Below are positions 1 through 20,000 of a stretch of 20,000 nucleotides of DNA, piece by piece (position 1 is the stretch's first letter; each line of letters starts with the position of its first letter). Under the pieces are notes generated by a model. The model did not search any database. It saw nothing but the letters and a program-made list of their open reading frames with translations, and had not been told where the DNA came from. The translations under genes and the position numbers were made by a program. Source of the stretch: Chiloscyllium plagiosum. Taxonomy: Eukaryota. The DNA lies in assembly GCF_004010195.1 (NCBI RefSeq), contig NC_057717.1, forward strand, positions 106,509,517 through 106,529,516, in the 5' to 3' direction.

Positions 1-170
1 GTAATGTGGATAGAGGAATGGCTAACTAATAGAAGTCAGAGAATTACCATTAGGGGAGCCTTTTTGGGATGAAAACCTGTAACGAGTGAAATGTCACAGG
101 GGTTATTGCTGGGCCACAATTATTTACAATATTTATTAATGACTTGGATGACAAAAGTGAATGTACTAGT
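1..170 (+). mobile_element. CR1-clade LINE ORF2 (reverse transcriptase) fragment, decayed
   Basis: Translates to WIEEWLTNRSQRITIRG..VTSEMSQGLLLGP.LFTIFINDLD, matching the CR1 RT motif WL..R.QRV...VTSGVPQGSVLGP.LF.I.INDLD; contains a stop and a frameshift. Confidence 0.85.
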
Positions 171-185
171 ATGATAATGCTGAAC

Positions 186-487
186 GGGCGATACAGTGGC
201 TCAGTGGTTAGTACTGTGTCTCCAAACACCAGAAACTCGGGTTCGATCCCAGCCTTGGGCGACTGTCTGTGTGGAGTTTGCACATTCCCCCCGTGTCTAC
301 GTAGGTCTACTCCGGGTGCTCCGGTTTCCTCTCACAATCCAAAGATGTGCAGGTTAGGTAAATTACCCATTGTATTCAGGGTAGTGTAGGTTAGAGGTAA
401 ATGTAGAGGTCTGGGTAGGTTACTCTTCAGAGGGTCGGTGTGGACCTGTTGGGCCAAAATGGCCTGTTTCCACACTGTAGGGATTCT
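186..487 (+). mobile_element. HE1-type (V-SINE) tRNA-derived SINE
   Basis: A box TGGCTCAGTGG, B box GGTTCGATCCC, central TCCGGGTGCTCCGGTTTCCTC..AAAGATGTGCAGGTTAG domain, CR1-like 3' tail GGCCTGTTTCCACACTGTAGGGATTCT. Confidence 0.9.
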
Positions 488-797
488 TTGAAAATTCCCT
501 GCTTTACCTGTCTTTTAGTCCCAAATTGACAGAGCACAGGCTGCATTTCTGTACCTAGCAAGATACTCTTTATTCCATATAAATATTCTAACGACTGATA
601 CACATACAATTAATAATTGTTGATACATAAATCTATCAGCTACACCTTTAACCCCTTTATAAAGTGCCCATTCAGACAGAAAGGGAGAAAAACATGTGTG
701 TTATGGGTGAAGGAAATGATGGGAAGGTTCTTGTTCACAGGTTTGGCTGAAGTGCAGCTTGTCTGTACCTGCTGTTCTATAAGCCCTTTTTCTCATA

Positions 798-886
798 CTA
801 CTGAAGGCGGGTCTCTGCACTCCAAATGTTAACTCTGCTTTCTTTCCATAGATGCTGCCAGACCTGAGTTTCTGCAGTAATTCCTG
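798..886 (+). mobile_element. Degenerate Penelope-like pLTR-derived short repeat (hammerhead core decayed)
   Basis: CTGAAGGCGGGTC..CAAATGTTAACTCTGCTTTCT..AGATGCTGCCAGACCTG resembles the reverse complement of 5950-6044 and 7698-7730. Confidence 0.6.
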
Positions 887-923
887 AATCTGTTCCTAAT
901 TTGCAAAATCTCTCTTCATCCTG

Positions 924-2280
924 GTAACCAAAGAAAACACATGCAACGTGCCTCAATGACTACTGCCTGGTGGCTCTGACCTCCATCACTATGAAATGCT
1001 TTGAGAGATTAGTCTTAGCTCATATTAATTCTAGCCTCCCAACCTGCCTCAATCCCTTGTAATTTGCCCAATGGTGCAACTGGTCCACAGCAGATGCCAT
1101 CTCCCTAGCCCTATATCCATCCATAGAACATCTGAATAATAAGAATACCTCTGTCAGGTTTCTACTTATTGACTACAACTCCACCTTCAACACTATCATT
1201 ACAACCAAACTAATCTCAAAACTCCGAAACCCAGGTCTCAGTTCCGCCCTCTGCAATTGGATCCTCAGCTTTCTGACCCACAGACCATAATCAGTGAAGA
1301 TAGACAATAGCATCTCCTCCAAGATAATCCTCAACACTGGCACCCTGCAAGAATGCATTCTCAGCCCCTTACTGTCCTCCCTGTACACTCACACTGTGTG
1401 GCCAACTCCCATCTGAACTCTATCCACAAGTTTGCTGACAACATCACCAATGCAAGCCACATACCAAACAATGACAAGACAGAACACAGCAAAGAGACAA
1501 AGTGCTTGGTGTCATGATGCAATGATACAAATCTCTTCCTCAATGTCACCAAACCCAAAGAGCTGATCATTGACTTCAGGAAACAAGGGGGAGGACATGC
1601 GCCTATCTACATCAACAGAGCTGAGGTAGAGATGGTCCGAGATTTTAAGTTCCTAGGAATGATGATCACCAATAATCTGTCCTGGTCAGATATGATGGTT
1701 AAGAAGCCACAACAACACCTTTTCTCCCTCATGGAGCCTCAGGGGATTTGGTGTGCCCATTAGGACCCTCACCAACCATTATAGTTACACCATAGAAAGT
1801 ATTCTATTTGGATGCATAATGGCTTAGTTTGGCAACTGCCCTCCCCAGAACTGTAAGACACTACAGAGAGTTATGTACACATCCCAGTTAATCACACAAA
1901 CCAACTTTCCATCCATTGACTCCATCTACACCTCTCGCTGCCACAGAAAGGCAGATATTATCAAAGACCCTTCCCGCACGACTATAATCTTTTCCAAACT
2001 CTTCCTTAAGGCAGAAAATACAGAAGCGTAAAGACACGTACCAACAGGTTCAAGAACAGCTTCTTCCCTGCTGCTATTAGACTGACGAATGGATCTTTCA
2101 AATTTTAAATCTAAAGTTGATCTTGCTTTTTGTGCACCCTCTTTACAGCTGGAACCTTGTATTCCTTGCTCTGTTCTATCACTTTGTGATCTTTGTATGG
2201 TATGATCCACCTGTACTGCACACAAAACAAAACTTTTCACTGTACCTAGTTACACGTGACAATAATAAATCAAATCAAAA
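924..2280 (+). mobile_element. Rex1/Babar-clade LINE, 5'-truncated, decayed RT plus 3' UTR
   Basis: Translates to [43 protein letters not shown] (FADD motif), KELIIDFRK; ends in AATAATAAATCAAATCAAAA tail; stops and frameshifts throughout. Confidence 0.85.
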
Positions 2281-2294
2281 AAATTCATTACTTA

Positions 2295-2672
2295 TTCCTG
2301 AAGTCCAGAGATCATTCTGGAACCTATGTTGTACTCTCTCCAAGGCCAATATACCCTTTCAGGGTGTGGTGCTCAGACTGCTCACAGTTCTATGTTCCTA
2401 AACCATGTTGACTAATAATCTTGAAATCATGTAATATAGCCATGTCATAATTTCTTTAATAATAGCTTCCAGAATTTTCCCGGTGACAGATGTTAAGCTA
2501 ACTACCTTGTTGTTCCCTGCTTTCCATTTTCCTCCCTTTTTGACATTTGCTACATTCAAATCTAATGAGATTTTGCCTGAATCAAGGGAGTTTTCAAATA
2601 TTAAAAGCAAAAAATCAACTATCTCACTTGCTACGTTTTTTAAGATGTAGGGATGAAGTCCATCAGAATCTG
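2295..2672 (-). mobile_element. CR1 LINE ORF2 fragments
   Basis: Minus ORF 2398-2706 contains DGLHPYILKNVASEIVDFLLLIFENSLDSG..NVANV..KKGG..AGN..VSLTSVTGKILEAIIK, the N-terminal RT region of CR1. Confidence 0.85.
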
Positions 2673-2679
2673 GGTAGCT

Positions 2680-2761
2680 GTCGAGAGTGTGGTGCTGGAA
2701 AAGCATAGTAAGTCAGGCAGCACCCAAGGAGCAGGAGAACCAACGTTTCAGGCAAGAGCCA
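2680..2761 (-). mobile_element. Penelope-like pLTR-derived short repeat, truncated within the hammerhead motif
   Basis: GTCGAGAGTGTGGTGCTGGAAAAGCA..GTCAGGCAGCA..GGAGCAGGAGAA..ACGTTTCAGGC is homologous to 4537-4628, 5429-5549 and 6592-6716. Confidence 0.75.
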
Positions 2762-2789
2762 AAAGGCTGATTTGGTTCGGCTGCCTATC

Positions 2790-3830
2790 TCCATGTCATA
2801 ACATCTGTATAACCTTTTCAATATTTTCTAAGTTTCAATAGGATCACCTCTCAATTTTTGCAACTCTAGAGATCACACACCCAGTTTGTCCAAACTCTCT
2901 TCAGCGGACAGTCCCACTATCCCAGGAACACGTCTGGTGGAATGTAGTTGCACCCTGTCTATAGTAATGATATAGGGAAGGAAACCAAAACTACAGTCTA
3001 ACCAAGCTCCGATACAATTAAAGCAAGACTTCACTACTCATGTACACAAATCTCCTTGCAATAAAGACTACCATTCCATTAGCCTTTCTAACAGCTTGCT
3101 ACTCCTGTAGGTTGGCCTTCAGTGACTTATTGATAAGGACACCTAGGTGCCTTTATCTATCTACACTTTCCAATCTCTTAGCTTTCTCAAAATACTCTGC
3201 ACATCTGTTTCTCCCGCCAAAGTGGATAACCTTATATTTTCCAATTACATTCCATCTGCCATGTTCTTGACCAATCAGGACACCTGTCCAAATCTTCCAG
3301 AAGCTGCTTTACACCTTCATCCCAACACACATTCCCGCTTTGTTTTGGATCAATATTACATTTCCTCTCCCCCTTGAAATCATTGGTCAAGATTGTGAGC
3401 AGCTGGGGCCAAGTTCTGGTCCTTGTGGTTACCCATCCATCCCAGCTGCCAACATGAGAATGACCCATTTATACCGACTCTCTGTTTCCTGTCTGTTTGC
3501 CAATCGGTAATCCTTCCCTCCTATCCCATGCATTTTAATCTTTCTAACCAGACTCTTGTAGGGAACCTCATCATAAGTCTTCTGAAAATCTAAATGTATT
3601 ATGTCTTTTAACTCTCCATTATCAATTGTGTTCATAATATCTTTAAAGTTTCCCATTCGCAAATCCATGTTGATCATATCCAAACAAATTATTATCATCC
3701 AGGTGTCTATTTATCCCATTGCTCATAACAGACTGTGGCATTTTCCTGATTATTGATGTAAGACTAACAGCTGTATGAGTTCCCTGTTTCCTTTCTCTTT
3801 AATAGTGGGGTAACGTATTCTAGCTTTCCA
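2790..3830 (-). mobile_element. CR1 LINE ORF2 fragment, decayed with internal deletions
   Basis: Minus-strand peptides DIIHLDFQKTYDEVPYKSLVRKIKMHGIGG and QLLEDLDRCPDWSRTWQMECN match CR1 RT motifs. Confidence 0.85.
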
Positions 3831-4015
3831 TATGCAGGAATCCTTCCTAAACCTATATAATCTAAGAATATATAACCATCGTACCCGCTACACCTTGTGG
3901 ACAATTAAACATCCCTCCACTAATATGGTCGATGTTAATAATGGGAGAACCCAGCACAGCATTCCAAAGACAAAGGCAATTACAAACATATTTTTGGTTG
4001 AAAAGCCAGAACTTT

Positions 4016-4511
4016 GTTTTTATTCATTCACAGGATGAGGGCATTACTGGCTAGACCAGCATTTACTGCCGAGCCCAAATTGCCTAGAGAGCAGCTTAGT
4101 GTCAACCACATTGCTGTGCATCTGGAGTCACATGTTGGCCAAACCAGGTAAGGATTACCTTCCTTGAAGGACATGAATGAACCAGGTGGGATTTTCTGAC
4201 AATCGGCAATGGATTCATGGTCGTCAGTGCACTCTTAAACCCAGATCTTTTTATTGAATTCAAATTGCACCATCTGCCATGGCAGGATTCATACCCAGGT
4301 CCCCAGGACATTAGGGACATTTAAGTGACTCTTGGATAGGCACATAGATGATAGTACAATGAAGGGTATGGAGGTTACTTTGATCTTAGAATAGGATAAA
4401 AGGTCGGCACAACATCGAGGGCCCAAGGACTGTGCTGTACTGTTCTATGTTCTATTTCCTGTGTCTCTGAATGAACAGTCCAGCAATACTAGCACTGAAC
4501 CATTGCCTCCC
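4016..4511 (-). mobile_element. tRNA-derived SINE (not HE1), split by a CR1 3' end insertion
   Basis: Minus strand begins GGGAGGCAATGGTTCAGTG (A-box-like), resumes after the insert with CTGGGTATGAATCCTGCCA (B-box-like), ends ...TAAATGCTGGTCTAGCCAG...GTGAATGAATAAAAA. Confidence 0.75.
4312..4455 (+). mobile_element. CR1 LINE extreme 3' end inserted in the SINE
   Basis: CATTTAAG..CTTGGATAGGCACAT..GTCGGCACAACATCGAGGGCC..GTGCTGTACTGTTCTATGTTCTAT (CR1 3' UTR with TTCTATG tail repeats). Confidence 0.8.
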
Positions 4512-4536
4512 GTGCTGAGTGGATGATCCATCTCAG

Positions 4537-4628
4537 TTGAAACTTTATTGCTGGAACAGCACAGCAGGTCAGGCAGCATCCAGGGAACAGGAGATTCGAC
4601 GTTTCGGGCACAGGCCCTTCTTCAGGAA
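4537..4628 (-). mobile_element. 92-bp Penelope-like mini-insertion with 15-bp TSD
   Basis: Flanked by exact GATGATCCATCTCAG at 4522-4536 and 4629-4643; carries a hammerhead motif and AATAAA on the minus strand. Confidence 0.85.
4595..4628 (-). ncRNA. Minimal type I hammerhead ribozyme motif, core intact
   Basis: Minus strand UUC-CUGAAGA-A-GGGC(CUGU)GCCC-GAAA-CG-UC/GAA: stem I UUC:GAA, 4-bp stem II, palindromic ACGU stem III, GUC cleavage triplet. Confidence 0.75.
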
Positions 4629-5428
4629 GATGATCCATCTCAGCCTCCTCCTGAGGTCCCCAGCAACACAAATGGAGTGTTCATTAGATTCACTCCACAT
4701 AATAACAAGAAATGGTTGGAGCACTACAAAGGTTAAGGCCCTGATAAGGTTGCAGCAATGGTATTGAAGATGTGTGCACCAAAACTTCCTGCACACCTTG
4801 CCAAATTGTTGCTGGATAGCTACGGCACTGACATCACCCAGCAATGAGGAAAATTGCCCAGGTAGGTCCTGTATATAAAAAAGCAGGACAAATCCAACCC
4901 GGCCCATGACCCTCCTTCAGATCGTCAGAAAATTGATGAAGGGGTTTTCAAAAGTGTGATCAAGTAGCAGCTGTTCAACAATAACCTGTTCAGTGATGCC
5001 CAGTTTGGGTTCCACCAGGGCCACTCAGCTCCTGACCTCATTAAAGCTTTGGTTTCAACATGGACAAAAAAGCTGAATTCCAGAGGGGAGGGGAGAGTGA
5101 CAGCCCTCGACATCAAGGCTGCCTTCAACCGAGTGTGGCATCAAGGAGCCCTAACAAAACTGGAATCAATGGGAGTCAAGGGGCAAACTCTCCACTGATT
5201 GTGGTCACACCTGACACACAGGAAGAAAGTTGTGGTTGTTGGAGATCAGTCATCTCAGCTCCAGGAGTTCCTCAGAGTAGTATCCTTGGCCCAACCATCT
5301 TCAACTGCTTCATCAATAACTTTCCCTCCATCATAAGGTCAGAAGTGGGGATGTTTACAGACGATTGTGCAATATTCAGCATCATTTGTGACTCATCAGA
5401 CATTGAAGCAGTCCATGTTAAAATACAG

Positions 5429-5718
5429 GGAGAAAGTGAGGACTGCAGATGCTGGAGATCAGAGCTGAAAATGTGTTGCTGGAAAAGCGCAGCAGGTCAG
5501 GCAGCATCCAAGGAGCAGGAGAATCGACGTTTCGGGCATGAGCCCTTCCTAACCTGCAATCTTCTTCCTGACCTCTCCGCCCCCACCCCCACTCCGGCCT
5601 ATCACCCCCACCTTAACCTCCTTCCACCTATCGCATTTCCAATGCCCGTCCCCCAAGTCCCTCCTCCCTACCTTTTATCTCATTCCTGAAGAAGGGCTCA
5701 TGCCCGAAACGTCGATTC
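5429..5718. mobile_element. Penelope-like insertion with inverted pLTR pieces and 17-bp TSD
   Basis: TCCATGTTAAAATACAG at 5412-5428 and 5719-5735; minus-strand pLTR piece 5429-5549 followed by a plus-strand C-rich segment ending in a hammerhead motif. Confidence 0.85.
5684..5715 (+). ncRNA. Minimal hammerhead ribozyme motif, core intact, very short stem I
   Basis: UC-CUGAAGA-A-GGGC(UCAU)GCCC-GAAA-CG-UC/GA. Confidence 0.65.
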
Positions 5719-5949
5719 TCCATGTTAAAATACAGCAAGCTTTGGACAATATCTAGGTTTGGGCTGACAAGTAATAAGCTTCATTTACACCATACAAGTG
5801 CCAGATATTGACCATCTCCAACAAGAGAAAATTCAACCATAAACCTTTGACATGCAATGGGTATTACGATGACTGATTCCCCCACTTTCAACATCCTGTG
5901 GTTAACATTGACCAAAAAGTGAACAAGTCACATCAATACTATTCAAAGA

Positions 5950-6044
5950 ACAAACAGCTGCTGGAAATCTGAAACAAAAAAAACACATTTTTGGAGAAAC
6001 TCAGTAGGTCTCCATCTAGGGAGAGAAAGCAGAGTCAATGTTTC
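5950..6044 (-). mobile_element. Penelope-like pLTR-derived repeat, left half of a copy split by CR1
   Basis: GCTGGAAATCTGAAACAAAA..GGAGAAACTCAG..GGTCT..CATCT..GAGAGAAAGCAGAGTCAATGTTTC; sequence resumes at 7698. Confidence 0.65.
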
Positions 6045-6588
6045 CATAAGACCATAGGAGCAAATTTGGCCATTTGGCTGATCGAGTCAGCTCCATCATT
6101 TGATCATGGCTGAAATGTTTCTCAACCCCGTTCTCCTGCCTTCTACTCGTAACCCTTGATCCACTTACTAATCACAAAACTATCTACTTTTGTCTTAAAT
6201 GCAGTGAATGGCTTAGCCTCCACAGCTTTCTGTGGCAATGAGCTCCACAGATTCACAACCCTCTGGTTACAGAAATTCCTCCTTATCTCAGTTCTAAAGC
6301 ATCATTCCTTCACTCTGAGGCCGGTGCCCTCAGGTCCCATTCTCTCCTACTGGTGGAAACATCTTCTCCACGTTCACTCTATCCAGGCCTCTCAGTATTA
6401 TGTACACTTCAATGAGATCCCCCTCACCTTTCTAAACTCCATCAGGTACAGATCCATAGTCCTCTTTACTAAAATGCATATCCTCACACTTTCCCACACT
6501 ATTCCATCTGCCACTTCTTTGCCCATTCTCCTAGCCTGTCCAAGTACTTCTGCAGCCTCCCTGCTTCCTTAATATTACCTCCCCGCCA

Positions 6589-6870
6589 AGTGAAAGTGAG
6601 GACTGCAGATGCTGGAGATTAGAGTCAAGAGTGTAGTGCTGGAAAGGCACAGCAGGTCAGGCAGCATCCAAAGAGCAGAGAATCGACGTTTCGGGCAAAA
6701 GCCCTTCAGCAGGAATGAGCACAGCAGGTCAGGCAGCATCCGAGCTGCAGGAGAGTCAATGTTTCAGGCAAAAGCCCTTCCTGATGAAGGGCTTTTGTCC
6801 GAAACATCGACTCTTCTGCTCCTTAGATGCTGCCTGACCTGCTGTGTTTTTCCAGCACTATGCTCTCGAC
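6589..6870. mobile_element. Penelope-like insertion with three pLTR pieces (two tandem minus, one inverted plus) and three mutated or truncated hammerheads
   Basis: Minus copies about 6592-6716 and 6718-6780, plus copy 6778-6870 (TTCCTGATGAAGGGCTTTTGTCCGAAACATC); imperfect TSD TACCTCCCCGCCA / TACCTCTCCTGCCA. Confidence 0.8.
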
Positions 6871-7332
6871 TACCTCTCCTGCCACCTATCTTTGTGTCAT
6901 CTCAAACTTAGCAACAATGCCCTCAGTTCCATCGTCCAGATCATTAATGTCTAATGTGAATAGCTGTCCCAACACAGAATCTGCGGAACTCCACTGGTCA
7001 CTGGATGCCATCCTGAAAAAGAGCCCTTCCTCCCCTTCTGCCAGTCAGACAATCCTCTGTTCATGCCAGTAACTTGCTGCAACACCATGATTTCTTATCT
7101 TGTTTTACAGACTCCTGTGCAGCGCCCTGTCAAAGGCCTTTTGGAAATCCAGATAGATCAGGTCCCCTCGCTTGCCTTTGTCTAACTTGCCCGTTACCTC
7201 CTCTAAAAATTCTAACAAATTTGTCAGGCCTGACCTCTCCTTGACGAAGCTATGCTGACTCAGTCCTACTTGACCATGCACTCTCAAGCACTTTGCAACT
7301 CATCCTTAATAATGGACTCTAAAACCTTATCA

Positions 7333-7442
7333 GTCAGGCAACATCTGAGGATCTCTTCGGATGCTGCCTTGACTGGCTGTGCTTTTCCAGCACAACACTC
7401 TCCGACTCTAATCTCCAGCATCTGTAGTCCTCACTTTCTCCT
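7333..7442 (+). mobile_element. Penelope-like mini-insertion with short inverted 5' end and 12-15 bp TSD, no hammerhead
   Basis: TCTAAAACCTTA at 7318-7329 and 7443-7454; GTCAGGCAACATCTGAGGA is inverted relative to TCTTCGGATGCTGCCTTGAC; ends CTCCAGCATCTGTAGTCCTCACTTTCTCC. Confidence 0.8.
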
Positions 7443-7697
7443 TCTAAAACCTTACCAATAACTGAGGTCAGGCTATCCAGCTTATAGATTCTGTCTTCTG
7501 CCTCCCTCCCTTATTAAACAGGGGGTGTTACATTTGAACCTTCCAGACTCCAGTGATTCCTGAAAGCTCACCACCAATGCCTCCAGCTATCTCCTTCAGA
7601 ACTGGTCTGAGTTATTTATCCACCTTCATACCTTTTGGCTTCCCTAGCACCTTCTCCTTCGTGATGGCTATTACACTTCTCTTCCCCCTCACGTCCT

Positions 7698-7730
7698 TGT
7701 TTTGGGTCCAGTGACCCTTCTTCAGAACTG
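7698..7730 (-). mobile_element. Right half of the split pLTR-derived repeat with a disrupted hammerhead
   Basis: Minus strand CAGTT-CTGAAGA-A-GGGTC(ACTG)GACCC-AAAACA. Confidence 0.65.
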
Positions 7731-8312
7731 ATTGCAGCATGTCTCTCCTGTTCACTCATCCTAAAAATAAGAAAGGTTTCTGCTTCATGATTTCCACATA
7801 GTGATTAGTTGGCATGATCTCTCTGATTGGCATTACTATGGAGAATGTACCAGGGAACTGCTTTGATTAATTAAAACACCAATGGTGCCTTCTCCTGCAG
7901 AGGCCTGGGCCCTATATATATTTGAATATTGAGTTTCTAGCAAGTATAAGGGAAGCACTTTATGAACCAAACTGATAATAGTGGGTGCAGTCAACTTTCC
8001 CAATGTTACAAGACTCGTAACAGAATGTGTAATGTTCAAGATGGTTCTACAATTGAATAGCACTTGCTGAACAATCCCATGTGCATTGAGAATTCCTATA
8101 ATAACCAGTTTAAAATTAACAGTTGAGTTCATAGTGTCATTCACTTAAACCCACTACAAGCTACATCTATTCATCCACAGGGACCTGTATTCTGCAGGAA
8201 ATAGAAAACTTCCCTTCAATACTGCACCTTTTTTTATATTAACCTTAATATAACAAATATCAGTAATAACTCCCTTGTGAATTATCCATCACAACACATC
8301 AAAGAGTCAACT

Positions 8313-8608
8313 TCATAGAATCACAACAGTGTCCCCATCGAGTCCACAATGACCCTCTGAAGAGCATCCCCCCCCCCCCCCCCCCCCAACCCTATCCCTG
8401 CATTTCCCTAGGCTAATCCACCTAATCTGCACACTATGGTCAATTTTCTGTGCACTGTGGGAGGAAACTGGAGCACCCAGAGGAAACCCACGCAGACACG
8501 GGGAGAATGTACAAACTCCATGCAGACAAATTACCCGAGGGGGGAATCAAACATGGGTCCCTGGTGCTGTGAGGTAGCAGCACTAACCACTGAGCCACCA
8601 TGCTTCCC
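8313..8608 (-). mobile_element. HE1-type SINE with internal poly(C) expansion
   Basis: Reverse complement of TGGCTCAGTGGTTAGTGCTGC (A box) and GGTTTCCTCTGGGTGCTCCAGTTTCCTCCCACAG domain. Confidence 0.9.
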
Positions 8609-8838
8609 TACTTGCTAACTAACCCACAACGTTTTCTCACACATCAGAAAACTGCAGACTGAATACATAGTGGGAAACTTTTCAACTCTTTCTTGTGTCT
8701 TTAGGCATCCATCTCAGAGATAGATGGCTGTGATATTTTTAAGTTCACAGCTTGATTCTGTCAGGAGCACAGCATTCCAAAGGACTAAGTTAAAAATCAC
8801 ACAACACCAGGTTATAGTCCAACAGGTTTATTTGGAAG

Positions 8839-8873
8839 CACTAGCTTTCGGAGCGACGCTCCTTCATCAGGTG
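8839..8873 (-). ncRNA. Minimal hammerhead ribozyme motif, core intact
   Basis: Minus strand CAC-CUGAUGA-A-GGAGC(GUC)GCUCC-GAAA-GC-UA/GUG. Confidence 0.75.
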
Positions 8874-9304
8874 ATTGTGGAGAATAAGATTGTAAGACAG
8901 AATTTATAGCAAAAGTTTACAGTGTGATGTAACTGAAATATTATATTGAAAAAGACCTGGATTGTTTGTTCAAAAACTGCATGAATCCGTCTAAGATTCT
9001 GTAAATCTGTTTTTTAGATTAGAATCAGTCTGACCATTGTGGCACAGACAGCCTCACACAGGGAGCTAACACCCTCAATACATTATCTGGGCCGGCATGA
9101 CACTGTTGTTAAAATTCACTTGAGAATGTAACTTTTAAAAAAAAAATGTGATTTACGTATGAAAGAACTGGAACCAACATGTTCATTCTAAAAGATGAGA
9201 GACTTAACAAACAATCCAGGTCTTTTTCAATATAATATTTCAGTTACGTCACACTGTAAACTTTTGCTATAAATTCTGTATCTTACAATCTTATTCTCCA
9301 CAAT

Positions 9305-9339
9305 CACCTGATGAAGGAGCATCGCTCCGAAAGCTAGTG
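9305..9339 (+). ncRNA. Minimal hammerhead ribozyme motif, core intact
   Basis: CAC-CUGAUGA-A-GGAGC(AUC)GCUCC-GAAA-GC-UA/GUG: stem I CAC:GUG, 5-bp stem II, palindromic AGCU stem III. Confidence 0.75.
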
Positions 9340-10890
9340 CTTCCAAATAAACCTGTTGTACTATAACCTGGTGTTGGCTGATTTTTAATTTTGTACACCC
9401 CAGTCCACCACCAGTGTGTCTAAATCATTCCAAAGGACTGGCATTCTTTTACCTACACAATGTATTTGTCTGAGTTTAGCTGAACCCGGCCTTCCCAGTT
9501 CTCTCTATAGATTTCTGTTGTTGATGGCTGTATCTTTTCATCGACATCATAGAGGTCAGCTATGCACTGGCTCCCTTACATTCTCTGTAAATCTTACCTA
9601 TTATCTGTTGGAATGTATCCTGGTTCACTGCAAGGCTATCACATGAATAGGGAATGAACAAATGCTGTCAACAGAAAATATTCCTTTTTAAACTTCATGT
9701 TCTAATAGCATTTAATCCATCAAATTTGCTAAAAACTTTGACCGTATCAATGCTGGCATGGTCTCATGCATCAATAGATTTGTTGCTGGTTCAATGTGAT
9801 GTGAAACTCAAATTCTTCAGAGTACCCAGGCATCCCATACAAACACTCTGGGCCAAAGTTACTACACAAAAGAAGAAAAACAAAGCTATGTCTTTGACAA
9901 TTTAGAAAGATCTTAAGACAGATAGTAAAGTTTCAATCACTATCCTTTAGAGGTACTCAGTCTCAGAGAAATATTACGCCTAGCTCAACTCTTTCATTTC
10001 TTACTTTACTGACTTCTCAGTTCTCCTTCCTGGATTGCTGGGACCTTTTTACCATTTAAATCAGAATGCTGACATGAACCTATTTCAATCCTAATGCCCT
10101 AAACCTCTTTTCAATTCTAACAACTTGAAGACCCATCAACTCACAAACTTCAGTTGGGTTGATTGCTTCTCCTGATCTGAAAACCAGTTCTTCCGCTGGG
10201 AGTAAATTGTTCTCCTGAACTGAACTCCCAACACTTAGGAAGGAAACTCCAATCAGCCCTAAACGCAGTAGTACAAACATTTCGTTCATTAAGATCGCAG
10301 ATAGCAGATATTCTACTAGACAGTTAACTGACTGAGTAAAAAGGATCTGCCTTCACAGAAATCACATCGCTAGTTCCCTGTTCTAACCACCATCTGACCT
10401 CCTAATACAGTGGTTACTGCACAGAATTGAACACTACATTGCCTCTAATTGTAAAAAAAAATCACATTCCACTTTAACTCACACTAAAGAAAGACTGGGC
10501 CAGGCTACTGAAAATCCATGTAGCTCCGGCTGCATTTTCTTTTCTGATTGGACCTTTTCCCTGTTCAAGTGTATGTCGAACTGCCTTCTATGTGAGCTCC
10601 TTGAAACACCATTCTCTTTCAGACACGGAAATACACACTGATCATCCTCGTCAACTCTCACTGCTCCATCATTAATGTACTCACTTTCCCTCAGAACCAT
10701 CCCTGCCCTCCTGGGTGTAAGGCTCTGTCTGTGACACAGAGGGAGGAGGGATAGGGGGAATCTTCCATCTTCACCCCCCACTCCCCCGAGAGCGGGCTCA
10801 GGGTTGGAGCCGGGACATTATAACAACAACCCGAGGCGCTACCCGGCTCCAGCCTCAGCAAATAGGGAGATTAAAAATATTTATAATTAC

Positions 10891-10957
10891 CTGTCCCGGT
10901 AAAAGCCAGGAAAAAGAGGTAACCTCCTGCAAAGCGCGGAGACAGTTGGAAATCCAT
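10891..10957 (-). CDS. Putative first coding exon encoding a signal-peptide-like leader (MDFQLSPRFAGGYLFFLAFTGT, phase 1)
   Basis: Good Kozak context gcgATGG, 67 nt of coding sequence, donor CAG/GTAATT, hydrophobic stretch YLFFLAF, lies in non-repetitive CpG-retaining DNA; no downstream exon identified. Confidence 0.5.
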
Positions 10958-11086
10958 CGCTAAATGGTCCCGAGCAGCAGCCAATCCTAGGAGAAAGCTG
11001 GGTACTGCTGGCTCTATGCGGAAACTGGACCTTTCCAAGCTTCTGCAGGGCAGTAAATGGGCCAACAGACTGCATTGTTTTACTGA

Positions 11087-11294
11087 GTTTTCATCAACTT
11101 TCTAATAGCGTTTCCGATTTTTTTCCACAGAGAGTTCTGGCAACTTGGCTAAACTGACGTCAACATGTTATTTTAACCTTTCTGTTTCTCTGGATACAGA
11201 TGAATCCGTTAAAATTATCTCGATCTTTACTCGAAGGCATTTAACATTGAAAGTAAAATTCTGCGGAAAACCGTGTTAAATAGCGAACACTGCT
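11087..11294 (+). repeat. Local duplication, copy 1 (copy 2 at about 11963-12468)
   Basis: Shared TTTTCATCAACTTTCTAA, TTAAAA.TATCTCGA.CTT.ACT.GAAGGCATTTAAC.TTGA.AGTAAA.TTCT and AAAACC.TGTTAA.TAGC.AA. Confidence 0.8.
11155..11162. promoter_or_regulatory. Palindromic CRE (CREB/ATF) site in the putative promoter
   Basis: Perfect TGACGTCA about 200 bp upstream of the putative minus-strand ATG, within CpG-retaining sequence. Confidence 0.4.
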
Positions 11295-12115
11295 CTGAAT
11301 AATACATGTTGGAATCATAGGTTTCAGGAATGGCATGATTGGCAGACACATGTCTGGGTTCTCACTGGTACCCTTTCACAAATACCACTCTGTTTCTTTG
11401 GCAGAGAGACCATCTTACAGAGGTATGTAATCTGTAACAAATGAATAAAACATGGAAAGAAAAACATTTAAATTGACAACAGGAGACTAAATGCTGCTGC
11501 TGAGCTCCATCACATCTGCTACCTTTGTCAGTCTGGGTGATAGATGTTGGGTGTTTGGAAGGTTTGGAATAAATATTTTGGGAAAAGATCTGTGCTGACT
11601 CCACAGCATATTCTATTGTTTTATCTGCTAATTGGGAAAATGGAGATTGGATTTTTCTAATTGCCCAGAGACAAAAGTGACAATGTGAAGTTTGAATGTG
11701 AAGTTTTCTTTCTCAGAATGAGATAATGTTGAATGTAGAAACATGTTTGCATTTACACCTGATGAAGGTATGACGGTATCCAGCTTTTCTTAGCTGCTGC
11801 TCTTTATCAACTGTGGTCTATCTCAGCGACCTTCCCATTCACTCTCACTTCACCAGTACCTTCCTCCTTGGTATAGACAGATGCAAAGTACTGATTTTGT
11901 ACCACAGCCAGGCCCTCTGCTTCCATATATTAATTACCATTTTGGTCCTTAATTGTTTCTACTTTTCATCAACTTTCTAACTGCATATCCATTTTTTTTC
12001 CATATTTACACAGACATTGTGTAATTATAATGCCTTTTTTAGACAGAGACAAGTCCATTAAAAATATCTCGAACTTAACTTGAAGGCATTTAACTTTGAC
12101 AGTAAAGTTCTAATA

Positions 12116-12436
12116 GGGTGGCACAGTGGCTCAGTGGTTAGCACTGCTGCCTCACAGTGCCAGGGATCTGAGTTCAACTCCAACCTCAGGCGGCTGTGCG
12201 TGTAGAGTTTGCATGTTCTCCCTGTATCTGCATAGGTTTCCTCCGGGTGCTCCGGTTTCCTCCCACAGTCCAAAGATGTGCAGGTTAGAGTGGATTGGCC
12301 ATGCTAAATTGCCTGTAGTGTTAAGTACATTAGTCAGGGATAAATGTAGGGGAATTGGTCTGGGTGGGTTATTCTTCAGAAGGTCAGTGTGGATTTGTTG
12401 GTCCGAAGGGCTTGTTTCCATACTGTAGGGAATCTA
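12116..12436 (+). mobile_element. HE1-type SINE, full length
   Basis: GGGTGGCACAGTGGCTCAGTGGTTAGCACTGCTGCCTCACAG, B box GAGTTCAACTCC, V-domain, tail GTTTCCATACTGTAGGGAATCTAA. Confidence 0.92.
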
Positions 12437-13049
12437 AATGTAAAACCATGTTAATAGCAAATCTTGCTAAATTATGTTTTACTATTTACAAACCTACAGA
12501 AGACTTTTGCATTTCTTCATATCTTAACTGCCAATCTCCTGTTATTGTCTCTCTTTGCTTCTCTTATTTCTTATTTCACTTCATTTCTGATTTATTTGTA
12601 TTCTACCTTTCTGCTAAAAACCTGATCAGTTGTTCCATTTTCCCATTGTTCCATTTCAATCTGGCCTGCCAATCTTTCAAGTCATTCAGGTAATAAGTTC
12701 CTTGCAAAGGTAACTGGAGCTTAAAGTGGCAGAGGTCCAGGAGCCACAGAGTGGTGGAAAATGCAGTGAATGTTGTTGAATATTGTGTCATTTAGATAAT
12801 TTAAAGCTGAACAGTTTTATTTCATGTATTGCACTTGCGTTTTCTCAACTGAATGTTCATACTGTGAATTGTTGGAGTTGCAGTGACAGAATTAGAAACA
12901 AACCTTCAAATGTTTAGCTTGACTTCATCAGACTACAGGAAGTACATTGAGGATGCTTTTTTTTTTGTACATAGAAATGTGTGTCAAGTTTTTTTGTAGA
13001 AAAAGCACTTATTGTTAACTTATTCCTGTTATCCTTAAATACTGTACTT

Positions 13050-13406
13050 AGAGTCATAAAGATGTACAGCATAGAAACAGATCCTTCGGTCCAACCCGTC
13101 CATGCGGCCAGATATCCCAACCCAACCTAGTCCCACCTGCCAGCACCCGGCCCATATCCCTCCAAACCCTTCCTATTCATATACCCATCCAAATGCCTTT
13201 TACATGTTGCAATTGTACCAGCCTCCATCACTTCCTCTGGCCACTTGTTCCACACACGCACCACTCTCTGCGTGAAAAAGTTGCCTCTTAGGTCTCTTTT
13301 ATATCTTTTCCCTCTCACCCTAAACCTATGCCCTCCTGTACTGGACTTCCCGATCCCAGGGAAAATACTTTGTCTATTTACCCTATCCATGGCCCTCATG
13401 ATTTTG
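13050..13406 (-). mobile_element. CR1 (HER1-like) LINE 3' end
   Basis: Peptide KIMRAMDRVNRQSIFP..GHRFRVRG..DLRGNFFTQRVVRVWN..GTIATCKRHLDGYM plus 3' UTR ending ATGACTCTA. Confidence 0.92.
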
Positions 13407-13599
13407 GTAAAGGATATCATTACAGCTGTACTGTCTAGGAAATTAATGTTTCTCTTGTGTATTGTGACTTTAAATGTAGTAGGTGTGATCATTGTTGCGG
13501 ATATTAATGAATTCTTCTAATTCTGCTTCTGTACAAGTTCAAATACCTGCTAGACCGACACAAATTCAGAAGGTGTTATTACTGATCTATTTTATAGAG

Positions 13600-14385
13600 A
13601 TACAGTCATAGAGATGTACAGCATGGAATCAGACCCTTTGGCCTGACTCATCCATGCTAACCAGATATCCCAATCCAATCTAGTCCCATTTGCCAGCATT
13701 TGGCCCATCTCCCTCCAAATGCTTCCTATTGTACCAGCCTCCACCACTTCCTCTGGCAGCTCATTCCATATGCGCCCCACCTTCTATGTGAAAAAGCTGC
13801 CCCTTAGGTCCCTTTTATATCTTTCCTCTCTCACCCTAATCCTATGCCCTCTAGGTCTGGACTCCCCCAACCCACGGAAAAGACCTTGTCTATTTATCCT
13901 ATCCATGCTCCTCATGATTTTATAAACCTCTATAAGGTCACCCCTCAGCCTCTGATGCTCCAGGAAAAACAGCCCTAGCCTATAGAGCATCTCCCTATAG
14001 CTCAAACTCTACAACGCTGGCAACATCCTTGTAAATCTTTTCTGAATCCTTTCAAGTTTCACAACATCTTTCCGATTGGAAGGAAACTAGAACTGAATGC
14101 AATATTCCAAAAGTGGCCTAACCAATGTCCTGTACAGCTGCAATATGACCTCCCAACTTCTGTACTCAATACTCTGACCAATAAAGGAAAGCATACCAAT
14201 CACCTTCTTCACTATTCTATCTACCTGCAACTCCCCTTTCAAGGAACATTGAACCTGCACTCCAAGGTCTTGTTGTTCAACAACACTCCCCAGGACCTTA
14301 CCATTAAGTGTATAAATCTGCTCTGATTTGCTTTTCCAAAATGCAGCACCTCACATTAATATAAATTAAATTCCATCTGCTATTC
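13600..14385 (-). mobile_element. CR1 (HER1-like) LINE 3' portion
   Basis: Peptide SYREMLYRLGLFFLEHQRLRGDLIEVYKIMR; homologous to 17170-18056. Confidence 0.92.
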
Positions 14386-14569
14386 CTTTGTTATCAAATA
14401 AAAAAGCTTGTGAGGATGAAAATGTAGCTCCTGAAATTTACAATGTAACCTTCAAGAAAATATCAAGGGAATATATTCCGAGTCTTCATCATATGGTTGG
14501 GATCCTGAAATCTATTGATCCTGCAATCTGTTTGCAACTTTGGTATTAACTTCCAATTACGTATCTGCT

Positions 14570-15280
14570 GCACTAGCACAGAAACCATCTATTTCCAGTT
14601 CCATGACATTGCTCTGAGTCTGCTGATTGCTGGTCTCCTGCCCTCTTTACTTGCTGCAGCCGGCACCTTGTTTGTGGCTGCCACTAAACTCACTGCTGCT
14701 TCATTCACAAACTGCTTCTCTCCCACAATCACTCCTGTCCCAACTTATTGGCTCCCGAAGCTTTTATCCAAAACCTTGAACTCACACCAAGTTTCATTTC
14801 CAATCACCTGTGCTCACTAACCTACAATCACTTCCAGTTAAGCAATGCCCCAATTTTAGATTCCTCATCCTTGTTTACAAATACATTCATAGACTCACCT
14901 CCTCCCTATTAATCTCCTTTAATGCTCCAAAGTATCTACACTCCAATGCTGAACTCTCAAACAGCAGTGCTTTTACATGGTCAAGCCCAACGCTCTGAAA
15001 TTCCCTCCCAATCTCTCCACCTTGTCATCTCGTTACCTCCCTCACTTCCTCCTTGAAGACATGCCTTAAAACCTACTTCTTTATCAAGCTTTTGATGATC
15101 TGTCCTGATAACCATGTTTCTCTGTCTACAGAGGCTGCCAGATCTGCAAAGTTTCTGCTGCATTTTTTTTATATCTAATGTCTGCTTATGTCACTCAGTG
15201 TTAACATTTTTAAAAATCCTCTTGTTAAGTATCATGTGAGGTTTTCTATGTGAAAAGCACAATATGAGTGAATGTTGTTT
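14570..15280 (+). mobile_element. Old L2-like LINE 3' portion
   Basis: Peptide similarity IT..LTNLQSLPVKQCPNFRFLILVYK to L2 HITPVL..LHWLPV..RI.FKIL.LV.K; CTCTGAAATTCCCTCCC and CTTAAAACCTACTTCTTT..AAGCTTTTG; small pLTR-like piece near 15115-15170. Confidence 0.65.
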
Positions 15281-15937
15281 CAATTAATTAAATGAAGAGT
15301 CTTTGAACCAGACCAGATTCTCTAAAGACTGAATTAATTCTCTTGCAGATGTGATCCATATTTTAAGATCAAAGAGAACACGATCACACTTTGATCATGT
15401 CCCTATCCTGCACACACTGATGAGTAGCTCATCCTGTGACATAGAATATTGCAATGTCCTTAAACTCTGGAATATTGATTCATCTATTTAATTGCTCACT
15501 GGGAGGAAAAAACATTTGAAGCTGAAAGATTGACATTTCCACAGAAACAAGCTGCTTCCTAAGGAGTATTATGGGCTGCAGCTGCAATTCCAAGAGATCA
15601 CAGAAGTGTCTCAGAGGTGGCATGGTACATTTCCATAGAAGCACTAACTGGTTGGAACAAGAATAATATCTACAAATGACCATTTCCTGTACAGAATTTT
15701 CCGTGTTGTTAACAGCAGTGTTTTCTTGCTCTCTCTCTCTCTCCCCCGCACAAACGACTCAACTTACCAGTTCTAAGTTTAGATAAATGAAACTGGGGCT
15801 GATCTCAATGAGAAACGAAGGTTGAAACATGATGTGTTGCAATTTTTACAAAAAAGCTGAAGAAAATAGCGATGTAAGTGGTAGGGTGGTGTCAGTGTGA
15901 AAACAAACTGTGAAACCCTGACCAATGCACATAAATA

Positions 15938-16281
15938 GTCATAGAATCATAGAGTCATAGAGATGTACAGCATGGAAACAGACCCTTCGGTCCAACCCGT
16001 CCATGCCGACCAGATATCCCAATCTAGTCCCACCTGCCAGCACCTTGCCCATTTCCCTCCAAACCCTTCCTATTCATATACCCATCCAAATGCCTCTTAA
16101 ATGTTGCAATTGTACCAGCCTCCACCACTTCCTCTGCCAGCTCATTCCATACATGTACCACCCTCTCCATGAAAAAGTTGCCCCTTAGGTCTCTTTTATA
16201 TCTTTCCCCTCTCACCCTAAACCTATGCCCTCTGTTCTGGACTCCCTGATCAAGGGAAATGACTTTGTCTATTTATCCTAA
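15938..16281 (-). mobile_element. CR1 (HER1-like) LINE 3' end with 8-bp tail repeats
   Basis: GTCATAGAATCATAGAGTCATAGAG tail; peptide RGERYKRDLRGNFFMERVVHVWNELAEEVVEAGTIATFKRHLD. Confidence 0.92.
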
Positions 16282-16334
16282 TAGCTTTGAAAAGATTCTA
16301 CAGATTCCTCTGTTCAAAGTGCAAATACCATATA

Positions 16335-16843
16335 CAGAGGAACCTCGATTATCCCAATATCAATTATCCGAATATCAGATTATCTGAAGGGGATCTCAAG
16401 GTCCTGATAGAAACATTACATCAAAGAGCTGTTTCAACCCTGATTGCATCTTTTGTTTACAGGTACAGTGACTAAAAACGAACTCAGCTCACTGAAATGC
16501 TGCCAAGAACAGTCCTGGACAGTCCAGGCACCGTCTCTGAATAACTGACCTTCCACCCTCTCTCTCTGCCCCAACTCCCTGGAGTTCTACACAGGGATGA
16601 CCCCTAAACCCCCCTTCCCCAGATAATCTCTCCAACATTGTCCTGTACAGGGCAGAGGTGGAACCTGTCAAAAAGTTGTGTGTTCATGTGCATGTGTGCG
16701 TGTGTGTAGTCTGACTTTTGGTGTATAGTCCGGCTGCCCTGGGGGAGGTCAGCTGGGAAGGCAGGGCTGCAGATGGGGGTGGAATGGTGGGTGGGATGGA
16801 AGGAGGGGTGGGGTTGGGGCTGCAGGGTTGGGGGTGGGCGGGA
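16335..16843. mobile_element. Probable Tc1/mariner-pogo (Tigger-like) non-autonomous DNA transposon, one end only, cut by the gap
   Basis: TA followed by CAGAGGAACCTCGATTATCC, with subterminal repeats ATTATCCCAA/ATTATCCGAA/ATTATCTGAA; the partner TIR is not visible. Confidence 0.55.
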
Positions 16844-17169
16844 NNNNNNNNNNNNNNNNNNNNNNNNNNNNNNNNNNNNNNNNNNNNNNNNNNNNNNNNN
16901 NNNNNNNNNNNNNNNNNNNNNNNNNNNNNNNNNNNNNNNNNNNNNNNNNNNNNNNNNNNNNNNNNNNNNNNNNNNNNNNNNNNNNNNNNNNNNNNNNNNN
17001 NNNNNNNNNNNNNNNNNNNNNNNNNNNNNNNNNNNNNNNNNNNNNNNNNNNNNNNNNNNNNNNNNNNNNNNNNNNNNNNNNNNNNNNNNNNNNNNNNNNN
17101 NNNNNNNNNNNNNNNNNNNNNNNNNNNNNNNNNNNNNNNNNNNNNNNNNNNNNNNNNNNNNNNNNNNNN
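16844..17169. other. Assembly gap (N run)
   Basis: 326 N bases, preceded by a G-rich tract. Confidence 1.
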
Positions 17170-18056
17170 GTGGACAGTGAAGAGGGTTACCTCAGATTAC
17201 AACAGGATCTTGACCAGATGGGCCAATGGGCTGAGAAGTGGCAGATGGAGTTTAATTCAGATAAATGTGAGGTGCTGCATTTTGGGAAAGCAAATCTTAG
17301 CAGGACTTATACACTTAATGGTAAGGTCCTAGGGAGTGTTGCTGAACAAAGAGACCTTGGAGTGCAGGTTCATAGCTCCTTGAAACTGGAGTCCCAGGTT
17401 GATAGGCTACTGACGAAGGCATTTGGTATGCTTTCCTTTATTGGTCAGAGTATTGAGTACAGGAGTTGGGAGGTCATGTTGTGGCTGTACAGGACATTGG
17501 TTAGGCTATTGTTGGAATATTGCATGCAATTCTGGTCTCCTTCCTATCGGAAAGATGTTGTGAAACTTGAAAGGGTTCAGAAACGATTTACAAGGATGTT
17601 GCCAGGGTTGGAGGATTTGAGCTATAGGGAAAGGTTGAATAGGCTGGGGCTATTTTCCCTGCAGCGCTGAAGGCTGTGGGGTGACTTTACAGAGTTTTAC
17701 AAAATCATGAGGGGCATGGATAGGATAAATAGACAAAGTCTTTTCCCTGGGCTGGGGAGTCCAAAACTAGAGGGCATAAGTTTAGGGTGAGAGGGGAAGG
17801 ATATAAAAGGGACCTAAGAGGCAACGTTTTCATGCAGAGGGTGGTACTGTATGGAATGAGTTGCCAGAGGAAGTGGTGAAGGCTGGTACAATTGCAACCT
17901 TTAAAAGGCATTTGGATGGACATATGATTAGGAAGGGTTTGGAGGGATATGAGCCAAGTGCTGGCAGGTGGGACTAGATTGGGTTGGGATATCTGGCCGG
18001 CATGGATGAATTGGACCGAAGGGTCTGTTTCTGTGCTGTACATTTCTATGACTCTA
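17170..18056 (+). mobile_element. CR1 (HER1-like) LINE ORF2 C-terminus and 3' UTR, relatively young
   Basis: Open frame LQQDLDQMGQWAEKWQMEFNSDKCEVLHFG..RDLGVQV..LEYCMQFWSP..LERVQKRFTRMLPGL; ends TTCTATGACTCTA. Confidence 0.95.
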
Positions 18057-18159
18057 AAGAACTATTTATGATGCATGGCATCCAGATGGACCAGGGATGA
18101 GGCTTGGGATAGACTTGTTCACTCTCACATGAACTGATGACCTCCATCGGTGAATATTT

Positions 18160-18292
18160 GATGCCTGGGAGATAGCCAGTTGACATCAGTGGTTACCGAT
18201 GAGATTGCATACTGCCAGAAAGCACTATTCCCAAGTCCATCATTCCAGACATTGTGTTCAGGGACAATAGCCCCTCATTCTCAGCAGATTGT
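18160..18292 (+). mobile_element. Possible Gypsy LTR-retrotransposon integrase remnant
   Basis: KALF..IPDIVFRDNSPSFSA resembles the integrase core LK.IFARHGIP..IVSDNGPQF.S. Confidence 0.45.
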
Positions 18293-18349
18293 GCAACTTT
18301 GGAACTCTTTGCCTCAGAAGCAGTGGAGTGGGATCATTAAATACTTGTA

Positions 18350-19025
18350 AAGTTGAAAATCACACAACACCAAGTTGTGGTGTGTTCAACAGGTTCATTT
18401 GGAAGCACTAGCTTTTGGAGCGCTGCTCCTTCATCAGGTGGTTGTGAAGCAGGATCATAAGACACAGGATTTTTTGCAAAAGATTACAGTGTCATGCAGC
18501 TGAAATGATATATTGAACAGACCTGGATTGCTGTTAAGTCTTTCGTCTTTTAGAATGGGTTGCGGGTTTTGGTTCATTGATACGTAAATCCCAGAACTAC
18601 TTTTACATCACATTCTTGAGATAACTTAAGGTTTTTATAATACAAGGGTGACATCTCAGCTCAGACAGAGCATTAAAGATGGGAGGTTAGAATCTATATG
18701 ATCCCAGTCTTGAGTCAGACTGGTTCTATTTCCAAAGTGGAATTTATGAAATATTACATGGATTGACTGCCTGCAGATGGTGCACTTTTTGAGCAAAGTA
18801 GAATATATCTGCAAATATAATTCTACAAATGGAAATTCACCCCATAGACTTATACGTGTGTGTGCATGAGAGAGAGAGAGTGTGTGTGAGTGTCTGCATG
18901 TGAGTGTGTGTACATATGAGTATAGGTCCGCGTGAGAGACTGTGTGTTTGGATGTATGTATGTTTGGTAAAGTGTGTGTGTGACTGTTATGGAGTATAAC
19001 CCTGTGAGAGGGTGTGAGAGTGGGA
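18350..19025 (-). mobile_element. Penelope-like pLTR-type repeat related to 8787-9425, with (TG)/(GA)-rich tract; hammerhead mutated
   Basis: AAGTTGAAAATCACACAACACC..GGAAGCACTAGCTTTTGGAGCGCTGCTCCTTCATCAGGTG is homologous to 8787-8970; similarity continues to the reverse complement of 9060-9205; degenerate microsatellite 18855-19025. Confidence 0.8.
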
Positions 19026-19029
19026 GTGA

Positions 19030-20000
19030 GTGCTGCACTCCCTTAGCACTGACCCTCCGACAGTGCGGCACTCCTTCAGCACTGCTCATCCGACAGTGCG
19101 GCAATCCCTCATCACAAACCCTTCAACAGTCCTGCACTCCCTCAGCACTGACCCTCTGACAGTGCGGCACTCCATCAGTACTCTCCCTCTGACAGTGTAG
19201 CACTCCCTCAGCACTGACCCTCTGACAGTGCGGCACTCCATCAGTACTCTCCCTCCGACAGTGTAGCACTCCCTCAACACTGACCCTCCGACAGTACGGC
19301 ACTCCCTTAGCACTGACCCTCCGATAGTGCGGCACTCCTTCAGCACTGACCCTCCGACAGTGCAGCGCACCCTCAGCACTGACCCTCCGACAGTACGGCA
19401 CTCCCTCAGCACTGACCCTCTGACAGTGCCCACTCCCTCAGCACTGACCCTCTGACAGTGCGGCACTCCTTCAGCAATGACCCTCCGACAGTGCGGCATT
19501 CCCTCAGCAGTGACACTCTGAGAGTGCAGCACTCCCTTAGCACTGACCCTCTGACAGTGCGGCACTCCCTCAGTAATGACCCTCCGACAGTACGGAACTC
19601 CTTCAGCACTGACCCTCCGACAGTGCAGCGCACCCTCAGCAGTGACCCTCCGACAGTGCGGCACTCCCTCAACACTGACCCTCCGACAGTGCGCCAATCC
19701 CTCAGCACTGATCTTCATACAGTGCCCACTCCCTCAGTACTGACTGTTTAACAGTGCACCACTCCCTCAGCACTGACCATCCGACAGTGCGGCACTCCCT
19801 CAGTACTGACCTTCCGACAGTGCAGCAATCCCTCAGCACTGACCCTCCGACAGTGCGGTGCTCCCTCAGTACTGACCCTCCGACAGTGCGGCGCTCCCTC
19901 AGTAATGACCTTCCAACAGTGCGGCACTCACTCAGTATTGACCCTCCAACAGTGCGTCACTCCCTCAGCACTGACCCTCTGACAGTGCAGCACTCCCTCA
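19030..20000. repeat. 33-bp minisatellite (CACTCCCTCAGCACTGACCCTCCGACAGTGCGG)n, continuing past the window end
   Basis: About 29 adjacent diverged units with no unique spacers. Confidence 0.97.

Follow-up and report, generated by a model that had tools for sequence, protein, structure and literature searches.

What are the short repeats with hammerhead-like boxes that recur in a stretch of the Chiloscyllium plagiosum genome, and how did they come to lie there? The stretch analysed (the window) comprises 20,000 nt (GCF_004010195.1, NC_057717.1, positions 106,509,517-106,529,516 of the forward strand). The relaxed hammerhead pattern CTGANGA-N8-20-GAAANNTH has five matches in the window, at 4598-4625(-), 5686-5713(+), 6781-6808(+), 8842-8870(-) and 9308-9336(+), compared with 0.21 expected, and at least five matches were obtained in none of 200 shuffles. 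A strict descriptor, which further demands a minimum of 4 bp in helix II and of 3 bp in helix I, together with U16.1, H17 and a palindromic 15.2/16.2 pair, was matched at 4595-4628(-), 8839-8873(-) and 9305-9339(+), and no match at all occurred in 500 dinucleotide shuffles. The original prediction had described these three sites and 5684-5715(+) as intact; all four agree with the relaxed pattern, and 5684-5715(+) fits the strict descriptor only if a helix I of 2 bp is allowed. The motif consists of the core CUGANGA, one unpaired A, a helix II of 4-5 bp, GAAA and a 4-nt palindrome replacing helix III; helix I is 2-3 bp long. The hammerhead motif in the window is genuine.

The motif copies are not independent, as they belong to two repeat families, A and B, and go back to seven insertion events (five of family A, two of family B). 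The two families have no similarity outside the ribozyme fold. The insertions of family A, together with a weak relative, are the following:

4537..4628, minus strand: insertion A1, 92 nt; one copy only, with its 5' limit at the first base of helix I and a no-tail 3' end 61 nt past the cut
4595-4628, minus strand: A1 hammerhead, an intact minimal motif by pattern, strict descriptor and covariance model
4522-4536 and 4629-4643: A1 target duplication, 15 bp, GATGATCCATCTCAG
5429..5718, both strands: insertion A2, 290 nt, inserted in an RT-coding fragment
5429-5548, minus strand: A2 minus copy, reaching the tailed 3' end 97 nt past the cut; hammerhead core box lost (5523-5553)
about 5549-5677: A2 filler, unique and C-rich
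about 5678-5718, plus strand: A2 plus piece with an intact hammerhead at 5684-5715 (2-bp helix I), stopping 5-8 nt past the cut
5412-5428 and 5719-5735: A2 target duplication, 17 bp, TCCATGTTAAAATACAG
6590..6868, both strands: insertion A3, about 279 nt, older; flanking duplication approximate, no exact one
6590 to about 6720, minus strand: A3 full copy with tail; hammerhead 6682-6715, A6 changed to C
about 6720-6788, minus strand: A3 partial tandem copy ahead of the full copy; degenerate core 6755-6788, motif spacing 73 nt
6778-6868, plus strand: A3 inverted copy, stopping 60 nt past the cut at the no-tail site; helix III mismatch in its hammerhead (6778-6811)
7330..7442, plus strand: insertion A4, 113 nt, without hammerhead; a 16-nt inverted piece, then a direct copy
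within 7330..7442, plus strand: A4 direct copy, beginning at about the predicted cut (+1) and extending as far as the tailed 3' end
7318-7329 and 7443-7454: A4 target duplication, 12 bp, TCTAAAACCTTA
2680..2764, minus strand: insertion A5, old, 5'-truncated inside helix II; no-tail 3' end about 62 nt past the cut
795..925, plus strand: weak old family A relative; a degenerate hammerhead-like stretch, then a conserved GATGCTGCC-GACCTG box

No recognisable target duplication was found in the flanks of A5. Family B is represented by one head-to-head insertion, of which the motifs at 8839 and 9305 are joint products, and by a more diverged copy:

8787..9425, plus strand: family B head-to-head insertion, 639 nt, arms 95-99% complementary
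8787-8970, minus strand: inverted copy; hammerhead 8839-8873; ends 55 nt past the cut, no tail
about 8971-9425, plus strand: direct copy; hammerhead 9305-9339; ends 89 nt past the cut, tail included
about 9393-9425, plus strand: tail of the direct copy, 31-33 nt, AC-rich
8773-8786 and 9426-9439: target duplication, 14 bp, CATTCCAAAGGACT
18349..18595, minus strand: insertion B3, about 247 nt, 79% identity to the family B direct copy; no-tail 3' end
18406-18440, minus strand: B3 hammerhead, G12 changed to A

A covariance model for which three copies of family A were the sole training set recovered both intact family B copies (E about 0.003), the flanks of which share nothing with family A. Most of the mutated or truncated copies proposed originally were also found by this model: 6682-6715(-), with the A6 to C change, 6755-6788(-) and 5523-5553(-), in both of which the core box is gone, 6778-6811(+), with a mismatch in the helix III palindrome, 18406-18440(-), with A at G12 (E=0.054), and the truncated copy 2743-2761(-) (E=0.16). 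It did not recover 795..925, which had been listed as a copy near 800. This stretch is a weak relative of family A (local alignment score 49; shuffle mean 25, sd 4.4, maximum 45), and its status as a ribozyme copy is doubtful. The proposed copy at 7700-7730 is not a member: 7693-7728 has AAAA for GAAA, is devoid of the U16.1-H17 context, the palindrome and helix I, and sits in an open frame collinear with full-length APE-type LINE ORF2 proteins. Because this stretch, the source of the supposed third subfamily (GGGUC/GACCC), is LINE coding sequence, the three subfamilies of the original prediction reduce to two unrelated families.

The pairings claimed for the two families were all found to be correct: stem I is UUC/GAA versus CAC/GUG, stem II GGGC/GCCC versus GGAGC/GCUCC, and the stem III palindrome ACGU versus AGCU. 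Standard pairs fill 90.8% of 87 cells in an alignment that was itself fitted to the covariance model, compared with 16-50% when the partners are slid. Both sides have changed in five of nine pairs, a count that rests on one split between the two families and on one spurious row. The stems thus compensate between families A and B, as had been claimed, but there is no covariation inside either family.

The Rfam hammerhead models gave no match in the window, even at E up to 10, and Rfam miRNA-hairpin models match weakly at 6750-6833. The hammerhead fold was not obtained in minimum-energy folds of single and paired motifs, and in whole-transcript folds (family B dimer and A2, in the orientation of the best motif) the motif is buried within a long hairpin. 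The Rfam results can be quoted in favour of the view that the hammerhead likeness is incidental, the repeats being SINE-like elements mobilised by LINEs, or foldback/MITE DNA transposons, with hairpin ends that contain the core boxes. This view has to contend with the occurrence of the complete motif, with compensating helices, in two otherwise dissimilar families and with its absence, under the strict descriptor, from all 500 shuffles.

The anatomy of the insertions bears on the same question. Four of the seven insertions are bounded by exact target duplications (15, 17, 12 and 14 bp), and four of seven contain, on the 5' side and next to the direct copy, a partial copy in inverted orientation. 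Two classes of 3' end occur in each family: one lies 55-62 nt past the predicted cut (60, 61 and 62 nt in family A, 55 and 60 nt in family B), the other, with a tail of roughly 33 nt, 89-97 nt past it (93, 95 and 97 nt in family A, 89 nt in family B). Among the nine 3'-type ends, two are off these canonical sites, namely the right end of A2 (+5 to +8) and the left end of A4 (about +40). The tail is confined to one end of the insertion, and neither poly(A) nor a microsatellite nor a LINE-like 3' tail is present at the ends. This anatomy did not figure in the original prediction. According to Craig et al. (2021, PMC8557442), insertions of Penelope-like elements (PLEs) show a high degree of 5' truncation, partial tandems and an inverted 5'-truncated copy adjoining the direct copy, and the PLE unit has a tail of 30-40 bp at one end. 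The duplications, the inverted 5' copies and the one-end tail fit the hallmarks reported there and in PMC11167929, and support PLE-type integration.

An incidental likeness would also be in keeping with the long inverted repeats that these repeats make and with the chance origin of the hammerhead-like stretch at 7693-7728. Target duplications of 12-17 bp are, moreover, typical of LINE-type integration. However, the variable length of the duplications (12, 14, 15 and 17 bp) and the asymmetric truncated arms are ill-suited to a DNA transposon, the LINE-like 3' tail is missing, and the one-end tail and the distances between ends and cut agree with the PLE data. We consider an incidental origin very improbable.

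The sequence into which the elements were inserted was examined together with the coding capacity of the window. Two host features, which are not part of the elements, are relevant:

4968..5686, plus strand: frame-shifted fragment of an RVT_1 reverse transcriptase, with A2 inserted in it
6040..7770, minus strand: decayed LINE ORF2, carrying insertions A3 and A4 and including the coding stretch 7693-7728

The first was detected with the RVT_1 profile (E=1.6e-8 for ORF 4968-5195, E=6e-4 for ORF 5045-5686) and looks LINE-like rather than PLE-like, an assignment made from motifs such as FGF..G.S and F-T-D-D, which we take to be those of LINEs. Insertion A1 precedes it by a few hundred bases. Homologues of the second bear AP-endonuclease and RVT_1 domains, and this LINE family with AP endonuclease accounts for the sole RVT_1 fragment with informative relatives. 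No GIY-YIG domain was found in the 66 ORFs of at least 70 aa and 10 shorter fragments of the window. There is no PLE ORF in the window, as had been stated before; the RT signals are RVT_1 fragments only, those tested being LINE or LINE-like.

Taken together, these observations are best explained, with a probability of about 0.8, by a patchwork of decayed LINEs, in a genome of elasmobranch type, into which short 3'-terminal modules of two unrelated hammerhead families were inserted by PLE machinery. The central proposal of the original prediction, minimal type I hammerheads of the PLE kind on short non-coding retro-insertions, is thus supported by both the motif and the insertion anatomy. That PLE enzymes were the mobilisers, and that the RNAs cleaved themselves, we infer. 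The mechanism can be modelled by analogy on the Poseidon element of the anole. Each module is made up of a minimal type I hammerhead plus about 60 or about 95 nt on its 3' side. The target would be nicked by a PLE RT/GIY-YIG protein provided in trans, and reverse transcription would begin at either of two internal RNA sites about 33 nt apart, which would account for the tailed and the tail-less 3' ends. If the protein can prime from both DNA ends, head-to-head inverted copies would result, and repair would leave a target duplication of 12-17 bp. As the two families have only the ribozyme fold in common, the hammerhead is presumably kept in active lineages, and it would decay once inserted. In the in-vitro system of the anole element, ribozyme mutants were without effect on insertion (PMC11167929). 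The window copies are dead; the majority carry mutations or, in the folded cases, are held in a hairpin by pairing with the inverted partner.

If a 3-kb PLE transcript were simply truncated at random from its 5' end, the family A copies would not be expected to begin where they do. The 5' boundaries of all eight copies (five insertion events) lie between +1 and -36 of the cut, and two of them are homologous only up to -36, with unrelated sequence beyond. Boundaries so close to the cut in all eight hint at a short non-coding template of roughly 130 nt, and for family A the idea of a 'mini-element' with a short template RNA has some support. It is possible, and we put it forward tentatively, that family A, perhaps also B, is a dedicated non-autonomous mini-PLE, amplified in trans in a SINE-like manner, whose RNA (about 130 nt and non-coding in family A) would start at the hammerhead and end just beyond the entry site of the PLE RT. 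Family B copies extend to -130, -190 and farther upstream of the cut (the homology of B3 to the direct copy starts about 190 nt upstream), so short copies are no general property of the machinery. Every frame of the family B 3' module is interrupted by stops, and a 44-aa frame through the family A 3' module has no relative among longer proteins. Retrozymes have also been proposed to be PLE-dependent non-autonomous derivatives, with dispersed monomers on record, according to a preprint (10.64898/2026.07.22.740005). On the other hand, the sample consists of eight copies from one window, the boundaries might instead reflect an RT that halts at the hammerhead or on meeting a bound protein, the C-rich 135 nt that precede the A2 motif could be true upstream element sequence, family B has no fixed 5' end, and heavy 5' truncation is described as normal in PLEs (PMC8557442). 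A dedicated mini-PLE would refine, not contradict, the insertion of terminal modules by PLE machinery, and corresponds to the original prediction minus its retrozyme analogy.

Strict non-LTR retrozymes would require that tandem hammerheads be transcribed, cut at two sites, circularised (170-400 nt) and re-inserted. The repeats are indeed non-coding, their type I hammerheads should require dimers, the target duplications exceed 4 bp as in animal retrozymes (PMC7229834), and in A3 two motifs spaced by 73 nt form a partial tandem. But A3 has the only same-strand motif pair, with both cores mutated, and neither 4000-10000 nor the other motif-bearing repeats yielded direct tandem arrays of 150-450 bp period. 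Adjacent motifs lie on opposite strands and pair together in the transcript, and the minimal PLE-type hammerheads, in which the helix III loop is missing, are set apart in PMC7229834 from the canonical retrozyme ribozyme. The claimed comparability to retrozymes is therefore not borne out, with inverted partial copies in four of seven insertions and neither direct tandem units nor a canonical helix III, and we regard this origin as improbable.

Among known systems, animal non-LTR retrozymes, as presented by Cervera and de la Pena (2020, PMC7229834) and in the preprint of Li, Clavereau and Pollet (2026, 10.64898/2026.07.22.740005), resemble the present elements in being short, non-coding and hammerhead-bearing, in having solo copies scattered over chromosomes and in the proposed mobilisation by PLE enzymes. 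They differ by their direct tandem units of about 150-450 bp and canonical type I ribozymes, neither of which is seen in the window, and are also defined by circular RNAs. The sole chondrichthyan sampled in the preprint is among the classes with retrozymes. A repeat listing for the whale shark includes PLEs. The PLE insertions surveyed in PMC8557442 share the 5' truncation, partial tandems, inverted 5'-truncated copies and 30-40 bp one-end tail; the elements there carry an RT/GIY-YIG ORF, whereas the window holds terminal modules only.

The Poseidon PLE of Anolis carolinensis (PAc; Frangieh et al. 2024, PMC11167929) likewise has a hammerhead just upstream of the insertion 3' end. Its RNA is cut 26 nt downstream of the ATG and is reverse-transcribed from a point 111-118 nt inside the ORF; the farther start site is thus 85-92 nt past the cut, and the corresponding distance is 89 nt for family B and 93-97 nt for family A. 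The tail of 30-40 bp is the stretch between two start sites, as proposed here, and the protein cuts both DNA strands and extends them, which would yield head-to-head copies. In PAc this stretch is the start of an ORF, in contrast to the closed frames of family B and the family A frame with no protein relative, and PAc activity was demonstrated in vitro, whereas the window copies are known from their sequence.

The closest counterparts are the minimal hammerheads in the pseudo-LTRs of metazoan PLEs (Cervera and de la Pena 2014, PMC4209133), a report the main text of which, by term search, does not mention cartilaginous fishes. Common to these and to the window copies are the core, the unpaired nucleotide before helix II, the G10.1-C11.1 pair, the palindromic 15.2/16.2 positions, the missing helix III loop and the existence of several consensus families per genome; families A and B both display four features that emerge outside the descriptor of that study. 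Most copies there are, as here, solitary or in opposite-strand pairs 100-700 bp apart, and were considered 'probably related to truncated PLEs'. Helices are shorter here than in the Schistosoma families (helix I 2-3 bp versus 4-5, helix II 4-5 bp versus 7-8), and the window copies have no linked PLE ORF. The kind of element has been described since 2014 and is an ordinary genomic feature, of which the copies in the window are new members.

A loose hammerhead pattern had 5 matches in the window against 0.21 expected, a number reached in none of 200 shuffles. With a stricter descriptor (helix II of at least 4 bp, palindromic 15.2/16.2, U16.1, H17 and helix I of at least 3 bp) 3 matches were obtained, and none of 500 shuffles gave any. 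The original prediction had named four intact hammerheads, and in all of them the core boxes (C3-U4-G5-A6-N7-G8-A9, G12-A13-A14, A15.1, U16.1 and H17) were found complete.

Hammerhead sites with intact core
4595-4628, minus strand, hammerhead
5684-5715, plus strand, hammerhead, satisfies the descriptor only with a 2-bp helix I
8839-8873, minus strand, hammerhead
9305-9339, plus strand, hammerhead

The remaining copies carry single inactivating changes. The copies belong to two repeat families, A and B, in both of which helix II is closed by G10.1-C11.1 and one unpaired nucleotide lies between A9 and G10.1 (A9-A-G...C-G12); helix II is 4 bp long in family A and 5 bp long in family B. The helix III loop is absent, positions 15.1-16.1 forming a 4-nt palindrome of the dimer type, and helix I is open-ended with 2-3 bp. 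Judged from these features, the motif is a minimal type I hammerhead of the kind found in Penelope-like elements (PLEs), with predicted self-cleavage. Rfam, searched at the gathering score and at E up to 10, returned no hammerhead match in the window, only weak miRNA-hairpin matches on the palindrome of insertion A3; the miss is likely due to the absent helix III hairpin. Trained on three copies of family A and nothing else, a covariance model detected 10 sites at E up to 0.1. Among them were both intact copies of family B (E about 0.003) and the copy at 18406-18440, which had been predicted as a mutated hammerhead and carries a G12A change.

The pairings are GGGC/GCCC, UUC/GAA and ACGU in family A, and GGAGC/GCUCC, CAC/GUG and AGCU in family B, and outside the ribozyme the two families have no common sequence. 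Of the three subfamilies originally proposed these two were retained, and the third, defined by GGGUC/GACCC, proved to be LINE coding sequence. Its site at 7693-7728 (minus strand) has AAAA for GAAA and lacks U-H, the palindrome and helix I. It sits in an open frame reading ...SVLKKGHWTQNKDV...ITKEKVLGKPKGMKVDK. The question was decided by comparing the frame pairwise with LINE ORF2 homologues of full length, with which it is collinear (P0014 residues 452-470, E=2e-4; weakly P0019 residues 400-446, E=0.33); a search with the surrounding 47 aa against a representative library gave 3 weak multi-stretch matches (E about 1e-4), which were uninformative. On this comparison the site is read as coding sequence with a chance likeness to half a hammerhead. 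The copy proposed near 800 is a relative of family A (score 49 against a shuffle mean of 25, sd 4.4, maximum 45), although only a weak and old one.

The alignment of the two families was model-guided, MAFFT giving no in-register alignment. In the model-fitted alignment standard pairs occupied 90.8% of 87 cells, as against 16-50% with slid partners. Changes on both sides were seen in 5 of 9 pairs, including a switch between C-G and G-C at pair 35/36 between the families, and the observed pairing score was reached in none of 500 shuffles. The double changes all stem from the split between families A and B plus one spurious row. The covariation is thus compensation between families, not repeated covariation within them.

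The copies derive from seven insertion events, five in family A (A1-A5) and two in family B (a head-to-head dimer and B3).

Insertions and their target duplications
4537-4628, A1, target duplication of 15 bp, exact
5429-5718, A2, target duplication of 17 bp, exact
about 6590-6868, A3, target duplication approximate only
7330-7442, A4, target duplication of 12 bp, exact
about 2680-2764, A5, no recognisable target duplication
8787-9425, B dimer, target duplication of 14 bp, exact
about 18349-18595, B3, no recognisable target duplication

The span 4522-9439 named in the original prediction opens with the left-hand target duplication of A1 and closes with the right-hand one of the B dimer. An inverted partial copy lies 5' of the direct copy in four of the seven insertions (A2, A3, A4 and the B dimer), and the arms of the B dimer are 95-99% complementary. 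A reading as foldback or MITE-type DNA transposons, which have symmetric terminal inverted repeats and duplications of fixed length, was rejected: the duplications measure 12, 14, 15 and 17 bp, the arms differ in length and in where they are truncated, and A1, A5 and B3 have no inverted arm.

When read in the ribozyme sense, the 3' ends fall into two groups in each family, with or without an extra 3' stretch of about 33 nt (the tail). Distances are from the predicted cleavage site (the cut).

Positions of 3' ends past the cut
Family A without tail: 61, 60 and 62 nt (A1, inverted copy of A3, A5)
Family A with tail: 97, 95 and 93 nt (A2, full copy of A3, A4)
Family B without tail: 55 and 60 nt (inverted copy of the dimer, B3)
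Family B with tail: 89 nt (direct copy of the dimer)

The tail measures 33-35 nt in family A (three ends with it, three without) and 31-33 nt in family B (one with, two without), and only one side of A3 and of the B dimer carries it. Irregular positions are seen for two further ends, the right end of A2 at +5 to +8 and the left end of A4 at about +40. Unique stretches lie between the arms of A2 (5549-5677, C-rich, about 130 nt) and of the B dimer (8971-9146, 176 nt), the latter ending in a run of 10 A exactly where homology to B3 starts. Neither recurs within the window; each may derive from element sequence further upstream or from another RNA picked up by template switching.

Co-folding of two motifs yielded a minimum-energy structure other than the hammerhead dimer, which says little either way on cleavage. 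For the 3' modules z-scores were -0.5 to -1.7, and for the tails positive, lending no support to a conserved stem-loop at the reverse transcription start sites. In the tailed family A modules 5429-5525 and 6590-6684 (both minus strand) a conserved box GGAUGCUG, about 17 nt past the cut, has CAGCAUCU in the tail as its predicted partner; the folds do not surpass those of shuffled sequence, and two copies this similar give no scope for covariation.

The 5' boundary of family A falls between +1 and -36 of the cut in all eight copies, representing five events. In two copies homology extends to -36 and is followed by unrelated sequence, and the A3 palindrome turns within the CUGAUGA box. Family B copies reach -130, -190 and further upstream. 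The family A boundary is not what random truncation of long transcripts would give, and in this small sample it suggests a short template of about 130 nt beginning at the ribozyme; stalling of the reverse transcriptase at the ribozyme would be an alternative source of the same boundary. The direct copy of A4 (7330-7442) seems to start at the predicted cleavage site (+1), possibly the footprint of a cleaved template, in a single case with a 7-nt deletion nearby. As for coding capacity, the 3' module of family A has a 44-aa open frame, for which no match was found among longer proteins at E up to 10; the family B module has stops in all frames. A viral collection scanned with a conserved family A 20-mer gave 0 matches. 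The same word found 17 metagenome loci, which were dismissed as chance, the matches being confined to 20-37 nt around the word on contigs of 41-74% G+C.

Returning to the short template, we give roughly one chance in three to the reading that family A is the smallest PLE-dependent mobile unit so far: a non-coding RNA of about 130 nt with a hammerhead at its 5' end and, as its 3' part, a reverse transcriptase entry module with two starts about 33 nt apart, copied by double-ended target-primed reverse transcription. If this is true, the hammerhead and about 95 nt would constitute a natural minimal cis-requirement for PLE mobilisation, and the sharp 5' boundary would point to the ribozyme fold, or an adjacent transcription start, as defining the template. 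Work on PLE mobilisation would gain a convenient minimal template, and a natural one, from such a very small non-autonomous partner.

The window is repeat-rich vertebrate DNA with one N gap (16844-17169). As originally stated, it holds no ORF for a PLE reverse transcriptase or a GIY-YIG protein: only RVT_1 fragments are present, no GIY-YIG domain was detected in the 66 ORFs of at least 70 aa or in 10 shorter fragments, a result for 20 kb that says nothing of the genome, and no pseudo-LTRs (pLTRs) flank an ORF in the window. The 166-aa frame at 17170-17667 from a reverse transcriptase region has 40 relatives at E up to 0.001; most of those with a named source come from skates, rays and sharks. 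It is the one RVT_1 fragment with informative relatives, and the full-length ones among these carry AP-endonuclease domains and RVT_1 and are therefore ordinary non-LTR LINEs. The fragment at 4968-5686 matches RVT_1, one of its five relatives being from a shark. Pfam gave nothing significant for 10 short frames, eight of them from the LINE at 6040-7770 and the other two from LINE fragments at other places in the window. The 17170-17667 frame is also 95% identical to a 'reverse transcriptase family protein [Proteus mirabilis]' and shares 66-68% identity with entries for Klebsiella pneumoniae and Carnobacterium maltaromaticum; the contigs of all these are 1.6-3 kb long. Elasmobranch 'genes' that bear the names of unrelated proteins match the frame too. 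These matches suggest that bacterial records are contaminated with DNA of cartilaginous fishes and that LINE fragments have been absorbed into gene models.

Several other repeats were noted. One and the same LINE 3' region occurs in several direct and inverted copies (13048-14387, 15949-16280 and 17234-18057; up to 454 nt at 87%) on both sides of the N gap, which is bordered by a very C-rich/G-rich low-complexity stretch. A short repeat with a tRNA-like head (GGG..ACAGTGGCTCAGTGGTTAG...) is present at 186-357 and 12116-12288 (direct) and 8447-8610 (inverted); it is probably a tRNA-derived SINE. ARAGORN called no tRNA. A run of 20 C (8368-8387) adjoins the SINE-like copy. At 18937-19989 a long array of 33-bp tandem units, in at least 20 registers, has long open frames on both strands, composed of the repeat (e.g. 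...RVSAEGVPHC...), and looks like a minisatellite rather than a gene.

The original prediction had likened the family to retrozymes. Animal retrozymes are described as direct tandem units of about 150-450 bp with canonical type I ribozymes and circular RNAs of 170-400 nt (PMC7229834). Tandem Repeats Finder reported no direct tandems of about 150-450 bp in 4000-10000. In the repeat scan the motif repeats only as inverted pairs and at a 72-nt offset inside A3, where the single short partial tandem (motifs 73 nt apart) flanks no ORF. In contrast to the canonical type I hammerhead of animal non-LTR retrozymes, with its helix III and loop 1-loop 2 contacts, the motifs have no helix III loop, and helix I is open-ended. 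The transcript of a head-to-head insertion, folded whole for the B dimer and for A2, forms a long hairpin in which the motif is buried (-345 kcal/mol for the B dimer). The lack of tandem units and of a canonical helix III and the burial of the motif speak against the likeness, which is not supported. In a 2026 preprint (10.64898/2026.07.22.740005) the case is made that retrozymes derive from PLEs and are non-autonomous, and dispersed monomers are recorded; the general idea of the prediction is therefore already in print.

Minimal hammerheads in PLE terminal repeats were described in 'massive' numbers across metazoan genomes by Cervera and de la Pena 2014 (PMC4209133), with opposite-strand pairs separated by 100-700 bp; most of the motifs were solitary and 'probably related to truncated PLEs'. 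That such hammerheads on truncated PLE ends litter animal genomes has been known since 2014, and no new category is needed; the find is a known kind of sequence, correctly caught, with new family members in a cartilaginous fish; the main text of the 2014 survey (PMC4209133) makes no mention of cartilaginous fishes. The copies in the window are dead ends. For PLE insertions Craig et al. 2021 (PMC8557442) report that 5' truncation is high, that partial tandems occur, that a 5'-truncated copy lies inverted beside the direct one, and that a tail of 30-40 bp is often confined to one end. The same architecture is seen here, with an inverted 5'-truncated copy beside a direct copy, a tail at one end and a target duplication of variable length.

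In the anole Poseidon element (Frangieh et al. 2024, PMC11167929) the protein cleaves and extends both DNA strands, and ribozyme mutants left insertion in vitro unaffected. There are two internal start sites of reverse transcription, separated by the tail and placed 111-118 nt into the ORF, and the ribozyme cut lies 26 nt past the ATG, which places the start 85-92 nt past the cut. The distances in the window (89 nt in family B, 93-97 nt in family A) and the tail of about 33 nt fit these figures. Since distances and tail agree with published PLE values, we infer that both families are modules mobilised by PLE enzymes encoded outside the window. Two unrelated elasmobranch-type families thus match the in vitro geometry of a lizard PLE to within a few nucleotides, in the two reverse transcription start sites, the one-sided tail and the head-to-head copies, which would provide natural-history support for internal initiation and double-ended priming as general properties of PLEs.

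What the first reader, a model, noticed from the sequence alone, without database searches (positions are those of the whole stretch)
4522..4643. 92-bp insertion that is essentially a hammerhead plus a poly(A) signal, with a perfect 15-bp TSD
Seen: GATGATCCATCTCAG flanks the insert exactly. On the minus strand the insert starts at the first base of ribozyme stem I (UUC-CUGAAGA...), has an intact core with predicted cleavage between 4598 and 4597, and ends ...CCAGCAATAAAGTTTCAA. CpGs are retained, suggesting a young insertion. Inference: either a minimal mobile ribozyme unit or a preferred reverse-transcription stop at the ribozyme structure. The plus copy at 6778 also begins at TTCCTGA, so the boundary may be non-random.
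Basis: partly seen in the sequence, partly recalled or inferred. Interest (0 to 1): 0.75.

Follow-up and report, generated by a model that had tools for sequence, protein, structure and literature searches.

The report
Dead-on-arrival Penelope hammerhead mini-copy
A 92-base insertion carrying a small hammerhead ribozyme motif is an ordinary truncated copy of a very abundant Penelope-like jumping gene, but thousands of such copies start at exactly the ribozyme's first base, which hints at where the element's RNA begins.

Summary
GATGATCCATCTCAG occurs exactly twice (4522-4536, 4629-4643) around a 92-bp insert. On the minus strand the insert opens with a complete minimal hammerhead core. Twelve of 12 paralogous copies of the host repeat carry the 15-mer once, so this is an insertion with a target-site duplication.

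The insert is identical to at least 9 other fetched copies of one subfamily. The family has 48,333 exact hammerhead cores and 165,276 exact 20-mer anchors in this 3.56-Gb genome. GIY-YIG endonuclease ORF remnants lie just upstream of some copies, there are two alternative 3' ends about 36 nt apart, and fold-back insertions are common. All of this marks a Penelope-like element (PLE).

Forty of 100 anchored copies start within about 5 nt of the hammerhead's first base. Genome-wide, 55% of subfamily copies break in the 5 nt before it, against a 7% baseline. There is no excess at the ribozyme cleavage site.

AATAAA is a subfamily variant, not a working poly(A) signal. The best reading is internal initiation of reverse transcription, as published for PLEs, followed by run-off at an RNA 5' end located at helix I.

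Earlier notes of this scan had already found this family elsewhere in this genome. The kind is known and this copy is probably inert. The 5'-end peak is a modest new detail.

The parts
4522..4536 (.). Target-site duplication, left copy (GATGATCCATCTCAG)
   Evidence: The 15-mer is single-copy in 12 of 12 paralogs of the host repeat.
4537..4628 (-). 92-bp insert. It covers positions 1-92 of the CCTGT subfamily of a PLE-derived hammerhead unit (position 1 = 4628) and lacks the 36-nt tail.
   Evidence: It is identical to 16 oriented hits, which are 9 distinct copies, among the fetched loci.
4626..4628 (-). Helix I, 5' strand (UUC). Only 3 bp are possible here, because A(-1) of the full element is replaced by a flank C.
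   Evidence: compared with the long copies.
4619..4625 (-). CUGAAGA box (core positions 3-9)
4606..4618 (-). Bulged A followed by helix II, GGGC-CUGU-GCCC
   Evidence: The loop letters define the subfamilies.
4598..4605 (-). GAAA box followed by C-GUC. ACGU is the palindromic substitute for helix III. The predicted cut is after C4598.
4595..4597 (-). Helix I, 3' strand (GAA)
4544..4549 (-). AATAAA hexamer. It is a subfamily-specific variant of AACACA and is not used as a poly(A) signal.
4537..4543 (-). 'Short' 3' end (..GTTTCAA), read here as the proximal start site of reverse transcription
   Evidence: 47 of 100 anchored copies end at positions 86-104, with the mode at 93-94. Compare PMC11167929.
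4629..4643 (.). Target-site duplication, right copy
4400..4521 (.). Left flank: an older interspersed repeat that hosts the insertion
   Evidence: It is continuous with 4644 onward in the paralogs.
4644..4760 (.). Right flank: the same older repeat

Best explanation
The insert is a dead-on-arrival cDNA copy made by the reverse transcriptase/endonuclease of a Penelope-like element (PLE).

Proposed sequence of events:
1. The enzyme made staggered nicks 15 bp apart in an old repeat.
2. It primed on the nick and started copying the element's RNA at the proximal of two internal start sites. That is why the copy ends at ..GTTTCAA and has no 36-nt tail.
3. It copied back through the minimal hammerhead and ran off the 5' end of its template, which lay at the first base of hammerhead helix I.
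4. Repair produced the 15-bp duplication.

Shown here:
- This is an insertion with a target-site duplication.
- It belongs to a huge family of minimal hammerheads.
- That family is linked to GIY-YIG endonuclease ORFs.
- The family's 3' ends are bimodal.
- There is a sharp 5'-end peak at position 1 and none at the cleavage site.

Inferred:
- The peak is an RNA 5' end rather than a polymerase stop.
- That RNA end is a transcription start. The long copies carry a conserved TTTTAT at -33..-28, and TCA|TTCC fits an initiator consensus recalled from memory.
- Each element mRNA therefore carries an entry site for reverse transcription only about 92 and 128 nt from its own 5' end. Initiation there gives only these head-only mini-copies.

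This copy has a 3-bp helix I, no partner for dimer formation and no promoter, so it is most likely inert.
For: TSD and empty sites.

Family size: 48,333 exact matches to the 33-nt hammerhead pattern and 165,276 to the 20-mer anchor. The reversed-pattern controls gave 0.

PLE link:
- L051:713-1105(-) hits Pfam GIY-YIG at E=4.3e-5, 24.2 bits against a cut-off of 22.6.
- It is 73% identical over 105 aa to the ORF directly upstream of the hammerhead unit in L045, on the same strand.
- It is 84% identical over 31 aa to the corresponding ORF in L049.

3' ends of the 100 anchored copies: 47 short (mode 93-94), 45 long (mode 129-130), 8 other. This matches the two adjacent start sites of reverse transcription and the optional 30-40-bp tail described for a PLE (PMC11167929, main text read).

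5' ends of the same 100 copies: 40 lie within -5..+4 of position 1, against 2.4 expected if ends were uniform over 377 nt (binomial 4e-38).

Genome-wide exact counts for the CCTGT subfamily:
- Positions 6-44: 12,781. Positions 1-44: 9,771. That is 76% kept.
- Positions 1-39: 9,983. Positions -5..39: 4,505. That is 45% kept.
- Positions -5..39: 4,505. Positions -10..39: 4,182. That is 93% kept.
- Positions 32-70: 16,748. Positions 27-70: 15,616. That is 93% kept across the cleavage site.

Signs of an RNA end:
- Short stutter duplications of the first 5-11 nt sit at several 5' junctions (L123 and L127; L006 and L008).
- Head-to-head fold-backs are joined near position 1, and both of their outer ends are 3' ends. 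This fits the published extension of both DNA strands.

Other points:
- The 60 nt upstream have no stable structure.
- The -50..-1 region is conserved in 20 long copies.
- A 15-bp duplication is typical of the family: 45 of 100 copies have an exact flanking repeat of 12 bp or more, mostly 12-17 bp.
Against: - No RNA data were obtained, so the RNA 5' end at position 1 and the transcription start are inferences from DNA copies alone.
- The TATA-like and initiator-like motifs are weak and were matched from memory. An older subfamily (L045, L049, L075) lacks the TTTTAT.
- No full-length element with a reverse-transcriptase ORF was recovered. Seven of the 8 candidate ORFs gave no Pfam hit.
- Rfam finds no hammerhead, and self-cleavage is untested.
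- BLAST end points can overrun by a few nt. Two of the 40 copies (L056, L083) abut runs of N, and L077 and L078 are duplicates of one another.
- The 100 copies all come from the first 2.7 Mb of one contig, plus strand only.
- In the published anole element the hammerhead sits at the start of the ORF. Here an ATG in the older CUGAUGA variant opens only a 17-codon frame, so the layouts may differ.
- No orthologous empty site was seen.
Confidence: 0.6

Rival explanations
1. Minimal mobile ribozyme unit. The 92/128-nt hammerhead-headed sequence is itself a non-autonomous retroelement, SINE-like or retrozyme-like. Its own transcripts are the templates, and it borrows the PLE enzyme.
For: Identical 92-bp units with different target-site duplications occur at other loci: L001/L032 and L051. 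About two thirds of CCTGT copies that hold positions 6-44 do not reach -5. A preprint argues that animal retrozymes derive from PLE pLTRs (10.64898/2026.07.22.740005; abstract and first part of results read).
Against: No promoter is evident inside the unit, though this was by inspection only. Short copies are letter-identical to long copies that continue into the conserved upstream region, so no separate lineage is visible. The short form ends at the start site of reverse transcription and lacks everything downstream, which the anole enzyme needs for binding (PMC11167929). There are no tandem arrays, and unit boundaries do not fall at the cleavage site as a circular-RNA route would predict.
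Confidence: 0.12
2. Preferred polymerase stop. The template RNA continues upstream, but the reverse transcriptase dissociates or switches template just after traversing the hammerhead, for example because of bound element protein or ribozyme folding.
For: The break point coincides with the edge of a structured, protein-assisted RNA motif (PMC11167929). Template-switch signatures, stutters and fold-backs, occur there.
Against: A roadblock should stop the enzyme on the 3' side of the structure, not after it has been copied. The region upstream of position 1 is unstructured. [quoted passage not shown] In addition, 26 of 100 copies do read through.
Confidence: 0.13
3. Hammerhead self-cleavage defines the template, so copies derive from ribozyme-processed RNA.
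For: This is the proposed role of PLE hammerheads (PMC4209133, discussion read).
Against: The copy starts 31 nt upstream of the cut site. Only 3 of 100 copies start at positions 32-33. Genome-wide, 93% of copies continue across the cut site, which equals the baseline. The published work also found that unprocessed RNA is the main template.
Confidence: 0.02
4. Random 5' truncation, with the coincidence at the ribozyme edge being chance.
For: 5' truncation is common in PLEs (PMC8557442, passages read).
Against: 40 of 100 copies fall within 9 positions (P about 4e-38). The genome-wide loss is 55% in one 5-nt step against 7% in the neighbouring steps.
Confidence: 0.01

Closest known systems
Minimal hammerheads (min-HHR) in the pseudo-LTRs of metazoan Penelope-like elements (Cervera & De la Pena 2014, PMC4209133; parts 1-2 of 4 read)
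   Same: CUGANGA and GAAA boxes are present. There is an unpaired nucleotide between core positions 9 and 10.1, a G10.1-C11.1 pair and a palindromic ACGU in place of helix III. Helix I is short. Numbers are massive, mostly single motifs, with some close pairs on opposite strands. Members group into consensus families.
   Different: Helix II is only 4 bp here, against 6-8 bp in the cases that paper describes. Copy number is far higher: 48,333 exact cores against about 2,000-9,000 reported per genome. The paper does not report where the truncated copies begin.
Internal initiation of reverse transcription and the 'tail' of the anole PLE PAc (Frangieh et al. 2024, PMC11167929; main text read)
   Same: There are two alternative 3' ends about 36 nt apart, about 60 and 97 nt downstream of the hammerhead cut site. 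An AC-rich stretch lies just before the proximal end. Both DNA strands are extended, giving fold-backs. Unprocessed RNA is the template.
   Different: In PAc the ORF starts inside the hammerhead. Here no long ORF starts there, and the unit lies about 30-200 nt after the end of the endonuclease ORF. The target here is not AT-rich or ATT. The 5'-end peak at helix I is not described in the text I read.
Animal non-LTR retrozymes (Li, Clavereau & Pollet 2026 preprint, 10.64898/2026.07.22.740005; abstract and first part of results read)
   Same: These are hammerhead-bearing non-autonomous sequences related to PLE pLTRs, and dispersed 'monomers' are interpreted as dead offspring.
   Different: Retrozymes are tandem repeats thought to pass through self-cleaved circular RNA. 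This copy is a single unit with a target-site duplication, and its ends are not at the cleavage site.
5'-truncated and inverted ('twin-priming') insertions of LINE-1
   Same: Insertion is by target-primed reverse transcription and gives dead-on-arrival copies with target-site duplications and inversions.
   Different: There is no poly(A) tail, initiation is internal, and there is a sharp preferred 5' end instead of a broad spread.

Membership tests
PLE minimal hammerhead (min-HHR) | Conserved core boxes CUGANGA ... GAAA and an NUH cleavage triplet | tested here: met
   CUGAAGA, GAAA and GUC at 4625-4598 on the minus strand.
PLE minimal hammerhead (min-HHR) | [quoted passage not shown] | tested here: met
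   A, then GGGC/GCCC. The stem is invariant and the loop varies among subfamilies. No covariation is available.
PLE minimal hammerhead (min-HHR) | No helix III hairpin; palindromic positions 15.2-16.2 that allow a dimer | tested here: met
   A-C-G-U around the cut site. A cofold of two copies did not return the hammerhead dimer as the minimum-energy structure.
PLE minimal hammerhead (min-HHR) | Helix I of about 4-5 bp | tested here: inconclusive
   Long CCTGT copies can form AUUC/GAAU (4 bp). This copy can form 3 bp, because the flank supplies C at -1.
PLE minimal hammerhead (min-HHR) | Self-cleavage | not testable with these tools
   Needs an in-vitro or in-vivo assay. Published min-HHRs cleave poorly and only as dimers (PMC4209133).
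Penelope-like element insertion | GIY-YIG endonuclease ORF in the parent element | tested here: met
   Pfam GIY-YIG hit in 1 of 8 ORFs tested. Its homologues lie directly upstream of hammerhead units on the same strand in L045 and L049. This copy has none.
Penelope-like element insertion | Telomerase-like reverse-transcriptase ORF | tested here: inconclusive
   Candidate ORFs near the units (L020, L048) gave no Pfam family. No full-length element was recovered.
Penelope-like element insertion | Optional 30-40-bp tail, that is, two alternative 3' ends | tested here: met
   47 short and 45 long ends among 100 copies, with modes 36 nt apart.
Penelope-like element insertion | Frequent 5' truncation and adjacent inverted 5'-truncated copies | tested here: met
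   Window examples are 5427-5721 and 6718-6860.
Rfam hammerhead families | Score at or above the family threshold | tested here: not met
   0 matches at gathering score. No hammerhead among the 8 matches at E<=10 over 4300-7300.
Non-LTR retrozyme | Head-to-tail tandem units with unit ends at the cleavage site | tested here: not met
   This is a single unit with a target-site duplication. There is no excess of copy ends at the cut site.
SINE | Internal RNA polymerase III promoter, and an A-rich or LINE-derived tail | not tested
   By inspection only: no A/B boxes were recognised and there is no A-tail.

The most novel reading that the evidence does not exclude
The hammerhead-headed 92/128-nt RNA is a discrete RNA species with its own 5' end at helix I and an entry site for reverse transcription at its 3' side, and it is the preferred template of the PLE enzyme. 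On this reading it is a minimal 'head-only' non-autonomous retroelement that outnumbers its parent. The massive solo minimal-hammerhead populations of animal genomes would then be its products rather than randomly truncated PLEs.
Probability: 0.15. Interest if true: 0.7.

Novelty: new member of a known kind. Interest (0 to 1): 0.4.

Why it matters
Minimal hammerheads in Penelope-like elements have been known since 2014, but their role is unresolved, and it has not been explained why animal genomes hold so many solitary copies. In this genome the copies start very preferentially at the first base of the ribozyme and never preferentially at its cut site. Together with the published internal initiation of reverse transcription, this gives a simple, testable account. 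On that account, most retrotransposition events copy only the stretch between the RNA's 5' end and a start site about 92 or 128 nt downstream. It also argues that ribozyme cleavage does not make the template. For this locus itself nothing follows: the copy is an inert fragment inside an old repeat.

Tried and rejected
- Rfam, at gathering score and at E<=10, found no hammerhead. The only hits were sub-threshold miRNA-like matches on the fold-back at 6750-6816.
- A whole-genome DNA search with the 92-mer returned nothing, because very common words are skipped. I used pattern counts instead.
- All-against-all BLAST of the anchored copies was confounded by shared fold-backs. I replaced it with BLAST against 10 linear reference copies.
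- Orthologous or polymorphic empty site: 24 runs were listed and no RNA holder was listed. I laid 4 runs, all of them Logan contigs: two of the window's species and one each of two related organisms.
  - The stretch is so repetitive that contigs break at the insert.
  - The right-flank contigs all begin at 4636. They show 0 other letters in the same species, 9 of 369 in organism B and 17 of 353 in organism C.
  - One same-species contig spans the left junction (4432-4556).
  - No contig across an empty site was among the rows shown (15 of 1,694 joints). The test gave no verdict.
- Whole-genome Pfam GIY-YIG search: only 150 of 14,403 candidates were scored, with one weak match. It was not informative.
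- A PDB sequence search with the endonuclease ORF found nothing relevant.
- RNA cofold of two copies did not recover the hammerhead dimer as the minimum-energy structure, so it is not used.
- A splice-acceptor reading of the boundary, prompted by the D. virilis intron that ends at helix I (PMC4209133), was rejected. The bases before position 1 are CA, not AG, and the target-site duplications abut position 1 directly.
- Four literature searches listed no paper reporting a 5'-end peak at the hammerhead's first base. Supplementary figures of PMC11167929, which show coverage of genomic copies, were not seen and may bear on this.

Full report
**1. The observation.**
The window lies at C8:106,509,517-106,529,516 of a 3.56-Gb assembly. 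Earlier notes of this scan call the genome shark-like; I did not check the taxon.

GATGATCCATCTCAG stands at 4522-4536 and 4629-4643, around a 92-bp insert at 4537-4628. These are the only two matches in the window at up to 2 mismatches, and 0 of 200 shuffles give two.

I number the insert on the minus strand from its first T (4628 = position 1). It reads UUC, CUGAAGA, a bulged A, GGGC-CUGU-GCCC, GAAA, C, GUC, then GAAUCUCC. The insert ends ...CAGCAATAAAGTTTCAA. Its three CpGs are intact.

Rfam calls no hammerhead, either at gathering score or at E<=10 over 4300-7300. This is expected for a motif with no helix III hairpin, but it means the call rests on the conserved boxes alone.

**2. It is an insertion.**
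The host sequence is itself an older repeat. The stretch 4629-4664 has 426 matches at up to 3 mismatches in the genome. I fetched 12 of these paralogs. All 12 carry the 15-mer once, continuous on both sides. In L134 and L136 the ten bases before it read gtgctgagtg and atgctgagtg, as at 4512-4521 in the window. These are paralogous empty sites.

An orthologous empty site could not be obtained. The four laid runs are contig sets that break at the repeat.

**3. What family it belongs to.**
- The 33-nt pattern TTCCTGAAGAAGGGC-NNNN-GCCCGAAACGTCGA occurs 48,333 times in the genome. The reversed control gives 0.
- A 20-mer from positions 48-67 occurs 165,276 times.
- Subfamilies differ in the helix II loop.
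- The insert belongs to the CCTGT subfamily. It is letter-identical over all 92 bp to 16 oriented hits, which are 9 distinct copies, among the fetched loci.
- Those identical copies include ones that continue upstream into a conserved region and ones that continue 36 nt further downstream.
- The upstream similarity among long copies reaches at most about 330 nt.
- In that upstream region of some copies lie remnants of a GIY-YIG endonuclease ORF. One ORF hits Pfam GIY-YIG (1 of 8 ORFs tested). It is 73% identical over 105 aa to the ORF immediately upstream of the hammerhead unit of L045, on the same strand. It is 84% identical over 31 aa to the one in L049.

No reverse-transcriptase domain was confirmed.

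The features match the minimal hammerheads of Penelope-like elements in PMC4209133 (parts 1-2 read). They are the bulged nucleotide after position 9, the G10.1-C11.1 pair, the palindromic ACGU and the short helix I.

**4. The 3' end.**
Of the first 100 anchored copies on contig C1, 47 end at positions 86-104 (mode 93-94). Another 45 end at 120-140 (mode 129-130), and 8 end elsewhere. The finding's copy has the short end.

This is the optional 30-40-bp 'tail' of PLEs (PMC8557442, passages read). Frangieh et al. (PMC11167929, main text read) showed that the tail is the stretch between two adjacent internal start sites of reverse transcription.

AATAAA is the CCTGT spelling of a stretch that reads AACACA in the other subfamilies. 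The short-to-long split is 6:8 in CCTGT and 41:37 in the rest. No copy has an A-tail. The hexamer therefore does not act as a poly(A) signal that sets this end.

**5. The 5' end.**
I compared the same 100 copies with ten linear reference copies (binned).

| 5' end position | Copies (of 100) |
|---|---|
| -5..+4 | 40 |
| 5-12 | 14 |
| 13-47 | 20 (3 of them at the cleavage site, 32-33) |
| continue upstream, -7 to -330 | 26 |

A uniform spread over 377 nt would put 2.4 copies in the first class (binomial about 4e-38).

Caveats:
- BLAST ends can overrun by a few bases.
- L056 and L083 abut runs of N.
- L077 and L078 are duplicates of one another.
- All 100 copies come from 2.7 Mb of one strand of one contig.

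In the separate set anchored on the hammerhead itself, 18 of 32 oriented hits break exactly at position 1 by eye, and 14 continue.

Genome-wide exact counts for the CCTGT subfamily remove the sampling worry.

| Step tested | Count without the 5 nt | Count with the 5 nt | Kept |
|---|---|---|---|
| Positions 1-5 | 12,781 (6-44) | 9,771 (1-44) | 76% |
| Positions -5..-1 | 9,983 (1-39) | 4,505 (-5..39) | 45% |
| Positions -10..-6 | 4,505 (-5..39) | 4,182 (-10..39) | 93% |
| Positions 27-31 (across the cleavage site) | 16,748 (32-70) | 15,616 (27-70) | 93% |

The boundary at the ribozyme's first base is thus a sharp, genome-wide feature. The cleavage site is not a boundary at all.

**6. What lies beyond the break.**
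About half of the breaks abut unique DNA. The rest abut an inverted copy of the same unit.

Exact flanking repeats of 9 bp or more were found for 60 of 100 copies, and of 12 bp or more for 45, mostly 12-17 bp. A few, such as L057, L090 and L121, are element-internal repeats and not duplications. The finding's 15 bp is therefore typical.

In the fold-backs the duplication surrounds the whole structure. Both outer ends are 3' ends, short or long. The two arms meet head-to-head near position 1, with a second cluster near 9-15. This fits the published finding that the PLE enzyme cuts and extends both DNA strands.

Several simple junctions carry a short stutter of the first nucleotides before position 1:
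- CCTGAAAA in L123
- CTGAA in L127
- CCTGATGA in L006
- GGCTAATGCCC in L008

Other 92-bp CCTGT units with their own duplications exist at L001/L032 and L051.

**7. Mechanism.**
The enzyme has copied the complete hammerhead before the copy ends, so the ribozyme is not a block in front of the polymerase. The 60 nt upstream are almost unstructured (-1.7 to -4.6 kcal/mol). In vitro, the anole enzyme's products shorten when the template's 5' end is shortened, so it runs to the end of the RNA through its hammerhead.

Stutters and head-to-head joins are what template ends produce. I therefore read position 1 as the 5' end of the commonest template RNA.

Its origin is inferred. In 20 long copies the -50..-1 region is conserved, with TTTTAT at -33..-28 and TCA|TTCC at the boundary. 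That resembles a TATA-like element and an initiator. The consensus motifs are recalled from memory, not tested. PLE transcription is reported to start inside the pLTR (PMC8557442, passages read).

If so, every element mRNA carries the start sites for reverse transcription about 92 and 128 nt from its own 5' end. Initiation there yields only head-only mini-copies such as this one. Longer copies would need the same sites further downstream on a read-through transcript.

**8. Rivals.**
- A self-propagating minimal unit is not excluded. Its weaknesses are that short and long copies are identical, no internal promoter is seen, and the short form lacks everything downstream of the start site.
- A polymerase stop is disfavoured for the reasons given in section 7.
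- Templates made by ribozyme cleavage, and chance, are contradicted by the counts.

**9. This locus.**
Helix I can form only 3 bp here, because the flank supplies C where long copies have A(-1). No partner motif for a dimer is adjacent, and no promoter came with the copy. It is most likely inert.

**10. Known or new.**
Minimal hammerheads in PLEs, solitary truncated copies, inverted partners, the tail and internal initiation are all published. Earlier notes of this scan (e1-7788743, e1-7788964, e1-7788970) had already filed this repeat family in this genome as PLE tail-end fragments.

In four searches and in the texts I read, I did not find a statement that truncated copies begin preferentially at the hammerhead's first base, or that they avoid the cleavage site. 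The supplementary figures of PMC11167929 were not seen.

Verdict: a new member of a known kind, with a modest, testable new detail.

Noticed in passing
window 5416-5735: A second insertion of the same family (CTCAT subfamily), flanked by a 14-16-bp duplication, (CC)ATGTTAAAATACAG. It consists of a minus-strand arm covering positions 9 to about 128 with the long tail (5430-5550). This is joined to a plus-strand piece covering about -130 to 39 (5551-5721). The two share 31 nt. The layout resembles twin priming, and its right end is not a normal 3' end.
   Followed up: partly
window 6592-6860: A minus-strand copy at 6592-6715 has its core mutated to CUGCUGA. Next to it is a fold-back at 6718-6860 whose near-perfect hairpin gives sub-threshold miRNA-like Rfam hits (mir-722, 33.7 bits against a threshold of 81).
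   Followed up: partly
window 2688-2760 (-) and 7353-7441 (+): Two further 5'-truncated fragments of the family. Their BLAST matches begin at about unit position 13-19 and about position 48, respectively.
   Followed up: no
L123, L127, L006, L008 (5' junctions): Short stutter duplications of the first 5-11 nt of the unit lie between the target-site duplication and position 1. They look like template slippage or jumping at an RNA end.
   Followed up: partly
CCTGT subfamily against the others, unit position 34: CCTGT copies have A34, which lets U1 pair, so helix I is AUUC/GAAU. The other young subfamilies have U34, giving a U-U mismatch. This may be a helix I-strengthening change in the youngest-looking subfamily.
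   Followed up: no
L049:1026-1460: In an older CUGAUGA-type subfamily, the decayed endonuclease reading frame stays open right up to the start of the hammerhead. The ORF end and the ribozyme may therefore abut in that lineage.
   Followed up: no
G000:C1:6321170-6326994 (not fetched): Three exact hammerhead cores lie on the same strand, 2,976 and 2,848 bp apart. This is a candidate tandem array of full-length elements.
   Followed up: no
window 19086-19751: A GC-rich stretch (0.59) has long open frames on both strands that encode a repeating peptide of the type RVSAEGVPHC. It looks like a minisatellite.
   Followed up: no
window about 16860-17180: The window holds 326 N. From the X-runs in the ORF table they lie at about 16860-17180. 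They interrupt a LINE-like reverse-transcriptase frame at 16729-17670 (+). The LINE label is recalled, not tested.
   Followed up: no

Follow-up and report, generated by a model that had tools for sequence, protein, structure and literature searches.

The window, by which we mean the whole 20,000-nt stretch of DNA analyzed, contains four intact minimal type I hammerheads with the core CUGANGA...GAAA. They are very probably the minimal hammerheads (min-HHRs) of the 3′ untranslated, pseudo-LTR (pLTR) part of autonomous Penelope-like elements (PLEs) from two abundant families, A and B, and the window copies would be truncated PLE insertions.

Hammerhead motifs in the window

The intact cores lie at 4602-4625(-), 5686-5709(+), 8846-8870(-), and 9308-9332(+), where the motif scan recovered all four motifs reported as intact in the initial annotation. 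A fifth motif, at 6781-6804(+), is nearly intact, with the core kept, a G.U pair in stem II, and ACAU replacing ACGU in helix III. The motifs consist of CUGANGA, a single unpaired A ahead of stem II, a G10.1-C11.1 closing pair, GAAA, palindromic 15.2/16.2, U16.1, and H17, an anatomy that fits the min-HHRs reported for metazoan PLEs (Cervera and De la Pena 2014, PMC4209133) and bears out their earlier reading as minimal type I hammerheads of Penelope type whose helix III is palindromic.

A loose pattern scan of the window gave 6 matches against 2.17 expected, and 7 of 200 shuffles reached 6. The strict scan, for which a perfect stem II of at least 4 bp was required, gave 5 hits, 4 of them full hits that additionally had pairable 15.2/16.2, U16.1, and H17, although these are not independent events because the copies are repeats. 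In comparison, 300 dinucleotide shuffles yielded a mean of 0.023 strict hits, with any hit in 7 shuffles and a full hit in none. The Rfam search of the window presented no hammerhead at gathering score, nor at E up to 10, as expected for motifs without a helix III hairpin. Thermodynamic folding predicted stem II alone, with helices I and III absent from the prediction. Helix I is weak: in family A 57.6% of cells pair and the commonest form has 2 contiguous pairs; in family B 73.3% of cells pair, and one of four tested pairs never forms.

On sequence homology, the window motifs are assigned to two repeat families, not to the three subfamilies proposed earlier. Family A has stem II GGGC/GCCC, helix III ACGU, and a predicted cut after GUC, and family B has stem II GGAGC/GCUCC, helix III AGCU, and a predicted cut after CUA. 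The supposed third subfamily, 7700..7730(-), was rejected as a chance look-alike in the reading frame of a CR1/L2-like LINE, whose RT frame lies nearby at 7105-7299(-). Alignment with 5 other LINE copies showed CUGANGA and GAAA absent in all 5, and since the site is a diverged piece of LINE coding sequence, two subfamilies are left. Among the other sites listed as mutated or truncated copies, those near 2745, 5525, 6682-6716, 6760, 6778-6812, and 18406-18440 are indeed homologous to A or B, and the one near 800 shares its tail with an A-related family.

Insertions of families A and B

The features assigned to the two families are as follows.

790..905 (+), degenerate relic of an A-related family; hammerhead core broken, tail recognizable
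2688..2760 (-), family A fragment with decayed hammerhead; CUGANGA box gone, CCG changed to CUG
4522..4536, target-site duplication flanking the 92-nt insertion of family A, repeated at 4629-4643; exact 15-nt string, found only at 4522 and 4629
4537..4628 (-), family A fragment, hammerhead and short tail only; core 4602-4625
5414..5428, target-site duplication flanking the 292-nt insertion of family A, repeated at 5721-5735; exact 15-nt string
5429..5550 (-), family A inverted arm with complete long tail; A reference 731-850, 99% identity
5551..5720 (+), family A sense arm, 3′ UTR and intact hammerhead; core 5686-5709
6586..6871 (no single strand), three pieces of family A forming a hairpin-like composite
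7330..7442 (+), family A tail-only insertion without hammerhead; short inverted piece at the 5′ end
8773..8786, target-site duplication flanking the 639-nt insertion of family B, repeated at 9426-9439; exact 14-nt string
8787..8970 (-), family B inverted arm, short-tail form with intact hammerhead; core 8846-8870
8812..8832 (-), AAUAAA at 8832-8827 and poly(A) addition site at 8815-8812, from RNA reads
8971..9425 (+), family B sense arm, 3′ UTR, intact hammerhead, and long tail; core 9308-9332
18352..18556 (-), third family B fragment; core G12 changed to A (CCG to CCA, a CpG transition)

The limits of the span 4522-9439 coincide exactly with the outer ends of the first and last target-site duplications. 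The shortest insertion with a hammerhead, 4537..4628(-), is 86% identical to A reference 723-816, with stem II GGGC/GCCC and loop CUGU, helix III ACGU, helix I UUC/GAA, and a predicted cut between 4598 and 4597. The host of the 292-nt insertion is a LINE RT reading frame, and the flanking frames match RVT_1 with 35 and 20.9 bits. In its inverted arm the hammerhead is cut off at the inner junction, without the CUGANGA box; the sense arm has a predicted cut between 5713 and 5714 and stops 7 nt beyond it. The composite is made up of an antisense piece (6586-6719) in which the CUGANGA box reads CUGCUGA, with N7 and G8 changed, a partial antisense copy (6718-6788), and a sense copy from 6778 that carries the fifth motif; its flanking duplication is imperfect. 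The tail-only insertion is flanked by a 12-nt target duplication (7318-7329 and 7443-7454), and window 801-905 in the degenerate relic is 74-83% identical to the tails at four other loci (L047, L033, L052, and L005).

Predicted cuts in the family B arms fall between 8842 and 8841 and between 9336 and 9337. The poly(A) signal and site lie about 29 nt past the predicted cut of the inverted arm: in RNA run X22, 1,102 of 2,476 reads, which may derive from any family B copy at least 90% identical, showed a loose poly-T run just ahead of 8812, 8813, or 8815. These single-cell poly(A) RNA reads cross the predicted cut site uncut, with no pile-up of ends; the library captures poly(A) 3′ ends only and thus cannot show cut RNA.

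Coding elements, origin of the copies, and role of the motif

As noted initially, the window contains no Penelope RT or GIY-YIG ORF, and tblastn with the family A and B proteins found nothing there at E up to 0.1. At other loci of the 3.56-Gb genome, both families extend upstream into an ORF with RT (RYIDD) and GIY-YIG endonuclease, so that the hammerhead flanks are linked to PLE ORFs. For family A, one locus (L008) has a GIY-YIG match of 23.5 bits (cut-off 22.6), another (L012) shows RT motifs, GIY-YIG, and hammerhead in that order, with RYIDD visible and RVT_1 at 17.2 bits, below cut-off, and in the near-full-length L036 an inverted arm and the tail end precede an ORF of about 3.6 kb, with N in its middle part, that is followed by the hammerhead. 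For family B, L073 and L079 show RT motifs with YTRYIDD visible (RVT_1 21.3 bits, below cut-off), and at L070, L072, L074, and L076 the endonuclease ORF is followed by the hammerhead. Between the two families the ORFs align colinearly across 366 aa, at 28% identity (E 3e-41). First-look candidates for two endonuclease queries numbered 147,895 and 50,142, which are not copy numbers. We judge the two families to be autonomous PLEs from the RT motifs visible in a few interrupted copies, and not from an intact ORF, because the Pfam RT matches are below cut-off and most full-length RT stretches are N.

The hammerhead begins about 155 nt past the ORF stop in family A and about 630 nt past it in family B. 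The predicted cut site is 98 nt (long form) or about 50-65 nt (short form) from the 3′ end in A, and 89 or 55 nt in B, with the two alternative 3′ ends lying 34-37 nt apart, as an optional tail. The HSP ends are bimodal accordingly: of 163 family A HSPs, 31 end at reference 850-851 and 37 at 802-818; in family B, where 58 HSPs lay clear of the locus edges, the ends fell at 418-426 (24 HSPs), 437-444 (15), and 455 (11). The 5′ ends form a truncation series with no single fixed start in either family, and for B, 10 other loci gave ten distinct positions. The window copies are 5′-truncated, often with an inverted 5′-truncated arm placed head-to-head, and four exact target duplications of 12-15 bp were found. 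No tandem or head-to-tail array was present in 4000-10000, nor any two same-strand motifs within one unit.

Since both families continue into the RT and GIY-YIG ORF, the window copies are read as 5′-truncated insertions of autonomous PLEs, most simply as dead-on-arrival truncated or inverted insertions in the standard Penelope pattern. The available parts of two reports (PMC8557442; PMC11167929) describe PLE insertions with frequent 5′ truncation, an adjacent inverted 5′-truncated copy, a tail of 30-40 bp, and a hammerhead in the pLTR. The copies would then be products of PLE target-primed reverse transcription and not separate non-coding elements: judging from the literature, the GIY-YIG endonuclease would cut both DNA strands, and extension of both would give the inverted arms and the tail. 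After insertion, copies would decay neutrally, largely at CpG sites; the exact motif is retained in only 19 of 46 copies of family A and 8 of 35 of family B, and CpG transitions account for 34 of 139 substitutions in A and 15 of 47 in B. The stems had been called covarying, which holds between the families, where compensatory differences occur at four pairs (1.2-2.2, 10.3-11.3, 10.4-11.4, and 15.2-16.2) while the surrounding 3′ UTRs do not align with each other, but not within family A or within family B, where covariation equaled the shuffled value.

As for function, in tandem or more-than-unit-length master transcripts two motifs may pair via the 4-nt palindrome (ACGU in A, AGCU in B), which would build helix III, allow the cut after GUC or CUA, and release element RNA from the longer transcript. 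Dimer cleavage is attributed to Lunse, Weinberg and Breaker in the available part of PMC6765202. A single motif in a monomer copy, as throughout the window, would be expected to be nearly inactive.

The initial annotation regarded the short copies as non-autonomous, ribozyme-centered elements copied in trans by PLE proteins and comparable to retrozymes. We consider this very unlikely. Very short insertions of little more than hammerhead plus tail do exist, for example the 92-nt copy flanked by a target duplication of its own, 5′ ends or junctions cluster at the hammerhead 5′ edge (27 of 163 HSP starts in A, 12 of 58 in B), and a preprint (10.64898/2026.07.22.740005), in its available part, derives animal non-LTR retrozymes from PLE pLTRs. 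However, both families run unbroken into coding sequence elsewhere, 5′ ends are also scattered along UTR and ORF, one insertion (7330-7442) lacks any hammerhead, and the 16 of 27 A edge starts without an upstream inverted or sense A copy include other A subfamilies whose UTR no longer aligns. The copies are not retrozyme-like, because tandem arrays are absent from 4000-10000, and the arrangement is an already well described one, not a new class of ribozyme-only mini-elements. An origin of the matches by chance from foldback or miRNA-like repeats that form hairpins, without hammerhead ancestry, has next to no probability and was rejected for families A and B. The 6750-6816 hairpin does have weak Rfam miRNA matches (among them mir-722, 33.7 bits against an 81-bit cut-off), which trace to the long inverted repeat of the composite, GAAGGGC, a part of the core, sits in one arm of that repeat, and 7700-7730 is itself a look-alike; but the full motif never arose in shuffles, the same core occurs in two unrelated UTRs with stems that differ yet remain complementary, and it has a fixed place behind the PLE ORF.

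It is possible, though rather doubtful, that the motif is kept in vertebrate PLEs as a structured signal for recognition or positioning close to the RT start site, with little or no catalysis. The 3′ ends are 55-98 nt away from it, with both alternative end points a short way downstream, helices I and III are minimal, and the conserved block common to A subfamilies begins exactly at the hammerhead. Published metazoan min-HHRs have very low activity even as dimers (PMC4209133), and for a lizard PLE the available part of PMC11167929 reports insertion in vitro without need for cleavage and no RNA-seq reads beginning or ending at the cut site. Against this, every catalytic-core position is kept in two lineages with proteins only 28% identical, which a mere hairpin signal would not need, and fungal PLE hammerheads cleave well as monomers (PMC4209133).

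Comparison with known systems

Animal non-LTR retrozymes, as described in the available parts of Cervera and de la Pena 2020 (PMC7229834) and the Li, Clavereau and Pollet 2026 preprint, share with the window copies type I hammerheads that need dimers in vertebrates, and non-coding copies related to PLE pLTRs. Retrozymes form head-to-tail repeats, about 170-400 nt long (the preprint gives 51-972 bp), from which circular RNAs arise, whereas the window copies have no tandem repeat, grade into coding PLEs, and carry paired motifs that face each other on opposite strands. With canonical type I hammerheads (Rfam) the window motifs share the catalytic core and the UH cut-site rule, but lack the helix III hairpin and the loop-loop tertiary contact.

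Likeness to PLE architecture, as given in the available parts of Craig et al. 2021 (PMC8557442) and Frangieh et al. 2024 (PMC11167929), extends to strong 5′ truncation, an inverted arm directly 5′, two 3′ ends at the same 34-37 nt spacing, target duplications, and RT followed by a C-terminal GIY-YIG with a Cys-rich linker. The direct tandem (pLTR) pair is absent from the window, and only L036 among all loci read repeats the tail end upstream of the ORF. Metazoan min-HHRs share type I topology, the full catalytic core, one unpaired nucleotide between A9 and 10.1, G10.1-C11.1, no helix III loop, palindromic 15.2/16.2, placement in the non-coding PLE end, several consensus families per genome, and mostly single motifs in truncated elements, with opposite-strand pairs 100-700 bp apart. 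Stem II measures 4-5 bp in the window, compared with 7-8 bp for the schistosome examples, and helix I has 2-3 contiguous pairs against 4-5 reported; beyond these two lengths, nothing separates the window motifs from metazoan min-HHRs.

Hammerhead motifs in the window and in two repeat families

Reading of 4400-9600 together with a pattern search recovered the four intact hammerhead motifs of the initial annotation where they had been placed, and added a fifth core at 6781-6804. The CUGANGA...GAAA cores are as follows.

4602-4625, minus strand, core
5686-5709, plus strand, core
6781-6804, plus strand, core
8846-8870, minus strand, core
9308-9332, plus strand, core

The loose pattern gave six matches in the window, the sixth (4193-4227, minus strand) having no stem II; 2.17 were expected and six were reached in 7 of 200 shuffles, so that the pattern by itself is weak evidence. 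When stem II had to pair perfectly over 4 bp or more, with 0 or 1 bulged base allowed, five window matches were found, four of them with pairable 15.2/16.2, U16.1 and H17, while 300 dinucleotide-preserving shuffles gave a mean of 0.023 matches and no full match (0/300). Rfam hammerhead families had no match in the window at the gathering threshold or when E was relaxed to 10, as expected for motifs that have no helix III hairpin. Rfam rows for mir-722, mir-680, MIR169 and mir-2007 at 6734-6833 were far under cut-off and reflect an inverted repeat.

The motifs belong to two families, A and B, whose anatomy is compared in the table below. The core C3-U4-G5-A6-N7-G8-A9...G12-A13-A14...U16.1-H17 is complete in the four intact window copies and in 19/46 (A) and 8/35 (B) sampled copies. 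Every A and B match requires a 1-nt bulge between A9 and 10.1, and helix II is closed by G10.1-C11.1. Minimum-energy folds of the window copies, as monomers and as homodimers, recovered stem II alone, and cofolding of these copies did not recover dimer pairing through helix III; such folds would fit, and prove nothing about, a motif held by non-canonical core contacts.

Table. Hammerhead anatomy and pairing statistics of families A and B
Feature; family A; family B
Core box; CUGA(A/U)GA then unpaired A; CUGAUGA then unpaired A
Helix I; most frequent form with 2 contiguous pairs, CUGU-loop subfamily (window 4591-4633, L052) with 3 to 5; 3 pairs, CAC/GUG
Stem II; GGGC/GCCC, 4-nt loop; GGAGC/GCUCC, 3-nt loop
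Helix III (loopless palindromic 15.1-16.1 tetranucleotide); ACGU; AGCU
Sequence after GAAA; CGUC; GCUA
Predicted cut; after GUC; after CUA
Helix II cells paired; 93.4%; 91.7%
Helix III cells paired; 79.4%; 100%
Cells paired, observed vs shuffled; 74.6% vs 74.8%; 86.5% vs 86.6%
Best pairing with partner slid; 47.9%; 45.2%
Covariation score, observed / shuffled; 0.053 / 0.055; 0.087 / 0.088
Shuffles as high as observed; 311/500; 354/500

For the pairing statistics, segments were chosen by homology, which avoids selection by motif, from a pool of 80 records (269,900 bases) cleared of records duplicating the window or another locus; this yielded 46 A and 35 B segments. The A alignment (A3, 35 rows) consists of 34 distinct sequences, less two from locus L051 with a deletion, plus three window copies missed by the coverage rule, and three rows with an upstream 1-nt insertion were trimmed. 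The B alignment (A4, 29 rows) holds 34 distinct sequences less five with indels (L075, three from L034, and L070). A joint MAFFT alignment of both families (A2) set the GAAA boxes out of register and was not used for pair counts.

Compared with the shuffled and slid-partner controls, pairing in A3 and A4 therefore indicates that the structure is present without covariation inside a family. CpG transitions make up 34/139 substitutions in A and 15/47 in B, and they strike C11.1-G12 and the CG of ACGU; copies inside each family decay, they do not covary. Between A and B, four pairs are compensatory, namely 1.2-2.2 (A-U vs U-A), 10.3-11.3, 10.4-11.4 and 15.2-16.2. Thus the covarying stems claimed in the initial annotation hold between the families and fail within them, where scores equal those of the shuffles. 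Subfamilies related to A that have its tail and different, again complementary, stems II (L045 1060-1180, minus strand, AGGU/ACCU; L054 1-140, plus strand, AGGC/GCCU; L051 1640-1790, GGGU/ACCC) hint at further compensation; they count for little because the scan that finds them demands pairing.

A third hammerhead subfamily, previously proposed at 7700-7730, did not survive comparison with other copies of the repeat. A genome search with 7560-7800 (minus strand) gave matches confined to sequence beyond the motif on its downstream side, and alignment with five matching places revealed a conserved coding-like repeat in which neither CUGANGA nor GAAA had an equivalent (0/5). The adjoining frame 7105-7299 (minus strand) resembles a LINE RT, although Pfam gave this short piece no score. 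At the site near 800 the core is broken, but the downstream sequence has an A-type tail that matches tails at other loci.

Truncated and inverted insertions

Family pieces were mapped in the window by BLAST, with longer copies as references, and exact target-site duplications flank four insertions.

2688-2760, minus strand, family A piece
4535-4628, minus strand, family A piece
5429-5548, minus strand, family A piece
5544-5721, plus strand, family A piece
6586-6719, minus strand, family A piece
6718-6788, minus strand, family A piece
6778-6857, plus strand, family A piece
7353-7442, plus strand, family A piece
8784-8970, minus strand, family B piece
9017-9426, plus strand, family B piece
18352-18556, minus strand, family B piece
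4522 and 4629, exact target-site duplication, 15 nt
5414 and 5721, exact target-site duplication, 15 nt
7318 and 7443, exact target-site duplication, 12 nt
8773 and 9426, exact target-site duplication, 14 nt

The span 4522-9439, assigned by the initial annotation to a dense ribozyme family, runs from the first to the last of these target-site duplications. Three insertions (5429-5720, 7330-7442 and 8787-9425) have an inverted 5' arm and a sense 3' arm, and 6586-6871 forms a composite that resembles a hairpin. The insertion at 4537-4628, 92 nt long, consists of a hammerhead and a short tail, and that at 7330-7442 has no hammerhead. The 292-nt insertion 5429-5720 splits a LINE RT frame (4968-5434 / 5736-5900, plus strand; RVT_1, 35 bits); a second LINE fragment occupies about 6900-7780 on the minus strand.

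The 3' ends are bimodal. In family A, 31/163 HSPs end at reference 850-851 and 37/163 at 802-818; the short end, 34 nt ahead of the long one, is used by L002 and by window 4537-4628. Among the 58 B HSPs that lie clear of locus edges, the 3' end is at 418-426 in 24, at 437-444 in 15 and at 455 in 11, and in the B insertion the left arm (8787) has the short 3' end and the right arm (9425) the long one. Craig et al. 2021 (PMC8557442) describe Penelope-like elements (PLEs) as frequently 5' truncated, with partial tandems forming pLTRs that contain the hammerheads, an inverted 5'-truncated copy adjoining the 5' side, and a 30-40 bp tail at one end. In Frangieh et al. 2024 (PMC11167929), the tail is traced to two neighbouring internal reverse-transcription starts, and the PLE enzyme is reported to cut and extend both DNA strands. 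The 5' truncation series, inverted 5'-truncated neighbour, optional tail and target duplication found here form the Penelope insertion signature of these two sources, and the copies in the window are PLE insertions that have been truncated or inverted. By these literature accounts, staggered cuts by the endonuclease would yield the 12-15 bp duplications, reverse transcription would begin at either of two internal sites, and extension of both DNA ends would produce the inverted arms.

Other repeats of the window were also observed. A repeat with a tRNA-like head (GGG..CAGTGGCTCAGTGGTTAG type), probably a tRNA-derived SINE, has three window copies at 186-357, 8447-8610 (inverted) and 12114-12290 (D6, D12, I14 and I17). 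A G+C-rich (GC 0.59) tandem array with a 33-nt period fills 18937-19989 (family D1, 20 overlapping copies). The large inverted and direct repeats at 13048-14390, 15949-16280 and 17234-18057 (I1-I3, D2, D4) belong to another element, unrelated to the hammerhead families, with 454-nt arms of 87% complementarity lying 2985 nt apart.

Coding elements upstream of the hammerheads

Open reading frames with RT and GIY-YIG parts, with the hammerhead behind them, were found at other loci of the 3.56-Gb searchable genome. In the window, tblastn gave best E values of 0.11 and 0.27 with the A proteins and no match at E up to 1 with the B proteins, in agreement with the earlier statement that no PLE RT or GIY-YIG ORF is visible there. 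Copies of family A run upstream into an ORF with a terminal GIY-YIG domain (L008: 23.5 bits, cut-off 22.6). At L012, RT motifs with a visible RYIDD precede the GIY-YIG frame (RVT_1 17.2 bits, under cut-off) and the hammerhead follows the ORF; it begins about 155 nt past the stop in the A reference copy, and almost directly after the endonuclease frame in L045. L036, which looks near full length, has an inverted arm followed by the final 66 nt of the tail in sense, then a roughly 3.6-kb ORF with N in its middle, and lastly the hammerhead. Open frames of 920-2242 aa from the A endonuclease search were artefacts of N stretches. In L012, a B fragment with its hammerhead (2098-2122, minus strand) is inserted in the 3' UTR of the A element, so that the activity of A and B overlapped or B was later than that A copy.

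For family B, tblastn with the A protein query detected a diverged endonuclease frame directly upstream of the B 'unit' in L024 and L031. The copies in ten other loci have ten distinct start points, spanning 497-1452 on the L024 reference, and therefore form a truncation series. The discrete B unit of about 460 nt was an artefact of querying with the window copy, since longer copies continue into the endonuclease ORF. L070, L072, L074 and L076 have the endonuclease frame and then the B hammerhead about 630 nt downstream; L073 and L079, found with the B endonuclease frame, contain RT motifs with a visible YTRYIDD (RVT_1 21.3 bits, under cut-off). No RT upstream of the L024 copy was found in L068, and the L024 copy is truncated. 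Pfam matched no family in the B endonuclease ORFs of L024 and L070, and a PDB sequence search with the B RT gave no match at E up to 0.01. BLASTP aligned 366 residues of the A and B ORFs at 28% identity (E 3e-41), a stretch that takes in the RT YxDD box, a Cys-rich linker and, after it, the GIY-YIG part.

The proposed check for linked PLE ORFs thus turned out positive, with RT motifs and GIY-YIG upstream of both families' hammerheads at other loci; 'autonomous' here means RT motifs visible in a few interrupted copies, not one intact full-length ORF read. In two PLE lineages the hammerhead keeps a constant position downstream of the ORF. First-look candidates numbered 147,895 and 50,142 for the two endonuclease queries, which are rough signs of abundance and not copy numbers, and the contig runs X1 and X15 show that the repeat is very abundant and nothing more. 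Two very abundant PLE families of this genome are shown to carry the published minimal type I hammerhead.

Break points, transcripts and relation to known hammerhead elements

Several copies begin at the 5' edge of the ribozyme. In family A, 27/163 HSPs start at reference 715-728; what lies directly upstream is an inverted A copy in 10, a sense copy in one and other sequence in 16, some of the last being diverged UTR of other A subfamilies. The ten inverted cases are near-perfect hairpins that turn a few bases ahead of CUGA. In B, 12/58 starts fall at 325-339, the core beginning at 338 (for example, window 9295-9309). Inside the hammerhead-tail stretch lie 21 A starts, 4 of them cut by locus edges; of the 17 internal ones, 4 are at reference 754-755, the first two bases past the predicted cut. 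B had no such footprint, with 1/58 starts at the predicted site.

Table. Examples of family A 5' ends and junctions at the ribozyme edge, and starts at the predicted cut
Edge 5' end; window 4628
Edge junction; window 6778/6788
Edge junction; L017 567/568
Edge junction; L052 600/602
Start at predicted cut; L002 1590
Start at predicted cut; L003 1589
Start at predicted cut; L053 795
Start at predicted cut; L078 3163

The accumulation of ends and junctions no more than about 12 nt from the hammerhead 5' edge could record the fate of the RNA, a reading we regard as improbable; it is a post hoc idea from a small sample of loci that had been selected on other grounds. If it were true genome-wide, it would amount to a genomic footprint of in vivo hammerhead cutting, with cut RNA as template, and the ribozyme fold would steer template switching in Penelope integration. 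Whether copies that break at the edge or at the cut site of the ribozyme record cleavage in vivo is the sole point of possible specialist interest.

Transcripts were sought in a raw-read single-cell poly(A) run under the same species label (X22; at least 90% identity), where any B copy, including copies in host transcripts, is a possible source of reads. It held 2,476 matching reads, 1,102 with poly-T just before 8812, 8813 or 8815; a second RNA run (X23) gave 0. Minus-strand B RNA is thus polyadenylated 12-15 nt past AAUAAA (8832-8827) and about 29 nt past the predicted cut. This AAUAAA lies 9 nt past the predicted hammerhead cut (window 8812-8832, minus strand; by homology 9346-9368, plus strand). 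The poly(A) site is inside the element, 25-60 nt short of its genomic 3' ends, which may reflect either early ending of the element RNA or scattered B copies giving poly(A) sites to host transcripts. Reads cross the hammerhead uncut and their ends pile up nowhere, in a type of library that is blind to cut RNA. In tandem master copies, two motifs might build helix III by pairing via ACGU or AGCU, cut, and so trim the element RNA, a step that we consider uncertain. Metazoan minimal hammerheads are reported to have low activity even as dimers (PMC4209133), and for a lizard PLE PMC11167929 reports that cleavage was unneeded in vitro and that RNA-seq lacked cut ends.

The initial annotation placed the motifs in a non-autonomous, retrozyme-like class. 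Retrozymes are tandem units that yield circular RNA (PMC7229834; 10.64898/2026.07.22.740005). Non-LTR retrozymes have head-to-tail units with hammerheads on the same strand, whereas the paired motifs here are on opposite strands, and TRF found three trivial tandem arrays in 4000-10000 and nothing else. Their unit is non-coding with fixed ends of its own; the homology of A and B, in contrast, continues into endonuclease and RT frames elsewhere in the genome, and the 5' ends form a truncation series. The retrozyme-like class is set aside on these grounds: a window without ORFs can be dense in ribozyme motifs with no new non-autonomous class behind them, and the main value of the finding is a clean annotation.

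The closer comparison is with the minimal hammerheads of metazoan PLEs, most of which are single motifs in truncated PLEs, some occurring as opposite-strand pairs separated by 100-700 bp (PMC4209133). The window motifs share that anatomy, as well as the single motifs in truncated copies and the opposite-strand pairs; helix I has 4-5 bp there, compared with 2 contiguous pairs in the commonest A form and 3 in B. The A and B hammerheads are of a kind already described (Cervera and De la Pena 2014, PMC4209133).

Follow-up and report, generated by a model that had tools for sequence, protein, structure and literature searches.

Insertions of Penelope-like elements (PLEs) have been described as carrying an adjacent, inverted and 5'-truncated copy together with a tail of 30-40 bp that is often found at one end only (PMC8557442). 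In the Poseidon element of Anolis carolinensis (PAc), reverse transcription starts at two adjacent internal sites in a stem-loop rich in A and C, which gives rise to the tail, and both strands of the target undergo cleavage and extension in vitro (PMC11167929). PLE repeats also contain minimal hammerhead ribozymes (min-HHRs), including pairs on opposite strands that are 100-700 bp apart (Cervera and de la Pena 2014, PMC4209133), and the published min-HHRs cleave only with the help of a second copy or a protein (PMC4209133, PMC11167929). Related to the pLTRs of PLEs are the animal non-LTR retrozymes, short non-autonomous hammerhead sequences (PMC7229834, bioRxiv 10.64898/2026.07.22.740005) that are organized as direct tandem repeats able to give circular RNAs. 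Retrozyme-type sequences have been reported from one chondrichthyan genome (bioRxiv 10.64898/2026.07.22.740005). A full-text literature search that also took in this 2026 preprint found no description of the motifs analyzed here from cartilaginous fish, and a term look-up in PMC4209133 found no mention of cartilaginous fishes or sharks.

Here we analyze an insertion at positions 8773-9439 of a 20,000-nucleotide stretch of the Chiloscyllium plagiosum genome (the window). Its architecture matches the published PLE signature (PMC8557442, PMC11167929, PMC4209133), and we conclude with high confidence that it is the product of a single insertion event of a GIY-YIG-type PLE family, a head-to-head pair composed only of 3' UTR sequence that was non-functional from the start. 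The family shares with EN+ PLE units (Penelope/Poseidon, Neptune and Nematis) a strong 5'-truncation, an inverted and truncated neighboring copy, a one-ended tail, a hammerhead in the terminal repeat region and, in long copies or homologues, an ORF that combines reverse transcriptase with a C-terminal GIY-YIG domain (PMC8557442). In PAc, the start sites are ~30-40 nt apart in an AC-rich segment downstream of the hammerhead (PMC11167929), and likewise the two classes of 3' ends seen here are ~35 nt apart, with AC-rich sequence between them. The hammerhead itself, however, is present in this family ~480 nt past the ORF stop, within the 3' UTR, while in PAc it is at the ORF start. The locus also resembles the retrozymes in being a short non-autonomous hammerhead sequence related to PLE pLTRs, but its two units are inverted relative to each other and each strand has a single motif. 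A non-LTR retrozyme was rejected, as the motifs are on opposite strands and no tandem repeat was found at this locus. Partial tandem copies of the kind that form direct pseudo-LTRs in PLEs are also absent from the locus.

Architecture of the insertion

The unit consists of two copies that meet head-to-head, one of 464 bp in forward orientation (8965-9428) and an inverted one of 187 bp that derives from the same 3' end (Table 1), and both of its outer ends coincide with alternative 3' ends of the family that are ~35 nt apart. A preliminary description of this DNA had reported a fold-back with near-exact inverted arms, one intact hammerhead motif on each strand and an asymmetric tail that follows the right arm alone, and all three observations hold. 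The arms form a 187/189-nt pair with one 2-nt indel that is 95-99% complementary, and this pair can be divided into a 114-nt portion (8784-8897/9281-9394) with 95% complementarity and a 74-nt portion (8897-8970/9206-9279) with 99% complementarity. Each arm contains the hammerhead motif with 0 mismatches. The tail adds ~31-34 nt 3' of the right arm, has no partner on the left side and is AC-rich, with 17 of 19 positions in its core being A or C by hand count.

A 14-bp target-site duplication had been claimed as well, and this claim stands in part. The flanking direct repeat CATTCCAAAGGACT is identical at 14 of 14 positions, is the sole direct repeat of at least 12 nt within 8400-9800 and encloses the whole unit, with neither arm being flanked by a direct repeat of its own. 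However, the ACT at the 3' end of the left repeat copy and the CAT at the 5' end of the right copy are also readable as element sequence. Thus, 3 nt of each copy are ambiguous between repeat and element, and the true target duplication is 8-14 bp. At the junction where the two copies meet, the family sequence is CTTTGCTCAAAAA; other copies align from 8965 onward and the left arm reaches 8970.

The arms diverge from each other by 8 substitutions and the 2-nt indel (4-5%). Derived substitutions are unevenly split, with 7 in the right arm versus 1 in the left (binomial p ~0.07), which may reflect two different template RNAs or chance. When compared with a long reference copy of the element (L026), the left arm exhibits 86% identity to element positions 2769-2941 on the minus strand. 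RNA folding of 8773-9439 gives -350.9 kcal/mol versus -141.4 +/- 5.4 kcal/mol for 20 shuffles (z = -39), an extreme value that is a trivial consequence of the inverted repeat. The preliminary description had placed the unit in a first intron on the condition that a putative exon at 10891-10957 is real; a Pfam scan of 34 ORFs of the window returned no host-gene domain.

Table 1. Features of the PLE insertion (positions are those of the window)
Feature	Position	Strand	Remarks
Target-site duplication, left copy	8773..8786	.	100% identity; last 3 nt ACT possibly element end
Inverted arm, 187-bp 5'-truncated PLE 3' UTR copy	8784..8970	-	begins at inner 3' end (site 1), without tail
Minimal type-I hammerhead motif, left arm	8839..8873	-	0 mismatches
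Junction of both copies, TTTGTT	8965..8970	.	assignable to either copy; ~4-6 nt microhomology
'Spacer', upstream part of right-hand PLE 3' UTR copy	8971..9205	+	colinear with 9206-9428 in copies elsewhere in the genome
Right arm, portion of 464-bp forward copy duplicated inverted at left	9206..9394	+	from inverted-repeat and copy search
Minimal type-I hammerhead motif, right arm, loop 2 AUC	9305..9339	+	register assigned by hand from PMC4209133 features
Tail, AC-rich, between alternative 3' ends	9395..9425	+	site 1 near 9388-9397, site 2 near 9425-9428
Target-site duplication, right copy	9426..9439	.	CAT also matches family tail end; alignments reach 9427/9428

The family and its hammerhead motif

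The forward piece, which comprises the spacer, the right arm and the tail, represents the 3' UTR of a ~3-kb element with a decayed ORF (full-length body ~2.95 kb), in a single colinear copy that is truncated at its 5' end. Alignments covering 8965-9388 and 8965-9428 recur at many loci, and other copies continue upstream of this piece into an ORF. For example, one copy (L009) runs into a 216-aa ORF (P0001) with VIY...HIGET motifs, and another (L024) has a 598-aa ORF (P0002) with 444 database relatives at E<=1e-5. The best named matches of P0002 are from sharks, with other named matches including turtles, ticks and echinoderms. RVT_1 is present in all four P0002 relatives that were scanned (E 5e-9 to 3e-11), and two of these four also exhibit GIY-YIG at E ~1e-5, which is above the Pfam cut-off. 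Additionally, P0001 aligns to the GIY-YIG-bearing region of relative P0026 with 36% identity (E 7e-38). The assignment of RT and GIY-YIG is made via these database homologues; Pfam gave nothing significant for the decayed ORFs P0001 and P0002 themselves, and P0002 also has no sequence match in PDB. A 745-aa 'open frame' at C1:150766104 was discarded as an N-gap artefact. The occurrence of RVT_1 and GIY-YIG in relatives of these ORFs points to a Penelope-like element.

The hammerhead motif, CTGATGA-A-GGAGC-NNN-GCTCC-GAAAGCTA, is found at 8842-8870 (minus strand) and 9308-9336 (plus strand), is bordered in both cases by CAC and GTG, and was matched in 0 of 200 shuffled sequences. Both motifs are located 55-90 nt from the 3' ends. 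The left-arm motif reads CAC / CUGAUGA / A / GGAGC-GUC-GCUCC / GAA / AGCU-A / GUG. In the right arm there is an A at 9315, GGAGC/GCUCC opens with a G-C pair and AGCU follows GAA, features that are described in PMC4209133. The CUGAUGA and GAAA core boxes are intact in both arms, position 17 is an A (an H), and cleavage of the right-arm motif is predicted to occur after the A at 9336. Shared with metazoan PLE min-HHRs are the G10.1-C11.1 pair, the palindromic 15.2-16.2 (AGCU), the lack of a real helix III, a massive copy number and the occurrence as an opposite-strand pair, with motif starts here 466 bp apart (PMC4209133). The helices are shorter than those published. Helix I has 3 bp versus 4-5 bp in the published consensus, and helix II has 5 bp versus 7-8 bp in the Schistosoma families (PMC4209133). 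Only CAC/GUG pairs contiguously in helix I; the GUG is kept in both subfamilies, GTGCTTCC and GTGTGCTT, and a comparison of the two gave no compensatory changes in this helix. A third copy of the motif is present on the minus strand at 18409-18437 with 1 mismatch, G12 being changed to A.

Rfam reported no hammerhead family in the whole window at the gathering score, nor in 8700-9500 at E<=10. This is expected since the motif has no helix III, but it is still a miss; weak Rfam matches to ArcZ and bicoid_3 were dismissed as chance. Thermodynamic folding of monomers (z ~-1) and of dimers or cofolds did not recover the hammerhead, and folding is uninformative for this motif. An alternative monomeric register, in which AGC/GCU would form helix III with UAGU as its loop and cleavage would fall after CUU, was rejected upon hand analysis as it leaves no helix I. 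The motif is present, intact or decayed, in all long copies examined. Among 35 ORF-selected dead copies, the exact motif is kept in 7 and the core plus helix II in 12. Per-column conservation of these 35 copies revealed no extra constraint on the motif relative to its flanks, with the last ~170 nt being about equally conserved throughout and the CpG positions of the motif being the least conserved. The hammerheads at 8773-9439 are the normal minimal type-I ribozyme motif of the family, passively carried, and the sequence gives no indication that they would have a function at this locus. The preliminary description had also proposed that a transcript of either strand contains one ribozyme and can form a long hairpin. 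This follows from the sequence, but in such a read-through transcript the motifs would sit locked in the 187-bp duplex.

Fold-backs across the genome

The 3.56-Gb genome contains 16,625 exact hammerhead motifs (8,372 + 8,253), and a reversed control yielded 0. The right arm has more than 3,172 candidate copies, with the 40 that were scored being 92-100% identical, and the EN ORF has more than 50,000 first-look candidates. Decayed copies number in the tens of thousands, and the locus is one of them. Inverted pairs are frequent among these copies. Classification by hand from BLAST tables of 27 insertion units sampled by motif gave 13 that are head-to-head (arms of ~60 to ~900 bp), 12 that are single and 2 that are unclear. 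Among the first 100 motif matches listed, close pairs comprise 9 in -/+ orientation, 2 in +/- orientation and 2 on the same strand (355 and 2,517 bp apart), versus a chance estimate for 100 motifs of ~0.3 each for -/+ and +/- pairs within 2 kb. An inverted piece of 3' sequence is found at the 5' end of each of the three long copies L026, L027 and L028. The lengths of fold-back arms vary from ~60 to ~1350 bp (for example 965/215, 1350/370 and 91/122 bp), with the longest in fold-backs L010 and L011, and at two loci (L046 and L056) several units of the family are clustered. There are also 2,207 genomic sites at which both hammerhead halves are 0-30 nt apart, constituting near-perfect palindromic junctions; these fold-backs turn within ~15 nt upstream of the hammerhead.

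Detailed tallies of fold-backs cover 18 + 20 loci. Two classes of 3' ends were observed, one ~55 nt and the other ~90 nt downstream of where cleavage is predicted, and site 1 forms the 3' end of 21 among 40 ORF-selected copies, site 2 that of 12. Of the complete fold-backs, 17 of 18 have exactly one tail, and the same holds for 9 of 9 from another sample. In the exception, L113, two tails are present and a duplication is not detectable. Repeats of 7-16 bp flank 17 of the 18 complete fold-backs. In a separate set of 18 candidates, an exact repeat of at least 11 bp was found in 7 and one of 8 bp in 2 more, and for 6-9 of these candidates no duplication was found. The endpoints of the arms in complete fold-backs are 0-5 nt from a common element coordinate in 15 of 18 and differ by 7-8 nt in the other 3.

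Origin of the head-to-head pair

By analogy with the biochemistry of the Anolis PLE, the element endonuclease would have nicked both target strands ~8-14 bp apart, and reverse transcription would then have begun within the RNA of the element, at either of two neighboring sites. The right end would derive from the outer site, hence the tail, and the left end from the inner site, after which both DNA copies would have ended early and been joined mid-unit. A comparable process is known from LINE-1, where twin priming starts a second time from the opposite strand of the target and gives an inverted 5' segment, a microhomology junction and a single target-site duplication. The inverted piece of LINE-1 is, however, a different and more 5' part of the element. 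In the insertion at 8773-9439 the two pieces share one 3'-terminal initiation region as their starting point, and it is because of this that a true inverted repeat results.

Priming on both target strands is the reading that we favor, at a likelihood slightly better than even, over fold-back (snap-back) self-priming of a single cDNA, which we consider a serious but lesser possibility. Snap-back involves the same element and the same event and differs in how the inverted arm is formed. The cDNA would be primed at the outer site and stop at the position corresponding to 8965, whereupon its 3' end AACAAA would anneal to TTTGTT further back (antisense of 9206-9211), and return copying would halt at the inner site. 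Consistent with this, the junction hexamer at 8965-8970 is the exact reverse complement of 9206-9211, one tail per fold-back follows naturally, the 2,207 sites have near-perfect palindromic junctions, and the arms of most complete fold-backs end within 5 nt of each other in element coordinates. Arguing against it, the point at which return copying stops is the true initiation site of single copies (21 of 40), a coincidence that snap-back leaves unexplained; a 6-nt homology closing a 235-nt loop is a weak primer; and the available biochemistry shows extension of both target strands (PMC11167929).

Priming on both strands, if it occurs independently, does not predict the one-tail rule. The near-strict nature of this rule indicates that the ends of a fold-back are linked to each other and not independent. 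In PAc, no strand difference in the choice of start site was observed in vitro (PMC11167929), whereas here the two ends of a fold-back nearly always correspond to different sites. Independent choices with the equal site use seen in vitro would not give one inner plus one outer end in 17 of 18 fold-backs and again in 9 of 9, which leads us to suggest, quite tentatively and as a rather doubtful proposal, that PLE fold-back ends are generated by a coupled process instead of by independent initiations, with corollaries for the turnaround and for hairpin RNA. Coupling could come from a dimeric RNP with active sites ~35 nt apart, or from return synthesis that is blocked at the inner site. The turnaround hot spot upstream of the hammerhead would fit either the 5' end of the RNA (transcription start in the repeat) or a roadblock formed by the ribozyme or RNP. 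If the proposal is true, then fold-backs would constitute a genome-wide reservoir of hairpin RNA directed against the family.

At the level of the family, the two 3' ends ~35 nt apart, the near-strict one-tail rule, the 7-16-bp duplications and the turnaround hot spot upstream of the ribozyme provide a clean natural data set on the mechanism of PLE integration. These numbers agree with, and slightly sharpen, the 2024 in vitro finding of two initiation sites (PMC11167929).

Two independent insertions of the same family, adjacent or nested in opposite orientation, are a very improbable source of the pair. The family is extremely dense, with clusters present at some loci, and the 4-5% divergence of the arms with its uneven split of derived changes would be in keeping with separate origins. 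However, a single 14-bp repeat surrounds the whole unit with none for each arm, the arms meet at microhomology with no target DNA between them, -/+ pairs outnumber +/- pairs 9 to 2 among the first 100 matches listed when each is expected ~0.3 times by chance, and the one-tail rule also speaks against it.

The preliminary description had weighed a MITE against an inverted-pLTR insertion of a PLE and preferred the latter, proposing that inversion breakpoints which vary among copies would indicate a PLE and fixed termini a MITE. Its choice is borne out. A non-autonomous DNA transposon with terminal inverted repeats and an incidental hammerhead-like motif shares with the locus a superficial shape only, namely a size of ~650 bp, inverted arms that are long and a direct repeat on either side, and we regard it as extremely improbable. 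The 'loop' and the right arm together are one colinear piece of 3' UTR from an RT/endonuclease-type element, the tail on one side makes the two ends asymmetric, and an inverted partner is lacking from about half of the copies. The arms differ in length and inversion point from copy to copy, flanking repeats are not of constant length, and these variable breakpoints refute the MITE reading of 8773-9439. The value for annotation is small in that the locus should be masked as a PLE fragment and not listed as a new fold-back element or MITE.

An equally improbable origin is a single 5'-truncated insertion to which local rearrangement (template switching, palindrome formation) later added the inverted arm, since, even though junction microhomology is also typical of replication-based rearrangements, the end of this arm coincides exactly with the inner 3' end of the family, next to an intact copy of the target repeat, and thousands of other sites have this architecture under the same end rule.

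The fold-back unit and its parent element

The fold-back unit at 8773-9439 is a dead-on-arrival insertion unit of an endonuclease-positive Penelope-like element (EN+ PLE) with minimal hammerhead ribozyme motifs (min-HHRs), a known kind of locus. The inverted arms, 14-bp flanking repeat, one hammerhead motif per arm and one-sided tail listed in a preliminary description are all present in the sequence. A repeat search of the window returned the arms as two segments that together form a single 187/189-nt pair interrupted by a 2-nt indel; apart from this one indel the arms differ by 8 substitutions, and 7 derived states lie on the right arm. At each boundary 3 nt (ACT, CAT) are common to the flanking repeat and the element, so the real target duplication is 8-14 bp, and these shared nucleotides may reflect microhomology at priming. 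The same description expected a long hairpin in transcripts, and the predicted fold of the unit as RNA agrees with this, giving a 187-bp hairpin of -350.9 kcal/mol versus -141 +/- 5 in shuffles, a strongly negative energy that is the expected consequence of an inverted repeat. In a read-through transcript each hammerhead motif would pair with its antisense partner.

Features of the window, in window positions
Position	Strand	Feature	Details
2680-2760, 4535-4629, 5429-5550, 6592-6870, 7353-7441		Further interspersed repeat copies	74-90% identity
5045-5686	+	214-aa open frame, weak RVT_1 match	E 6e-4, 20 bits against a cut-off of 29.6 (sub-threshold)
8773-8786, 9426-9439		14-nt direct repeat flanking the unit	CATTCCAAAGGACT
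8784-8897/9281-9394	-/+	Inverted arm segments	95% complementary
8897-8970/9206-9279	-/+	Inverted arm segments	99% complementary
8842-8870	-	Hammerhead motif	0 mismatches
9308-9336	+	Hammerhead motif	0 mismatches
9395-9425		Tail	Present after right arm only
13048-14380, 15950-16280, 17241-18057		Other interspersed repeat families	Multiple copies within window, 74-90% identity
16844-17169		Assembly gap	326 N
18349-18604	-	Single PLE fragment, separate from unit	~256 bp of same 3' UTR, 5'-truncated
18409-18437	-	Third hammerhead motif copy	One mismatch, G12 to A (GAAA to AAAA)
19029-20000		GC-rich 33-bp minisatellite	29.5 copies, 82% matches, continues past window end

A search of the 3.56-Gb assembly with the right arm gave more than 3,172 first-look candidates, and the 40 scored were 92-100% identical. 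Other copies align colinearly and in one piece with 8965-9388 or 8965-9428, rather than with the arm only, and go on further upstream. Thus, the right arm, together with the apparent spacer (8971-9205) and the tail, belongs to a single copy, 5'-truncated, of a longer element; the left arm repeats the element's last 187 bp in inverted orientation. At one genomic locus (L009) the upstream continuation enters a 216-aa ORF with VIY...HIGET motifs, for which the genome holds more than 50,000 first-look candidates, and a longer copy yields a 598-aa ORF. Neither decayed ORF matched a Pfam family, nor did a PDB chain search give a match. At E<=1e-5 the 598-aa ORF finds 444 relatives in the database, the best of those with names being from sharks (Heptranchias, Scyliorhinus, Mustelus, Chiloscyllium, Hemiscyllium) and more distant ones from turtles, ticks and echinoderms. 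Among four relatives scanned with Pfam, RVT_1 scored in all four and GIY-YIG was above its curated cut-off in two; the 216-aa ORF aligns to the GIY-YIG-bearing region of one relative, P0026 (36% identity, E 7e-38). Reverse transcriptase followed by a C-terminal GIY-YIG nuclease is the defining trait of EN+ PLEs (PMC8557442, PMC11167929). Three long copies are ~90% identical across a ~2.95-kb body, and the hammerhead lies ~480 nt downstream of the ORF stop, 55-90 nt from the 3' ends. The window copy is without coding sequence and is incapable of moving by itself. Open-frame lengths in the genome search can be inflated by gaps, and a 745-aa frame at another locus (L023, C1:150761500-150769500) was discarded as an artefact in which an N run was read as X.

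The hammerhead motif

Both arms carry the motif CTGATGA-A-GGAGC-NNN-GCTCC-GAAAGCTA, which was matched by none of 200 shuffles. Its register was assigned by hand from the features listed by Cervera and de la Pena (PMC4209133): the 5' half is CAC / C3-U-G-A-U-G-A9 / extra A / G10.1-GAGC, with loop AUC or GUC, and the 3' half is GCUC-C11.1 / G12-A-A14 / A15.1-G15.2-C16.2-U16.1 / A17 / GUG. The motif contains the core boxes, has an extra nucleotide between 9 and 10.1, pairs G10.1 with C11.1 and is palindromic at 15.2-16.2. Like published min-HHRs, which are thought to work as dimers, it lacks helix III, and its helix I has 3 bp only. Rfam found no hammerhead in the window at gathering score, nor in 8700-9500 at E<=10, so a descriptor-type match and the family context are the basis of the identification.

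Genome-wide the exact motif occurs 8,372 + 8,253 times, and a reversed control 0 times. Among 35 copies picked via the ORF, and hence independently of the motif, it is exact in 7, while 12 retain the core and a helix II that still pairs. No extra conservation of the motif over the neighbouring 170 nt was seen in these copies, and its CpG positions have decayed most; such even conservation is what neutral decay in dead copies predicts and is therefore silent on function in source elements. Downstream of the motif there are two sequence subfamilies, GTGCTTCC... and GTGTGCTT....

Fold-backs across the family and the coupling of their ends

Fold-back insertion is a habit of the whole PLE family. 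Among the 100 motif hits listed first for contig 1, nine pairs are -/+ and less than 2 kb apart (44 to 1,826 bp), two are +/- and two are same-strand; our estimate of the chance expectation at that density is ~0.3 per class. Min-HHR pairs on opposite strands 100-700 bp apart had already been noted by Cervera and de la Pena (PMC4209133). Thirty motif-sampled loci were mapped onto two natural reference copies and classified by hand reading of the alignment tables, giving 27 insertion units, of which 13 are head-to-head fold-backs and 12 single copies, with 2 unclear. Fold-back arms measure from ~60 to ~1,350 bp, and an inverted 3' fragment stands at the 5' end of each of three long copies (L026, L027, L028). 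Inversion points vary among copies, the PLE signature for which the preliminary description had proposed looking, and no fixed termini were seen across the sampled copies. Together with the colinear 3' copies and the RT/GIY-YIG relatives, these variable breakpoints support its preference for an inverted-pLTR PLE insertion over a MITE.

The family has two alternative 3' ends. In a set of 40 copies selected via the ORF, the 3' end falls at site 1 (equivalent of 9387-9400) in 21 and at site 2 (9425-9428) in 12; 2 more end in between, and 5 stop short of the end in the stretch fetched. The tail is the ~35 nt between these sites, a conserved, AC-rich family sequence. In the window unit, site 1 is the outer end of the left arm and site 2 that of the right copy. 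Among eighteen fold-back candidates, the window included, the flanking repeat is exact over 11-15 bp in 7 and is an exact 8-mer in a further 2, and in all nine (9/9) the tail is on exactly one end. A second sample, drawn via the junction and thus blind to the ends, consisted of 20 consecutive members of the 2,207 genomic sites at which hammerhead 5' halves face each other within 0-30 nt; 18 were complete and 2 interrupted. Exactly one tail was found in 17 of the complete fold-backs, two in 1 and zero in none, and a flanking repeat of 7-16 bp in 17 of the 18. The exception, L113, has a tail at both ends and no detectable target duplication. Independent site choice would give a one-tail fraction of at most half, under which we calculate a probability below 1e-4 for at least 17 of 18. 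The two ends of a fold-back are coupled in site use.

The start of many fold-backs and of many single copies maps to the equivalent of 9296-9308, a short distance upstream of the motif. One possible reading of this turnaround hot spot is an RNA 5' end (transcription start), another a roadblock to reverse transcription; the predicted ribozyme cleavage site is a different position, 9336/9337.

Insertion mechanism and genomic surroundings

The Anolis PLE protein cleaves and extends both target strands. Its reverse transcription is initiated internally on the RNA, at two neighbouring positions of an AC-rich stem-loop that lies downstream of the HHR, and the sequence between these positions is the genomic tail; HHR cleavage is protein-assisted and dispensable for insertion in vitro (PMC11167929). 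An adjacent inverted 5'-truncated copy and a one-sided tail are presented as general PLE features by Craig et al. (PMC8557442). The window unit fits the published both-strand insertion scheme exactly. Colinearity, end classes, duplications and the coupling of ends are observed directly; in the order of events that we infer, staggered nicks would produce the flanking repeat, the left end would derive from cDNA synthesis at the inner site and the right end from the outer site, and both cDNAs would halt early, at 187 and 464 nt, before being joined at TTTGTT (8965-8970). Fold-back self-priming of a single cDNA accounts for the window structure equally well, as TTTGTT is the reverse complement of 9206-9211 and self-priming gives the one-tail rule for free. 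We nevertheless rank both-strand priming first, given its direct biochemical support and the use of site 1 as a genuine start in single copies, and consider self-priming a serious if less probable alternative.

PLEs are already known from sharks (PMC8455134, PMC4350176), and a 2026 preprint (bioRxiv 10.64898/2026.07.22.740005) reports HHR-bearing retrozymes in one chondrichthyan. Our full-text literature search found no description of the present family's hammerhead in cartilaginous fishes. What is mildly new is quantitative only: the nearly strict adherence to one tail per fold-back, and a turnaround hot spot with 2,207 sites just upstream of the motif. The window locus is ordinary for the C. 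plagiosum genome.

The window is repeat-rich, and a Pfam scan of 34 of its ORFs recognised no host exon or gene. The separate PLE fragment is 75-81% identical to the arms and ends at site 1 without a tail; the substitution in its motif should kill the core. The frame with the weak RVT_1 match probably represents the decayed remains of a LINE-type element with no relation to the PLE. ORFs spanning the assembly gap (e.g. 16729-17670) are artefacts. The last kilobase of the window has a GC fraction of 0.59.
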